DNA of 64,000 nucleotides, from contig CAUYUJ010000225.1 in NCBI GenBank assembly GCA_963575745.1, positions 1,240,001-1,304,000 on the forward strand, read 5' to 3'. A program made the position numbers and the translations under genes. This document shows, piece by piece, positions 1-64,000 of this stretch. Each line of letters starts with the position of its first letter. The stretch's first letter is position 1. Under the pieces are notes generated by a model. The model was not told the DNA's origin, did not search any database, and saw nothing but the letters and a program-made list of their open reading frames with translations. The DNA is from Prorocentrum cordatum. Its lineage: Eukaryota.

Positions 1-1066
1 TCTCATCATCATTAACATAGTCATCATCATTATCATCATCATGGCCATCGTCATCACCATCACCATCTCCACCATCATCACCATCATCATCAACATCGTA
101 AACATCCTCGTCAACATCATAATCATCGCCATCATCAACATCATCAACATCATCATCACCATCAGTATCGTCATCTTGGCCATCCGTCATCACCCTCATC
201 ATGGCCATCGTCATCACCATCACCAGAATCTTCATCACGATCACCATCATCACCACAATCATCATAATCATCATCATCATCGTCGTCATCACCATCATCA
301 TCATCATCATCAGCTGCATCATCATCGTCACCATCGTCATCCCAATCATTAGCAACATCGTCATCATCGTCGTCATCAGCATCTTCCGCCTCCTCCTATT
401 CATCAGCACCAGCAGCAACATCCGCATCCGCGCCATCACCATCATCATCATCAACATCACCATCATCATCACCAACATCATCGTCACAAGCATCAGCATC
501 AGCATCGCCATCGTCATCGCCATCAACACCATCAGCGACAGTATCACCATCACCACCATCATCATCCTCGTCATCATCACCAGCATCCTCCATCATCATC
601 ATTATCATCACCGTCGGCACCATCAAGATCCGCATCATCATCAGCATCACTACCATCAACATCATTGCCATCATCATCAGCATCATCTCCATCATCACCA
701 TCATCAGCATCATAATCATCATCATTAGCATCATCATCACCATCACCAGCATAACCATCAGCAGCATCAACATCATCATCCCCATCATAATCGTCACCAC
801 CATCATCATCATCATCCTCATCTTCGTCATCGTCATCATCATCATCTTCATGGTCATGACCATGCCCATCACCATCGTCACAATCATCGTCATCACCAGC
901 ATTACCATCGTCACCATCATCACCATATTGCGGGTGATCATCGTCGTCATCATGACCATCGCAATCAGCATCATAATCATAATCATCAGCATCACGACCT
1001 CTACCATCATCATCATCATCATCATCATCCTCAACGTCATGATCATCATCAGCATCAACAGCAACC

Positions 1067-1099
<33 letters not shown>

Positions 1100-2690
1100 C
1101 CACAGCCATCAGCATCAACATGATCAACAACATACGAATCATCATAATCGTCACAATCACCACCATCATTGTTATGATCACTATCGTCATGATCACCATC
1201 AGCATTATCCTCGTCACCATGATTGTCACCATCACCTTCACCACCAACATCATCACCATCACCATCATCACCAACATCATCATAATAAAAATAAACATCA
1301 CCATGAAAAGTACCGTCATCATCATCATCATCAACATCGCCGCCAGCATCACCAGCATCGTCATCACCAATATCATCGTCACCAACATCATCATCAGCAA
1401 CACCAGCATCATTATCGCTATCATCATCCTCATGCATTATCACCATCACCATCTCCATCATCACCATTCGCCGCATCATAATCATCATCATCATCGTCGG
1501 TGGCATAATCATTACTAGCAGCATCATCATCGTCACCATCATCATCACCATTCTCATCATCATTCGTATCGTCATCACTAACATCGTCGTCGTCATCATG
1601 AGCATCATCCTCACCATCATCATGCTGACTTTCACATCACCAACATCCTCACCATCAGCAGCATCGCCGTCACAATCACCATCATCACCATCATCGACAT
1701 CAAAATCACCAGCACCAATATCATCACCATCGCCGTCCTCAGCATCATGGTCAACATCACTATCATCATTATATAAACACCATCACCACTTCCACCATCA
1801 CCATCACCGTCATCAGCATCACGATCATCATCAGCACCGTGGTCATTACCATCACATTCACCATCAACTTCGTCATCCGCATCAACACCAGCGCTATCAC
1901 CATCATCATTATCATCATCACGACCCGTGTCGTCATCATCACCAACATCATCAGCATCAACATCAGTATCAACCTCATCAGCGTAGTCATCACCACCATC
2001 ACAATCACCATCATCAACTTTATCAGCATCAGCAACATCCTCCCCATCATCATCACAATCACATTCATCGGCGTCATCATCATCGTCACATCACCATCAT
2101 TACCACCACTGTCATCGTCATCATCATCAACATCCGCATCATCATCATCATCAGCATGAGCACCAGCAGCATACATCAGCAACACACAGCATCATCATCA
2201 CCAACATCAGCAGCACTCACCACAATCATGCGTCATCATCAGCAACAGCATCAGCATCATTACCTACTATCATCATCACCACCACTATCACCATCATCAT
2301 CATCATCATCAAACTCATCATCACTAGCAGCAGGCATCAGCAGAATTCACTTTCACCACCATCATCATCGGCATCATTCGTCAGCAGGATGCATCATCAT
2401 CATTTATCATCAGTTGCAACACCACCACCATCATCGTCACCACCACCACCATCAATATCATCATCACCGTCACTATCATCATCAGCATTCGCATCATCAC
2501 CAATATTATCACCAGCATCGTCATCATAATCACCACCAGCACCGTCATCATCATCGCCAGCATGAGAACGAGCATCAGCAGCATGCACCCATCATCATCA
2601 CCACCATCAACACGAGTTGCATGCATCAGCATCATGCATCATCGCCATCAGCAGCAGCAGCAGCATCATCATCACCCTCCCCACCATCAT
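1..2690 (+). repeat. Degenerate (CAT/CAC/CAG/CGT)n trinucleotide array
   Basis: Continuous CAN triplet periodicity. The ORFs here are poly-H/I/M/D artefacts. Confidence 0.97.
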
Positions 2691-3069
2691 CCCAAGCACC
2701 TTCCTGAAGGCAGACGGCGGGCCACACGTCGAGCACCTTTGCGAGCGAGATCCACGAGGCCAGCGAGCCGGAGCGGGCCGAGCTCGAGCGACCCCCCTCA
2801 AAAGCAACTAGCAATACTGAAACAAACGTTAACATCAGGGCGGCGGCCGAGGTAGATGGGGGCGCAACTAGAGCCAAGATAGGACGGACACAATAGCTTG
2901 CACGGTGAATGCGGCTGCCCCCAATCTGCTCTCAAGGATTTCCGTGCAAGTACAAATCATCCCCCCGAGCTCCTTTCTCAAGCCAGGCGGCGGGCCGCAA
3001 GTCGAGCACCTCTGCGAACGAGATCCACGAGGCCAGCGAGCCAGAGCGGGCCGAGTTCGAGCGACTCCC
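2686..3069 (-). repeat. ~110-bp direct repeat pair (2686-2796, 2957-3069) at the 3' end of the YR/methyltransferase element
   Basis: Both copies share GGCGGGCC.CA.GTCGAGCACCT.TGCGA.CGAGATCCACGAGGCCAGCGAGCC.GAGCGGGCCGAG.TCGAGCGAC and are separated by ~160 bp of unique sequence. Confidence 0.85.
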
Positions 3070-3149
3070 AGCTCTGACGGACCAACGAGACCACCCGATC
3101 AGCACTCTGGCCTTCTCAAGGCCGCAGACAATGCATTATCAAAGGACTC

Positions 3150-3860
3150 GGCATTGGACGAGGCCCGCGCATTGTAGTGAGACATCGCGAGAGCGGTGCA
3201 AAGGCGAGCGGGGTAGGGCTCGGCAATCTTGGACATGAAGACCCCCTTTCGTCCTCACCCTGGATGGCGATGCGGGGGGGGCCCGGCCGCTTCCAAAGCC
3301 CTCGCCCCCCACCGAGACAGCGGGCGTCCGCAAGCTTGGCGAGGCACGGGCCAGTGCTGAGGAAAGCTGTCGACTTACGCCATGGGGCGCCCCGCGTGCA
3401 AAAATCTTCAGCGGTCAACGTGATTTTTCTGGACTTCTGCAATCACTGCATCGCTGGGCACAGCCATCTGGGCTGGATTATCGAGCGACGCTGGGATTCC
3501 GAGGAGCATGGCGTCACGGGCGATGGCGATCGAGAAAAATATCAGCAGGTTGCCCGCGCGAGATTCTTCGGCATCAGCAGGTCTGAGGCCTTCCAGGCCC
3601 ATGGGAGAAGTGTTGGATCTCATGGGCGGAGGCCCTGGGCGAACATCTCGAGCCCTGGAAAAAGACGAGCACGGGGTGCCCAGGGACCCTGATCACGATG
3701 CCAGAGCGGATCCAGCCTCGGACGAGGCTGCGGTTCCGGGGCAGCCGAAGTTCGCAGTCAAGCCCGAGCTCCAGGTCCCAGAGTAGCACGTTCACACCTT
3801 CGCGCGAGACCGCCTGGCCGAGCCGCCCGGACCCCGAGAAGATCTCAAGGAAGAACCCGG
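3150..3860 (-). pseudogene. Frameshifted C5 cytosine DNA methyltransferase domain (transposon-borne)
   Basis: Motifs occur in order across frames: FFLEIFSGSGRL (motif I FxGxG, 3821-3855), GTPCSSFSRAR (motif IV PC, 3669-3674), SLDNPA (motif VI ENP-like, ~3472-3485) and DFCTRGAPWRKST (motif VIII-like, ~3370-3408). Confidence 0.78.
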
Positions 3861-3899
3861 TCTGGGGTCGGGGGCCGCCTGACACGGCCGGCCGCGGAC

Positions 3900-4691
3900 G
3901 ACGGCGTCCAGCGAGCGCTCGCAGAACAGCGCGCGGGCGCGAAGGTCGTCGGGCAACCTGGGGGGCGCCCGGCCGACCCCGCTGCCCTTCTCGCGCCGCC
4001 AGACCGAAGCCCACGAGCGCCAGCGCCCGCGGGGGCGCGCGTCCTCCAGAGACCTCAAGCCCGAGGCGTAGTCGCGCGATGCGCCTCCGCGTCTGAGCTG
4101 GCACAGGTTGGCGTCGCCCAGGAACTTCTCGAGCTCCAAGGCCTTCACCGCCCCCTTAGCCCCGAGACCAAATCCTTCAGCGCCAGGTCGAAGGAGGGCG
4201 CTGGGGCCCCGTCCCCTTCCCACCGCCTGGAGGGCCAGGCCGAGCGGGGCGTGGCGGTCGAGGTCCAGCCTCAGAGCGCCGTCGAACTCGCGAGTCTTGG
4301 GCGACCGCCCCGCCTCGGAGGCGCTGAGGGTGATGGCCCAACTGGGCGCGCTCGCAGCACCGGGCACTGGCGGCGTGGATCCCTGAAGGGCCCTGCGGCC
4401 GCGCGGCATCAAGGCCCCCTCTACCTTCTGGGGCCCCGCGGAGAACGCGACGGCCGCGAAGCCCCGCTGCGCCATGCCCAGATTCTCGCCGTCCAGGAAC
4501 ATGGCTTCTAGCCAGCTCGCCAGCGCCGCGTCGACCTCCGCCTCCGTGGGCGGGGCGGGGGCCTGCAGCCAGGACTGGAACTCCTGGAACAGCGACTGGA
4601 ACTTCACCTGCGTCCGCGGTCGGGCCGACGCGGTCTCCAGCGCCGCGAGGCCTCCGACCGCCATGGCGGAGGCTCGGCGCCGCGACGCCAA
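3900..4691 (-). pseudogene. Degenerate tyrosine recombinase of a DIRS/Ngaro-like element
   Basis: ORF 3792-4691 contains PRGRRALQG, SPKTREFD, LCQLRRGGASRD and RGRWRSWASVWRREK, resembling the box II and catalytic-Tyr region of YR integrases. The Tyr position is now Arg (CGC) and the box I Arg region seems deleted. Confidence 0.72.
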
Positions 4692-5219
4692 CTGGGCCTT
4701 TTCCTTCAGCTTCCTCTTCGCGACGGGGCGACTGGCCCTGCCGGGCGAGCCCCGGGCGGGGCATGCCTTCCTTGCTGCCGCCGGCCGCCGGCGAGGCTCG
4801 CCGCCGTCGCCGCCCGTGCCGCGGCCCGCCGCTCCAGCGGAGCTCCCGGCGACGCCGGCGTAGGGCGGCGGCAGCCCGGCCGCGGCGGGCGCGCCGGCGG
4901 CGCGGGGGAAGCGCGGAGGAGCATGCTGTCCGTGTCAAGGGGCAGCATCCCTGTCCTCCTCCGTGTCAAGGGGCACCATGGGGCACCCACGAGGGATTTA
5001 CGATCCTTTGCGTAAAGGAAAGCATGTTTTTTTCGGACGCTTGCGAGTAAGGCACTTTGCGAGTGGTGGAACGCGCCCGGTGAAACGAGGACCAGCTGAA
5101 GGAGCAGGGCGGCGAGGCCGGGGAGGTGAGCGCAGGGAAAGGCGAGGAGGCCGAGCTCGCCCCCCGGTCCATCGAGGCGGGCTCCGCGCCGAGTGCTGCT
5201 CACCTCTTGGGCGCCCGAG

Positions 5220-5423
5220 TTATCTGGGGTAACTCGGGCTTGGATTCCAGATAAACGAACCCGAGTTAGCCCTGACCCGTGTTACCCCTGATGATTTAGG
5301 GCTCTGGACGCCTGAATTATCTGGGGTAACTCGGGCCCGGGGCGATTAAGTTGGGCTCGGACTCCCGAAAAACAAACCCGAGTTGGCCCTGACCCAAGGC
5401 ACCCCTGATGATTCGGGGCTCTG
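5220..5423. repeat. Tandem pair of palindromic units (foldback)
   Basis: TTATCTGGGGTAACTCGGG...CCCGAGTT.GCCCTGACCC...ACCCCTGATGATT..GGGCTCTG occurs twice (5220-5305, 5317-5423). Confidence 0.8.
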
Positions 5424-5783
5424 AACCTCGTCGACGCGCTCGCCTGGGAGGGCCCAGGAGCGGGTGGTTGCACCTCGTGGAGGTGGCCAGCAGCGAGGAG
5501 CGGCAGTTCCTCGTCCTCCGCCCCGAGGGGGAGCTGCGGAAGGTCGAGCAGGGGTGCGCCTCGGTCGGAGCGAGCCGTTGCAGTAGGTTCGGGGTTGCGC
5601 TCTAAAACCCCCGCGGCGGCGGTGCCTCGGCCCACTCGCCGCTGGTGTGTTGAGGAGTCAGAAGTCATGTGCGAGCGTGGTTGAGCTGGGCGGCCGCGGC
5701 GCGTGCGCCGTCGGGCGCCTGCTGACAGGTTGACCTGCCAGGCTGCCTCTCGGCCCATGCTGCACCCTCTGCACGATCTGCAC

Positions 5784-6141
<358 letters not shown>

Positions 6142-7067
6142 CTTAGCGCCCCTAGCTCCTCACCCACTCCTAAGCATCGCCGTCTGTCCCTCGCACACCC
6201 CACTGGGTGCAAATCGTAAGGAAAGCACGGAGTCGGAACGCATATGCATGTTTGCTGTCTGGCAAGGACTGATGTATGCAGTCAGCGGATCCAAGACCAG
6301 ACCGGACTGCGCTCGAGTAAATCGGACACACGTACGCAGCACACAACCACGCACACACATGTACACATATACACGCTCTCTCTCTCTCTATATATATAGA
6401 TCACACACACACACACCTTTCGACAAGCCCACTCAAGCGGCACCACACATGCACATGCCATAGAAACTAAATAGGCGGTGTCGAACGGATCCGAAACGGA
6501 AACGAGGTTGGCGCATTGCAACGAATCGATATACAGACCGACGGCGCAGACAAGCTGGCAGAAATAAGCGTCTAGGAGGACCTACATAGCGACGGAGAAG
6601 TGGCTGAGGCAACGAAGTACTGAGGATCAGGGGTGGAGAGGGAGGAGGCGGAGCAGGTGGGTGGGCAGGGGTGAGCGGTCAAAAGCAGTGAGTGAGGCTG
6701 GGGATGCCGCGTCCTCAAGTCCTCCCAAGTCGCTGGCGCGGAGGATCTCGACCTCCGCGGCAGGGCGGCTGTTGGCAGTAAGCCCAGGCAGACGCGGCAA
6801 GACCCTCGTCGTGTCCCCGCGCCCTCGTGATATTGCTTGCCCCCGTCAGCCCCAGAGGCGCGGTTTAGCTTCCCAGCCCTTTCCAAACAAATAGTAGCCA
6901 CTCGCCCTGCTCTGCCCAGGGCCTCGCCGCACGCTTGCAATACCCTGCGAAACTCCCTGCAAAGACCCTAGCAATACCTTCTAAAGTGGCCCTAAACTAC
7001 CCTGCAAACCAAAGCCATGCAATACACTGCAAAACGGCAATTCGATACCCTACAATGTCCCTGCAAC

Positions 7068-7163
7068 TCCTCCCCCTCCTCCTCTTCCTCTTGATCTTGT
7101 TCATCTTCCTCCTCCTCCCCATTCTCCTCCTCCTCCTCCTCCTCCTCCTCCTCCTCCTCCTCC

Positions 7164-7196
<33 letters not shown>

Positions 7197-7227
7197 GCAT
7201 CATCATCATCATCACCACCACGACCAC

Positions 7228-7259
<32 letters not shown>

Positions 7260-7355
7260 CCATCACCATCACCATCACCATCACCACCACTACCACCATC
7301 ATCATCGTCATCATCACCACCACCACAACCACCATCATCATCATCATCATCATCA

Positions 7356-7453
<98 letters not shown>

Positions 7454-7454
7454 G

Positions 7455-7502
<48 letters not shown>

Positions 7503-7612
7503 CAGTTCTTCCCATTCCGTTTCCTCCTCGTCGCACTCCTCCTCGTCTCCATCGCCCTTCTGGGGTTCCTCCTAAGTTCCTCCTCCTCCTCCTCCTCCCC
7601 TTCCTACTCCTC
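7068..7612 (+). repeat. Compound (CCT)n-(CAT)n-(CATCGT)n microsatellite
   Basis: Direct reading. Confidence 0.95.
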
Positions 7613-8906
7613 GCGCTTGGCTAATGATAGCGTCGGTTTGACAAGTGCACCCCCTTCTTTCACTAATGCTCCTCCACGTCCCTTCCCATAGGAACTTACC
7701 CGATAGTCAATCCTCGATGAGCTAGTGAACACGCATTACTCCCATATTGCTTGTATCGTTCATAGTTTTGTTACTCTTCCTATTTCTCTTCATCCTCAGA
7801 TTCTTGCTCTAGACGCCATTACTGCTACTTCCAGCTTGTATGAACTACACTGACACCCGCAGCTCAGCACACTAGTGGATTCCATGACCAAATGTTCGGC
7901 AAGACCGACCAGCATCTGGTCAAAACTCCCTGAAAGTGCCCGGCCGGCTCAGTCCCCCGCAGTCCCTGGTGTCCCTGGTGGCTTGCCAAGCGGCCAGACG
8001 CCCTAAGATAGACCCGAGACTCCCCAAGACCAGGTGCGGCGCCCGAGGAAGCCTGCAGCGAGGATTTGGGAAGCAAGCAAAAATAGAACAACATGACTTG
8101 ACTGAATTGCATTATGTATGTGTCCAACGCGTTTCGGCTTCAGATGGTCTCGGAAGGCATCCGGAAGCTCCCAAGACGGCCCGATAACCCTCTAAGGCAG
8201 CAGTTGAAGAACGCCACGAGGGAGCCCCAAGACGGCCGAAAACTGCCCAGAGGGCCCAACCCTTGTCCAATCGGGCCTCGTCGGGAAAGCTCGACAGAAC
8301 CTTCGCGCACAACACGGTCCTCAGACACCCAACAGGCTCCCAAGTCGCCCACGCAAGCCCGCGAATTATGAGATATCAGCCAGCGTTGACTCCAAATAGA
8401 TAGTGGATGATGATGGTGATGATGTGCACAGACATGGACATAGGCATAGGCGCAGGCATAGGAGTTAGGGGGGAGGTATAGGCATAGCCATAGGAATTAG
8501 GGGGGGGCATCGGATTTTTTTTGGGGGGGGGCGACGAACCAATTAGTAGGGTTTGAGTTAGAACTCCCATAGGGCAAGCCTTTTCAGAGAAAAACCAGAG
8601 GCCCTCGCTGAATGCCTGTTTTCCGAATGCCTGCGGGCTTCCCGCGATTCGGAGTTCCGGGGAGCCCCGAGCGGGACGACTGCCCTCTCAACAGTGCTCC
8701 CGAATGACGACCCCCAGAACCCAAACAGACCTTCCAGATGCACATCCCCAGGGAAGACCTCCAGAGGGCACAAACCACAGTGCCTCCCAGAGCACTAGAA
8801 CTTCCAACTGTCTTGGAATTCTGCGCGTGAGCGCACTTTCTCATCGCCCTCAACGGCGCCATCGCATCACCACCGTTATCTTCATCGCAATCGCCAACTT
8901 TTCCGC

Positions 8907-8995
<89 letters not shown>

Positions 8996-11150
8996 CCTTC
9001 ACCAATACGTGGACATCATCATCGTCATCGTCGTCACCAGCCTCGGCGCTGCCATTGGCCTTGCCGTCGTCGTCGCCATCATCCCCAGCACCATCGCTAA
9101 TATCGCTGCCGCCGCTGTCGACGTCATCATTATTTCGCGCCCGCCCGAGCCACCGACCCGCACTGAAGTGCCCGCGCGCCAGCGCGGCCTTTGAGACGCG
9201 CTGGGAAGTTCCCATCGGCAAGCGTTATCACGGCATCAACTATTCCAAACAAATTTGCCGATCTGCGCAAAAGCGTTTGCGTGCCAGGGCAGCCGCAAAT
9301 ACGCGCTAACAAATCCACATCGGGAAACGCAATCGTGACCGAATGGGTTTTGCCAAGCAAGTTGCGGGTGGGAGGGTGGTATGTTTGCACAAGCAGTGGA
9401 GTCAGCGACTGCAACTTGTGCAAACATTAATTGCGCCACGTATATTGCATCAACATTGCATCATCAATATCATAACGCGCATACGCGATGCATCAAATCA
9501 GGTTTGGGTTCACACTGGCGAACAATGTTTTCCAGGAAGTGCCCTCATACGAAAACCTCTACTTATACTTTTCGGACACATTCATTTCCAACCACAAATG
9601 CCAAACTTGTCCAAGCCGAAATGACGACTTCGCCTGAAACCTCATCAAAATAATTGAATTATATCGAGGGTGGACAACACGTAGCAGGCTATTGCACCCA
9701 CGGTGTGCACTGCCCTACACTTTTGATGTGTGCGCGAGAGTGCTGCGAGCTATGCGATGCTGTCTGTGCATGGTGCCATCGATGCGCTGCGCTGCTGGCC
9801 GTGTGGCTGCGAAGCTGCGTGACGCAAGCGGTGCAAGCCGTGCAGGCGCTCGCGAGGCGCCCGCGGGCGGCCGGCCACGGGCCACGGGGCACCCACGGAG
9901 CGCCCACCGAGCGCCCACGAGGCGAAACCCCAGCAGACCCAGCGCACCGGGCGTCCACGAGGCCCCCTCGGGCGGCCACCAACCGGCCAGCGCACCGGGC
10001 GTCCACGAGGCGCCCTATGGCGACCACCAACCGCTGGAGGCCTAGAGATGGGCACCAACACAAACACATGGGGGGTTGCCTCCACAGGGGAAGATGATCC
10101 CAGATTTCGGTGTTGGTAGTAATAGTTCGGCCACCTTGGAAGCCAGAATATTACATACCACCATCACGGAGATCGGGATCGTCTTCCCTCGGTGGAGGCA
10201 CGCCGCCGATATTGGTGTTGGTGTCAACCTCTAGGCCTGCGAAACCGGGCACCAGGCGCAACCCCGGTAGACCAATCCAAGCACGCAGGTGAGAGAAGAG
10301 GCTCTTCTACTGCAGGCACTGCCTGGATAATTTCGGCCGAGATCGAAACTGACGAAACTGATCGGTCCAAGGTCGACACGGCAATTCCGTCTCGGCCGTC
10401 CTCAATAGCACAATGTGGCGATCATACGAGTTGTGGTGATCATGCGTATTGTTTCTGTGTGTCTAAGGGAAAACACAAAACAGGTTGAAACTTCTACGAT
10501 GCGTATTCCTCCTTTTACCTTTCCTCCGCCTCCGCCCCCTGCTCATTCTCGGCACCCTCTTACGATCTCTTACACATGCTCCTCTTCATACTCCCCAGGA
10601 CCTCGGTGGGACCTCTGGTGTCTGGTGGCTCGGCGTCCTGGGCTCGTGTGTGTCGCGTTCCTGGGTTCGCTCTTGCGCCCAGGATTCGGCGCGCCGTGTC
10701 TCGCGTTCCGAACGTCTCTGTGGGTCGAGGCTTTCCTGGAGGGAAGGGGGAGGGAGGAGTGAGGGAGGGGAAGGGAAGGAAGGAGTGGGGAAGCACCGTG
10801 CGAAATGGGGAAAGCGCAAGCGCATGGACCATATCAGGGACGCAGGGAGGGAGGGAGGGAGAGAGGGAGGGTGGGAGGACAGGAGGGAGGAGGGAGTGAA
10901 GGGAGGGAAAGAGGGAAGGGAGGGATGGAAGGAGGGAGGGAAGGAGGGAGGGAGGGAAGGAGGGAGGGAAGAAGTTGGGAGGGAGGCAGGTAGGGACCCA
11001 GGGAGGGAGGGAGGGAGAGGAGGGAGAGGAGAGAGGACAGGACAAGGACGGAGGGAGGGAGGACACCGCCCTCCGCGCGCCTCCGTGGCGCGAGAGGTCT
11101 TCCAGGAGGCAGGGGCGGGCGCGAGCGAGGGGAGGGGGAAGGATCCTTCG

Positions 11151-14027
11151 CCTGCCAGTGAGGGTCAGCCTCTGGGGGGTCAGGAACTCCTTGATTAGAT
11201 GGAGTAAAAACGGCATAAACATAAACTTTTGGCGCACCGCGCAGATTTCTCGGATCTGCGCTGGACCCCCCTCCCTGGCGCGCGGAGCGCGCCAGGGCGC
11301 CGCCGGAGGCGCCGCCAGAGGGGCCCAGCGCAGATCCAAGAAATCCGCGCGGAGCGCCAAAAGTTTATGTTTATGAGTTTGTTTCATCTTCGATTGGCCT
11401 GGCCTTGCTCGGGGCCGCCTTTGTCTGAACAGGTGTGCCCTCCCTGGTTTTTTCCTGGCAATTCCTCTGGAAGCTCTTCGCCGGGGCCAGCACTCCTCTC
11501 GGGCAACATGGCTTTCCTCAGTTTGCCCTCCGCTGACTCTAACCCCGCGAAGCCTGAGCCTGAACCCCCATCAGCAGGCGAACGGGAGAAACCCCCTGCT
11601 GTCATAAAAAACACCCGTTGTCAAAAGAAACACCGGTTGTCATACAAAAAAACGGCTGTCATAAAAAATAGCAACCAGCTGCCCTCAACCGTTTGTCATA
11701 ACAAAAACAGCCGCTTCGTATTCTTACGACAACCGTTTTTTTTCGTTTATGGCAACCAGTGTTTTTGTGGTGCCAAACGCTGTTTTCTATGACAACCCTT
11801 GTTTTTATGACAACCGGTGTTTTCTGTGACAACCGTTTTTTGTATAACGACCGGTTTGTATTGTATGACAACTGGTGTTTTTCAATGGCCCCCCCTCCGC
11901 CCCGCGGGCGCCAGGCCTCCAGCGAGCCGCGCGGCGGACCGGGCGGCGCGGCGCCCGCGAGCGTGCCGGCGGGCTGCCACGACAGCGCCACCTCGAGGCG
12001 CGGCTCCGCGCCGCTGCCTCCGCGGTGCGCGGAGCGGTCCGCGGTGCGCGGGGCTGCGCTTCAGTGGGGGCGACAAGTGGGTGAGGATCAGAAACGGGTC
12101 TCACGCGAGATGACCTAGCGACCTTACGCGGTGGCTTACGCGGGCCGCCAGCGCGGCACGCCACACTGGAGACGAGGGCGCTCACGCGCGAGCTTACGCG
12201 GGCAACTTACGTGCCAATGTCGGCGAAAACGTGCCCGTTTTTTCTTGCGTCGCTGAAGTGGGGGGGGGCGAAGAAGCGCCAGAGGCGATACAGCCGAGGC
12301 AAGGTCAAAATAACGCCGGTCATGAAGATGGGCCCCACCGCCGCGAGCCCAAGGCCCCATCGAGGTGCCCCCCAAAAAAGAGGGCCATCCCAAGGTGGAG
12401 GGCCAAGCACGACGAGCGCAACTCCTCCAACACGAGGGCTGCTCGTGGACCTCGTGCCAGCTCTGAGGTTATCAAAAGCGACGCCCTGGCCCAGAATGCT
12501 CCCAGCGACTCGCGCCACCGTGAGGGGTGCCAAGGATCGAGCGTTGCTTCGTGGGTGGGGCGATGAACGTGGGGGAGGAGGAGGAGGAGGAGGAGGAGGA
12601 GGAGGAGGAGGAGGAGGAGGAGGAGGAGGAGGAGGAGGAGGAGAAGGAGAAGGAAGAGGAGGAGGAGGAGGAGGAGGAGGAGGGGGAGGAGGAGGGGGAG
12701 AAGGAGGAGGAGGGGGAGGAGGAGGGGGAGGGGGAGGGGGAGGAGGAGGAGGAGGAGGAGGAGGAGGAGGAGGAGGAGGAGGAGGAGGAGGAGGAGGAAG
12801 AGGCAGAGGGGGGGGCGAAGAAACGGGCACCGCAAGAGGCCCTCAAGAGGGTGCAAGAGGGCCCCGAGACGCCCCCAAAATCGCCTCAGGACGCCCAAAA
12901 TGGCCCCAAGACGGCCCGAGAAGCTTGCAAGACGCCCCAAGATGCCTCCAAGAGGTTCTCCAAGAGGGCCCCAAGAGGCTAAATCATCGATTTCCATTGT
13001 CTTTGAAGGCTTTGGGCGGTCTCGCCTTCTTGGCTTCCCGACACTCCAAGACGGCCAAGATCGCCCCAAAACGAATGCAGAGGCCTCCAAGAGGGCCCCA
13101 AGATGGCCAGAGAGGCCTCCAAGAGGCCTCCCAAGAGCCCGAAAAGGCCAAAATCATTGATTGTCCTGAAGTTGTTGAAGGATTTGGGCGTTCTCGCTTT
13201 TTCGGCTTCCCTGCGCTCCAAGACGGCCCACGAGGCCCCCAAGAGGGCCCCAAGAAGGCCCAAGAGGGCCCCAGGACGGCCGAAGAGGCGCCTGAGACGA
13301 TGCAAGAAAACCTAAATTTGGCCCCAAGAGGGGGCCCCGATGGTGAGCCCGAGCGAACTTTACGAGCCCTCGGCCCCAGAGGCTCCCAGGAAGCCCCAAG
13401 AGGCCCCCACGAGGTCCCAAGAGGGTACAAAGAAGCCCCAGGAGGCCCGCAAGAGGCCCCCAAGAGACTCCCAAGAAGCCCCCAAACTGCTCCCAAGAGG
13501 CTCCCGAGAACTCGCTGAAGAGACCCGAAGAAGCATCCATGAGAACTCTGACAATCAATCCAGGCACGGTGGCGGGATGAGCCGACGGTCATTAGACAGC
13601 AAGGCAGATACTTGCGCAGAGGTATGGCAGAAGCAGCGACGGCAAGGTAGGGCCGAAATCGGCATAAAAGAAGCTTGGAACGACGCCCTACTAACGCACG
13701 AACTTGTCCAAAGTAGGACGGATCCAGAGTATGGGGGGGGGGGCTCACCGCCCATGAGGGAAGAGCCAAGGGGGGAGACAGGAAAATGGGGTTGGGGGGC
13801 CCCTCAAAGGAGAGCTTTTCTAAGGAGCTGGAATACATGCATCGACGCTTTTTGCGGCCCCGCACTGAGACTCGCACAAAAAAGCGGATTCAGGTGTGTA
13901 CGGGATTATGGTGTATACATGTTTCGCTGTTTCCCCATGGAAAACGGGAAAAAACATACGCCACACCACCCCGACGTCGTCCCCGACCCTCAAAAAGCCA
14001 TGGACTTGGAAAACAGCCCGCCACTGG

Positions 14028-14087
<60 letters not shown>

Positions 14088-16710
14088 GCTTGGGTGGGGC
14101 TTGTCCCCCTACAGGGGGGTTCTGGGCGAAAAAATTAAAATACTCAAAAGAACTACCAACGTGATGCTCAAACATAGTCTAAAAAATAGTCCCCTTACTA
14201 TTTCTTCACTATTTTTGAATACTCCTCCTGTAGAGGGACAGGCCCGACTTGAAGTGTATGCTCCAGCTTCCGATGCCTGTCCCCGCCCGAAGCTGCGCCC
14301 CACCTCGGGCGGGGCCCCCCGAGGCTGGCCGTCGGCCTCGGGGGGCCCGCGGCGCCCGCCGCCCGCCTGGCCCTGGCCTGAGCGCTTCGGCTCGGCCCGG
14401 GAGCACACCTCATCGACTGCGGGGGGGGGGGGGCGGCAGGATCGGGCTCCACCAACAGAGGGGGGGGGCACCCCGAGGGTGCGTTCGATCTGCTGGCGCA
14501 TCGGATTTCCGAAGAACGAGGCCCCCCCAGCGCGCCCCGACTGTCGACACCTCTCGGGTTCCGGCGGCGGTCGGAGACCTCGTTTTGCACCGTTTTTCTG
14601 CGGTTTGATGCGCCAACGGACCGAGCTCCCCCCCCCCCGTGGCACCCCCCCTTTCGTTCGGCCCGACAGGAAGGGGGAGGAGGAGCAGCAGCACCAGCAG
14701 GCTGAGGCAAACCTCGAACTCACGCGATCTGGCGCCTTCGCGCAGCCGCTGCGGGGGGCGCGGGAGGATGAAGGGGTCCAGGGACACGCAAAGAAATACA
14801 CACAAACCCCAGGATTCCAGATACTTTCCCATAGCTTCTGGGTCTTCGTCTTCCTCCCCACTTCCCTGATTTTCCCATACTTTCCGGGGGATCGACGATT
14901 AGTTGTGTCTCTGTGTTTGTTCCCCTCCTGAAGGAGGATGGGGCGGGGGAGGGAAAGGAGGCGAGGGCGCGGGCCCGGCCGCGGCGCTCGACCTCCTCTC
15001 CAGCTTCCTGGGCCACGGTAGCCGCCGTGTGGCTGTGGCCGAGCAGCGCCCGAAGGAAGGGAGATTGTCTGCTCCAATTGGAGTAAGGAGAGGAGGATGA
15101 GGAGGAGAAGGAGCACTGGCAGCACCTCAACAAAAGGACCTCGTGCCACTAGCGTAGGAGGAGGAGGAGGAGGAGGAGGACCAGTGTAACAAACGATGTT
15201 GGAATAAACGCTCCCCCCAAGCTCCGTCTTCATGGGCCCCTACAACGGCTCACTTCCACTGAATGACCTGCCTCGTTGGAAGACAACCGTTTGAAGAGCC
15301 TGAAGCATGCCAAAACATTGTTCTCGGGATTCCAACGCCACGCATCAACCTGACTGTTGCGTCTTGACTACCCTAAACCGTGCCAGAACGCCATTCTTGG
15401 GACTTCACCACCACGAAGCATCGTACCTCTTGCACCCTCATAATCGTGAATCCTTCCACAACACCTTTTCTGGTACGTCGATCATGGGAATCCGTGAAGC
15501 TCTTGCAATTTTTTGGAGCGACTGTGCACGGCGCAGGAACCGCCCTCAATTCGTGACGCTCTTACAATTTCTCGAAAAATGTGCGCGGCGCTAAGGCGAG
15601 AACCACATGTTCAAAACCATCCGCCCTCGATCCGCGAAACTCTTGCAATTGTTTTAAAACGAATGTGCGCGGCGCTAAGGCGTGAACCACATTTTGAAAA
15701 CCACCCGCCCTCAATATGTGAAGCTCTTGCAAATATTTAAAATGAATGTGCGCGGCGCTAAAGCGAGAACCACATTTTGAAACCCGCCCCCTGAACCCGT
15801 GAAACTCTTCAAATTTGTACAACGAATGTGCGCGGCGCTAAGGCCAGAGCCACAATTTGAAAACGACTCTATATGTGAAACTGTTGCGAATGTTCATGCT
15901 TCAGGGTCGCAAGTGGTGAGAAAGTCCAAGGCGAAACGCCCAGACCGCGGAGAGGGAGGGGAGCGGAGCAGGAGCAGGAGAGGGAGCACGCAGGAGAAGG
16001 ATGGCCCGTGGCCGCGCTCTTCCAAGCTTCCGCATCACCGAGTGCTGACGGGCCGGACGACGCAGCGGTCTGGCTGATACCCCTCGCCGCGGCGGGCAGC
16101 GAGAGCACCGCTTCCTCCTGCTTCCGGCGATGACCAATCAGCATGATACATGACTCTTCACGGATGGAGCGTCAGTGCCCAGACGTAACAGTGGCACCAG
16201 TGGTACCATACGATGCATCAGTGCGCTTGCGCGGCGCTGCGAAGCCGTCGTCGCCATCTCCTTCCCGCGCCGCCATCTCCCATTATCCTTCTTCTCATGC
16301 TCGTTTGCACCTTCACACGCAGGAGCTATGATAGGAGGAGGAGGAGGAGGAGACAACACCTCGCTAGGGGAATCTCAGGAGCGAGGCCTTGGCAGCACCC
16401 TCCCCCAGGAGTCACCAATCTGGCAACGCGCCTTCCTCTCGCTTTCTCTTCATCGAGATCCTCGTCCTCGGTCTCTTCGTGCTGCTGCTGCTGCTGCTCC
16501 TCTTCCTTCTCTTCCTACTCCTCCTCCTCTTCCTCCTCCTTCCGTCCTCTTCTATCGCTATCTATATTGCTCTCTCTCTCTCTCTATCTCTCTCTCCCCC
16601 CTCCTCCTCCTCCGCCTCCTGCTCCTCTTCCTCATCCTCCTCCTCTATTATATCGTTGTCTCGGTTGCTCTTTGTTTCTTTCTTTATGTATTTCATTTGT
16701 TGTTGCTCTT

Positions 16711-16743
<33 letters not shown>

Positions 16744-19700
16744 CTCTCTCTCTCTCTCTCTCGCAGCCAGGCCTTGGCAGCACCCCTGGGCCGAGTTGAG
16801 GCTCACCTGCAGCGTGACCTGGGGCAGCTCGAAGGACCGCGGCGCAGCCCAAGCTGAGCAGCTTTGACTCTGCCCCCCCCCCTCTTGGAGAGAGTGGGGA
16901 GGGAGGAGGGAGGGAGGAGGACGGAGGGGAGGGAGGAGGACCCCTCCTTTGGGAGGGAGGAGGAGGGGGGAGGGAGGACCCCCCCTCTGAGAGACGATGG
17001 GACGGAGGAGGACTGTCCTCTCCTCCATTCCACAACTCCGTCCTCCGAATTACCCCGCCTCTCCCCTCCCCTCTTACCCGCTGTCCTCCCTCCCCCCTCT
17101 GGGAGAGGGTGGGGAAGGAGGATGACTGTCCTTTCCTCCCTTCCACAACTCCCTCCTCCTAATTACCCCGCCTCCCACCTCCCCTCCTACCCGCTGTCCT
17201 CCCTCCCTCCCTCATCCCCGCCCCCTTACAGTCAGAAGAGAAGTGCCGAAGACCTGGATCGGCTTCGCCTCGAACAGCGGCAGATTCAGCGCTCCTCGCG
17301 CCGAAGCAGGTGTAACCCTTTGTTTCGCCGGCCCAACGGGCCAGAGGCGTGCTAAGTTTTCTGGTAACTGGTACTGGGTCACAGAGTATATGAATATTCT
17401 AGTTCGCGCGCGCGGGGCGGCCCCTGGGGGTCACCAGACGAAAAAAGACCCGGCCGACTCCTGGCAAGGTCCCGGCAAGGTCCGCCCAAGGATGCCAGAA
17501 CTCCCCGGGCCGGTTTTCGGGGCCCTCCAGATCGCCCTAGGAGCGGCCCGAGGAACCTACAGGCAGCTTCAAAAGGGCCCACGAACCGGAATCACGGCCC
17601 AAGAGCGCTCCAAAAAGCCCAAGATGGCCCCAAGACGGCCCAAGAGGCCCCGACGAAGCTCCAAGAGTGCTCCAAGAGGACCCCGAAGAGGGCCCAAAGA
17701 CACACAAATCACTGATTGTCCTTAAGCTTTTCTTATGTGTTTTGCGTTCTAGCGTTTTCGGGCTCCCGGCGCTCCAAGATGGCCCCAGAGGTGGGAGGCC
17801 CCCGAGGCCGGCCCAAAACGGCCCGAGAGGCTCCCAGTAGGGCCCCAATACGGTCCAAAAAAGCCCCCAGATGGCCCCAAGAGGGGGAACACGAACCACC
17901 AATTCCAGCATTCCACCCCAAGAAGCCCCCAGGAGGCCTCAAGAGGCCCCCAAGAGAGCCCAGGCGACCCCGTGGAGGCCCCACGAGGTTCCCGAGAGGC
18001 CCAACATTGCAATGAGAGGCCCCGAGGGGCCCCCAAACGGCCCCCCAAAGGCCACGAACGCGCAAACAAACGCCTGCGATGGCAAAATACGGGCCGGCGA
18101 AATGAGCGAAGCGATCCGCCGCCCCAACGGGAACGGCGCGCGAGATCCCCGCCGCATGGTCTGCACGAACTCAGTCCCCTCAATCTGCGCGCACACGAAC
18201 TCCTCGTACCAATATCCATTCCTCAGAGCCCTTGCAACCCCTCCTGGGGTCCTCCCCGCGGCCTGCTCATTCCGCCGTCCCGGGGGCCACAGCTGCGGAA
18301 TGAGCGCTCTTTGGACATCATCTTCGCTTCAGAACACACCTCCTTGGAAATGTTCGTCTTCAAGGCGCCGCCGGCCTCTCTCAGAGGCCTCTCGGGGAGC
18401 TCACTGGCTCGATTTTGGAGGCCTCCAGACGCTCTCCTGGGGCGATCTTGGCCGTCCTCCATGCCATTTTGGTCCAGTCTGGCAGCCCGCCCACCTCTCC
18501 TCGGCCCACTTCGGCTACAAAAACCAACACGCAAAAAAACCTCGTAAAACACATATGATTATGTCCATTCTGGCCTTGTCGAGCCTCTATTCTTGCCTCG
18601 TTTCGAGCTCACGTGCGTCTTCGCGGGCTCTTGGACGCACGTTGGAATCAGCGGGCGCTCTCTGCGGCTGTCCTCCACGCCTCCCGACCCCGGCCTGGGC
18701 CGTCTGGCAGCATTTTTGGGGCTTTCTTGGGCCGTCCTGGGCGCGCCCAGGGGGTCCCCGGAGCCCCCAAACTAACTGGTATCTCGTTTGTACGCCTCTC
18801 CGTATGCCTTTTCCTGTCGTCCACACTTTTGCACACCCTCAGGCGTCCTTTTAAAATCATGTTCCGACTCTCTTACGGATTTCTGGCGTCTTTTTAAATC
18901 ATTTTCCGGCTCCTGGGGCTTTCTGAGAGCCTTTAAGACCCCGCGTTCGTATTTTTCCAGGCCTCTGAGACCTTATTGTCCAATCTGGCGTCTTTTTTAA
19001 GTCATGTTCCGGCTCTCTTGGGGCTTTCTGAGTCTTTAAGACCCCACTTAACAAAAACCCAGCCAAAGCTAAGTGAACACCCGCGCTACATCCCGATTTG
19101 CCCCCCACGCAACCTCCGCGTTCCAAAAAAAAATGGGGCGGCGGTGTCTGCCCCCTCAGGGGCGTTCAATTGAACATCTATTAGACGCAATATGTTGCTC
19201 AAGGCTGGCTGAAAGCAAACCAGGGGCAAAACTGAGTTGACGCGGGTCCACATATTATGGCTTCCTCAGCCTAGGGCAGCGAGCTGTGACATTTTACGCC
19301 CTTCTGGGACCACGGGAAAAAGAGCCGCCACGGGTAACGTGCCTTACGATCCAAAGAAAGAGAGCTGCTACATACTACGGCTATCTTGGCCTAGGACACG
19401 CGAGCTGTCAAACACTCGTCTGGACCAACGGGGCGGCCGCCGCCGCATGTTACGGCTTTTCCAGTCCACTCTGCCACATGTTACGCCCTTTGGGGCCCAT
19501 AGAACGAAATATGTTGCCTGTTATGGCTCGCTCGGACCAGGTCACGAGAGATGACATGTGTTACCTTCGGGTTCCAGAGAAAAAACTGCTGCATGTCACG
19601 AGCCCCTCGCTCCTTGTCGATCGAGCACCCCTCGTATGTTTGTCGATTACCTCCAGCATGGCTCTAATAAGGCCTGACATGCTCCGAACAGAGACCTTAA

Positions 19701-22160
19701 GAGAGCTCCAGGAGGGCTCCAAGAGGCTTCCAAACAGGCCACAAGAGGGCCTCACGTATATTGGGGGACACTTAAATCTGAACTGCACGAAATACATGAA
19801 AGCACATCCCGGCTAAGCTACGCTACGCTAGTCGAAGCGAATCCAGGCAGCACGGAGTTTTGCTAACCACCGCAACACTAATAGAAGCTGAGTCGCCTGG
19901 CACCAAAACCAATCAACCCAGCCTAGGCTAAGCTCACCCCAACTACGCAAATCCAACGTGAGCCAAACATTGGCACGCCTAGCCAACCTCAACTGAACTC
20001 GCCCGTGTCGCCCTCTGCTACGCTGTGCAAGCACATGCTAGACTGCGCGAGGGCGATGCTAAGCAGAGTCACGCTGCGCGGAGCAAGGCAACATGACAGC
20101 TTGTGCTGATCCCTGCTTCGGTTTGAGTTCCCCCTTTGCTTCATTAAAGTCCTCCGCCCCCCTTCCCACGACAGCTCGCCCAGAATCGTTTTCGGAAGGG
20201 TTGCTGCGTTCTGGTGGCGCACGCAGCGTCCAAAACTTTCCCGTGGGAGCCCGCCGTGGCCCCCGCTGTGCGGGCCGCGTGGGCAACGCTCTTTGCGCTC
20301 GTGAACACAATGCGAACAGCGGCCGCGTGCGACTGCGAACGACAAAAACGTTCGAAGGCAACTGTGGGGAAGTCTCCGTCGAAAGATTAAGGAGGATTAA
20401 ACCCCATCGGGGGGCTGTTACCCCGGATTAGAGAGCGGATTAAGCGGGATTAAGCCGGATTAAGCGGGATTCAACCAGATCAGGCTGGATCAAGCCGAAT
20501 TTCGGACCAGGGCAGAGTCAGAGCTTGACCTTCCAAGAGTTGCATCCGAAAAAAGGTGCGTCACAAAACGGACATTGGCGAAACGGCACATCGGATATCG
20601 CGGCGCGCAGGCGCGAGGACACGCACACGGGCGGGTAGCGGGCAACCGGGCGGGCCCTGGGGCGGCGTCTCTCCCGTCACCCTCGGCACGCCCTCGGTCG
20701 CCAGGGAGTCCTGCCGGGCAGGAAGGGGCAAGACGGACAGCTCGCGAACAGGCAGATGTCCTGCGACCCGCCTCCACTTCCAGGACTCCATCGCAGTGCA
20801 TCACTCCCTCCGCCCGCCCTTTCACGCTCGCCTCCCCTCCCTCCCTCCCGCTTGCGTCGGGCTGGCTGGGGCGCCATCCTCGTCCTCGCTGTCTTCGTCC
20901 TCGTCGGAGGGGAAGAGCTCCACACCTCGGCGCGACCACCATCGTGGAAAGGGGCGCTCCTCCTCCTCCTCCTCCTCCTCCTTCTCCTCCTCCTCCTCCT
21001 CCTCCTCCTCCTCCTCCTCCTCCTCTTATTGGCTCCTGCTGTCCCGATGCCATCTGTTCTCGCTGGCGGAGCCTGTAATGGACCGACCAAAAACATGATC
21101 GACAATGATCGACCCACGAATCCGGATCGTCGGCCGCGTGACCCGTCAGCGTGGTGAATTCGAGATGACTCAAAACAGACAATCAGAACGGGCAATTGAA
21201 GTCTGATGCACTTGGCTCCACAACGTCACAGACAACCAACATGAACGAACAAGCGGGTCTCAAACAGCCCTTCAGCTGCGACCTGCCTCCGCGCAGCTCC
21301 TCCATGTATTTCTTCATCCAAGGAGGGGTTCCTTGGGGACAATATTTTGCCCTGGTGTTGGGCTTATTGTTGTAGCTATCTTCTGGAGTACGTGCTGTCC
21401 GGTAGCAGGGCGACCTCAGCATCCAACAGTGATGCGCAAAACCGATGGCAAGAGGATTCGGATGGAGAGGGGGAGGAGTACGGGTCACAGATGGAGGAAG
21501 GGCTCAGGATGGGGATGAGGAGGGGAAGAAAGGCAAGCATGGTGTGCATACCTATCTGTCATCCGAGAGAAGCCAAGCCTTGCCATCCCCCGCGGCCGCT
21601 CAGCTTCACGCGTGCTGAGGCGCCCTTGATGCCAAAGGCCCACTCGACGCCGCGGCTCTTCTCCCAATCGGCCCGCATCGCCGTCACCTGATCCACCTGC
21701 CCGGTCAAGCAGTGAGCCCGACGAAGAGGAGGAGCGAGAGGAAAGAGAAAGCAGCACAATATCAGAAGCAGCCATGACATCGAATCCACATAGCGTCACG
21801 CGAGATCATCGCACGCTCCTCTGACTATCTGCAGACTAACCTTCCTCCCAAGTGAGCAAGGGCACGGACGCGACCAGTCGCGTCAAGCATGGACAGACAA
21901 GCTAAATGCGCAACACTCGATGCATAACACCGCGTATCATCTTGAAACGACATTGCGGTCCTCCTTCTCCTCCCCCTCCTCCAACTATGTACCCCATTCT
22001 CCACTTATGCCCCCCTGTCTCGTACTCCTCCTCTTCCTCCTCTTCCTCCTCAACTCCCCCAACTTTGCCCTGTGCGGACTCAGCGATGGACGAATCCTTG
22101 TCCATCACCGTGCTCACTGGAACGTTAAGGCGTGGTAAAATGCCAAGTGCTGTCTGGTAG
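11151..22160 (-). CDS. Candidate short exons of an unidentified multi-exon gene (exon set and frames uncertain)
   Basis: Non-repetitive islands bounded by AG|G acceptors and AG|GT or AG|GC donors on the minus strand. Examples: ~21620-21696 (VDQVTAMRADWEKSRGVEWAFGIK), ~19630-19674 (LIRAMLEVIDKHTR), ~18145-18221 (NGYWYEEFVCAQIEGTEFVQTMRR), ~17254-17294 (ALNLPLFEAKPIQ), 14378-14408, 11404-~11530 and 11151-11189. No family recognised. Confidence 0.35.
11197..11389. mobile_element. MITE with 51-bp inverted repeats; a diverged relative lies at ~44665-44850
   Basis: 11214-11264 matches the reverse complement of 11325-11375 at 48/51. The core CCTGGC.CGCGGAGCGCGCCA is shared with the 44.7-kb copy. 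Confidence 0.88.
11594..11885. mobile_element. Foldback-type element with inverted arrays of ~19-bp subrepeats
   Basis: The left half repeats (GT/C)TGTCATAAAAAA and the right half repeats its complement TTTTTATGACAACC. Confidence 0.8.
12575..12800 (+). repeat. (GAG)n microsatellite
   Basis: Direct reading. Similar (GAG)/(CCT) tracts lie at ~20960, 25230, 27690, 43900-44310 and 54990-55110. Confidence 0.95.
12830..13597 (+). repeat. CCAAGA-GGCC degenerate ~11-bp array family (dispersed)
   Basis: Recurrent CCCAAGAGG/CCAAGACGG units. Other copies at ~17540-18060, 22480-22640, 28600-28890, 31320-31500, 34400-35000 (inverted), 47850-49630, 59690-59980 and 60720-61460. Confidence 0.88.
14097..14250. 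mobile_element. MITE with AT-rich core; a solo end of the same family lies at ~40110-40153
   Basis: GGGCTTGTCCCCCTACAGGGGG matches the reverse complement of CTCCTGTAGAGGGACAGGCCC. The 40.1-kb copy reads GAGTATTCCCCCTGTAGAGAGACACGCCCGACTT. Confidence 0.8.
15490..15890 (+). repeat. ~83-bp tandem repeat (about 5 units)
   Basis: TGTGCGCGGCGCTAAGGCG.GAACCACAT recurs at ~15580, 15665, 15748 and 15828. Confidence 0.9.
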
Positions 22161-23503
22161 GGTTTCAGTATTCTCATAAGAGACCCCGCCCCCTTTTTAC
22201 TCGCATTCGGCCGAGTGCAAACCCCCTCCCTCCCGAAGCAACGATCCCTCGTAGAAGAATTACGGATCTGCGCTCCCGAGGCCACAAATCCTAGCAAACA
22301 CGATGTACCCGTGCCCAGAACTTCAAATACGGCTCGTGCAGGGACACCAGGATGGTCCAAGATGCCTAGACGACGGAGGGCGGCTGAAGATGGCCGGCCA
22401 CAGGAGGACCTCCGACGATGTCCGAATACGCCAAAATATTGTAGTTACCTCAATACGAATCAAGAAGCCTCCAATAAGATGGCCCCTCGACGGCCCCAAG
22501 ACGAGTCCACCACGGCCCCAAGATACACCCAAGACAGCCAGGATGGCCTCACGACGGCCCCGATTAGCCACCAAGACAATCAAAAGAACCCCAAAGCACC
22601 CCCAAGACTGCTCCACAGGAGACCCAGTCAGCCCCAAGGCAACATCAACAACGAACATCATCAACAACAACATCAACGTCACCATCACCATCACCACCAC
22701 CGTCAAGAACAACATCAACATCACCATCATCACAGCCATCCTACCACCTACTGTATTAAAAAGCTGTGATCGGCACTATGAGAGGGAACAACCCCTGGGT
22801 CTTCGCCAATCGATAACACCTCGAGCTTCGATCTTTGATCGATCCCAAGATGACTCCAAGATAGGCTCGTGACCCGAACGGATGAACGGCGCCGCCGTGG
22901 TGGACGAGATGCGCGGTTGTCAAGACAACCCGAACGAAATCGCCACTCTCTGGCGGCGTGAAAAGCGGCCGGAAAATACTCTGTGAGGAATTTTCAGGCG
23001 ATATCGCCACTCTCAAGCGGCATGAAGATCGGTCAATTTTTTTCTGAGGGAATCCCACGCGAAATCATCATTTTCAGATGTCATGGCAAATTTTCAGATC
23101 GCCCTGGAAAACGATCCGAAAATTGTTGTGAGAGAAAATTTCGGGCGGAATCGCATTTTCAGACGCTGACCCCATTCAGCAGTTATTCTTTCGAAAGCGG
23201 TGAAAGATGCATCGGAAATTCCCACAACCGCCCCAACTCAAACATTGTCCCGGGGCCCCGCGGCCTAACGGGAGGCCAACAGTGTCTCTCTATAGATCCC
23301 CACGGTCTCCACTTTTTAATCCAGCGGGCTGTAGGCATATTTGTCATCCTCATCCTCATCCTCATCCTCATCCTCATCCTCATCCTCATCCTCATCATCA
23401 TCATCCTCATCCTCCTCCTCCTCCTCCCCCTCCTCCTCCCCCTGCTCCTCCTCATCATCATCCGCATCAGCATCATCACTACCACCATCACCACCACCAC
23501 AAC

Positions 23504-23556
<53 letters not shown>

Positions 23557-23622
23557 GCCACCACCATCATCAGCATCATCATCAGCATCATGGTCGTCGT
23601 CGTTGATATTATCATCACAATC

Positions 23623-24470
23623 ATATCAGCCAGCCTTGACTACAAATAAGTTAGACGACTCAAATCAAGAAATCCGAGGAATCAAGCATGCTTGTAATCC
23701 GAAGCTCAGCAAGCAAGCACGCGTGCAAGCAAGCGCGCAAGCAAGCAAGCACGAAAGTAAGCAAGCAAGCGTGCAAGCGCGCAAGCAAACAAGCACGCAA
23801 GCAAGCAGGCATAGGCATTGGCGTAGGCATAGGAGTTTGGAGGGCATAGGCATAGGCATACGCATAGGAATTAGGTGGGGGGGTATAGGAATTAGGGGGG
23901 GCAGCGGACCTATTAGTAGGGTTTTAGCTAGGACTCCTATAGGGCAAGCCTATTTGGAGAATATTGCTCCTCGTCCCCCTCGTCCGCCATACTCTCCTCC
24001 GTTCCTCCTCCTTGTTCTCATCTTACTCAGTCTCTCCTCGTCATCGTAAGCATCAGCATCATATCAGCCAGCGTTGACTAGAAATAGAGTAGACGGCTCA
24101 CATCAAAGAATCAGAGGAATCAAGCATGCTTGGAATCCGCAACTCGGCAAGCAAGCAAGCGTGCAAGCAAGCGCACAAGCGCGCAATCAAGCAAGCAAGC
24201 AAGCGAGCGAGCGAGCGAGCGAGCGAGCAAGCACGCAAGCAAGCAGGCAGAGGCAGTGGCGTAGGCATAGGAGTTAGGGGGGAGGCATGGGCATAGGCAT
24301 AGCCGTAGCGATAGAAATTAGAGGGGGGGGGGGCAACGGACCTATTAGTAGGGTGTGAGCTAGGACTCATATATGGCAAGCCTATTTGGAGAATATTGCT
24401 CCTCGTCCCCCTCGTCCGCCATACTCTCCTCCGTCCCTCCTCCTTGTTCATCAGCATCCGTATCAGCATT
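23623..24470 (+). repeat. Tandem duplication of a ~438-bp element with (GCAA)n and (GGCATA)n cores; shorter relative at 8373-8585
   Basis: ATATCAGCCAGC.TTGACT at 23623, 24061 and 8373. All three end with ATTAGTAGGGT...ACTC..AT..GGCAAGCCT. Confidence 0.88.
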
Positions 24471-24472
24471 AA

Positions 24473-24507
<35 letters not shown>

Positions 24508-24572
24508 GCTTAATCGGCATCATCATCATGCTCAACATCATCACAATCATCATCATCATCAGTATCATCATT

Positions 24573-24618
<46 letters not shown>

Positions 24619-24655
24619 GCATCATCATCATCATCGACATCATCAACATCATCAA

Positions 24656-24717
<62 letters not shown>

Positions 24718-25559
24718 ATGGCCGCAACACGTCTGAAGCGACAGTGTCAATACCACAGACAATCGGCGGAATTGCGGGACAACGCATGCAATTATTGATG
24801 ATCCTTCATGCTGGTCGAGTGGCAATAACACCGCCTTGCAATCAGTCCTCGTTTTCTCCCCCCAGCAGCGTCTGCACCGAGAGGTTTTTTCGGCGGTGGA
24901 CAAAACCTCCCTTTAGTAAACCACCCTGTAGTGAAAACGGCCTAGGACCGAAACCGACGGACCTGGACCCGCAAACATAACGGCTGCGACGCCCTCTCGC
25001 GAACCGAAAACGTCCAATTCACTAATCGACGTGTCAGGGTAGGAGGTCTATCAAACTCCGATTCTCGCTTTGCCCTGCCTCGGCTGTGCGCGGTCCCCTG
25101 CGAGCAATGCTTGCACTGAGCTGCACCGGGTGTGCCGGGGCGGGGCTTTCGCATGGTGCCTGGTTGATGGCCGCCCGTGGGCGCCTCGTGGGCGCCCCGT
25201 GCGCTGGGTGGGTGTGCTGGGGTTTCGCCTGGGAGGAGGAGGAGGAGGAGGCGGAGGAGGTGGCGGAGGAGGAAGTGGTGGCGGAGGAGGAGGAGGAGGA
25301 ATGAGGAGGAGGAGGAGGAGGAGGAGGAGGAGGAGGAGGTTCTCGAGGCCGGGGGATTGTGGAGTCCCTCGTCGTTTTCATACGGCTTTTATCGAATGAA
25401 ACGCTCTTTCACCCTGAAACGTTGATTGTTTTTGTCATTTTCATTTTCGCCATGATCCCCTCATACTAATATTTTCTCGTTCTATCGTTCTCTAGTGTCA
25501 TCTCTCTCTCTTTCTCTTTGTCTCTCTCTCTCTCTCTCTTTGTCTATCTCCTGCACCAG

Positions 25560-27540
25560 GCCAATGCATGCTGATGAGATACAAATCCATCCCCAACCCA
25601 CACCAATGCCAATGCAATGCCAATGGGGGAATCCTTTCGTTCGGTGGATTTCAATAAGAATACTTTGTGGATGATGTTATTACGAATCCTTCTTCGGAGG
25701 ATTTCAATAGAAATGCTTATGTGCAGGATTTCGATAAAGATCCTCATGTGGAGGGTTTCACTAAGAAACCTTCATGTGGGAGGATTCAATCGGAATCGCT
25801 CTTGTGGAGGGTTTCAGTAGGAGTCCCTCTGCGGAGGGAGCCATTAGGATTCGCCAGCGCAATGCTAACGCAATGCCAAAGCCTTGCCATCGCAATGCCA
25901 AACCAATGCCAAGGCGATCCCAATTCAATGCCAATGCAATGCCAATGGGGGGGATCCTTTGTGGTAGATTCCAAACGGAATCCTACCTGTGTAGGGTTTC
26001 GATTAGAATCCTTCCGTGGGGGGGTTCAGTATGAATTGTTCATGTGGGGGGCTTTCAAAAGGATCCCTTCTTGTGGAAGGTAAGGAATCCTTCTGTGGTG
26101 GGAGCCACTCGAACTCGCCAGCGCAATGCCGAAGCAATGCCAACGCAATGCCAAACCAATGCCAATGCAATGCCAATGCGCGGAATTGTTTGTGGTAGAT
26201 TTCAATAGCAATCCGTCTAAAAACCCTTCTTCGGGGAATTTCAATAGGAAACCTTCTATGGAGGGCTTCGCATGGAACCCTTCTGTTGAGGATTTCAATT
26301 TGAATCCTTCTTTTGGGGGGGATTCAATAGGCATCCTTTTTGTGGGAGTGTTCACTGGGAATCCTTCTGTGAAGTGTTTGAGTAGGACTCGCCAGCGCAA
26401 TGTCAACGCAATGCCAACGCACTGCTAACGTACTGCCATCGCAATGCCATCGCAATGCCAATGCGATGCCAAACCGTTGCCAAACCAATGCCAATGCGAT
26501 GCCGATGGCGGGATTCCAGTCTTCCAACTGATTTCACTAGGAATCCTTATGTGGATGATTTGGTTACGAATCCTTCTTCGGAGGATTTCGATAGGAATCC
26601 TCCCGTGGAGGGTTTCGATTGGGATCTTCCTGTGGGGGGTTTCACTTTGAATCCTTCATGTGGGGGCTTTCAAAAGGATCCCTTCTTGTGCAAGGTTTTC
26701 ATAGGAATCCTTCTGTGGGGGGAGCCACTAGAACTCGCCAGCGCAATGCCAACGCAATACCAACGCAATGCCAAGCCAATGCCAAAGCGATCCCCATTCA
26801 ATGCCAATGCAATGCCAATGGGAGAAATCGTTTGTGGTCGGGTTCAAGAAGAATCCTTCTATGGAGGGCTTCGAATGGAATCCTTCCGTGAGGGAGTTCA
26901 ATGTGAACCCTTCCTGTGGGATGCTTCCATCGGAATCCTTCTTGTGGGGGGTTCAAAAGGAATCATTATGCGAAGGGAGGTGTTGGAACTCGCCATCGCA
27001 ATGCCAGCGCAATGCCAACGCAGTGCCAACGCAATGCCACACCAATGCCAAAGCGATCCCAACCCAATGCCAATGCACTGCCAATGGGGAAAATCCTTCG
27101 TGGTAGACTTCAATAAGAATCCTTCTGTGGAGGGCTTCGCATGGAATCCTTCTGTGGAGAGTGTGAAACGTTTTTGTGGAGGGTTTCAATAGGAGTCCTT
27201 CTTGTAGAAGGTTTCGTTCTGTGGAGTGTTCCACTAGGACTCGCCAGCGCAATGCTTGCGAAATGCAAGCGCACTAGCAACGCACTGCCAAGCGCAATGC
27301 CAACCCAATGCCAAAGCGATGCCTAACCATTGCCAAACCAATGCCAATGCAATGCCAACGGGGGGTTCTTTCTTTCGAAGCATCTCAATATCAATCTTTC
27401 TGCGGGTGATTTCAATAGGAATCCATATGTGGAGGATTCCGGTAGGGATTATTCAGTGGAGGGTTTCGATTGGAATCCTTCTGTAGAGGACTTCATTATG
27501 AATCCTTCTTGTGGGGGCGTTCAATAGGAATCCTTCTAGA
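25560..27540 (+). repeat. ~28-bp GGAATCCTT satellite alternating with (CAATGC)n blocks
   Basis: GGAATCCTTCTGTGGAGGGTTTCAATA-type units interrupted repeatedly by CTCGCCAGCGCAATGCCAA... blocks. Confidence 0.92.
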
Positions 27541-28081
27541 GGGGAGGGCAGATGAGGTCACGTCGCACTCCTTTTTTTCCGCCGCCGACCCCCCCCCAAA
27601 AAAAAAGAATCAGAAACAAAAAATCTGGTCAGTTTTTTTTGGGGGGGGGGGGGGGGGGGGGCAGGGGGGAGAGAGAGAAAAAAGGAGGAAGGAGGAGGAG
27701 GAGGATTAGGAGGAGGAGGAGGAGGAGGAGGAGGAGGAGGAGGAGGAGGGGGAGGCGGAAGGAGAGGAGGACGCCACAGAGTACGCACACCACTGAAAGA
27801 CGCACGCGCGAACTCAGTGTGAAAGCCTCGCGCGCGCGCCCTGGAACCCCGAGGGGCTCCACAGTCCCCCGTTCTCAAGGAGGAGGAGGAGGAGCAGAAA
27901 GAGGAGCAGGAGGAGGAGGAGGACGGTGGTCGCCCGTGGGCGCATGGGCACCCAATGAGCTGGGCGGGTGTGCCGGGTCTTCGCCCGGTGCCCACTCGTT
28001 GCTGCCCGTGGGCGTCCCGAGCGCCGGGAGCACCACGCAGCTCGCACCACATAGCCTGCGCCACACAGATCGCATCACGTA

Positions 28082-28269
28082 CTCTGGGTTTCTCAATAAG
28101 CGTGGGGGGGGGTACCACCCCCGACGGGGGTCAACCTCGCCTCGTCGTCGCGCCGCGACGGGGGTGGGAGCGCGCCTTCGGCGTGCGGTGGCTGCCCGCG
28201 ACGGGGGTCGATGTGGAGCTGTCGGCGGGGGTGACGCCCCCCCCCCGACGCTTATTAAGAAACTCGGAG
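28082..28269. mobile_element. Tc1/mariner-type MITE with TA target duplication
   Basis: TA|CTCTGGGTTTCTCAATAAGCGT...ACGCTTATTAAGAAACTCGGAG|TA. Confidence 0.85.
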
Positions 28270-29154
28270 TAGCTTGCACCACGTAGCTAACATTGCTGTA
28301 GCTTGCAACGCATAGCTTGCACCATGCACAGATTGAGCCACACACGACACGTTTCACATTAGCCACCATGCCTTTGTGCACGTTGGAGCGTGTTAGACTG
28401 CTCCTATGCTGCAAGTTTTCTTTACGTAGTGTTGTCTAGGATCGCGCCTGGTCAGAAAGTCGCACCCCCCCCTCTCTGGAGCCGATTCAGGAACATTCCC
28501 CAAGAGACTTTACTGTCTGGAGAAGCCTTTTTCCCCCGGGAGGCCCTGGCGGGGGGGGGGGGGGGTCAAACAGCCATAAACAGCATAAACAACCAAAAGA
28601 CCGCCCCAAGACAGCCAACACAGCAACAACAACAAAAGATAGCCAAGCTCGCTCCAAGATTGCCAAAAGGCCTCCAAGGAGGCCCCGAGACTGACCAAAG
28701 AGGCCTGCAGTCGCTCCAAGAGTAAGACGTCAAGACAGCCCTGCCTTGGGTCCGAGGCAGTCGAAGACCCTCCAAGACGCCACGATGGCCCGAAGACGAC
28801 CCAAGAAGGCTCCAAGCGAGCGCCAGATGGCCCCAAGAGGTCTCCAACATGGTCCAAGGAAGCCCCAAAAAGCCCCCAAGAGGCCTCCTCCTCCTCCTCC
28901 TCATTCTCCTCCACGCTCTCCTAATCCTCCTCCTGTACATCGTCCTGCCACAAGTGATCCCCCGATGGGTTTCATCGTCCAATACCTTGGCAAATGTTTG
29001 CCCCCCTGGCGTTTGGACGCATAGGTGGCTCCATGCTGCCAGCGTGGACCCCAAGCAGCGATGTTCTTGCAATGTATGCGGTGTAATCTAGGTGGTGCAA
29101 TCAACGTGGTGCAACCTAGGTGGTACAGTCCATGTGGTACAATCTTCTTGGCCC

Positions 29155-30365
29155 AAAGCAGTGCAAAGCAAAACAATGCATAACCATGCAAAGCAATGCA
29201 AAGTATAGTAATGCGATGCAAAGCCATGCAAAGTCAGGCAGAACAATGCAGACCCATGCAAAGCAACGCAAAGCAATAGCAAGCAATGAAGAGCCAGTCA
29301 AAGGCATGAAGAGCATTGCACAGCATTGTAATGTAATGATATTCACAGCCTTGCAGGGCAATGCAGACGAATGAAGAGCATGGAAAGCAATGCAAAGCAA
29401 TGCAATACAATGCTAAGGCATGCGAAATAACGCACACAGCCATGCAAAACCATGCAACGCAATGCGATTGCAATGCGATTGCAATGCAATGCAATGCAAT
29501 ATCACCCAGGCGACTTCAACAGAGGACTCATGGGGACCATCCGGAAGATAAGCATCCCAAGGGCGCGCCGAGGAACCCAGGGGGCTCGGTTCCCGTGGAA
29601 GAAAAACAGATATCCTTGGCGAGGGGTTCGGGCACGGGGGCTACCCCTGCCTGAAATTCCTTAAAATCCCGAAAGAGGAATAAACTCTCAGCCGCGGGGG
29701 TGCTGGCGCACGGGGTCCTACCCCGCCCAGCGTAACCGGAGGAAACGCGCGAGAGCCCAGATTGTAAATGTAATGCAGCATCACTCTAATCGTAGTTGTG
29801 CTAGGGAATTGTCCTAGTATTACTTGCACGCTACTGTGTGTCATATTTCCGAAGTCGACATTATAGAATGTCTCCGTATTCCTTGATCACGATTATATTA
29901 TGTCTCCGTGCTCCCCATTCGCGATCCTGTAGCATTTCCTGATTCCTAAGTCAAGAGTTCTTATACTGTTTGCTTGACTGCCTTCATCGCAATTCGATAA
30001 ATAAGACTAGATGTACTGCATGACCAGGTGCACTCTCGGAGCAGCTGCGCGTTACTACATGGTGCCAGTTGTACTCAAATATTAGGTGTACTCTAGCTGG
30101 AGGGGTTCAGGGATTCCAGCGGCAATACGCGCGCGGAAGAAAAAAACAAATCCACGCGCCGCCTGGGGTCCTGGGTTTGACGAATCGCCGCGAAGGCGGA
30201 CCCCCCGCGGAAGGAAGAAAAAACATCCGGCTGGGGGGGTGGGGGTTTCAGGCATGAGTCGCGGGGGCGATAATGCAATGCAACGCATGCAATGCAATAC
30301 ATTGCAACGCAACGCAATGCGATTACAAAACAATGCGATTGCAACGTAATGCGATTGCACTGCAA
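29155..30365 (+). repeat. Degenerate (ATGCA)n pentamer array interrupted by a ~770-bp insertion (~29500-30270)
   Basis: GCAAT/TGCAA periodicity on both sides of a non-repetitive block. Confidence 0.75.
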
Positions 30366-30390
30366 CAGGGGGGGGCACGGGGCTGCGGCG

Positions 30391-30732
30391 GAGATCATTT
30401 TTTTATTCCGGCCGGTAACGCTCGTTACCCGGGGGGGGGGGGGTCGTGCCCCCCGGGTAACGGTAACGCTTGGGCTGGGCGGGGTATGGCGAAGCAGGGG
30501 CGCTCTGCGATCGCCATAGTATGCGCGCGAGCAGCACTCTCTGCCTGAGAGCACCACAGTGGCTTGCGATTCGAGTACAAGCGCAAAGCCCGCCGCGGGG
30601 TCCCGGCACCACGCCCGCGCCCGCGCGCGCGACGACGATGATCGACGAGCGACGAGCGACGAGGTCGACGACGACGACGACGACGTTTGCCGCCTGTTTC
30701 GGCCTCCGGAGGCCGTTTTCGGGCGCCGTCGC

Positions 30733-30786
<54 letters not shown>

Positions 30787-31030
30787 TTCGAGCACAAGCG
30801 CAAAGCCCGCAAGCACCAGCATCGCGCATGCGATCGCCGCAATGGCCTGCGAGCGCCCACAGTGCGCCTGCGACCACCACACCACAGTGCGCATGCCTTC
30901 GGGCACCAGCATGTTGGAGGGGAAGACCGAGACCCCCCCCGCGTACGAGCGTTACCGTTACGGGGGGGGGGGGGGGGGGGGGAGGCCCGGGTAACGAGCG
31001 TTACCCCCCAGAGGATAAAAAAACAATCTC
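30391..31030. mobile_element. Non-autonomous TIR element with GTAACG/CGTTAC subterminal motifs
   Basis: GAGATCATTTTTTTATTCC..GGTAACGCTCGTTACCCGGG versus CCCGGGTAACGAGCGTTACC..GGATAAAAAAACAATCTC. Internal 26-bp direct repeat GATTCGAG.ACAAGCGCAAAGCCCGC at ~30568 and ~30784. Confidence 0.8.
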
Positions 31031-32637
31031 GCGACAGGCGGGAATGAGGCCGCTGGGGCCGCAAGTGGCGACGGACGGGAACGGGGCCGCTGGGGCCGCA
31101 AACGGTCCCAGTTAAACTTAGACGGGAAACGGCAACCTCTACATGTAAGCACTGGTAAGGCAAAAAGACACGGGGCGGCGGTGATTTGCCGTAGGCGTCT
31201 TCGATCCGCCGCCCCCTGCCACAGAAGTGCACGGCGTGCTGGAAGTCAGCTTGGTTTGAAAGTTGTCTTGACAAATCCCCATAAAGTCTCGGCCGATTAC
31301 GCCGGCCGCGCGGACCCTCCCAAGACCGCCAAAATGGCTCAAGATGGCCTCCGAAACGGGTACGTTGGCCTCCAAGACGTTCCCAAGACGCCTTCAAGAC
31401 GGCCACGGTGGCCCCAAGATGGCCCAATATGCCCTCCTGACAGCCGACAAGGCCCCCAAGGAACCCCACGAAGGCCACATGATGACCTCCAGGAGGCCAA
31501 CATCATTGATGTTCCATTGTTGTTCCCAACCATCCTGCGGCGTTTCCAGTTCCCCCCCTCCCTCCTCCCATCCCCGCCCCTGCCCTCCGCATGTCAACCA
31601 TTAAACCGCGCCCCTCGCACGGTTCGCGGCCACATGGGGAACTCCACATAAGGTCCAAGTGGCAAGATCCACATGCGGCCCCCCGCCCACCGCTTGTTCA
31701 TGTCGGCATACCCCTCACACGCTTCGCGACCCCATAATGAGCTCCACTGAACGCTTCGCGACCCCATAATGAGCTCCACTGAAGGCCCCAATGACAAGGT
31801 CCACATGCGGTTCCCCGCCCACCGCACGACCATTTCGACACACCGTTCACACTTTTCATGGTTTCGTAGGGAGCTCCACCGAAGGCCCCGATGGCGAGGT
31901 CCCCATGCGGTTCCCCGCCGACCACACGTTCATGTCGACACGCCCCTCGCACGCGTCGTGGACCCATAGGGAGCTCCACCGAAAACCCCAACGGCAGGGT
32001 CCACACGCGGCTGCCCGCCGACCGCATGTTCACGTCGGCACACTCCTAACACGCTTCGTGGCCACGTGGGGAACTCCACCCAAGGCACCAGTGGAAAGGG
32101 TGCACATGCCGTTCCCCGCCCTCCTCGTGTCAAGAAATTTCGACAAGCCCCTCACACGTTTCGTGGCCCGCTGGGGAGCTCCACCTAATGCCCCAATGGC
32201 AGGGTCCACATGCGACCCCCCGTCCACCCCATCTCAATCTCTGCACACCTTCACACGCTTCGTGGCCCCATAAGCTCGCGGGGACTCCCTTGCGCTCTGC
32301 CTCCAGCAGCTGCCCGACGTCCGCGCGCAATGTCCGTTGTCAGCCACGCGTGTTTGTTGCCCCGTGCCGCGGACATCCCGCGCGCGTCGCCGGGACTCCT
32401 TCGGGGCGACCATCGCGCGTCGCGAGGACTCCGCAATGCGCGGGACCCAGAGCCGCGCCCATCGGTGCGCAAGGGCCAAAAAGGGAGAAATGCGAGAGAA
32501 GGAAACGTCCACAAAACGGCGGGGCCTGGGGCTCAGGCCACCGCGGGAAAAAGGGGGCAAGAACGCAACGCCGCACCGTGGAAACAAGGAGAGGAGTGAA
32601 CGAGCTGGGAGAGAAGTGGACACGAAATGGCGGCGCA

Positions 32638-32737
32638 NNNNNNNNNNNNNNNNNNNNNNNNNNNNNNNNNNNNNNNNNNNNNNNNNNNNNNNNNNNNNNN
32701 NNNNNNNNNNNNNNNNNNNNNNNNNNNNNNNNNNNNN
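32638..32737. other. Assembly gap
   Basis: 100 N. Confidence 1.
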
Positions 32738-35042
32738 CAAAATGCTGCTCTCGCTGAGGCGCAGGCCTCATTTCTGCTCCCGAATCGTTCCGAATCGTGC
32801 TCCCGCTGCAGCGTGGGCCTCATTTTCGGATCGGTGTTTGGCCTCCGTCGTTCAGGATGGCGTTCTCGCCCCAGCGCGGGCCTCTTTCTCGCGCGCCCAT
32901 CCGCCCGCCACCACCGCGCCGCACCACCACCACCACCACCACCACCACAACCACCACCACCACCACCACCACCATCACCATCACCAGCACCACCACCACC
33001 ACCACCGCAACCACCACCAGTACGAACACCACCACCACCAGCACCAGCACCAGCACCACCACCACCACACCACATACCACCACCACCACCACCACCACCA
33101 CCAACCACCACCACCACCACCACCACCACCACCACCACCACCACGACAACCACGCACACACGCACGCACGCACGCACGTGCACCACCACCCACTACGCAC
33201 GCGCGCGCGGAGCCACAGGTCCGCTACGACACGCGTCCGCGGATAGAGAAAATCAGCGCCATGGTAAGGGATGGGAGGGAGGGGTAGGACGTCAGATATG
33301 ACGCGAGCGCACCTAGCTTGCCCCTCCCCCCTCCCCCCTCCTCCCTCCTCCCTCCTCCCTCCTCCCTCCTCCCTCCTCCCTCTTCCCTCCTTCCTCCTTC
33401 CTCCTTCCTCCTACCTCATTTCTCCTTGCTCCTTACTCCTTCCTCCTTCCTCCTTCCTCGCTCCTCTTTCCTCATTCCTCTTTCCTCATTCCTCCTTCCT
33501 CCCTCCTCCTCCTCCTCCTTCTCCTCCCTCCTCCCTCCTCCCTCCTCCCTCCCTCCCTCCCTCCTCCCTCCTCCCTCCTCTAGTACGGGCCCGAGCCGCT
33601 AGTCGCGAAGGCCGAATCTGTCTGCAGCTTGCAGCGTCTCTGCTGCCCCGCAGGCGAAAACTGCTGACTGCTCTTACCAGCTGCCCCCCCTCTTCCGCGG
33701 CAGGTCCTGAGAGCCTCCGATACTATCTTGGTAGCTCTTGCGGATCGTCGCCAATCGACGCTAAATCGCTGCTACAGCGGCGATCATCGATGGGAATCGA
33801 CGCTAAATCAATGCTATCTCGTCGACTGCCAAAACCCCAGTCGACACTAACGCACTCTAAAGACGGAATTGCCAGGGCGTACAAGGCTCCCATTAATTAC
33901 CACCGAACCCCTCCGCCCGTCCCTCGCCCTGAGAAGCCCACCCCGCTCGGACCCAGCGCGAGAAGGCACAGGGGCCGCCGGCAGCCTCACAAGCGCCAGA
34001 CATGGCACGAGAAGGCGCACGTGTCGCCAAAGTCTTGGCCGGCGCCGGTCATACGCAGAAGGCATGTCTGTATGTATGTACGTATGTATATATATATATA
34101 TATACGTACGTATATATATAGACATACATACATATATATATGTGTGTGTGCGTGTACACACAAAACTGCAGTGGCGCTTCGCGCCATGCACCTTGGTCCT
34201 TGAAGTTTGGTATGCAGGCGGAATGGGAAGAAGGTCAAGCCGACAATTTAGCGATAACTCCTTGTCGCCTTGTCTGGCATCGCCGTTCTAATCATGTTAT
34301 TCGTTATCCTTCCCCCAAGTTTCTTTTTCCTCATTCTCGCCATCCCCTGCGCATTCTCCCCATCCTCCTCATCTCTTTTTGCGGAGGCTCCTCCTTGGAG
34401 AGCCTCTGGGGGCCTCGCAAAAATTGTTCAAACTTTCTTAGGCCTTCTGGAAGCCTCCCGGGCGTGTTCTGGGGGCCTCTGGGGGTTTCCTCGGGCCACC
34501 CTGCCTCCAACCGCGGTCTCCCTGAACGACAGGGTCTCGATTTGGAATGCTTCGGAGGGTGTCTTGGGGCCATCTAGGGCCGCCATGGGGCTCTCTTAGG
34601 GCCATCTTGGACCCCTGTTGTGCCGTTTTGGGGCTCTCTTGGACTGCCTGGAAGCCCTTTCGGATGGTTATGGGGCGACTTGGGAGCCTCCCAGGCGGCT
34701 CCGGACGCCCAGGAGACCGCCGTCTTGGAGCGTCGGGAAGCCGAGAAGAGGAGAACCCCTAAATTCACCAAACACCCACAGAAAATCAATGATTGTTGCC
34801 TCTCGGGGCCTCCTAGGGAGTGCTCTTGGAGGCCTCTTGGGACGTTTTGGAACGATCTTTGGGGGCATGACGGCTTCTTGGGGGTCGTCGTGGACCGTAT
34901 TGGGGCTCTCTGGGGTCGTTTCGGGAGCGCGCCAGAACGCCTGGAACCCGTCTGGGGCCGTCTTCGGGTTCTCGTGAGGTTCTCCCAGGTCGTCTGAAGG
35001 GTTGCCCAGAGGCCCGGGGAGGACCAAATTCGTTAGGTGCGC

Positions 35043-35079
<37 letters not shown>

Positions 35080-35551
35080 TGTGTGTCTGTGTGTCTGTGT
35101 GTCTGTGTGTCTGTGTGTCTGTGTGTCTGTGTGTCTGTGTGTCTGTGTGTCTGTGTGTCTGTGTGTCTGTGTGTGTGTGTCTGTGTGTCTGTGTGTCTGT
35201 GTGTCTGTGTGTCTGTCTGTGTGTGCGCGTGCGCGTGTGAGTGTGCGTGTGCGTGGAGGTTTTTGTCCAGCGCCCCCAGCTCTATAAACATATATGATTA
35301 TGAATATGTATATATATGTGTGTATATCTACATGTATGTCTGTATGTATTGGTTACGGGCCTAACGGGGGGCGTGTCGAAAGTGCGAGGTGTATGATGTT
35401 ATGTTGTATTTTGCTGTTGTGCTTTGCTGTTGTGCGCGTTCCCTTGTGCTCTTCTCTCTCTCGTGTCCTCGTCCTCTTCCTCGTCATCCTCGTCCTCGTC
35501 GTCCTCGTCGTCGTGTGGGCGAGATACACATTCATTCCGTATGTTGGCGGT

Positions 35552-35835
35552 GGGAAACACCACAAACTTAGGGAAAACCATTGGACAACAAAACAAAAAA
35601 ACAAAACACCCAAATGCCGGAAGCGAAAACTTTAGGGAAACCATTGGAACAGATCCAGGGAACACCGTCCGAAGGGATAAGCCCGAAGGGGAACCCCGCA
35701 GTCTCTGTGGAACCATTGTTTTTTTTGGTGTTTGGTTTTTGTTCTCCAATGGTTTTCCTAAAGTTTTCGCTTCAAGCACTTCAGTTTCTTTGGTTTTTAG
35801 TTGTTACAATGGTTTCCCCAAAGTTCTTGCATTCC
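35552..35835. mobile_element. Foldback MITE
   Basis: AAACTT(T)AGGGAAA(A)CCATTGGA occurs twice on the left, mirrored by CAATGGTTT(T)CCC.AAAGTT twice on the right. Confidence 0.8.
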
Positions 35836-35994
35836 TTCAGAAGGGGGGGTGGGGGGAAGGGGAGGAGGAGGAGGATGAAGGATAATGAGGAGGAGGAGGA
35901 AGAGAAGGAGGCGGAAGAGGAGGAGGCGGAGGAAGGAGGAGGGAGGACACTTTTTTGGTGTCCAAGTCAGGTGCAAGGACTTCAGATTTCATTT

Positions 35995-37415
35995 GCTGGG
36001 AAGGTTTTTGTTGGAAGTCCTTTTGTAGAGGTTTCAAGCGGAATCCTTTTGTAGACGCTCTCAATCAGAATCCTTGTGTAGAGGCTTTCAAGCGGAATCC
36101 TTTTCCAGAGGCTATCAAGCGGAATCTTTTTGCATAGGCTCTCAGCAGGAATCCTTGTGTGAAGGCTCTCAAGAGAAAAATTATGTCGCACATGCTCTCA
36201 ATAGCAATCCTTTTGTATTGGCTTCCTATATGAATCCTTGTGTAGAGGCTCTCAATACGAACTTGTTGTATTGGCTTCCAATAGGAGACCTTTCGTAGGG
36301 GCTGTCAATCTGAATCCTTTTGTAAAGGATTTCAATGGGAATCCTTCTGTAGGAGGCTCTCATTGGGAATCCTTGTGTAGAGGCTTTCAATCGAAATCCT
36401 TTTGTAGAGGCTCTCAACAGGAATCCTGTTGTAGAGGCTCTCCATAGGAATCCTTTCGTGGAGGCTCTCAATCGGAATCATTGTGTAGAGGTTTTCAATA
36501 TGAAACCTTGTGTATTAACTTTCAATAGGAGTCCTTTTTTTAATGGCTTTCACTAAGAATCCTTTTGTCGAGGCTCTCAATCGGATTCTTTTGTAGAGGC
36601 TCTCAATAGGAATCCTTGTGTGGAGGCTCTCAATAGGAATCCTTCTGCATTGGCTTTCAATAGCAATCCTCGTGCACAAGCTTTCATTCGGAATCTGTTT
36701 GTAGAGGCTGGCAATCGGAATCCTTTTGTAGAGGCTTTCAATCGGAATCCTTGTGTAGAGGCTCTCAATCGAAATCATTGTGTAGAGGCTCTCAAAAGGA
36801 ATCCTTATGTGGAGGCTCTCAATGGAATCCGTTTGCACAGGCTCTCAATAAGAGTCCTTTTGTATTGGGTATCAATAGGAATCCTTCTGTATCGGCTTTC
36901 AATATGAATCCTTTTGTAGAAGCTCTCAGTAGGAAATCTTTTGTATTGGCTTCCATCAGGAATCCTTTTCTGGAGGTTTTCAATCTGAATCCTTCCGTAA
37001 AGGATTTCGATCGGAATTCTTCTGTAGAGGATCTCATTTTGAATCCTTTCTGTAGAAGCTTGCAATAGGAATCCTTTTGTAGAGGCTTTCAATCGGAATC
37101 CTTGTGTTAAGGATTTCAATAGGAATCCTTTCGTGGAGGCCCTCAAAAAGAATCCTTCTGTCGAGGCTCTCAATAGGAATCCTTTTGTACAGGCTCTCAA
37201 CAGGAATCTGTTTGTTTTAGCTTTCAATCGGAATCATGTTTGTACTGGCTTTCACTGGGAATCCTTTTGTAGAGGCGTTCAATGGGAATCCTTGTGTAGA
37301 GGCTTTCAATAGGAATCCGTTGGGAATGTTTTTCTTTGAAAGGTTCCAGGAATCCTTGATTCTTCGCGAGGAGGGTTTGTGGAAGGGTTTTTTGGAAGGT
37401 TCCAGGAATCCATGG
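35995..37415 (+). repeat. 27-28-bp satellite (GGAATCCTTTTGTAGAGGCTCTCAATA)
   Basis: Roughly 50 tandem units; same family as 25560-27540. Confidence 0.95.
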
Positions 37416-38256
37416 GGGGACATGGCTTCCATCATGTCAGTTTTTCGGCATGTGAGCGGGAAGCCCATCGGCCTGTGATCCCGCGACGCAAGGGTGATTG
37501 TGGACTTTGCTTGCGGGGGCAGGGGCGCGACTCCATGTGGATCGAGGAGAGATCGCAATTCACGAATTCGTGACACTGGATTGTCTCTGCTGTGGTGCGT
37601 AAGAAAAGCAAATCAGGGAAACGACGCCACCCGTTAGGCCCGTACGGCCCTATGCATGTGTGTATGAATGAATGTCTGTCTGTCTCTGTCTGTCTGTCTG
37701 TATGTATGTATGTATGTATGTGTGCATGTATGTGTGCATGTATGCATGCATGAATGCATGTATGTATGTATGCATGTGTGTGCCTGGCTAAGGCCATCCT
37801 CGGCCCTGGCATGACGTATACGCCCCCTGGTCGAGGCCAGAAAAGCCTATGCACCATCGTGGGGTCCAGGATGGCCCACGTCGGGAACTGTGGTGGCAGA
37901 CTTGGCGGCGCGCACAAGGGGGTATGGGGGAGGGGGGAGGGCTTCTTAGGAGCACCCTGCTTCTTAGAAGACGCCGGCCCTACATCTGCAGAGAAGGCCC
38001 ACGCCTTCCAACAAGCAGGGGTGCTTCTAGAGAGCCTTCCCCCCTCCCCCTACCCTCAGGTCGGGCGTGTCCCTACAGGTGGATTTGGGAGGACAAACTA
38101 AAAAATATTCCAAACATTTTCAAAAGTAGTTGAAACATACAAAAAAAACGTTCCCAGACTATTATTCCCAACCATCCTGTGGTGTTGGGTCCTCGTTTTG
38201 AAGAGACGGCGCCCAGCGTTCCTCACCTCCTCCTCCTCCCCCCCCCTCCCTCCTCC

Positions 38257-38353
<97 letters not shown>

Positions 38354-38469
38354 TATATCATATCATCATCTTAATCATCATCATCACTCACCATCACCAT
38401 CACCATCAACCATCATCATCATCATCACAATCATCCTTCATCATCTTCAATATATCATCATCTTCATCA

Positions 38470-40050
38470 CCACACCCCGATTTCGGCAACCGCTCTAACG
38501 TTTCGTGGCCCCCCATTGGGGAGCTCACGAGAAAGGCCCCAGTGGCAGGGTCCGCATGCCTCACATCAACATTTCGGCACATCCCTAACACGTTTCGTGC
38601 CCATGGGGAGGCTCCACGATCGCCCCAGTCGGCAGAGGTCCGCATGGCCTCCCCACCACCCTTTCGGCCACCCTCCACAGTTTCGTGCCGGCCCCATAGG
38701 GAGCTCACCGAAGGCTCCAGTGGGCAGGGACCGCACCATGACTTCCCCACACCCTTTTCGGCGCACCCCTCACACGTTTCGTGGCCCCATAGGGAGCTCA
38801 CCGAAGGCCCCAGTGCCGCCGTCCGCATGCGTCCCGCACATCCCATTCGGCACACCCCTCACACGTTTCGTGGCCCCATAGGGAGCTCCACCGAAGGCCC
38901 CAGTGGCTGCGTTCGCATGCCTCCCACCACCCATTTCGGCACACCCCTCACACGTTTCGTGGCCCCATAGGGAGCTCCACCGAAGGCCCCAGTGGCAGGG
39001 TCCGCATGCCTCCCCACCACCCATGTCGGCACACCCCACACACGTTTCGTGGCCCCATAGGGAGCTCCACCACCAGCACCAGTGGCACTGGCAGTCTCCG
39101 CATGCCTCCCCACCACCCATTTCGGCACACCCCATCACACGTTCCGTGGCCCCATAGGGAGCTCCACCGAAGGCCCCAGTGGCTGCGTTCGCATGCCTCC
39201 CCACCACCCATTTCGGCACACCCCTCACACGTTTCGTGGCCCCATAGGGAGCTCCACCGAAGGCCCCAGTGGCAGGGTTCGCATGCCTCCCCCACACCCA
39301 TTTCGGCACACCCCTCACACGTTTCGTGGCCCCACAGGGAGCTCCACCGAAGGCCCCAGTGGCAGGGTTCGCATGCCTCCCCACCACCCATTTCGGCACA
39401 CCCCTCACACGTTTCGTGGCCCCATAGGGAGCTCCACCGAAGGCCCCAGTGGCCTGGTTCCCCACCACCCATTTCGGCACACCCCTCACACGTTTCGTGG
39501 CCCCATCCCACCGAAGGCCCCAGTGGCCGCATGCCCCCCACACCCATTTCGGCACATCCATCACACGTTTCGTGGCCCCATGGGGATTTCCACTGAAGGC
39601 CCCAGTGACTGGGTTCGCATGCGCCCCCCACACCCATTTCGGCACACCCCTCACACGTTTCGTGGCCCCATATGGAGCTCCACCGAAGGCCCCAGTGGCT
39701 GGGTTCGCATGCGCCCCCACACCCATTTCGGCACACCCCTCACACGTTTCGTGGCCCCACAGGGAGCTCCACCGAAGGCCCCAGTGGCTGCGTTCGCATG
39801 CCGCCCCCACACCAATTTCGGCACACCCCTCACACGTTTCGTGGCCCCACAGGGAGCTCCACCGAAGGCCCCAGTGGCTGCGTTCGCATGCCGCCCCCAC
39901 ACCAACTTCGGTGCACCCCTCACACGTTTCGTGGCCCCATAAGGAGCTCCACCGAAGGCCCCAGTGGCAACGTTCGCATGCCGCCCCCACACCCATTTCG
40001 GCACACCCCTCAAACGGTTCGTGGCCCCATAGGGAGATCCACCGAAGACG
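38470..40050 (+). repeat. 90-bp tandem satellite; degenerate copies at ~31600-32270, 45590-45940 and 59150-59640
   Basis: TTTCGGCACACCCCTCACACGTTTCGTGGCCCCATAGGGAGCTCCACCGAAGGCCCCAGTGGC at 39211, 39301, 39391 etc. Confidence 0.96.
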
Positions 40051-40205
40051 GTACTCACACCAGCATTACTCACAACTGCATATGGTTGGGTCCTTCGCCA
40101 GGCTGATTTTACTGTTTTTGAGTATTCCCCCTGTAGAGAGACACGCCCGACTTAACCCTACCCCCTCTGCGCGTGGCCGCTACACGGATGCCTTCTGCAG
40201 GACAG

Positions 40206-43136
40206 TCAGACGCCCTTCTCGAGGTCGCCCCCCTCGCCCGCTGGCGCTGCCGCGGCGGGCCTGCCGAGGGCGCGCGGCAGCGGCCTCCCGCGCCCCCGGC
40301 GGCCGCGCGGGGCTCCGCCGAAGGCCGCGCAGAAGGCGCCCCCCGCGGCCGGCGGCGGCGCCGGCGCCGCGCCGCCGAGGCCGGCGAGCAGCGGGCCCTG
40401 CGCCACGGGGCAGCAGCGTGGGTCCGTGCAGACGGCCTGCGGCAGGGCTGGACCCCAAGCGCTGTTTTGCGTTTCGTTTGCGCTGTTCGTTGTTCGTTGT
40501 GCTCTGTGCCTGTTCTCCTGTGCCTCCCGGCCAGAGCGAACGACAAAGCACAGCCGAAGTCCAGCAGAACAGCGTTTAGGTCCAGCCCTGGCCTGCGGCA
40601 CTGGCGGGACAGCGCCAGGCCCGCCAGCCCAGGGGGCGGCGCCCTGAGGCCGAGGCGGCGGTGTCGTGGCCTCGGGAGCCTTTGCGCTCGAGGCCACGAG
40701 GCTGGCCTCCGCGTGGACGCCAGTGCGCTGACGCTCGCGACCCATGAGCATCACGGACGAGCCGTTGAGCATCACCAGCAGCATGGATCCCAGGTCGACC
40801 AGTATGGCACCCAGGAGGGACGTATGGCCTAAGAAGGTGAAGGCCACGAATACGACCTTGCTGGCCAGCGCGAACGCTATGTTCTGTCGGACCTTACGCA
40901 GCACGCACCTGCCGAGGCGGAACGCGAAGGCCAAGCGCATGAGGTTCGAGTCCATCAGGACAATGTCCGCCGCCTCCAGCGCTGCCGCCCGGCCAGCCGC
41001 CCCCATGGCCACGCCCACGTGGGACGCCGCCAAAGCGGGGACATCGTTGATGCCGTCTCCCACCATGGAGACCGTCTGGTAGCTCTTGCACAAATCCAAC
41101 ACCTCGGCGATCTTGTCATCGGGCCTCAGGCCCGATCTGATGTCGACAATGCCGGTGCTCTCGCCCACGGCTTTCGCGGCACCTCGGCCGTCTCCAGTGA
41201 GCATCGACACGGCAATGCCCATGCTCTTGATCTCGGCGATGGCATCCTTGGCCTCTGGTCGCGGGACATCTGCCACGCTGAGCACCGCGAGCAGCCTCTG
41301 GTCGTCGCCGACCCAGAGGACCGATCCGCCCTCCTCGGCCCACCTGTCCACATGGAGCTCTGTCGACCAGCCCATCCGAGCAGCTAGCCGCTCGTTCCCG
41401 ATGGAGACGCAGACCCCCTCCACAGTGGCTCGGACGCCTTCTCCATGGACCTCGCGATAGTCGGCCACGTCTGTGGGCAGCTGTGCTGCGTCGCGCCGCT
41501 TCGCCTCCGTCACGAGCGCGAGCGCCAGAGGGTGGCTCGAGCGCGCCTCGATGGCCGCGATCCAGCGCCACAAGATATCCTCGCCCTTGCCCGCTGCATC
41601 GGGGCTCACCATCTGGAATTCCCGCACCCGGAAGCAGCCCTCTGTGAGTGTGCCCGTCTTGTCCAGAGCCGCCATCCTAACAGCACCCAGGGTTTCCAGA
41701 TGTACCCCTCCACGAACGAGCATGTTATGTGTCGCTGCACATGCGATCCCGCTCATGTAGGTGACTGGCGTGGAGATCACCATCGCACAAGGGCACGCGA
41801 CGACCAGCAGGACGAGGGTCATGTAGAAACACTCGGGCGCACGCTCGCGAGCCACAAACCATGGGGCGATCATCAGAAAAAAAGCAACGGTCAAAATGCA
41901 CGGGGTGTACAGCCGGGCGAATCTCTCGACGGTCTGCTCCGTGTTGGAGCGCAACGCCTGGGCGCCCTCGACCATCTTCACGAGCTGACCCACGGCCGAA
42001 TCCTTGCCCTGTGCTGTTGTCTCCACCTCGGCGTAGCCGCTGAGGTTTGTGGTCCCGGCCCACACCTTGGAGCCGACGGCCTTGGGAACAGGCGCGGACT
42101 CGCCTGACAGAGCACTCTCGTCCACCAACAGTGCCCCTGCTGTCACCACGCCATCCACGGGGATCGAGTCGCCCTGCCTCACCACGACGGAAGCGCCCAC
42201 GGCCAGATCGGAGGCCGCCACGCGCTCGCCGCTGGAGAGCTCCGCCTCCTCGGGGCGGAGGGCCAAGATCTCCGCTATGACCCCGCGCGCGCGCAGCGTG
42301 ATGCGGGACTCGAGGAAATCCGCCGTGGAGAAGAGGACCAGAACGGTGGCTGCCTCGCAGAAGTTTTCCAGCGCCAGGGCGCCAAGGCAGGCCATCAGGA
42401 CGAGGGTGTTTATGTCCAGGTGGCAGCGTGTGACTCCAGAGGCCGCACGAACCAGGACCTTCGGGGAGGTGAGCAGCAGCGACAGCACCGCGCTGACCCT
42501 GCTGGACCAGAAAACAAACGGCACCACCCCACCTACGGCCCCACGGGCCGTAGCGTATACCAGGACATCTGGCGTGGGTTTTTGCATGGGATGCGCTACG
42601 GCCCCCGATGGGCTGGAGGGCCGTAGGTGGGGTGGTGTCGTTTGTTTTCTGGCCGACCTGTGCACGCTCCATGAATTCAAAAGGTAGCCCGCCACAGACA
42701 CCGCCAGCAGCGCCGCTGCGGCCAAGAGGCGCGCGGGGATGCGCTTCACGGGCGCCCCTCTCTCCAGCTTCTGCACGCGCGCCCCCAGGGCAGCCCGGTT
42801 GAGCGCGGCAACCAGCTCGGTCCCGCCCACCACCCTGGCGTCGTGCCTTACCGTAGCTGTCTTAGTGGCGGGGTTTATGCCCACTTCTTGGACGCCCGCT
42901 AGAGGGCTCAAGATGCGATCTATTACCGGCACTTCGGACGGGCAGCAGAGGCCGTCCACGTAGATGAGCGTGCTTGTGACGCCCACGGTTTTCCTGTTCC
43001 TGGCTTTCCTCTTGGACGGGACGCTGGCGCCGTCGTGCCCGTCTTTCTCCTCCGTGTCTCTGGCCACAGCGTCTTCGTCGAACTCGCTGTCATCATCGAC
43101 GAGTCTGGACCATGCCCACTGGAAGAACGGGCTCAT
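40206..43136 (-). CDS. P1B-2-type (Zn/Cd-exporting, HMA2/HMA4/ZntA/CadA-like) heavy-metal P-type ATPase. Predicted exons 43136-42658, 42498-40593 and 40436-40206 (871 aa spliced; 976 aa if unspliced)
   Basis: N-terminal HMA domain with GLCCPSE (CCxxE), actuator DESALSGES, transmembrane CPC, phosphorylation site DKTGTLT, HP motif (SSHPLA), MLTGD, hinge MVGDGINDVPALA, Lys in QNIAFALASK and DLG in the last helix (P1B-2 signature), and a Cys pair in the C-terminal tail. No stops or frameshifts. Confidence 0.96.
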   Translation of the reverse strand: MSPFFQWAWSRLVDDDSEFDEDAVARDTEEKDGHDGASVPSKRKARNRKTVGVTSTLIYVDGLCCPSEVPVIDRILSPLAGVQEVGINPATKTATVRHDARVVGGTELVAALNRAALGARVQKLERGAPVKRIPARLLAAAALLAVSVAGYLLNSWSVHRSARKQTTPPHLRPSSPSGAVAHPMQKPTPDVLVYATARGAVGGVVPFVFWSSRVSAVLSLLLTSPKVLVRAASGVTRCHLDINTLVLMACLGALALENFCEAATVLVLFSTADFLESRITLRARGVIAEILALRPEEAELSSGERVAASDLAVGASVVVRQGDSIPVDGVVTAGALLVDESALSGESAPVPKAVGSKVWAGTTNLSGYAEVETTAQGKDSAVGQLVKMVEGAQALRSNTEQTVERFARLYTPCILTVAFFLMIAPWFVARERAPECFYMTLVLLVVACPCAMVISTPVTYMSGIACAATHNMLVRGGVHLETLGAVRMAALDKTGTLTEGCFRVREFQMVSPDAAGKGEDILWRWIAAIEARSSHPLALALVTEAKRRDAAQLPTDVADYREVHGEGVRATVEGVCVSIGNERLAARMGWSTELHVDRWAEEGGSVLWVGDDQRLLAVLSVADVPRPEAKDAIAEIKSMGIAVSMLTGDGRGAAKAVGESTGIVDIRSGLRPDDKIAEVLDLCKSYQTVSMVGDGINDVPALAASHVGVAMGAAGRAAALEAADIVLMDSNLMRLAFAFRLGRCVLRKVRQNIAFALASKVVFVAFTFLGHTSLLGAILVDLGSMLLVMLNGSSVMLMGRERQRTGVHAEASLVASSAKAPEATTPPPRPQGAAPWAGGPGAVPPVPQARAGPKRCSAGLRLCFVVRSGREAQENRHRAQRTTNSANETQNSAWGPALPQAVCTDPRCCPVAQGPLLAGLGGAAPAPPPAAGGAFCAAFGGAPRGRRGRGRPLPRALGRPAAAAPAGEGGDLEKGV
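40437..40592 (-). mobile_element. hAT-like MITE (40443-40590, 8-bp TSD) forming a 156-nt GC-AG intron in the ATPase
   Basis: TIRs CAGGGCTGGACC...GGTCCAGCCCTG (12 bp perfect, ~27 bp imperfect) and a perfect 8-bp TSD GCCTGCGG at 40435-40442 and 40591-40598. On the coding strand the TSD is CCGCAG|GC, which supplies both donor and acceptor. Confidence 0.88.
42499..42657 (-). mobile_element. Introner-like MITE forming a 159-nt GT-AG intron in the ATPase
   Basis: 35-bp inverted repeats at 42507-42541 and 42618-42652 (34/35 match). Minus strand reads CACAG|GTCGGCCAGAAAAC...GTTTTCTGGTCCAGCAG|GGTC with CAG duplicated at both ends. Removal joins SWSVHR-VSAVLSLLL. Confidence 0.85.
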
Positions 43137-43198
43137 TCAGCCCCAACCTGTGCGACAGCAGGCAACATGGAAGACGCACTGGGCTGCCCAAGACAGCA

Positions 43199-43220
43199 CT
43201 TGAGCCGAACCAGCTACGGA
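43199..43220 (-). promoter_or_regulatory. Relict dinoflagellate spliced leader (DinoSL) upstream of the ATPase
   Basis: Minus strand reads TCCGTAGCTGGTTCGGCTCAAG versus DinoSL DCCGTAGCCATTTTGGCTCAAG: 18/22 identical, with the first 8 and last 8 nt perfect. Sense orientation, 62 nt before the ATG. Confidence 0.9.
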
Positions 43221-45967
43221 GCCTGCTTTGTAGTACTCACTACTCTTCGCACGCACCTCAGAACAACGGAGTATACCCTTGGATCCCGGAACCCAACCAA
43301 AACTCGACCCAAAACTCCTGATGGGCAACGTTCAGGCAAAATGTTCTAGCCTTGTCCAGTCACGACGACTAGCAGATCCCCAGGGGGCATGAAACAAGGG
43401 CTTGCAATGCCATCTATGCAATCTGCTATGGTCTGCTCGCTGCTGCATTCTGGTCCCACGTTGTCCCACAAAGACATTCATCGTCCATCTCCATCGCCCT
43501 CCCCGACGAAGCCTCCGGAGGCCTTGCCGAGGCTCCTGCAAGCTGCTGCAAGCTTCCTGGACTCCTGGGAGGTCCCGGAGCTTCTGAACATCCATGGAAG
43601 CCCGTGACGGGTTCCTAAAAACAAAACGGCCCACGGAGATGCCAGAGCCCCGCGTCCCAGACAGGACAGGACGGGCGGGAGGACAGGAGGAGGAGGAGAA
43701 GGTGGAGGAGGAGGATGATGAGGAGCAGGAGGAGAAGGAGGAGGAAGAGCGGCAGAGGCAATCCGCTCGCGCGCTCGAGTTGCCAGGGGCGCTCGGCACA
43801 TGAACTTTCCAGCTGCAAGAGGACGAAGTGGCGGGGAGGAGCGGCCGCAAAGGAGAGGAGGGGGACCAGGGTCCTCGGACAGAATTGCGGGATGAATGGT
43901 CACCTCCTCCTCCTCCTCCTCCTCCTCCTCCTCCTCCTCCTCCTCCTCCTCCGCCACCGCCGCCGCCGCCGCCGCCGCCACGCCTCCTCCGCCTCCTCCT
44001 CCTCCTCCCTCCTCCTCCTCCCGCCTCCTCCTCCTCCGCCTCCTCCTCCTTCCTCCTCCTCCTCCGCCTCCCCTCCCTCCTCCTCCTCCTCCTCCTCCTC
44101 CTCCCTCCTCCTCCTCCTCCTCATCATCATCATCATCTCATCATCATCATCACCCCCTCCTTCGTCCTCGTCCTCCTCGTCGTCCTCCTCCTCTTCTTAT
44201 TTCTGCTCCTCCTCTTCCTCCTCCTCCTCTCCTCCTCCTCCTCCTCGCCTCCTCCTCCTCCTCCTCCTCCTCCTGCTTCTGCTCCTCCTCCCCCTCCCCT
44301 CCCCCTCCTCCCCTAGGACAGGACAGGCGCCGATGTACGCCTCAGGGGGAGGGCGGCCCTCCAAGAGCTAAGCGGGGGGGGCACCAGAGCGCCGAAACTC
44401 AGGTGCCGTAGCACGTGATTACAATCAACCCGCATCATAAGGACGCAAGATAAGGATGCAACTGCCGTGGAAGGCCATGCCGACATTTTGCGAGAGGGGC
44501 GCGGCTAGCGGAAGCGGCCAAGGACGGGCCGAAGGGGAAGGATGCAAGGGTAACCTTGGAAAGTCGCTCATCCTTACTACGCGGGCTGACTGTACTTCAC
44601 GAGCCAGAACTTTGCACCACTCTGCTGGTACAGTCTTTCCCATGAGCCTGAGATCGGGGAGCAGGCAATGGAATAAGCAGCAACTTTCGGAGGTCCGCGC
44701 GGATTTCTTGGATCGGTGCTGGTTCCCCCTTCCTGGCACGCGGAGCGCGCCATGGGCGGTGTCAGAAGCGCCGCCAAAGGGCTCCAACGCTGATCCGCGA
44801 AATCCGCGCGGACCTCCGCGAAATCATGTTTATGTCATTGTTTGCTCTTCAATGAGAGCGCCCCAGAGCGCGCCGCGAAAGACTCAAAAGGCGCCAAGAC
44901 AGGCCCGAGTGCTCGGCCACGCGCGAATCGAGGCCATGCATCCGAAGCTGCAAACGTTTTACGTGCCAGGATTCCCTGAAGGCCCGCCGTGATTTGTCCT
45001 CTGCGGGCTCAATGCGGGGCGGGCCCCCTGCGGGTCCTGGCCGTGTTGGGTTCCTGAGAGATTGGCGAGGTGAAGAAGAATAGAAGGCTTGAGATACCCC
45101 CCGTGCGAAAAGCAACTGGTGTTTTTGTACGCATTCCCCCCCGATTTCAACGTTCAATGCGGTGCCGATGGTTTGTCCGACACTCGGCGGTCGCGCGATC
45201 AACATTGAAATGGAGGGCCAGGGGGCTGGCCAAACACCAATTGCTCTTCGCAGGCTAATCTGCAGGCGCAGAGAAAGTTCTTAGGGAGGCCAGGAGCGCG
45301 AGTCACGGCGAGACCCCCGAGCACCCGAATTCTCGTGGACGCTTATTGGCGGTCCAAACGGCCCCAACTTTTCCCAAGATCGGCTCCAGACGGCCCAAGA
45401 CGGCTCCTATATGGGCCACGACGCCGCCAAGGCGCCCCAAGAAGGCTCCAAGAAAACCCCAATGAAGGCCTCCAGATGCAGATATACAATTGATTCCCAA
45501 CCATCATGTGTTGTTGGGCCCCCGTTATGAAAATACTACGCCCCGCGTCCCACATCACTTTCCTCCTTCCCTTCCTTCCTCCTCCCGTCCCTGACATTTC
45601 GGCACACCCCGCACACGCTTCGCAGCCCCATCGGGAGCTCCACGGAAGGTCCACGTGGCAGCGCACGCATGGCTGCGCCGCCCCCTGTTGGCACACCCCT
45701 CGCACGCTTCGCAGCCCCATGCGGCAGCGTCGGCATGGCGGCAGCATCCCCCATTTTAGCACATCATTCACGCGCCACGTGGCCCCATACGGCAGGGAGT
45801 TTCACCGAGGGCCCCAGCGCCGCCTCCATTTGGGCACACCCCATCACACGCTTCGTGGCCCCGTATGGAGCTTCGCCGAAGGCCCACGCGGCAGCGCCCG
45901 CCAGGCGGCGCCGCCTCCATGTGGGGAGCTTCACGCCGCTTCGGCGATGGTGGAATAGTTGTGCAAA

Positions 45968-47810
45968 TTGACCGGCTGACCGGTTGACCGGCTGACCGGC
46001 TGACCGGTTGACCGGTTGACCGGCTGACCGGCTGACCGGCTAACTGGCTGACCAGCTGACCGGTTGACCGGCTGACCGGTCGACCGGCTGACCGGCTGAT
46101 TGGCAGACCGGCTGACCGGTTGAACGGTTGACCGGCTGACTGGTTGACCGGCTGACCGGGCGACCGGCTGACCGGTCGACCGGTGACCACATGACCAGCT
46201 GACAAGCTGACCTGCGGACCGGTTGACCGGCTGACCGGTCGACCGGTCGCGGCTGACCGGCTGACCAGTTGACCGGTTGACCGGCTGACCGGCTGACCGG
46301 CTGACCGGCTGGCCGCGTGAAGAAGCTGATGAAGGCGCTGACCAGCTGACCGGTTGACCGGCTGACCGGCTGACCGGCTGACCGGTTGACTGGCTGACCT
46401 GCTGACCGGCTGACCAGGTTGACCGGTTGACCGAATGACCGGTTGACCGGCTGACCAGCTGACCGGCTGACCGGCTGACCGGCTGACCAGCTGACCGGCT
46501 GACCGGTGAACTGGCTGACCGGCTGACCGGCTGACCGGCTGACCGGCTGACCATGGCTGACCGGCTGACCGGTTGACCGGCTGACCGGTCGACCGGCTGA
46601 CCGGCTGATTGGCTGACCGGCTGACCGGTTGACCGGTTGACCGGCTGACCGGTTGACCGGCTGACCGGGCGACCGGCTGACCGGTCGACCGCTGACCACA
46701 TGACCAGCTGACAAGCTGACCTGCGGACCGGTTGACCGGCTGACCGGTCGACTGGTCGCGCTGACCGGCTGACCGGTTGACCGGTTGACCGGCTGACCGG
46801 TTGACCGGCTGACCGGCTGGCCGCGTGAAGAAGCTGATGAAGGCGCTGACCAGCTGACCGGTTGACCGGCTGACCGGCTGACCGGCTGACCGGTTGACCA
46901 GCTGACCTGCTGACGGGCTGACCAGGTTGACCGGTTGACCGGTTGACCGGTTGACCGGCTGACCGGCTGACCGGCTGACCGGCTGACGGGCTGACCGACT
47001 GACCGGCTGACCGGTGGACTGGCTGACCGGCTGACCGGCTGACCGGCTGACTGGCTGACCGGCTAACTGGCTGACTGGCTGACCAGTTGACCGGCTGACC
47101 GGTCGACCGGCTGACCGGCTGATTGGCTGACAGGCTGAGCGGTTGACCGGCTGACCTGTTGACCGGCTGACCGGGCGACCGGCTGACCGGTCGACCGCTG
47201 ACCACATGACCAGCTGACACGCTGACCTGCGGACCGGTTGACCGGCTGACTGGTCGACCGGTCGCGGCTGACCGGCTGACCGGTTGACCGGTTGACCGGC
47301 TGACCGGCTGACCGGCTGACCGGCTGGCCGCGTGAAGAAGCTGATGAAGGCGCTGACCAGCTGACCGGTTGACCGGCTGACCGGCTGACCGGCTGACCGG
47401 TTGACCGGCTGACCTGCTGACCGGCTGACCAGGTTGACCGGTTGACCGGTTGACCGGTTGACCGGCTGACCGGCTGACCGGCTGACCGGCTGACCGGCTG
47501 ACCGGCTGACCGGTGGACCGGCTGACCGGCTGACCGGCTGACCGGCTGACCGGTTGACCGGCTGACCGGTTGACCGGCTGACCGGGTGACCGGCTGACCG
47601 GTCGACTCGCTGACCACATGACCAGCTGACAAGCTGACCTGCGGACCGGTTGACCGGCTGACCGTATGACCGGCTGACCGGGTGACCGGGTGACCAGCTG
47701 ACCGGTGGACTGGGTGACCGGGTGACCGGGTGTCCGGGTGACCGCGGGTGACCGGGTGACCGGCTGACCGGTTGACCGGCTGACTGGTTGACCGGGTGAC
47801 CGGGTGACCG
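45968..47810 (+). repeat. 8-bp (TGACCGGY)n satellite with ~508-bp higher-order repeat; second array at ~58545-59135
   Basis: TGACCGGC/TGACCGGT/TGACCGGG units. A marker insert GGCCGCGTGAAGAAGCTGATGAAGGCGC lies at 46311, 46819 and 47326. Confidence 0.96.
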
Positions 47811-50607
47811 GGCCTTCAGAGGCACGCGGGGAGACGCGACGGTGCCACCAGAGGGCTCAAAGACGCCGAAAGATCGCTCTCAAGATGGCCCCCGGACGGC
47901 CGAAGATGCCTCCAAGACGCCCCAAGAGGCCTCCAAGAGGCCTCCCAAGAGGGCCCGAAGAGGCAAACATGTTTGCTTTTCTATAATTTGTGTCAAAATC
48001 CTTAAGGTTTTCTCGTTTTCGGCTTCCCGACGCTCCAAGACGGCCCAAGAGGCCCCAAGATCGCCCCAAGACGGCCCAGGAGGCCCCCAAGACGGGCCCA
48101 AGACGGCCCAAGAGGGCCCCAAGACGGCCCCAGAGGCCTCCAAGACGGCCCAGGAAGCCCCCAAGACGGCTCCAAGAGGGGGCCCAGACGGGGGACCCGA
48201 ACGGAAATTTCGAGCCCTCGGCCTCCAGAAGCCTCCAGGATACCCCGAGAGGCCTCCGAAAGGCTCCAAGAAGCCCCAAGAGTCCCCTCGCGAGACAGGC
48301 CCCAAGAGGCCCCAAAACGGTCCCCAAGAGGCCTCAAAAATGCTTCCAAGAGGCCTCCGAGAAGCCTACCACGAGATCACAAACGAACACTCAACAGACC
48401 TTTAACCCAGAACCCAGGCACGGTGGCGGGATGGGCCGAAGGCCATTCGATCCGCCGTCCCCTGTTGATTCATCACAGGTGGGTTCCTTTTCCCCCCCTG
48501 AAAAAACTCCCCCTGGCTCTGGCCCAGCCCGCCGGCCACCCGGAAGGGCCCACACGAGGTGGTCGCAAAGGTTTTTCCTGCTCCCGACGGCTCCAAGATT
48601 GCCTAAGATGGCTTCCAAGAGGGCCAAGATGGCCTTCAAGTTCGCCGAAAATGGTCCAAGATGCCTTCTCAGACGGCCCAAGAGGGTCCAAGATACCTCC
48701 AAGTTCGCCCAAGAAGCCTCCAAGACGGCCCAAGGGGCCCCCAAAAGGCCTCCAAGACGGCCCAAGAGGCCTCCAAGAGGCCCTCCAGGAGAGCCCGAGG
48801 AGATCAAAATCAGTGATTTCCCGATTGTTTTTCAAATCTTTTGACATTTGCTTCTTTTTGGCATTCCGACGGCTCAAGACGGCTCAAGAGGCCCCCAAGA
48901 TCGCCCTAAGATCGCCCACGAGGCCTCCAGGGTGGCCCTATGACGGCCCAAGAGGCCCCCAAGACGGCCCCAAGAGGGCCCCAACAGACCTCCAAGACGG
49001 CCAAGATGGCCTCCAAGACGGCTAAGATGGCCCAAAGATGCCTCCAAGACGGCCCAAGATGCACCCAAAACGGCCCGGGATGGCTTCAAGATGGCCCAAG
49101 ACGGCTCAAGAGGCCCCCAAGAGGCCTCCAAGACGGCCCAAGAGGCCTCCAAGAGGTCCTCCAGGAGGGCCCGAAGATACCGAAATCAATGATGTTCCTA
49201 AGGTTTTTGATATATGTTGGCATTTGTTTTTTTTGTTCGGCATTCCGACGGTCAAAACGACCCAAGAGGCCCCAAGATCGCCCCAAGATCGACCACGAGG
49301 CCTCCAAGATGGCCCCATGACAGCCCAAGAGGCCCCCAAGACGGCCCCAAGACGGCCCAAGAGGCCTCCAAGACGGCCAAGATGGTCTCCAAGACGGCCC
49401 TGAAGCGTTGCAACACGGGCCCCAAGTCGGTTCAGAGAGGCCCCCAAGACGGCCTCCGACGGCGTCAGACGGATCAGGAAAGCCCTAAGACGGCCAAAGA
49501 GGCCCCCAAGAAGCCCCCAAAGGCCCCCAAGAGGCCCCCAAGAGGCCCCCAAGGGGCTCCATAGTGGTCCCGAAAGGCCCCCAGGAAGCTCCGCAGAGGT
49601 CTCCCAAGAGGCCCCCCAAGACGTTCCCAAGAAGTCTCCTCCTCCTCGTCGTCCTCCTCCTCGTCGTCCTCCTCCTCCTCCTCCTCCTCCTCCTCCTCCT
49701 CTTCCTAATCCGGCTTCTCCAGCCTCGTCCTTCTCTTCCAGCCTCCTCCTCTTCCTCCTCCTCCTCCTCCTCCACCATCATCCTTATCATCATCCTCATC
49801 CTCCTCGTAATAATCATCCTCCCTCTCCTGGTCCTCCTCCTCTTCCTGCTCCCCCACGCGCTCCCCGAAGTCTTTCCAAACCGATTTGGGAAAAAAACTG
49901 GCCGGATAGCTTGGCCAAGCTCTGGCCCAGCTGTCGGCCACACAGGCACTTCCAAACGGGCAAGGCGCGGCGGTGATTCGCCGTAGGAGTCTTCGATACA
50001 GATGCCCGTACTTCCCGTCCTGACCAGAATCTCGAAGCGAAGCCAGCCGTGGCGGCGAGAACTCTCCAGGACGAGCAGCGGTATCGGCATCTCAGCCGGA
50101 TCCTCCTCCCCTCCTCGCCCCTGGACGGGTTCGGAGCGTCCGCGTTCCCACCCGAAGCGCGCCATGCCCACGAGAGGCGACGAGCCAGACGCCCCTCGGG
50201 GCCCCAGCGCGCCGAGCCCCCATCGGCGAGGACTGCCTGAAGCCCGCCGCGCACCCTCGCGCCAAAGGCGAGCCCAGCGCGACGTCGACCGCGTCGTCCT
50301 CTTCCTCCTCCTCATCCTTCTCGTCGTCCTCGTCCCCCTCCTCCCCCCCTCCTCCTCCTCCTCCTCCTCTTCCTCCTCCTCCTCCGTCATGAGTAAGGGT
50401 AAGAGAAAGACGAATAAAGATGACGGCGGCCAAGAAAACCATCGGAGTATTTCGTGGTAGTCATCGCCACGGAAGCACGCGCCTCAAGCCACGAATCTCC
50501 GCCTAGGCGCCTAGGACAGTTATGGTCGCATGGATGCACCAGCCGACGCGCAAGGACCCTTGCGGGAGTCACTGGATACCAATATGCGTAGATGTATAAG
50601 GCGCAAG

Positions 50608-51575
50608 TCTCAGCCTCAGCCTCAGCGCAAGTCACCCTCAGCCTCAGCCTCAGCCTCAGTCTGCCTTCAGCCTCGGCCTCAGCCTCAGCCTGCCTCAGCC
50701 TCACCCTGCCTCAGCCTCAGCCTCAGCCTGCCTTAGCATCAGCCTGCCTCAGCCTCAGCCTCAGGCTGCCTCTGCCTCAGCCTCAGCCTCAGCCTGCCTC
50801 AGCCTCAGCCTCAGCCTGCTTCAGCCTCAGCCTCAGTCTACCTTCAGCCTCGGCCTCAGCCTCAGCCTGCCTCAGCCTCAGCCTGCATCAGCCTCAGCCT
50901 CAGCCTCAGCCTGCCTTCAGCCTCAGCCTCAGCCTCTGCCTCAGCCTCAGCCTCGGCCTCAGCCTCATCCTGCCTCAGCCTCAGCCTGCCTCAGCCTCAG
51001 CCTCATCAGCCTGCCTCAGCCTCAGCCTCAGCCTGCCAGCCTCAGCCTCAGCTGCCTCAGCCTCAGCCTCAGCCTGCATCAGCCTCAGCCTCAGTCAGCT
51101 GCCTCGGCCTCAGCCTCGGCAGCCTCAGCCTCAGCCTCAGCCCTTCAGCCTCGGCATCAGCCTCAGCCTCAGCCTGCATCTCAGCCTCAGCCTCATGCCT
51201 CAGCATCAGCCTGCCTCAGCCTCTGCCTCAGCCTGCCTCAGCCTCAGCCTCAGCCTCAGCCTCAGCCTCAGCCTCAGCCTCTCAGCCTCAGCCTCAGCCT
51301 CAGCCTGCCTCAGCCTCAGCCTGGCCTCAGCCTCAGCCAGCCTGCCTCAGCTCAGCCTCAGCCTGCCTCAGCCTCAGCCTCAGCCTCAGCCTCAGCCTCA
51401 GCCTCAGTGCTGCCTCAGCCTCAGCCTCGGCCTCAGCCTCAGCCTGCCTCAGCCTCCTCAGCCTGCCTCAGCCTCAGCCAGCCTGCCTCAGCCTCAGCCT
51501 CAGCCTCAGCCTCAGCCTCAGCCTCAGCCTCCAGGCCTCAGCCTGCCTCAGCCTCAGCCTGCCTCAGCCTGCCTG
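50608..51575 (+). repeat. (CCTCAG)n hexamer satellite
   Basis: Direct reading. Confidence 0.97.
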
Positions 51576-51576
51576 C

Positions 51577-51925
51577 GGCATTCAAAATGTGCCGGGAATG
51601 GAGTTCTGGGAACTCGAAGAACACGAAGTGGCCTACAGTTGGCTCCGGGCATTCAAAATCATGCCCAGGAATGGAGCTCTGGGAACGCGAAGAACACGAA
51701 GTGGCCTACAGTTGGCTCTGGGCATTCAAAATCATGCCCAGGAATGGAGTTCTGGGAACTCGAAGACCACGAAGTGGCCTACAGTTTTGGCTCCAGGCAT
51801 TCAAAATCATGCTCAGGAATGGAGTTCTGGGAACTCGAAATACACGAAGTGGCCTACAGTTGGCTCCGGGCATTCAAAATCATGCCCAGGAATGGAGTTT
51901 TGGGAACTCGAAGACCACGAAGTGT
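51577..51925 (+). repeat. 73-bp tandem repeat, ~5 copies
   Basis: GGCATTCAAAATCATGCCCAGGAATGGAGTTCTGGGAACTCGAAGA.CACGAAGTGGCCTACAGTTGGCTC at 51577, 51648, 51721 etc. Confidence 0.95.
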
Positions 51926-52049
51926 GTTAGCGTTGGTCAAAAAATGAATCCCCGGTTTTCCGGGGCACCCGTCTGGATCCCGCCCAGACCCCCCTGGGGA
52001 GTCATGATGCTTTCTTTTGACCCTACTGGAAACCTATCAGTCTTCGCTG

Positions 52050-55000
52050 TTAGGTAAAAATCCATGCAAGGAGCGAGCGTGGCCAGGGCCAGCCCCATGT
52101 GGGAGAAAACGCACACTTTTGGGAAAAAACGCACTGTCACGACCCAGGGGACATCCAGCAATACATGAGGGAACGACGATTCCTCCTAGAAACGAACCGG
52201 CCCTGTGCGAAAGAGCACGAAGAAACGTAAGCAAAAACGGACAGGGCAAAAGGCTGGGTAGCCGGGACGGGCGAACATTGAAGGAGGAGGAAACGGGCGG
52301 GGGAGAGGAAACCCAAGTTGTGTTTGGAAACGAACCAACCCTTGGCAAATTGTGTATGCAGGGGGCCAGCAAACCAGGGTTCCCCGCAGAAACACGCCAG
52401 CTCTTCGCAAAAGTCCATGCAGGGGGCGAGCATGGCCAGGGCCAGCCCCATGCGGGAGAAACGCAAGCATTTGAGAGAAGCCGCGCCGTCAGGATCCAGG
52501 GGACATCCAACAAAACATGGGGGAACGACGGTTCCTTCTAGAAACAAGCCGGCCCTGTGCGAACGAGGGTAGCCGGGATGGGCGAACGCGGGAGGAGGAG
52601 AGGGGAAGCGGAGGGGAAACCCAGGTTGTGCCTAGAAACGAGCCAGCCCTCGGCAAATTGTGTATGCAGGGGGCGAACATACCAGCGAGCGTGGCCAGGG
52701 CCAGCCCCATGTGGGAGAAAACGCACACTTTTGGGAAAAGCCGCACTGTCACGACCCAGGGGACATCCAGCAATACATGAGGGAACGACGATTCCTCCTA
52801 GAAACAAACCGGCCCTGTGCGAAAGAGCACGAAGAAACGTAAGCAAAAACGGACAGGGCAAAAGGCTGGGTAGCCGGGACGGGCGAACATTGAAGGAGGA
52901 GGAAAAGGGCGGGGGAGAGGAAACCCAAGTTGTGTTTGGAAACGAACCAACCTTTGGCAAATTGTGTATGCAGGGGGCCAGCAAACCAGGGTTCCCCCCA
53001 GAAACACGCCAGCTCTTCGCAAAAGTCCATGCAGGGGGCGAGCACGGCCAGGGCCAGCCCCATGCGGGAGAAACGCAAGCATTTGAGAGAAGCCGCACCG
53101 TCAGGATCCAGGGGACATCCAACAAAACATGGGGGAACGACGGTTCCTTCTAGAAACAAGCCGGCCCTGTGCGAACGAGGGTAGCCGGGATGGGCGAACG
53201 CGGGAGGAGGAGAGGGGAAGCGGAGGGGAAACCCAGGTTGTGCCTAGAAACGAGCCAGCCCTCGGCAAATTGTGTATGCAGGGGGCGAACATACCAGCGA
53301 GCGTGGCCAGGGCCAGCCCCACGTGGGAGGAAACGCAAATTTGTGTGAAAAGCAGCACTGTCACGAACCAGGGGACATCCAGCAAAACATGAGGGAACGA
53401 CGGTTTCTCCTAGAAACAAGCTGCCCCTGTGCGAAAGAACTTGAAGAAACGTAAGCAAAAACGGACAGGGCAAAAGGCTGTGTAGCCGGGATGGGCGAAC
53501 ATGGACGGAGGCGGAAAGGGGAGGGGGAGGGGAAACCCACGTTGTGCTTGGAAACGAAGCAGCCTTGGGCAAATTGTCAATGCAGGGGGCCAGCATACCA
53601 GGGTTCCTCCTAGAAACACGCCAGCCCTTCGCAAAAGTCCATGCAAGGGTTGAGCATGGCCATGGCCAGCCCCATGTGGGAAAAAGCGCAAGCCTCTGGG
53701 AGAAACCGCGCTGTCACGAACCAGGGGGCCTCAAACAACACGTCGGGGAACGACGGTTCCTCCTAGAAACATGCCCGCACTGCGCGAAAGAGCATGCAGA
53801 AACGTAAACAAGCATGGACAAGCAAAAGGCTCGGTAGCCGGGGTGGGCCAACATGGAAAGAGGAAGAAAGGGGAAGGGGAGGGGAGGCCCAGGTTGTGCC
53901 TAGAAACGAACCAGCCCTCGGCAAATTGTGTATGCAGGGGGCGAGCAAACCAGGGCTTCTCTTAGAAACACGCCAGCCCTTCGCAAAACTCCATGCAGGG
54001 GGTGATCGTGGCCAGGGACAGCCCCATGTGGGAAAAACGCAAACCTCTGGGAGAAACTGCACTGTCGCGAAACAGAGGACATCCAACAACACATGGGGGA
54101 ACGACGGTTCCTCCTAGAAACAAGCCGGCCCTGTGCGAAAGAGCTTGAAGAAACGTAAACAAAAACAGGCAAAAGGCTGTGTAGCCGGGATGGGCGAACA
54201 TGGAAGGAGGAGGAGGGGGAGGGGGGAGGGGGAGGGGAAACCCTGGTTGTGTCTAGAAAAGAGCCAGCCCTCGGCAAATTGTGTATGCAGGGGGCGAGCA
54301 GACCAGGGTTCCTCCTAGAAACACGCCAGCCCTTCGCAAATATCCGCGCAAGGGGTGAGCATGGACAGGGCCAGCCCCGCGGGGGAGAAATCGCGAGCCT
54401 CTGGGAGAAGCCGCGATGTGACGAACCAATCCAACAAAACATGGGGGAACGACGGTTCCTTCCAGAAGCAAGCGACCCCTGCGCGAAAGAGCATGAAGAA
54501 ACGTAAACAAAAACGGACAAGCAAAAGGCTGGGTAGCCGGGGTGGGCCCACATGGAAGGAGGAGGAGGAGAAGGAGGAGGGGGAAGAGGAGGAGGAGGAG
54601 GAGGAGGAGGAGGAAAAGGAGGACGAGGAGGAGCAGGAGGACTGGGGAGGGGGAGGGGAAACTCAGGTCGCGCCTAGAAACGAGCCAGCCCTGGGCAAAT
54701 TGTGTATGCAGGGGGCGAGCACACCAGGGTTCCTCCTAGAAGCACGGCAACCATTCGCAAAAATCCTTGGAAGGAGCGAGCATGTCCAGGGCCAGCCCCA
54801 TGTGGGAGAAAACGCAAGATTCTGGGAAAAGCCGCACTGTCACGAACCAGGGGGCATCCAGCAAAACATGAGGGAACGACGGTTCCTCCTAGAAACAAGC
54901 GACCCCTGCGCGAAAGAACATGAAGAAACGTACACAAAAACAGACAAGCAAAAAGCTGGGTAACCGGGGTGGGCCCACATGGAAGGAGGAGGAGGAGGAG

Positions 55001-57718
55001 GAGGAGGAGGAGGAGGAGGAACAAGAGGAGGAGGAGGAGGAGGAGAAAGAGAAGGCGGAGGAGGAGGAGGAGGAGGAGGAGGAGGAGGAGGAGGAGGAGG
55101 AGGAGGAGGAGGAGTGGGGAGGGGGAGGGGGAACCCAGGTTGTGCCTAGAAACGAGCCAGCCCTGGGCAAATTGTGTATGCAGGGGGCGAGCACACCAGG
55201 GTTCCTCCTAGAAGCACGCCAACCATTCGCAAAAATCCTTGGAAGGAGCGAGCATGTCCAGGGCCAGCCCCATGTGGGAGAAAGCGCAAGATTGTGGGAA
55301 AAACCGCACTGTCACGAACCAGGGGACATCCAGCAAAACATGAGGGAACGACAGTTCCTCCTCCTAGAAACAAGCCGGCCATGTGCGAAAGAACACGAAG
55401 AGACGTTAGCAAAAACGGACAGGGCAAAAGGCGGGGTAGCCGGGACGGGCGAACATTGAAGGAGGAGGAAAATGGCGGGGGAGAGGAAGCCCAGGTTGTG
55501 TTTGGAAACGAACCAACCCTGGGCAAATTGTGTATGCAGGGGGCCAGCAAACCAGGGTCCCCCCCAGAAACACGCCAGCCCTTCGCAAAAGTCCATGCAG
55601 GGGGCGAGCATGGCCAGGGCCAGCCCCATGCGGGAGAAACGCAAGCATTTGAGAGAAGCCGCGCCGTCAGGATCCAAGGAACATCCAACAAAACATGGGG
55701 GAACGACGGTTCCTTCTAGAAACAAGCCGGCCCTGTGCGAACGAGGGTAGCCGGGATGGGCGAACGCGGGAAGAGGAGAGGGGAAGGGGAGGGGAAACCC
55801 AGGTTGTGCCTAGAAACGAGCCAGCCCTCGGCAAATTGTGTATGCAGGGGGCGAGCATACCAGCGTTCCTCCTAGAAGCACGCCAGCCCCTCGCAAAAAT
55901 CCACGCAAGGAGCGAGCATGCCCAGGGCCAGCCCCACGTGGGAGAAAGCGCAGGCCTCCGGGAAAAGCTGCACTGTCAGGATCGAGGGGTCGTCCAACAA
56001 AACATGAGGGAACGACGGTTCCTCCTAGAAACAAGCGCCCCCTGTGCGGATGAGCATGAAGAAACGTAAGCAAAAACGGGCAGGGCAAAAGGGTGGGTAG
56101 CCGGGAAGGGCGAACACGGAAGGAGGAGGAGGAGAAGGAGGAGGAGGAGGAGGAGGAGGAGGAGGAGGAGGAGGAGGAGGAGGAGGGGGGAAGGGGGGGG
56201 AGGCCAGGTTGTGCCAAGAAACGAGCCAGCCCTTGGCAAATTGCGTATGCAGGGGACGGCGAACCAGGGTTCCTCCTAGAAACACGCCAGCCATTCGTAG
56301 AAATCCAAGCAGGGGGCGAGCATACCTAGGGCCAGCCCCGTGCGGGAGAAAGCCCAAGCCTGTGAGCAGCGTGCCCTTGTGTTTGGGGCCTCTGGCGGCA
56401 GCCTGCTGGGGCCTCTGTGGGCAATGTGGTGGGGCCTCGGTGAGCGCGCTTGGGGCCTCTGTGGGCAGCGTGCTGGTGCCTTTGCGGGCGCGCTTGGGGC
56501 CTCTGCGGGCTGCGTCTGAGGCCTCTGTGGGCAGAGTGCTGGGGCCTTTGTGGGCGCGCTTGGGGCCTCTGTGGGCAATGTCTGGGGCCTCTGTGGGCAG
56601 CGTGCTGGGGCCTCTGTGGGCAGAGTGCTGGACCTCTGTGCGCGCTTGCGGCCTCTGTGGGCAATGTCTGGGGCCTCTGTGGGCAGCGTGCTGGGGCCTC
56701 TGTGGGCGGCGTGCTGGGGCCTCTGTGCGCGCTTGAGGCCTCTGTGGGCAGTGTCTGGGGCCTCTGTGGGCAGCGTGCTGGGGCCTCTGTGGGCGGCGTG
56801 CTGGGGCTTCTGTGCGCGCTTGGGGCCTCTGTGGGCAATGTCTGGGGCCTCTGTGGGCAGCGTGCTGGGGCCTCTGTCGGCAGCGTGCTGGGGCCTCTGT
56901 GGGCGAGCTGGGGGCCTCTGTGGGCTGTGTCCGGGGCCTCTGTGGGCCGCGTGCTGTCGCCTTTGCGGGCGCGCTTGGGGCCTCTGTGGGCGCGCATGGG
57001 GAGGCCCGCCGCCTGCCTTGATTTTTTCGAAAGGCAGGCGTATTTCTAGGAGGGGCTGGCAATATCGGGAAAGGGGCCATGGCTTTCCTTAGAACAGGCC
57101 AGCCCGACGCAAAATCTCACGCCATTGGGGAGTCCACACGAAACTGGCTTCCTTTGGGAGCAACGTGAACCCAAGGTTCCTCCTAGAAACCAGCCAGCCC
57201 TCCGCAAAGCCGCACGGACTACGAGGAAGAAGTGCGCGCGAAACCACTGTCCCAGAGGGAACAACATCGGGGGGGGCCGTACGTCCTCCTAGAAACAGAC
57301 CAGCCCTGTGCAAAACAGCACGTAATGGGAACGACAGGCCCACGCGAAACCCGGCACCCGCAAGGAGCAACGTGAACCCGGGGTTCCTCATTCAAAACGA
57401 GCCAGTCCTTCGCGAAAACGAACGGAATCCGAGGAAGAACTCTGCGCGGAACCGCCCTTCCAGAGGGAAACACGTCGGGGGAGGGGAACCCATGGTCCCT
57501 CCGGATAACAAACCGACCCAGCGCAAAACATCACGTAATTGAGAGGGGCCCACAGGAAAACACGTGGACCCAAGGTTCCCCCTAGAACATGGCAGTCCTA
57601 CGCGGGGCCGCACGGATTCCGAGGAAGAAATCCATGCGAGACCATCCTCCATGAGGGAGCAACGTAGGGGGGAGGAGCGCCCTGGCTCCTCTGAGAAACA
57701 GCCGGCCCTTCGCAAAAC
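52050..57718 (+). repeat. Complex ~250-370-bp satellite with a 612-bp higher-order duplication and variable (GAG)n slot; interrupted by a minisatellite
   Basis: TTCCTCCTAGAAAC and GGCAAATTGTGTATGCAGGGGGC recur throughout. AGCGAGCGTGGCCAGGGCCAGCCCCA lies at 52072, 52684 and 53296 (612-bp spacing). Confidence 0.93.
56385..57000 (+). repeat. 21-23-bp minisatellite GGGGCCTCTGTGGGCAGCGTGCT
   Basis: Direct reading. Confidence 0.94.
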
Positions 57719-58072
57719 CTCATGTCATTGGACCCATCGGTCCACGCGAGGGCGGCTTCCACAAGGAGCAAAGTGACCCAGGTAGCTCCGAGCAAGGATG
57801 TAGAAGGCCCCTCAGTGGGGGGCCGCGCTCGAAGACCCGCCTTGGGTGAGCGATGCTCTCCAAGATCCCCCAAGAGGCTTTCCAGAGACTCCGAGGGCCA
57901 GTCAAGAGTACCCCACGGCCGAAGACCCTGAAAACAGCCCCATAGGAACCCAACACCTCAACAGAAACGAAGGGCGCCCCAAGAGAGTCCCGAGGGAGCC
58001 CCAGCACAGGCACAATATCTATATATATATATGTGTGTGAGAGAGAGGGGACGATTGTGGTATCATGCGCGA

Positions 58073-58540
<468 letters not shown>

Positions 58541-60361
58541 TTACCGGACTCGCTGACCGGCACTGAACCATTTACCGGTTGACTGGTTGACCAATTGACC
58601 GGCTGACGGGCTGACCGGTTGACCGGCTGACCGGGTGACCAGCACGGAATTGTGACCGGATGACCGGGTGACCGGGCGACCGGAACCGGTTGACCGGCTG
58701 ACCGACTACCCGGCTGACCGGGTGACCGGATGACCGGTGACTGGTGACCGGGTGACCGGTGACCGCTTGACCGGGTGACCGGGTGACCGGGTGACCGGGT
58801 GACCGGGTGACCGGGTGACCGGGTGACCGGGTGACCGGTTGACCGGTTGACCGGCTGACCAGTTGACCGGCTGACCGGGTGACCGGCTGACCGGTTGACT
58901 GGCTGACCTCATGACCAAATTGACCGGGTGACCGGGTGACCGGGTGACCGGGTGACCGGCTGACCGGTTGACCGGTTGACCGGCTGACCGGTTGACCGGG
59001 TGACCGGGTGACCGGCTGACCGGTTGACCGGCTGACCTGCTGACCGGCTGACCAGGTTGACCGGTTGACTGGTTGACCTGTTGACCGGCTGACCGGCTGA
59101 CCGGTTGACCGGCTGACCGGCTGACCGGCTGACCGGGGCATGTATTCCACCATAATGCGCCGCTTCACGCCCCTCTCCACCGAAGGCTTCAGTTAACAAC
59201 GCCCACAGGGGAGGTGCCGTCCCAATTCGGCACGCCCATCTCGGGGGCGCGCAAACATGGATTAGCGATCCATGAAGTTGGCGCGCGGTCGCCAAATCCC
59301 ATGGATCGGGGGAGGTGCCGCCGAAATGCGGGACCCGACGCTAACCCACGCCCCCCTGATCTATGTCTGCGATCGCCTGACCATCACACGCTTCCTTGCC
59401 CCGTGGGGGGCCGTGGCAGCGCCCGCACGGCAGCGCCGCCCCATCCCGGCACACCGCCCGCGCGTCGCGTGGCCCCGCAAGGAAGTCCACCGGAGAGCCA
59501 AGTGGCGGCGCCCGCCAGGCGGTGCCCCGCCGATCTCGGTCCCCCATCGCGCGAGGCGTGGCCCTTTGTGGAAGCCCCCCCTCGTCTTCCCACCGGCCCT
59601 GCGGCAGTCACGCCTGCCTGTGGCAGGGTCCTTCGCCAGATCTGGTCCCGCTGGTGTTTGAAATGCTGTAGTGGTCTCATTCCGACGCTACAAGACGGCC
59701 CAAGAGGCCCCCCAAATCGGCCCGAGATGGCTAAAGATGCCCCCCAAAGAGCCTCAAGGAAACCCACGAAGGTCCCCAAGACTGCCCAAGAGGCCCCCCA
59801 AGAGGTGCCACAAAGAGGGAACATGAACCGGCAATTTGAGTTGGTCGCCCGGAGAAGCCCCTCAGGAGGTCCGAAGAGGTCCCCAACAGGTCCCCAACAG
59901 GTCCCAAGAGGCCCCCCCAAGGCCCTGAGAAGCCTTGAAGGAGACCCCCGAAACGCCCCAGGAGGCCCCCCCAAAAGCCCCAGCGTCGCTACGGCATCAT
60001 TGTTTGGCGTGCGGCTTTCCCCCTTTGTGGGGCCCGCCATGCCCCCGCTCTGCGGGCTCAATGCGGCGGGCCAATTGTGGCTCCTGGACGTGTTGGGTCC
60101 CTGAGAAGCCGCCGACCTGGTCGGCGTGCGAGAGGCCTTCCAGGAGACCCCCAGGACGCCCCAAGCGGCCCCGAAGACGCCCCGGCGCCGCCACGGCACG
60201 ATCCAGTGGCGTGCGGAGTGTACCCTCTGGGGGGCGCCGCCGTGCCCCCGCTCTGCGGGCCCAATTCGGCGGGCCCCCTGCGGGCCTTGGCCGCGCTGGG
60301 CTCCCGAGAAGCCGCCGACCTTGTCGCCGTGCGTGAGACGCTGTCCCGCTTGCTCCGTTCT

Positions 60362-60419
<58 letters not shown>

Positions 60420-60476
60420 TCGTCGTCGTCGTCTCGTCGTCGTCGCCGCCGTCGCCGCCGTCGCCGCCGCCGCCGC

Positions 60477-60525
<49 letters not shown>

Positions 60526-61932
60526 ATCACCGCTGTCGCCGCTGCCCTCCTCCTCGAGCTCGCCAACCAAAACAACAGAAGGTAAACAAAAACGCCAGAC
60601 TGGGAGGCTTGCTATGGCCCCGAGTAGGCGAACTGGAGCCCCAAAGGAAGCTCTCAGGGAGACAAACATCGCGAAACACGGTGGCGCCAATTCTCCTGGA
60701 GGCCCATTAGCGGCCGCCTATGGCTCAAGATGGCTCCAAGAAGATAGGCACAGACGGCCCAAGGCGGCTCCAAGATGGGCGAAGTTGGCTCCACGAAGCC
60801 CCGAAGACGCCCCAAGAGGGCTCCAAGAGGACCCCAAAGAGGACCCCCCCGAAACATAAATCATTGAGTTTCCGTTGGTGTTTGAAAGATGATCGCGTTC
60901 TCGCCTTTTCTAGCTTCCGACGCTCCAAGACGGGCCCAAGAGGCCCCTAGACCGCCCCAGCATGGCCCAAGAGGCTCCCAACAGTGCTCCACGAGGACCC
61001 CGAGGCGGCCCGAGAGGCCGCCCAGACGGCCTCAGATGACCCTAGGAAGGCCCCAAGAGGTGTCCCAGAGGGAGAACACGATACATACAGGCTCTTCACA
61101 CAGCATGCGCTCGGGGGGCGACGCTGGAAGGCGTCACAGGCTTCAGCCCAGACGATGCCGAAGTACACATGCATGACGAAAGCTGCCACCGTGACGGCAC
61201 CTGCGTAGGCATGAGAGTCGCGTGCCTTCTTGGATCCGCCCATGAGGTATCCTGAGGGGAGCGCATGCCAATTCCCAGTCAAACTACGCTGGTGCTTCAC
61301 ACTCACAGGCTCCCCTGATGCTTCCAATGTGTCGTCCCGAATCGACATGTTCAGATCGTCGCCCCAAGAAGCCCCCAGGAGGTCCCAAGAGGCCCCTACG
61401 AGGGCCCACGAGGCCTCCACGAGCGCCCCAGGAGCCAGGAAGGCCCCACGATAGCCCCAGAGTTACCACAACATGTTTCGCGGGCGCGCGGGATTTCCCC
61501 CCTGGAGGGCCTACCGTGTTTCCGCTATGCAGGCTGAATACATTGTGGTCAATTCCTTGGACCTCGCATGCATAATTCACGCTTCGCGTGGGCTTCTAAG
61601 ACGCTGGAGCACCCGTCAAGACCAATGGGGTTCCGAGGCATGTTAACACGAGCTCACGCGTCTGTACTTGCGCGAACGCGTTCTGCCTTCCTCTCTCGAG
61701 GAGGAAACGGCAGCGAGCGGGATATGTTTCATTTACATATATGTATACAAGATGTGAAGGCTCGCTGCGCTTCGCCTTCTAATCTTGATCCCTGCACCAA
61801 CGTGTCTCTAGTGACGCTGCGGTCCAGATCTTCGTCGTCGTAGTCGTCGTCGTCGTTGTCGTCGTTGTCGTCGTCTTAGTCGTGGGCTGTGGGGGGGGAG
61901 GCGGTGGGCTGCCGAGACGACAAGAAAACCGC

Positions 61933-62500
61933 GCATCAAGTTGTGGTTCCCCAGACCCTGGAAGCCTGTCGTGGGATCTCTTTGGGGCCCCCTAGGCGTG
62001 TCTTGGGGCCCCTCGGTGTCTCTGGGGAGCTTGGATGACAGTCTCTGGTTTGGGGCCTTTCAGAAGGCAGCGGAGGAGGAAGACAACGAACTTCGGAGGA
62101 GGAAAAGGAGCAGGAGGAGGACGAGCAGGAGGAAGCCTTGTCGTAGGCCCGTGGTGGGGTCTTCTTGGACCGTCCAGGAGCCTCGTGGGTGTTTGTGGGG
62201 AGCTGGTGACAGCAGTGTAGGGTCTGTGGTACTTTTTAGGTCCTCTCGAGATATCCATGGGCTCCTGAGACGACAGGAAGATTGCACATCAAATTGTGGT
62301 TCCCCGGACCCTGGCTGCCTGTCGTGGGCCCTCTTTGGGGCCTCTTTGGTTTGTCTTGGGGCCCTTGGGTGTCTCTGGGGAGCTGGTGATAACAGTCTCT
62401 GGTCTGGGGCCTTTCAGAAGGCAGCGGAGGAGGAAGACAACGAACTACAGGATGAGTAAGAGGAGCAGGAGGAGGAAGAGCAGGAGCAGGAGGAGGAGGA
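61933..62500 (+). repeat. ~353-bp-spaced direct duplication
   Basis: CATCAA.TTGTGGTTCCCC.GACCCTGG and GGGGCCTTTCAGAAGGCAGCGGAGGAGGAAGACAACGAACT each occur twice. Confidence 0.85.
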
Positions 62501-62823
62501 GGAGGAGGAGGGGGAGGAGGAGGAGGAGGAGGAGGAGGAGGAGGAGGGGGCGGAGACGGAGGAGCAGAGGGAGGAGGGGGAGAAGGGAGGGGCAGAGGGG
62601 AAGCAGAGAAAGGAGACGCATGAGCAGGAGGAGGAGGAGGAGGAGGAGGACGCTCCGGGCACGTGTGCGGTCCACTCTGCGGAGCATGGAAAAGCATCAA
62701 TGGAACTGCCGACTTCTGCGCCGCCGACTTCGTTCCTCAAACATGTTCCAGGTATCATCGGCGCCTCTTTCACTAAGCCGCTACCGTTGTGGATCGCATA
62801 CCTGCCCGAAGCGCAGGGAGGGA

Positions 62824-64000
<1,177 letters not shown>

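What the first reader, a model, noticed from the sequence alone, without database searches (positions are those of the whole stretch)
40206..43220. Retrogene being re-intronised: SL-relict metal ATPase carrying two independent introner-like transposons
Seen: a 2.9-kb intact ATPase ORF with a DinoSL relict upstream, whose only two detectable interruptions are TIR elements with target duplications and usable splice sites. Known: dinoflagellate mRNAs carry a trans-spliced leader, genomic SL relicts mark retroposed genes, and introner transposons generate introns in dinoflagellates. Inference: the locus records a full cycle of mRNA retroposition (all introns lost) followed by de novo intron gain from two unrelated DNA-transposon families. 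The order of events is readable because spliced introns could not have survived retroposition.
Basis: partly seen in the sequence, partly recalled or inferred. Interest (0 to 1): 0.88.

Follow-up and report, generated by a model that had tools for sequence, protein, structure and literature searches.

The report
Retrogene ATPase with two transposon-derived introns
A dinoflagellate zinc/cadmium-pump gene that carries the scar of having been copied back from mRNA is interrupted only by two small hairpin transposons that are cut out of its transcripts as introns, a clean worked example of two already known processes acting in turn.

Summary
The minus strand at 40206-43136 is one 976-aa P1B Zn/Cd-type ATPase ORF. 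A 17/21 DinoSL relict lies 63 nt upstream of its ATG. Two inserts carry terminal inverted repeats. One is 159 nt, with 35-nt arms and a 4-nt CAGG repeat. The other is 156 nt, with a perfect 8-bp duplication CCGCAGGC. One contig in each of 3 runs from 3 studies skips both inserts and ends inside the relict. No relative has either segment, and both lack the exons' codon-position GC bias.

Four limits apply.
- Copy number is barely tested. I found one diverged copy of insert 1 and short partial matches to insert 2.
- No DNA run was laid, so transcripts from an insert-free gene copy are not excluded.
- No parent gene was found.
- There is a third gap of 2240 nt in the 3'UTR with non-canonical ends. 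It spans a third TIR element with an 8-bp duplication.

Both processes are published, for this species too, so interest is moderate.

The parts
43199..43220 (-). DinoSL relict TCCGTAGCTGGTTCGGCTCAAG, 63 nt upstream of the ATG
   Evidence: 17/21 to the DinoSL 21-mer and unique in the window. 0.02 expected per 64 kb. Transcript contigs end at 43204 or 43214, inside it.
42658..43136 (-). Coding exon 1 (479 nt): N-terminus, HMA domain with a CCPSE motif, first membrane helix
   Evidence: Covered by contigs of X1, X5 and X11 with 0 other letters.
42499..42657 (-). Intron 1, the 159-nt TIR insert: GT..AG, phase 2, arms 42618-42652 / 42507-42541, CAGG direct repeat at 42660-42657 and 42501-42498
   Evidence: I1, 35 nt, 97%. 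Skipped in 3 of the 4 runs laid. Hairpin of -105 kcal/mol, z -11.3. In-frame GC3 is 0.615 against an exon median of 0.81.
40593..42498 (-). Coding exon 2 (1906 nt): actuator domain, CPC membrane motif, DKTGT phosphorylation site, nucleotide-binding domain, last membrane helices
40437..40592 (-). Intron 2, the 156-nt TIR insert: GC..AG, phase 0, arms 40579-40590 / 40443-40454, 8-bp duplication CCGCAGGC at 40598-40591 and 40442-40435; both splice sites lie inside the duplication
   Evidence: (I7). Skipped in 3 of the 4 runs laid, junction ambiguity 11. Hairpin of -75.8 kcal/mol, z -6.3. GC3 is 0.54.
40206..40436 (-). Coding exon 3 (231 nt including the stop at 40206-40208): poorly conserved Cys/Pro/Gly-rich C-terminal tail
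40154..40205 (-). First 52 nt of the 3'UTR, up to the third joint
   Evidence: Contig pieces end at 40154/40155 in X1, X5 and X11
37914..40153 (-). Third gap in the transcript contigs (2240 nt) with non-canonical ends (AA..GT, or TA..TG if shifted by one)
   Evidence: The 30 loose letters of the X1 contig match 37884-37913 exactly. Sequence.
38056..40155 (-). Third TIR element (about 2.1 kb) inside that gap: 8-bp duplication GGGTAGGG at 40163-40156 and 38055-38048, TIR of about 26 nt, carrying a 90-bp x 17.7 tandem array (38473-40047) and a CAT microsatellite
37799..37913 (-). Further 3'UTR reached by the contigs after the gap (30, 94 and 115 nt in three runs)
   Evidence: (record lengths). 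Only the first 30 nt were seen and matched.

Best explanation
The gene is a Zn/Cd-type P1B ATPase, most likely of Prorocentrum cordatum. It was re-inserted into the genome from a trans-spliced, fully cis-spliced mRNA. That left the spliced-leader sequence as a relict at its 5' end and a coding region without introns (inferred).

Later, two unrelated non-autonomous DNA transposons landed in the coding region. One makes a 4-bp target duplication and the other an 8-bp one. That they are insertions is shown. Their order relative to retroposition is inferred.

Each insert is removed as a spliceosomal intron, because the duplicated target supplies an AG|G. In insert 2 both splice sites lie in the two copies of CCGCAG|GC. 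In insert 1 the donor G|T spans the border between duplication and element, and the acceptor AG lies in the second CAGG. Cutting at the same point in both copies removes the element plus one duplication and restores the original reading frame. The whole-length hairpins should bring the two splice sites together. The present mRNA is probably trans-spliced again at an AG in or next to the relict (inferred from where the contigs end).
For: Gene model.
- The spliced ORF equals the 871-aa NCBI protein named P. cordatum (P0001) exactly.
- One contig each in X1, X5 and X11 (3 studies; 2840, 2851 and 2765 nt) skips 159 and 156 nt with 0-1 other letters. These runs show no depth over 39600-40031 or 43344-43900. 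This, with about 100 Mb of contigs per run, points to RNA.

The inserts are foreign.
- 0 of 10 homologues have either segment.
- TIRs and duplications are; the hairpins have z -11.3 and -6.3.
- The exons have GC3 0.82 and GC2 0.52. The inserts are flat, with GC3 0.615 and 0.54, at or below the lowest 52-codon window of the exons.

Retroposition.
- The relict is unique in the window, with 0.02 expected per 64 kb. It sits on the right strand, 63 nt before the ATG, and the contigs end inside it.
- P. cordatum genes average 9.8 introns for a 2.8-kb CDS, and only 2.4% of its introns are of the inverted-repeat type (PMC10666404, Table 2 and supplementary note). Here 2 of 2 coding introns are of that type.

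Order of events.
- The relict has 4/21 changes, while the arms of insert 1 differ at 1/35 and the 8-bp duplication at 0/8.

Precedent.
- The donors (GT, GC) and the AGG acceptor fit the species' usage.
- Roy et al. (preprint) describe 4- and 8-nt duplication classes that recruit splice sites from the duplication.
Against: - No parent or close paralogue appears in the best 120 listed of 6404 hits; the next best after P0001 has 63% identity.
- I saw no poly(A) remnant and no duplication flanking the whole retrocopy.
- Family size is almost untested. There is no second copy of either insert in the window. Two protein word-searches found nothing, as did two metagenome pattern scans.
- Only contigs were laid, and no run on record as DNA. 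Splicing therefore cannot be told from transcription of an insert-free copy.
- The third gap has non-canonical ends. That would fit a DNA-level difference between the assembled copy and the transcribed copy.
- Song et al. report that retrogenes have about as many introns as other genes, and that some seem to keep parental introns.
- The duplication of insert 1 is only 4 nt.
Confidence: 0.65

Rival explanations
1. The transcripts come from a second, insert-free copy or allele of the gene. The window's copy merely carries transposon insertions that are not, or need not be, spliced.
For: Precise splicing at a target duplication gives the same sequence as the empty site, so the contigs cannot decide. 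The third joint (40154|37913) has no GT/GC/GA..AG ends. It keeps the duplication plus 2 nt of the large element, which looks like an excision footprint with a flanking deletion. Both inserts are 3n and stop-free, so an unspliced copy would still be translatable. All four runs differ from the window at 41095.
Against: Both inserts have a donor and an AG|G acceptor exactly where removal restores the frame. An unspliced insertion has no need of that. The exons of the contigs match the window with 0-1 other letters over 2746 nt. The public annotation was built from transcripts with donors GT, GC and GA allowed (PMC10666404 methods), and it models both as introns.
Confidence: 0.12
2. The gene was never retroposed. 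The leader-like 21-mer arose otherwise, and the gene is intron-poor for another reason. It could have been intronless since a bacterial-type origin, or it could belong to the 16% of genes without introns. The two transposon introns are simply its first introns.
For: After the dinoflagellate-like hits, the next relatives are bacterial Cd/Zn ATPases at about 40% identity. 16.3% of P. cordatum genes lack introns. No parent, poly(A) remnant or flanking duplication was found. The relict lacks the TTTT core.
Against: A 17/21 match is expected 0.02 times per 64 kb on both strands, and far less often within 100 nt of this ATG on the coding strand. The contigs end inside it, as expected if its internal AG is the acceptor. 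SL relicts are accepted retroposition tags (PMC5585692 and PMC6050394, passages).
Confidence: 0.1
3. The two inserts predate retroposition. They were in the parent gene and survived because the retroposed RNA was trans-spliced but not fully cis-spliced.
For: Song et al. 2017 state that some retrogenes appear to retain parental introns and suggest retroposition before or during splicing.
Against: It would require every ordinary intron to be removed while exactly the two hairpin-type introns were kept. The TIR arms of insert 1 (1/35) and the duplication of insert 2 (0/8) are much less decayed than the relict (4/21).
Confidence: 0.06
4. The inserts are exonised: they are translated as extra loops of a 976-aa protein.
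For: Both are 3n and stop-free in frame. They lie in a length-variable loop after the first membrane helix and in the unconserved C-terminal tail.
Against: No contig retains them in the 4 runs laid, although contigs drop rare forms. Their codon-position composition is non-coding. The annotated product lacks them.
Confidence: 0.03

Closest known systems
Introner elements / introner-like elements of dinoflagellates (Roy et al. preprint 10.1101/2020.10.14.339549, text read; Dougan et al. 2023, PMC10666404; Farhat et al. 2021, PMC7789003)
   Same: Short non-autonomous TIR elements with target duplications that are spliced out. The splice sites are recruited from an AGG-containing duplication. 4-nt and 8-nt duplication classes occur side by side, with GT and GC donors and an AG|G acceptor. 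The introns are hairpin-forming. Such introns are already reported for P. cordatum, as 2.4% of its introns.
   Different: Multi-copy family membership is not shown here, because the genome is not held. The two inserts match no other sequence in the window. Both happen to be 3n and stop-free.
DinoSL-relict retrogenes (Slamovits and Keeling 2008, recalled and cited in the papers read; Song et al. 2017, PMC5585692; Song et al. 2018, PMC6050394)
   Same: A leader-like 21-mer lies on the coding strand 63-84 nt before the ATG. That falls in the -50 to -100 window where Song et al. find the best-kept relicts. Its internal AG can serve as the new acceptor. It is an orphan, as are more than 90% of such genes.
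   Different: The TTTT core that Song et al. find preferentially kept is lost here (TGGTTC). Those papers treat retrogene introns as 'novel or inherited' without naming a source. Here the whole coding-intron set is transposon-derived.
P1B-2 Zn/Cd/Pb ATPases (ZntA, PDB 4umv; plant HMA2/HMA4 type, recalled)
   Same: HMA domain, CPC membrane motif, DKTGT site, and ZntA as the best solved relative. The N-terminal CCPSE resembles the plant CCxSE zinc site (recalled).
   Different: It has a long, unconserved Cys/Pro/Gly-rich tail. No functional data exist.
Non-canonical hairpin introns of Amoebophrya (Farhat et al. 2021, passages read)
   Same: The third gap has non-GT/AG ends and encloses palindromic TIR elements.
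   Different: It is one case, seen in contigs only. It is 2.2 kb long, whereas that study analysed introns of 40-1000 bp. A DNA-level deletion is an equally good reading.

Membership tests
Introner element in the pattern sense (Farhat 2021 / Dougan 2023) | The segment is an intron, that is, absent from the mature transcript | tested here: met
   Both segments are skipped in one contig each of X1, X5 and X11, 3 of the 4 runs laid, and in the public protein. Caveat: these are contigs, and no DNA control was laid.
Introner element in the pattern sense (Farhat 2021 / Dougan 2023) | Inverted repeats of 8-20 nt within 30 nt of each intron end | tested here: met
   Insert 1 has 35-nt arms starting 5 and 8 nt from its ends. 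Insert 2 has 12 perfect bases starting 2 and 6 nt from its ends.
Introner element in the pattern sense (Farhat 2021 / Dougan 2023) | Short direct repeats overlapping the exon/intron borders | tested here: met
   CAGG (4 nt) and CCGCAGGC (8 nt). The junction ambiguities of 4 and 11 agree.
Introner family in the strict sense (Huff 2016, Gozashti 2022, Roy 2023) | Many near-identical copies forming introns in unrelated genes | tested here: inconclusive
   There are 0 further copies in the 64-kb window. Two protein word-searches gave 0 hits, and two metagenome scans gave 0. One diverged copy of insert 1 sits in a different context (P0121, E 8e-6 library-wide; 54-66% identity by the three tools). 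Two contigs share about 38 nt of one end of insert 2 with other flanks. No genome is held.
Introner family in the strict sense (Huff 2016, Gozashti 2022, Roy 2023) | Splice sites carried by the element and/or recruited from the target duplication, so that splicing restores the target | tested here: met
   Sequence. The spliced product equals P0001.
DinoSL-relict retrogene | DinoSL or a relict within 500 bp upstream of the ORF on the coding strand | tested here: met
   A 17/21 match at 43219-43199, with 0.02 expected per window. The longest exact runs are 7 and 8 nt of the 21-mer, so it is a decayed relict and not an exact 9-mer.
DinoSL-relict retrogene | A parent copy with more introns and fewer relicts | tested here: not met
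   No second P. cordatum protein appears among the best 120 listed of 6404 hits. Most retrogenes are orphans, so this does not exclude membership. The genome itself could not be searched.
DinoSL-relict retrogene | Loss of the parental introns | not testable with these tools
   Support is indirect only: 2 coding introns against a species mean of 9.8, both of transposon type.
P1B-type heavy-metal ATPase | HMA domain, E1-E2 ATPase and HAD hydrolase domains, a DKTGT site and a CPC membrane motif | tested here: met
   Pfam E-values are 6e-6, 1.5e-43 and 3e-23. D492-K-T-G-T496 and C448-P-C450 are invariant in the alignment. ZntA is the best solved relative.
hAT-like non-autonomous element (insert 2 and the 2.1-kb element) | 8-bp target duplication and short TIRs; the cognate transposase | tested here: inconclusive
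   Perfect 8-bp duplications are present in both. No transposase domain was found in the 53 other large ORFs of the window scanned. Assigning 8-bp duplications to hAT is recalled, not tested.

The most novel reading that the evidence does not exclude
SL relicts work as time stamps, and they show that hairpin TIR transposons are the main way dinoflagellate retrogenes regain introns. That would explain why Song et al. found retrogenes to be as intron-rich as other genes. The insertions that survive in coding DNA would be enriched for 3n, stop-free elements at AGG targets, which are harmless whether or not they are spliced. In addition, the 2.2-kb composite TIR element in the 3'UTR would be removed from RNA at non-canonical ends. 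That would be a hairpin-associated excision of the kind so far described only in the parasite Amoebophrya.
Probability: 0.15. Interest if true: 0.75.

Novelty: new member of a known kind. Interest (0 to 1): 0.45.

Why it matters
The locus puts two dinoflagellate peculiarities in a readable order in one gene: recycling of mRNAs into the genome, and intron creation by transposons. It suggests a simple genome-wide test, which is to compare the share of inverted-repeat introns in relict-bearing genes with the 2.4% background. That test would show whether transposons are what re-fills retrogenes with introns.

As a single locus it adds an example, not a principle. The gene model is already in the public annotation, and both processes are already published for this species or its relatives.

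Tried and rejected
- Whole genome: none is held, so genome-wide copy counts and a parent search were impossible.
- Copies of the inserts. blastn-short in the window found none beyond the inserts themselves. Protein word-searches with the in-frame peptides, restricted to longer proteins, found none; the 'near' length class was not searched. Two exact-pattern scans of metagenome contigs found 0. The second pattern fitted only one arm of insert 2, and neither scan found the window itself, so this says little.
- Earlier findings of this scan: nothing in 4 look-ups.
- The listing of cluster members for the sources of P0121, P0002 and P0001 was switched off, so the organism of P0121 is unknown.
- P0122, the second hit, is a repeat protein at 36% identity. 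I discount it as a compositional match.
- X15, a poly(A) metatranscriptome, covers the exons but its contigs stop short of both inserts. It neither shows nor denies the joints.
- No contig retains an insert. Contigs drop rare forms, so this is not evidence that retention never happens.
- Context: Pfam on 53 other large ORFs of the window gave only low-complexity matches, with no transposase or reverse transcriptase. Rfam gave 0 matches.
- A 7-bp duplication CAGG(G)TC for insert 1 was considered. I dropped it in favour of the exact 4-nt CAGG, which needs no indel.
- Papers: 'retrogene' + 'introner' gave 8 papers, of which 6 were listed, none on dinoflagellates. Retroposition / spliced leader / dinoflagellate / intron gain gave 30 papers, of which 15 were listed. 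I opened four of those 15 (PMC5585692, PMC6050394, PMC11453091, PMC12014239; passages only). None links relict-bearing genes with transposon-made introns. The published version of Roy et al. (Curr Biol 2023) and the spreadsheet tables of Dougan et al. were not seen.
Full report
WHAT IS THERE

On the minus strand, 40206..43136 is one stop-free frame of 976 codons. It is by far the longest of the 152 frames of at least 170 aa in the window. Pfam finds an HMA domain, the E1-E2 ATPase domain and the HAD hydrolase domain. The best solved relative is the zinc pump ZntA (4umv, E 9e-91), followed by a cadmium ATPase. The DKTGT phosphorylation site and the CPC membrane motif are invariant in the alignment with relatives. 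It is a P1B heavy-metal pump of the Zn/Cd type. The sub-type signature and the CCxSE zinc site are recalled, not tested.

THE TWO INSERTS

Insert 1 is 42499..42657, 159 nt. It has 35-nt arms that are 97% complementary. A 4-nt direct repeat CAGG lies at both borders. Its ends are GT..AG and it sits in phase 2.

Insert 2 is 40437..40592, 156 nt. It has 12 perfect terminal inverted bases, about 24 with mismatches. A perfect 8-bp duplication CCGCAGGC lies directly outside them. Its ends are GC..AG and it sits in phase 0. Both of its splice sites lie inside the two copies of the duplication (CCGCAG|GC).

Both inserts fold into almost whole-length hairpins. The energies are -105.1 kcal/mol (z -11.3) and -75.8 kcal/mol (z -6.3), and 0 of 200 shuffles fold as well in either case. 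The two share no sequence with each other and have different duplication lengths. They therefore come from different elements.

THEY ARE NOT CODING SEQUENCE

The exons have the strong codon-position bias of this organism, with GC3 0.82 and GC2 0.52. The inserts are flat. Read in frame, their GC3 is 0.615 and 0.54, at or below the lowest of all 52-codon windows of the exons.

In an alignment with 11 relatives, none has either segment. Insert 1 falls in a loop of variable length after the first membrane helix. Insert 2 falls in the unconserved C-terminal tail, where absence from relatives says little.

THEY ARE ABSENT FROM THE TRANSCRIPT

It is letter for letter the NCBI protein that its source names Prorocentrum cordatum (P0001). 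The window therefore most likely comes from that species.

Of the 24 public runs listed, 20 hold the stretch or part of it. Fourteen hold 0.80 of its sampled words, which is about what exons plus UTRs make of the 3301 nt asked. I laid four runs, all kept as contigs.

In X1, X5 and X11, which belong to three studies, a single contig of 2840, 2851 or 2765 nt covers three pieces: 40154/5-40433, 40590-42497 and 42657-43204/43214. Each contig has 0-1 other letters, and each skips 156 and 159 nt. The 159-nt skip reads GT..AG on the coding strand.

The kind of these three runs is not on record. They show no depth over 39600-40031 or 43344-43900, and they hold only about 100 Mb of contigs. Both facts point to RNA.

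The fourth run, X15, is a poly(A) metatranscriptome. It covers the exons, but its contigs stop before both inserts, so it is silent on the joints.

THE LEADER RELICT

Minus strand 43219..43199 matches the 21-nt DinoSL at 17/21. The motif is as printed in PMC5585692. It is the only match with up to 6 mismatches on either strand of the window. Simulated sequence gives 0.02 matches with up to 4 mismatches per 64 kb.

The relict lies 63 nt before the ATG on the coding strand. The three contigs end at 43204 or 43214, inside it. That is what one expects if the AG within CCGTAG, or the AG at its end, is today's trans-splice acceptor. Song et al. note that this internal AG can serve as an acceptor. 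No contig carried leader letters, so trans-splicing itself is inferred.

WHY RETROPOSITION FIRST, INSERTION SECOND, IS THE BEST READING

P. cordatum genes average 9.8 introns for a 2.8-kb coding sequence, and 83.7% of genes have introns (PMC10666404, Table 2). Only 2.4% of its introns carry the inverted-repeat signature (supplementary note). Here a 2.6-kb coding sequence has two introns, and both carry it. Two random draws would do so about 6 times in 10,000.

The relict has decayed at 4 of 21 places. The arms of insert 1 differ at 1 of 35 and the 8-bp duplication at 0 of 8. This fits younger insertions, although hairpins and splice sites may be under selection.

The way the introns are made has published precedent. 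Roy et al. describe dinoflagellate classes with 4-nt and 8-nt duplications. They also describe classes that take both splice sites from an AGG-containing duplication, or the donor from the last G of the duplication plus the first base of the element.

WHAT REMAINS OPEN

1. Copy number. The genome is not held.
   - The window has no second copy of either insert.
   - Protein word-searches and metagenome pattern scans found nothing.
   - A full HMMER pass over 1.84 billion proteins found one 132-aa protein of unknown origin, P0121. It carries a diverged copy of the whole of insert 1 between unrelated flanks. The scores are E 8e-6 library-wide, 54-66% identity depending on the tool, and 3e-12 by tblastn against the window.
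   - Two contigs share about 38 nt of one end of insert 2 and then diverge: X5 record 22 and X15 record 14.
   - Both elements therefore have relatives elsewhere, but 'family of many introns' is not shown.
2. Splicing versus an insert-free copy. Splicing at a duplication recreates the empty site, so contigs cannot exclude that the mRNA comes from an insert-free copy. No run on record as DNA was available, and the one laying call is spent. Against that rival, both inserts have a proper donor and an AG|G acceptor exactly where removal restores the frame. Also, the annotation, which was built from transcripts, models them as introns.
3. No parent. No P. cordatum paralogue appears among the best 120 listed of 6404 hits. 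There is no poly(A) remnant. Orphans are the rule among such genes.
4. Inherited introns. Song et al. report retrogenes that seem to keep parental introns. 'Introns cannot survive retroposition' is therefore a strong presumption, not a law.

The three contigs run on beyond 40154 for 94, 115 and 30 letters that do not follow in the window. The 30 letters shown for X1 match 37884..37913 exactly. The transcripts therefore also lack 37914..40153, which is 2240 nt of 3'UTR. The ends are AA..GT, or TA..TG if shifted by one. Neither fits any donor used in this species.

The gap contains a third TIR element, 38056..40155. It has a TIR of about 26 nt and a perfect 8-bp duplication GGGTAGGG. It carries a 90-bp tandem array of 17.7 copies and a CAT microsatellite. 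It sits inside the left arm of a palindrome of about 140 nt.

The joint keeps the duplication plus 2 nt of the element and removes about 140 nt beyond its far end. Two readings are open. One is a non-canonical, hairpin-associated removal from RNA, as described for Amoebophrya. The other is a DNA difference, such as an imprecise excision, between the assembled copy and the transcribed copy. I cannot decide between them. The second reading is what keeps the insert-free-copy rival alive.

COMPARISON AND VERDICT

This locus is a member of two known kinds at once: a leader-relict retrogene, and a gene with inverted-repeat (introner-type) introns. The latter are already reported for this species.

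My two paper searches on the link gave listings of 15 of 30 and 6 of 8 papers. I read passages of four of those papers. None explicitly ties relict-bearing genes to transposon-made introns. The published version of Roy et al. and the spreadsheet supplements of Dougan et al. were not seen.

It is an instructive example, not a new principle.

Noticed in passing
window 37914-40153 (minus strand): The transcript contigs of three runs skip 2240 nt of 3'UTR at a joint with no GT/GC/GA..AG ends. The gap holds a 2.1-kb TIR element with a perfect 8-bp duplication GGGTAGGG and a 90-bp x 17.7 tandem array.
   Followed up: partly
window about 37918-38057, continuing at 40156-40165: A palindrome of about 140 nt (MITE-like) in the 3'UTR. 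The 2.1-kb element appears to have landed in its left arm, giving a nested pair of hairpin elements.
   Followed up: partly
window 41095: All four runs laid read C where the window has T. That is A>G on the coding strand, GAT>GGT, Asp>Gly at residue 681 of the unspliced frame and 628 of the spliced protein. The 63%-identical relative P0002 has Gly there. It could be RNA editing, a strain difference or an assembly error.
   Followed up: no
window 42499-42657 and 40437-40592: Both inserts are multiples of three and stop-free in the gene's frame. Insert 1 is stop-free in 3 of 6 frames and insert 2 in 4 of 6. Chance is roughly 0.04 for both together. It may mean that coding insertions survive best when they are harmless even if unspliced.
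   Followed up: partly
window 43303-43323 (minus strand): A second, much weaker leader-like stretch lies about 83 nt upstream of the relict: TTTTGGGTCGAG, 2 mismatches to the last 12 nt of DinoSL and 13/21 overall. It is followed by another TTTTGG. It could be an older relict, but it is not significant on its own.
   Followed up: no
window 11214-11375 and 35595-35798: Two further hairpin elements with long arms: 59 nt at 92% and 54 nt at 80%. They are unrelated in sequence to the inserts in the ATPase gene.
   Followed up: no
window 43663-44314 and 45768-47879: Long GGA/CCT-type trinucleotide repeats lie just upstream of the gene. Repeat-encoded open frames of up to 703 aa give only low-complexity Pfam matches. 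No other recognisable gene was found among the 53 large frames scanned.
   Followed up: partly
window 32638-32737: A run of 100 N, which is a scaffold gap in the assembly.
   Followed up: no

What the first reader, a model, noticed from the sequence alone, without database searches (positions are those of the whole stretch)
40435..40598. hAT-like MITE whose 8-bp TSD supplies both splice sites (GC donor and AG acceptor)
Seen: a 148-bp foldback element with CAGGGCTGGACC TIRs and TSD CCGCAGGC on the coding strand. Splicing CCGCAG|GC...CCGCAG|GC removes exactly 156 nt (element plus one TSD) and restores PPVPQ-AVCTDPRCC. Known: 8-bp TSDs with CAGGG/TAGGG ends typify hAT elements, and GC donors are common in dinoflagellates. 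Inference: no splice signal is needed in the element itself, so any insertion at an AG|GC proto-splice site becomes a scarless intron.
Basis: partly seen in the sequence, partly recalled or inferred. Interest (0 to 1): 0.8.

Follow-up and report, generated by a model that had tools for sequence, protein, structure and literature searches.

The report
Transposon-made intron in dinoflagellate metal pump
A 148-base hairpin-shaped jumping element sits in the coding tail of a dinoflagellate metal-pump gene and is missing from the RNA exactly as an intron, a clean example of a way of making introns that is already known in these algae.

Summary
At 40443-40590 lies a 148-bp foldback with perfect 12-bp terminal inverted repeats, flanked by a perfect 8-bp direct repeat.

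It sits in the non-conserved C-terminal tail of a P1B heavy-metal ATPase gene on the minus strand. RNA-type contigs in 3 of 4 laid runs skip exactly 156 nt, the element plus one repeat copy. The deposited 871-aa Prorocentrum cordatum protein lacks the same 52 codons. Of the 12 equivalent cuts only one has an AG acceptor, and it reads GC..AG|G with all four letters inside the duplicated target.

The hAT label rests on a single 8-bp duplication and a recalled end motif. No close second copy could be collected, because no genome is held.

The mechanism is in print: Polarella introner classes 13 and 14 take both splice sites from the duplication, class 3 makes 8-nt duplications, and P. cordatum introns are reported as enriched in introner elements. 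This scan has also noted several such introns elsewhere in the same genome.

Verdict: a new member of a known kind, of low interest. A second foldback intron and a 2.2-kb non-canonical skip in the same mRNA are side observations.

The parts
40443..40590 (-). 148-bp non-autonomous foldback element (MITE-like), with no coding capacity of its own
   Evidence: Perfect 12-bp terminal inverted repeats (I6). Subterminal arms 17 nt at 82% (I3). DNA fold z = -6.9.
40579..40590 (-). Terminal inverted repeat at the upstream end in gene orientation; reads CAGGGCTGGACC on the coding strand
40443..40454 (-). Terminal inverted repeat at the downstream end in gene orientation
40591..40598 (-). Upstream copy of the 8-bp target duplication, CCGCAG|GC. 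The first six bases end exon 2; GC (40592-40591) is the donor.
   Evidence: (D1)
40435..40442 (-). Downstream copy of the 8-bp target duplication, CCGCAG|GC. AG (40438-40437) is the acceptor; GC starts exon 3.
   Evidence: (D1)
40437..40592 (-). The intron as removed: 156 nt, GC..AG followed by G, phase 0. It is in frame and stop-free if retained (52 codons).
   Evidence: The joint skipping 156 nt appears in contigs of X1, X4 and X16. The 871-aa model lacks these 52 residues. It is the only one of 12 equivalent cuts with an AG end.
40206..43136 (-). Host gene coding region, a P1B-type heavy-metal ATPase. The read-through ORF is 976 aa; the spliced product is 871 aa.
   Evidence: Pfam E1-E2_ATPase 1.5e-43, Hydrolase 3.3e-23, HMA 6.2e-06. 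P0001 is named as a Prorocentrum cordatum protein.
42499..42657 (-). Second intron of the same gene: 159 nt, GT..AG followed by G, also a whole-length foldback. It is unrelated in sequence to the first.
   Evidence: The joint appears in X1, X4 and X16. 35-nt inverted repeat at 97%. Self reverse-complement match of 71% over 158 nt. No similarity to element 1 above shuffles.
37914..40153 (-). 2240-nt stretch of the 3' UTR skipped in an RNA contig, with non-canonical ends. A side observation, not part of the finding.
   Evidence: The loose end of X16 at 40154 maps to 37884-37913.

Best explanation
A small cut-and-paste DNA transposon without a transposase gene (148 bp, 12-bp terminal inverted repeats) inserted into the coding tail of a heavy-metal P-type ATPase gene of a dinoflagellate. 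The deposited protein names it Prorocentrum cordatum. The insertion duplicated 8 bp of target, CCGCAGGC.

The target held the exon-junction-like word AG|GC. The upstream copy therefore now offers a GC donor and the downstream copy an AG acceptor followed by G. The spliceosome removes the element plus one copy (156 nt) and gives back the pre-insertion reading frame.

Shown: the anatomy, the exact absence from RNA-type contigs and from the gene model, and the uniqueness of the GC..AG cut. Inferred: that removal is spliceosomal, that the paired repeat arms help by bringing the two sites together, that the mobilising enzyme is of the hAT type, and that the insertion is recent (repeats and duplication are both perfect).
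For: Anatomy.

RNA: single contigs of 2840, 2851 and 2506 nt in X1, X4 and X16 cover 40154-40433 | 40590-42497 | 42657-43214. They have a 156-nt skip with 11 ambiguous letters and no cover of the element's interior. Depth is zero beyond 43272 in all four runs, so X1 and X4 behave as RNA.

Gene model: P0001 (871 aa) equals the 976-aa read-through ORF minus 53 and 52 residues. Homologues P0004 and P0006 (50% and 49% identical) keep PP.P.PVC(T/N)SPCC contiguous across the site.

Splice sites: only 1 of 12 equivalent cuts is G[TCA]..AG. Only 203 of 2609 (7.8%) 8-nt windows of this coding sequence hold AGG[ACT], so its presence here is not expected by chance. Species norms are GC donors 51.4% and AGG acceptors 79.7% (PMC10666404, passages).

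Traces of other copies: 38-40-nt matches to the element's end, with 1-3 mismatches, in other contigs of X4, X15 and X16. One 138-aa transcript-derived protein, P0121, reads through a diverged copy of about 143 nt with both repeat ends.
Against: No run known to be DNA from the strain that gave the RNA was laid. X1 and X4 are of unrecorded kind, and all evidence is from assembled contigs, which hide rare retained forms. An empty-site allele or an element-free gene copy would give the same RNA.

All four runs differ from the window at 41095, so the RNA sources may not be identical to the assembly.

No second copy lies in the window. The metagenome pattern scan gave only 2 chance matches, both in bacterial sigma-factor genes. 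The viral scan gave 0, and the word-based protein search gave 0 of 7 candidates. A multi-copy family with 8-bp duplications is therefore not demonstrated.

The target does not fit the weak hAT target preference, which I recall rather than tested.

The same mRNA carries a skip with non-canonical ends, so not all removal in this transcript follows GY..AG.
Confidence: 0.8

Rival explanations
1. The RNA comes from an allele, strain or duplicate gene copy that never received the element (an empty site). On this reading the 156-nt 'skip' is a DNA difference and not splicing.
For: Precise loss of the element plus one duplication copy is exactly what an empty site looks like. No DNA run was available as a control. 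All 4 runs carry T>C at 41095 relative to the window.
Against: The same contigs also skip a GT..AG intron 2 kb upstream and stop at the gene's ends, as processed RNA does. X1 and X4 differ from the window at only 1 of about 2746 aligned letters. The deposited model built on this assembly removes the same 52 codons. The duplication holds the one word that makes a legal GC..AG|G intron, which an unspliced polymorphism would not need (7.8% by chance).
Confidence: 0.07
2. Removal is guided by the hairpin and the flanking repeat rather than by GY..AG recognition, as proposed for the non-canonical introner elements of Amoebophrya. On this reading the GC..AG is incidental.
For: The repeat arms pair to put both borders within 2 and 6 nt of the stem. 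The same mRNA shows a 2240-nt skip with AA..GT or TA..TG ends and an 18-of-19 inverted repeat at its borders. Earlier notes of this scan report AG-less hairpin introns elsewhere in this genome (unchecked here). The Amoebophrya precedent is PMC7789003 (passages).
Against: Both coding introns of this gene have fully standard dinoflagellate borders, GC..AG|G and GT..AG|G. AGG[ACT] inside the duplication is expected in only 7.8% of sites. Nothing here needs a special mechanism.
Confidence: 0.08
3. It is an ordinary old intron that merely contains a hairpin, and the flanking repeat is a coincidence rather than a transposon insertion.
For: Only one full copy is in hand. Dinoflagellate exon borders favour AG|G on both sides, which by itself makes short border repeats.
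Against: There is a perfect 8-bp (11-bp) repeat directly abutting perfect 12-bp inverted repeats. Controls give a mean of 0.11 hits per window even under looser criteria. Homologues are contiguous across the site. A diverged copy with both ends exists in an unrelated transcript.
Confidence: 0.03

Closest known systems
Introner-like elements of Polarella glacialis, classes 13/14 and class 3 (Roy et al., bioRxiv 10.1101/2020.10.14.339549; parts 1-2 of the text read)
   Same: These are DNA-transposon insertions in dinoflagellate coding exons that become exact introns. Classes 13 and 14 recruit both splice sites from an AGGH duplication. Class 3 makes 8-nt duplications and forms introns in several registers and both orientations. 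GC donors are common.
   Different: Here the AG|GC word sits inside an 8-bp duplication at register 6, in a different genus. No sequence relation to the Polarella classes was tested, and the copy number is unknown.
Introner elements reported in the Prorocentrum cordatum genome paper (Dougan et al. 2023, PMC10666404; passages of the main text and supplementary note read)
   Same: It is the same species by the name on the deposited protein. Introns with terminal inverted repeats plus short direct repeats were found in 2.4% of introns.
   Different: That survey searched for direct repeats of 3-5 nt and inverted repeats of 8-20 nt. In the passages I read it gave no families, no duplication classes and no splice-site origin. 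An 8-bp duplication class is not described there.
Aureococcus anophagefferens and Micromonas pusilla introners (Huff et al. 2016; paper not held; known here through the summaries)
   Same: They are miniature inverted-repeat transposons with target duplications (8 nt in Aureococcus) that are spliced exactly.
   Different: In those families the element carries one splice site and the duplication supplies the other. Here the element carries neither dinucleotide.
Florenciella introners (Gozashti et al. 2022, PMC9860276; passages read)
   Same: [quoted passage not shown]
   Different: They are in a different lineage (a stramenopile), and no relation in sequence or mobilisation is known.
Amoebophrya A25/A120 non-canonical introner elements (Farhat et al. 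2021, PMC7789003; passages read)
   Same: They have 8-20-nt inverted repeats plus direct repeats at intron borders, a hairpin that joins the exon ends, and a dinoflagellate host.
   Different: Those have non-canonical borders and 3-5-nt repeats. This intron has standard GC..AG|G borders and an 8-bp repeat.
hAT superfamily non-autonomous elements such as maize Ds (recalled, not from any call)
   Same: They make an 8-bp target duplication and have short terminal inverted repeats beginning CAGGG or TAGGG. Ds insertions in exons are known to be spliced out of transcripts.
   Different: Ds splicing uses sites inside the element and is usually imprecise. No hAT transposase partner was found here.

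Membership tests
Introner (transposon-derived spliceosomal intron) | Transposon hallmarks (terminal inverted repeats and a target duplication) at the intron borders | tested here: met
   Inverted repeat 12/12 and direct repeat 8/8, directly abutting. Controls.
Introner (transposon-derived spliceosomal intron) | Exact removal from mRNA that restores the uninterrupted coding sequence | tested here: met
   A 156-nt skip in contigs of 3 of 4 laid runs. The 871-aa deposited model lacks the 52 codons. Caveat: contigs only, with no DNA control.
Introner (transposon-derived spliceosomal intron) | A family of similar copies forming introns in unrelated genes | tested here: inconclusive
   No other copy in the window. 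Matches of 38-40 nt to the element's end in other RNA contigs of 3 runs. One diverged read-through copy, P0121. The metagenome, viral and protein-word searches gave nothing real. No genome is held.
Introner (transposon-derived spliceosomal intron) | Splice sites carried by the element or co-opted from the duplication or target | tested here: met
   Only 1 of 12 equivalent cuts has an AG end. Both GC and AG lie in the duplication copies.
hAT superfamily (non-autonomous member) | 8-bp target site duplication | tested here: met
   One insertion only.
hAT superfamily (non-autonomous member) | Short terminal inverted repeats with the end motif YARNG (motif recalled) | tested here: met
   The ends read CAGGG...CCCTG. 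The motif itself comes from memory, not from a call.
hAT superfamily (non-autonomous member) | Weak target preference nTnnnnAn (recalled) | tested here: not met
   CCGCAGGC / GCCTGCGG has neither the T at position 2 nor the A at position 7. One site cannot test a statistical preference.
hAT superfamily (non-autonomous member) | An autonomous partner with the same ends that encodes a hAT transposase | not testable with these tools
   No genome is held. No Pfam domain in 47 long ORFs of the window. Earlier notes of this scan list hAT-like transposase genes elsewhere in the genome, unchecked here.
Amoebophrya-type non-canonical introner element | Borders other than the organism's standard splice dinucleotides | tested here: not met
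   The borders are GC..AG followed by G, standard for this species.
P1B-type heavy-metal ATPase (host gene) | E1-E2 ATPase and HAD hydrolase domains, an N-terminal HMA domain, and CPC and DKTGT motifs | tested here: met
   Pfam hits. ACPCA and DKTGT are invariant in the alignment.

The most novel reading that the evidence does not exclude
Prorocentrum may hold a hAT-mobilised introner class that carries no splice dinucleotide at all. Whether an insertion becomes an intron would then depend only on the register of AG|GY inside the 8-bp target (about 8% of sites in this gene), with the paired ends of the element doing the work of bringing donor and acceptor together. The non-canonical 2.2-kb skip in the same mRNA would then be the extreme of the same hairpin-assisted removal, in a free-living photosynthetic dinoflagellate.
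Probability: 0.15. Interest if true: 0.5.

Novelty: new member of a known kind. Interest (0 to 1): 0.22.

Why it matters
It is a clean, apparently young, single-locus illustration of intron birth by transposon insertion at a proto-splice site. It lies in a gene that otherwise has only one other coding intron, which is itself a foldback. It adds an 8-bp-duplication example in Prorocentrum to classes described in Polarella, Symbiodinium, Aureococcus and Florenciella. It does not change what is known about the mechanism. Its practical value is for annotation: both introns are in frame and stop-free, so an ORF-based reading gives a false 976-aa protein instead of 871 aa.

Tried and rejected
- Whole-genome search for copies: no genome is held.
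- blastn of the element against the window: only self matches and chance hits of 12 nt or less.
- Pattern scan of metagenome contigs: 2 loci, both bacterial ECF sigma-factor genes (QGWTETAVRIRLLRARR), i.e. chance.
- The same pattern in viral contigs: 0.
- HMMER of the 54-aa read-through peptide against 1.84 billion representatives: 2 hits at E up to 0.001. One (P0121) is a real diverged copy; the other (P0122) is a weak repeat match that I do not use.
- Word-based search for longer proteins: 7 candidates, none scored.
- Earlier notes of this scan searched by sequence: 0 look-alikes.
- Rfam at E up to 1 over 37000-44000: nothing near threshold on the element. The only match touching it (40389-40474) is malK-III at 21.5 bits against a gathering score of 50.
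- Relation between element 1 and intron 2: local score 28 against a shuffle mean of 28.3, so none.
- X15 has no contig across the joint, which says nothing either way.
- The share of 0.84 of sampled words in 14 runs that I did not lay, apart from X1 and X4, is about what a doubly spliced mRNA would give by my own arithmetic. I do not count it as evidence.
- Huff et al. 2016 could not be read.
- Stop-free, in-frame retention looked notable. However, 2 of 3 sense frames of each intron are stop-free in this GC-rich DNA, so I draw nothing from it.
Full report
**What is there.** On the + strand the region reads GCCTGCGG (40435-40442), CAGGGCTGGACC (40443-40454), 124 nt, GGTCCAGCCCTG (40579-40590), GCCTGCGG (40591-40598). 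The repeat finder lists the 12-nt arms as 100% complementary and lists a direct repeat with spacing 156. That repeat extends to 11 nt only because neighbouring bases happen to equal bases of the inverted repeat. The inverted repeat itself cannot be extended.

The 148 nt fold as a long hairpin. As DNA the fold is -40.8 kcal/mol with z = -6.9. As RNA with flanks it is -86.7 kcal/mol with z = -4.5.

I scanned the whole window for an 8-bp repeat directly abutting an inverted repeat of at least 10 bp. That gave 85 raw hits. Of these, 83 fall in the 8-mer tandem array 45969-47811. The remaining two are this element and a 40-nt palindrome at 30415-30470. Resampled windows gave a mean of 0.11 hits.

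**Where it sits.** The minus strand carries one open frame, 43136..40206 (976 aa). It has E1-E2 ATPase, HAD hydrolase and HMA domains, so it is a P1B heavy-metal pump. The frame runs straight through the element (52 codons, no stop). The element lies after the last membrane segment, in a low-complexity tail.

In 47 other long ORFs of the window, Pfam finds nothing. The rest of the window is largely tandem repeats. No transposase lies nearby.

**Is it removed from RNA?** No genome is held. I used the single run search and the single read-laying run.

- In X1, X4 (kind not on record) and X16 (polyA metatranscriptome), single contigs of 2840, 2851 and 2506 nt cover 40154-40433, 40590-42497 and 42657-43214.
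- These contigs have a 156-nt skip with 11 ambiguous letters, and a 159-nt skip that reads GT..AG on the coding strand.
- The depth bins show no cover of the element's interior in any run, and none beyond 43272. X1 and X4 therefore behave as RNA.
- X15 has no contig across the site.

The best database match to the read-through ORF is an 871-aa protein that its sources name as Prorocentrum cordatum. One nr label on the same sequence says Polarella glacialis. It equals the ORF minus 53 and 52 residues at exactly these two places. Homologues of 50% and 49% identity keep the motif around the junction contiguous (PP.P.PVC(T/N)SPCC).

**Which borders?** Twelve cuts give the same product. Only one ends in AG: 40592..40437, GC..AG, with the next exon base G, in phase 0. 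All four letters lie in the two copies of the duplication.

In this species GC donors make up 51.4% and AGG acceptors 79.7% of introns (PMC10666404, passages). Only 203 of 2609 8-nt windows of this coding sequence hold AGG[ACT]. Its presence in the duplication therefore argues for ordinary splice-site use and not for coincidence.

**Is it a mobile family?** This is the weak point.
- There is no second copy in the window.
- The metagenome pattern scan returned two bacterial sigma-factor genes, which are chance matches. The viral scan returned nothing.
- Traces exist. Other contigs in X4, X15 and X16 hold 38-40 nt of the element's end with 1-3 mismatches and then different flanks.
- One 138-aa transcript-derived protein, labelled Pyramimonas sp. 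CCMP1952 in its source, reads through a diverged copy of about 143 nt. Both inverted-repeat ends are recognisable in translation. I cannot tell whether that label reflects the true organism.
- I could not see the duplications of other copies.

The recalled weak target preference is not met at this one site. No partner element could be sought. Earlier notes of this scan list several hAT-like transposase genes, and one 8-bp-duplication giant element, elsewhere in the same genome. These are leads that I did not check.

**What is known.**
- Roy et al. (bioRxiv 10.1101/2020.10.14.339549; parts 1-2 read) describe 15 introner classes in Polarella glacialis. Classes 13 and 14 take both splice sites from an AGGH duplication. 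Class 3 has 8-nt duplications and forms introns in five registers and both orientations.
- Gozashti et al. 2022 (passages) show Florenciella introners that co-opt both sites.
- The P. cordatum genome paper (main-text passages and supplementary note) reports introner elements in 2.4% of introns. It used a search for 3-5-nt direct repeats.
- A search for 'Prorocentrum' plus 'introner' found 7 papers. By their titles and abstract starts, none is devoted to introner classes in this genus.
- Earlier notes of this scan record several TSD-built introns in other pieces of the same genome.

The finding is thus a further, clean member of a known kind.

**Side observations in the same mRNA.**
- The second intron (42499-42657) is a whole-length foldback with a 35-nt, 97% inverted repeat and a 4-nt CAGG border repeat. 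It is unrelated in sequence to the first element.
- Past the stop codon, the X16 contig jumps from 40154 to 37913. It skips 2240 nt that hold a 90-nt tandem array. The ends read AA..GT or TA..TG, and an 18-of-19 inverted repeat links the two borders.
- All four runs read C for T at 41095. On the coding strand this changes GAT (Asp681) to GGT (Gly).

**Verdict.** The core reading is supported. The hAT label and the general rule are unproven. The mechanism is already in print.

Noticed in passing
window 37914-40153 (minus strand, 3' UTR of the ATPase gene): An RNA contig of X16 joins 40154 directly to 37913. It skips 2240 nt that contain the 90-nt x 17.7 tandem array. The ends are AA..GT or TA..TG (1 ambiguous letter), so not GY..AG. 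An 18-of-19 inverted repeat links 40173-40156 with 37928-37909. It could be a non-canonical intron or a structural difference between strains.
   Followed up: partly
window 37914-38060: The last 147 nt of that skipped stretch are themselves a foldback (self reverse-complement match of 77% over 140 nt). The region gives sub-threshold hits to plant and animal miRNA-hairpin models on both strands (best 55.5 bits against a gathering score of 168).
   Followed up: partly
window 42499-42657: The second coding intron of the same gene (159 nt, GT..AG|G, in frame and stop-free) is a whole-length foldback with a 35-nt, 97% inverted repeat and a 4-nt CAGG repeat at its borders. This fits a 4-bp-duplication introner in which G of the donor comes from the duplication and T from the element, but a 4-nt repeat is weak evidence.
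   Followed up: partly
window 41095: All 4 laid runs read C where the window has T. On the coding strand this is A>G, changing codon 681 from GAT (Asp) to GGT (Gly) at a variable position. It may be RNA editing, a strain variant or an assembly error.
   Followed up: partly
protein P0121 (138 aa; source label Pyramimonas sp. CCMP1952 transcriptome): It reads through a diverged copy of the element of about 143 nt, with both inverted-repeat ends recognisable in translation (69% identity over 29 residues). Either a related element exists outside Prorocentrum, or the transcriptome holds foreign sequence.
   Followed up: partly
protein P0001 (871 aa): The identical deposited sequence carries two organism labels in its sources, Prorocentrum cordatum and Polarella glacialis. 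The window's G+C content (about 0.6) fits the 59.7% reported for P. cordatum.
   Followed up: no
window 38473-40047 and 31763-32214: There are long tandem arrays (units of 90 and 100 nt) sharing a GGGAGCTCCACCGAAGGCCCC core. Many other microsatellite and minisatellite arrays fill most of the window. The ATPase is the only recognisable gene among the long ORFs.
   Followed up: no
window 30415-30470: A 40-nt palindrome is flanked by an 8-bp direct repeat (GTAACGCT). It was the only other non-array hit of the TSD-plus-TIR scan and is probably just a palindrome.
   Followed up: no
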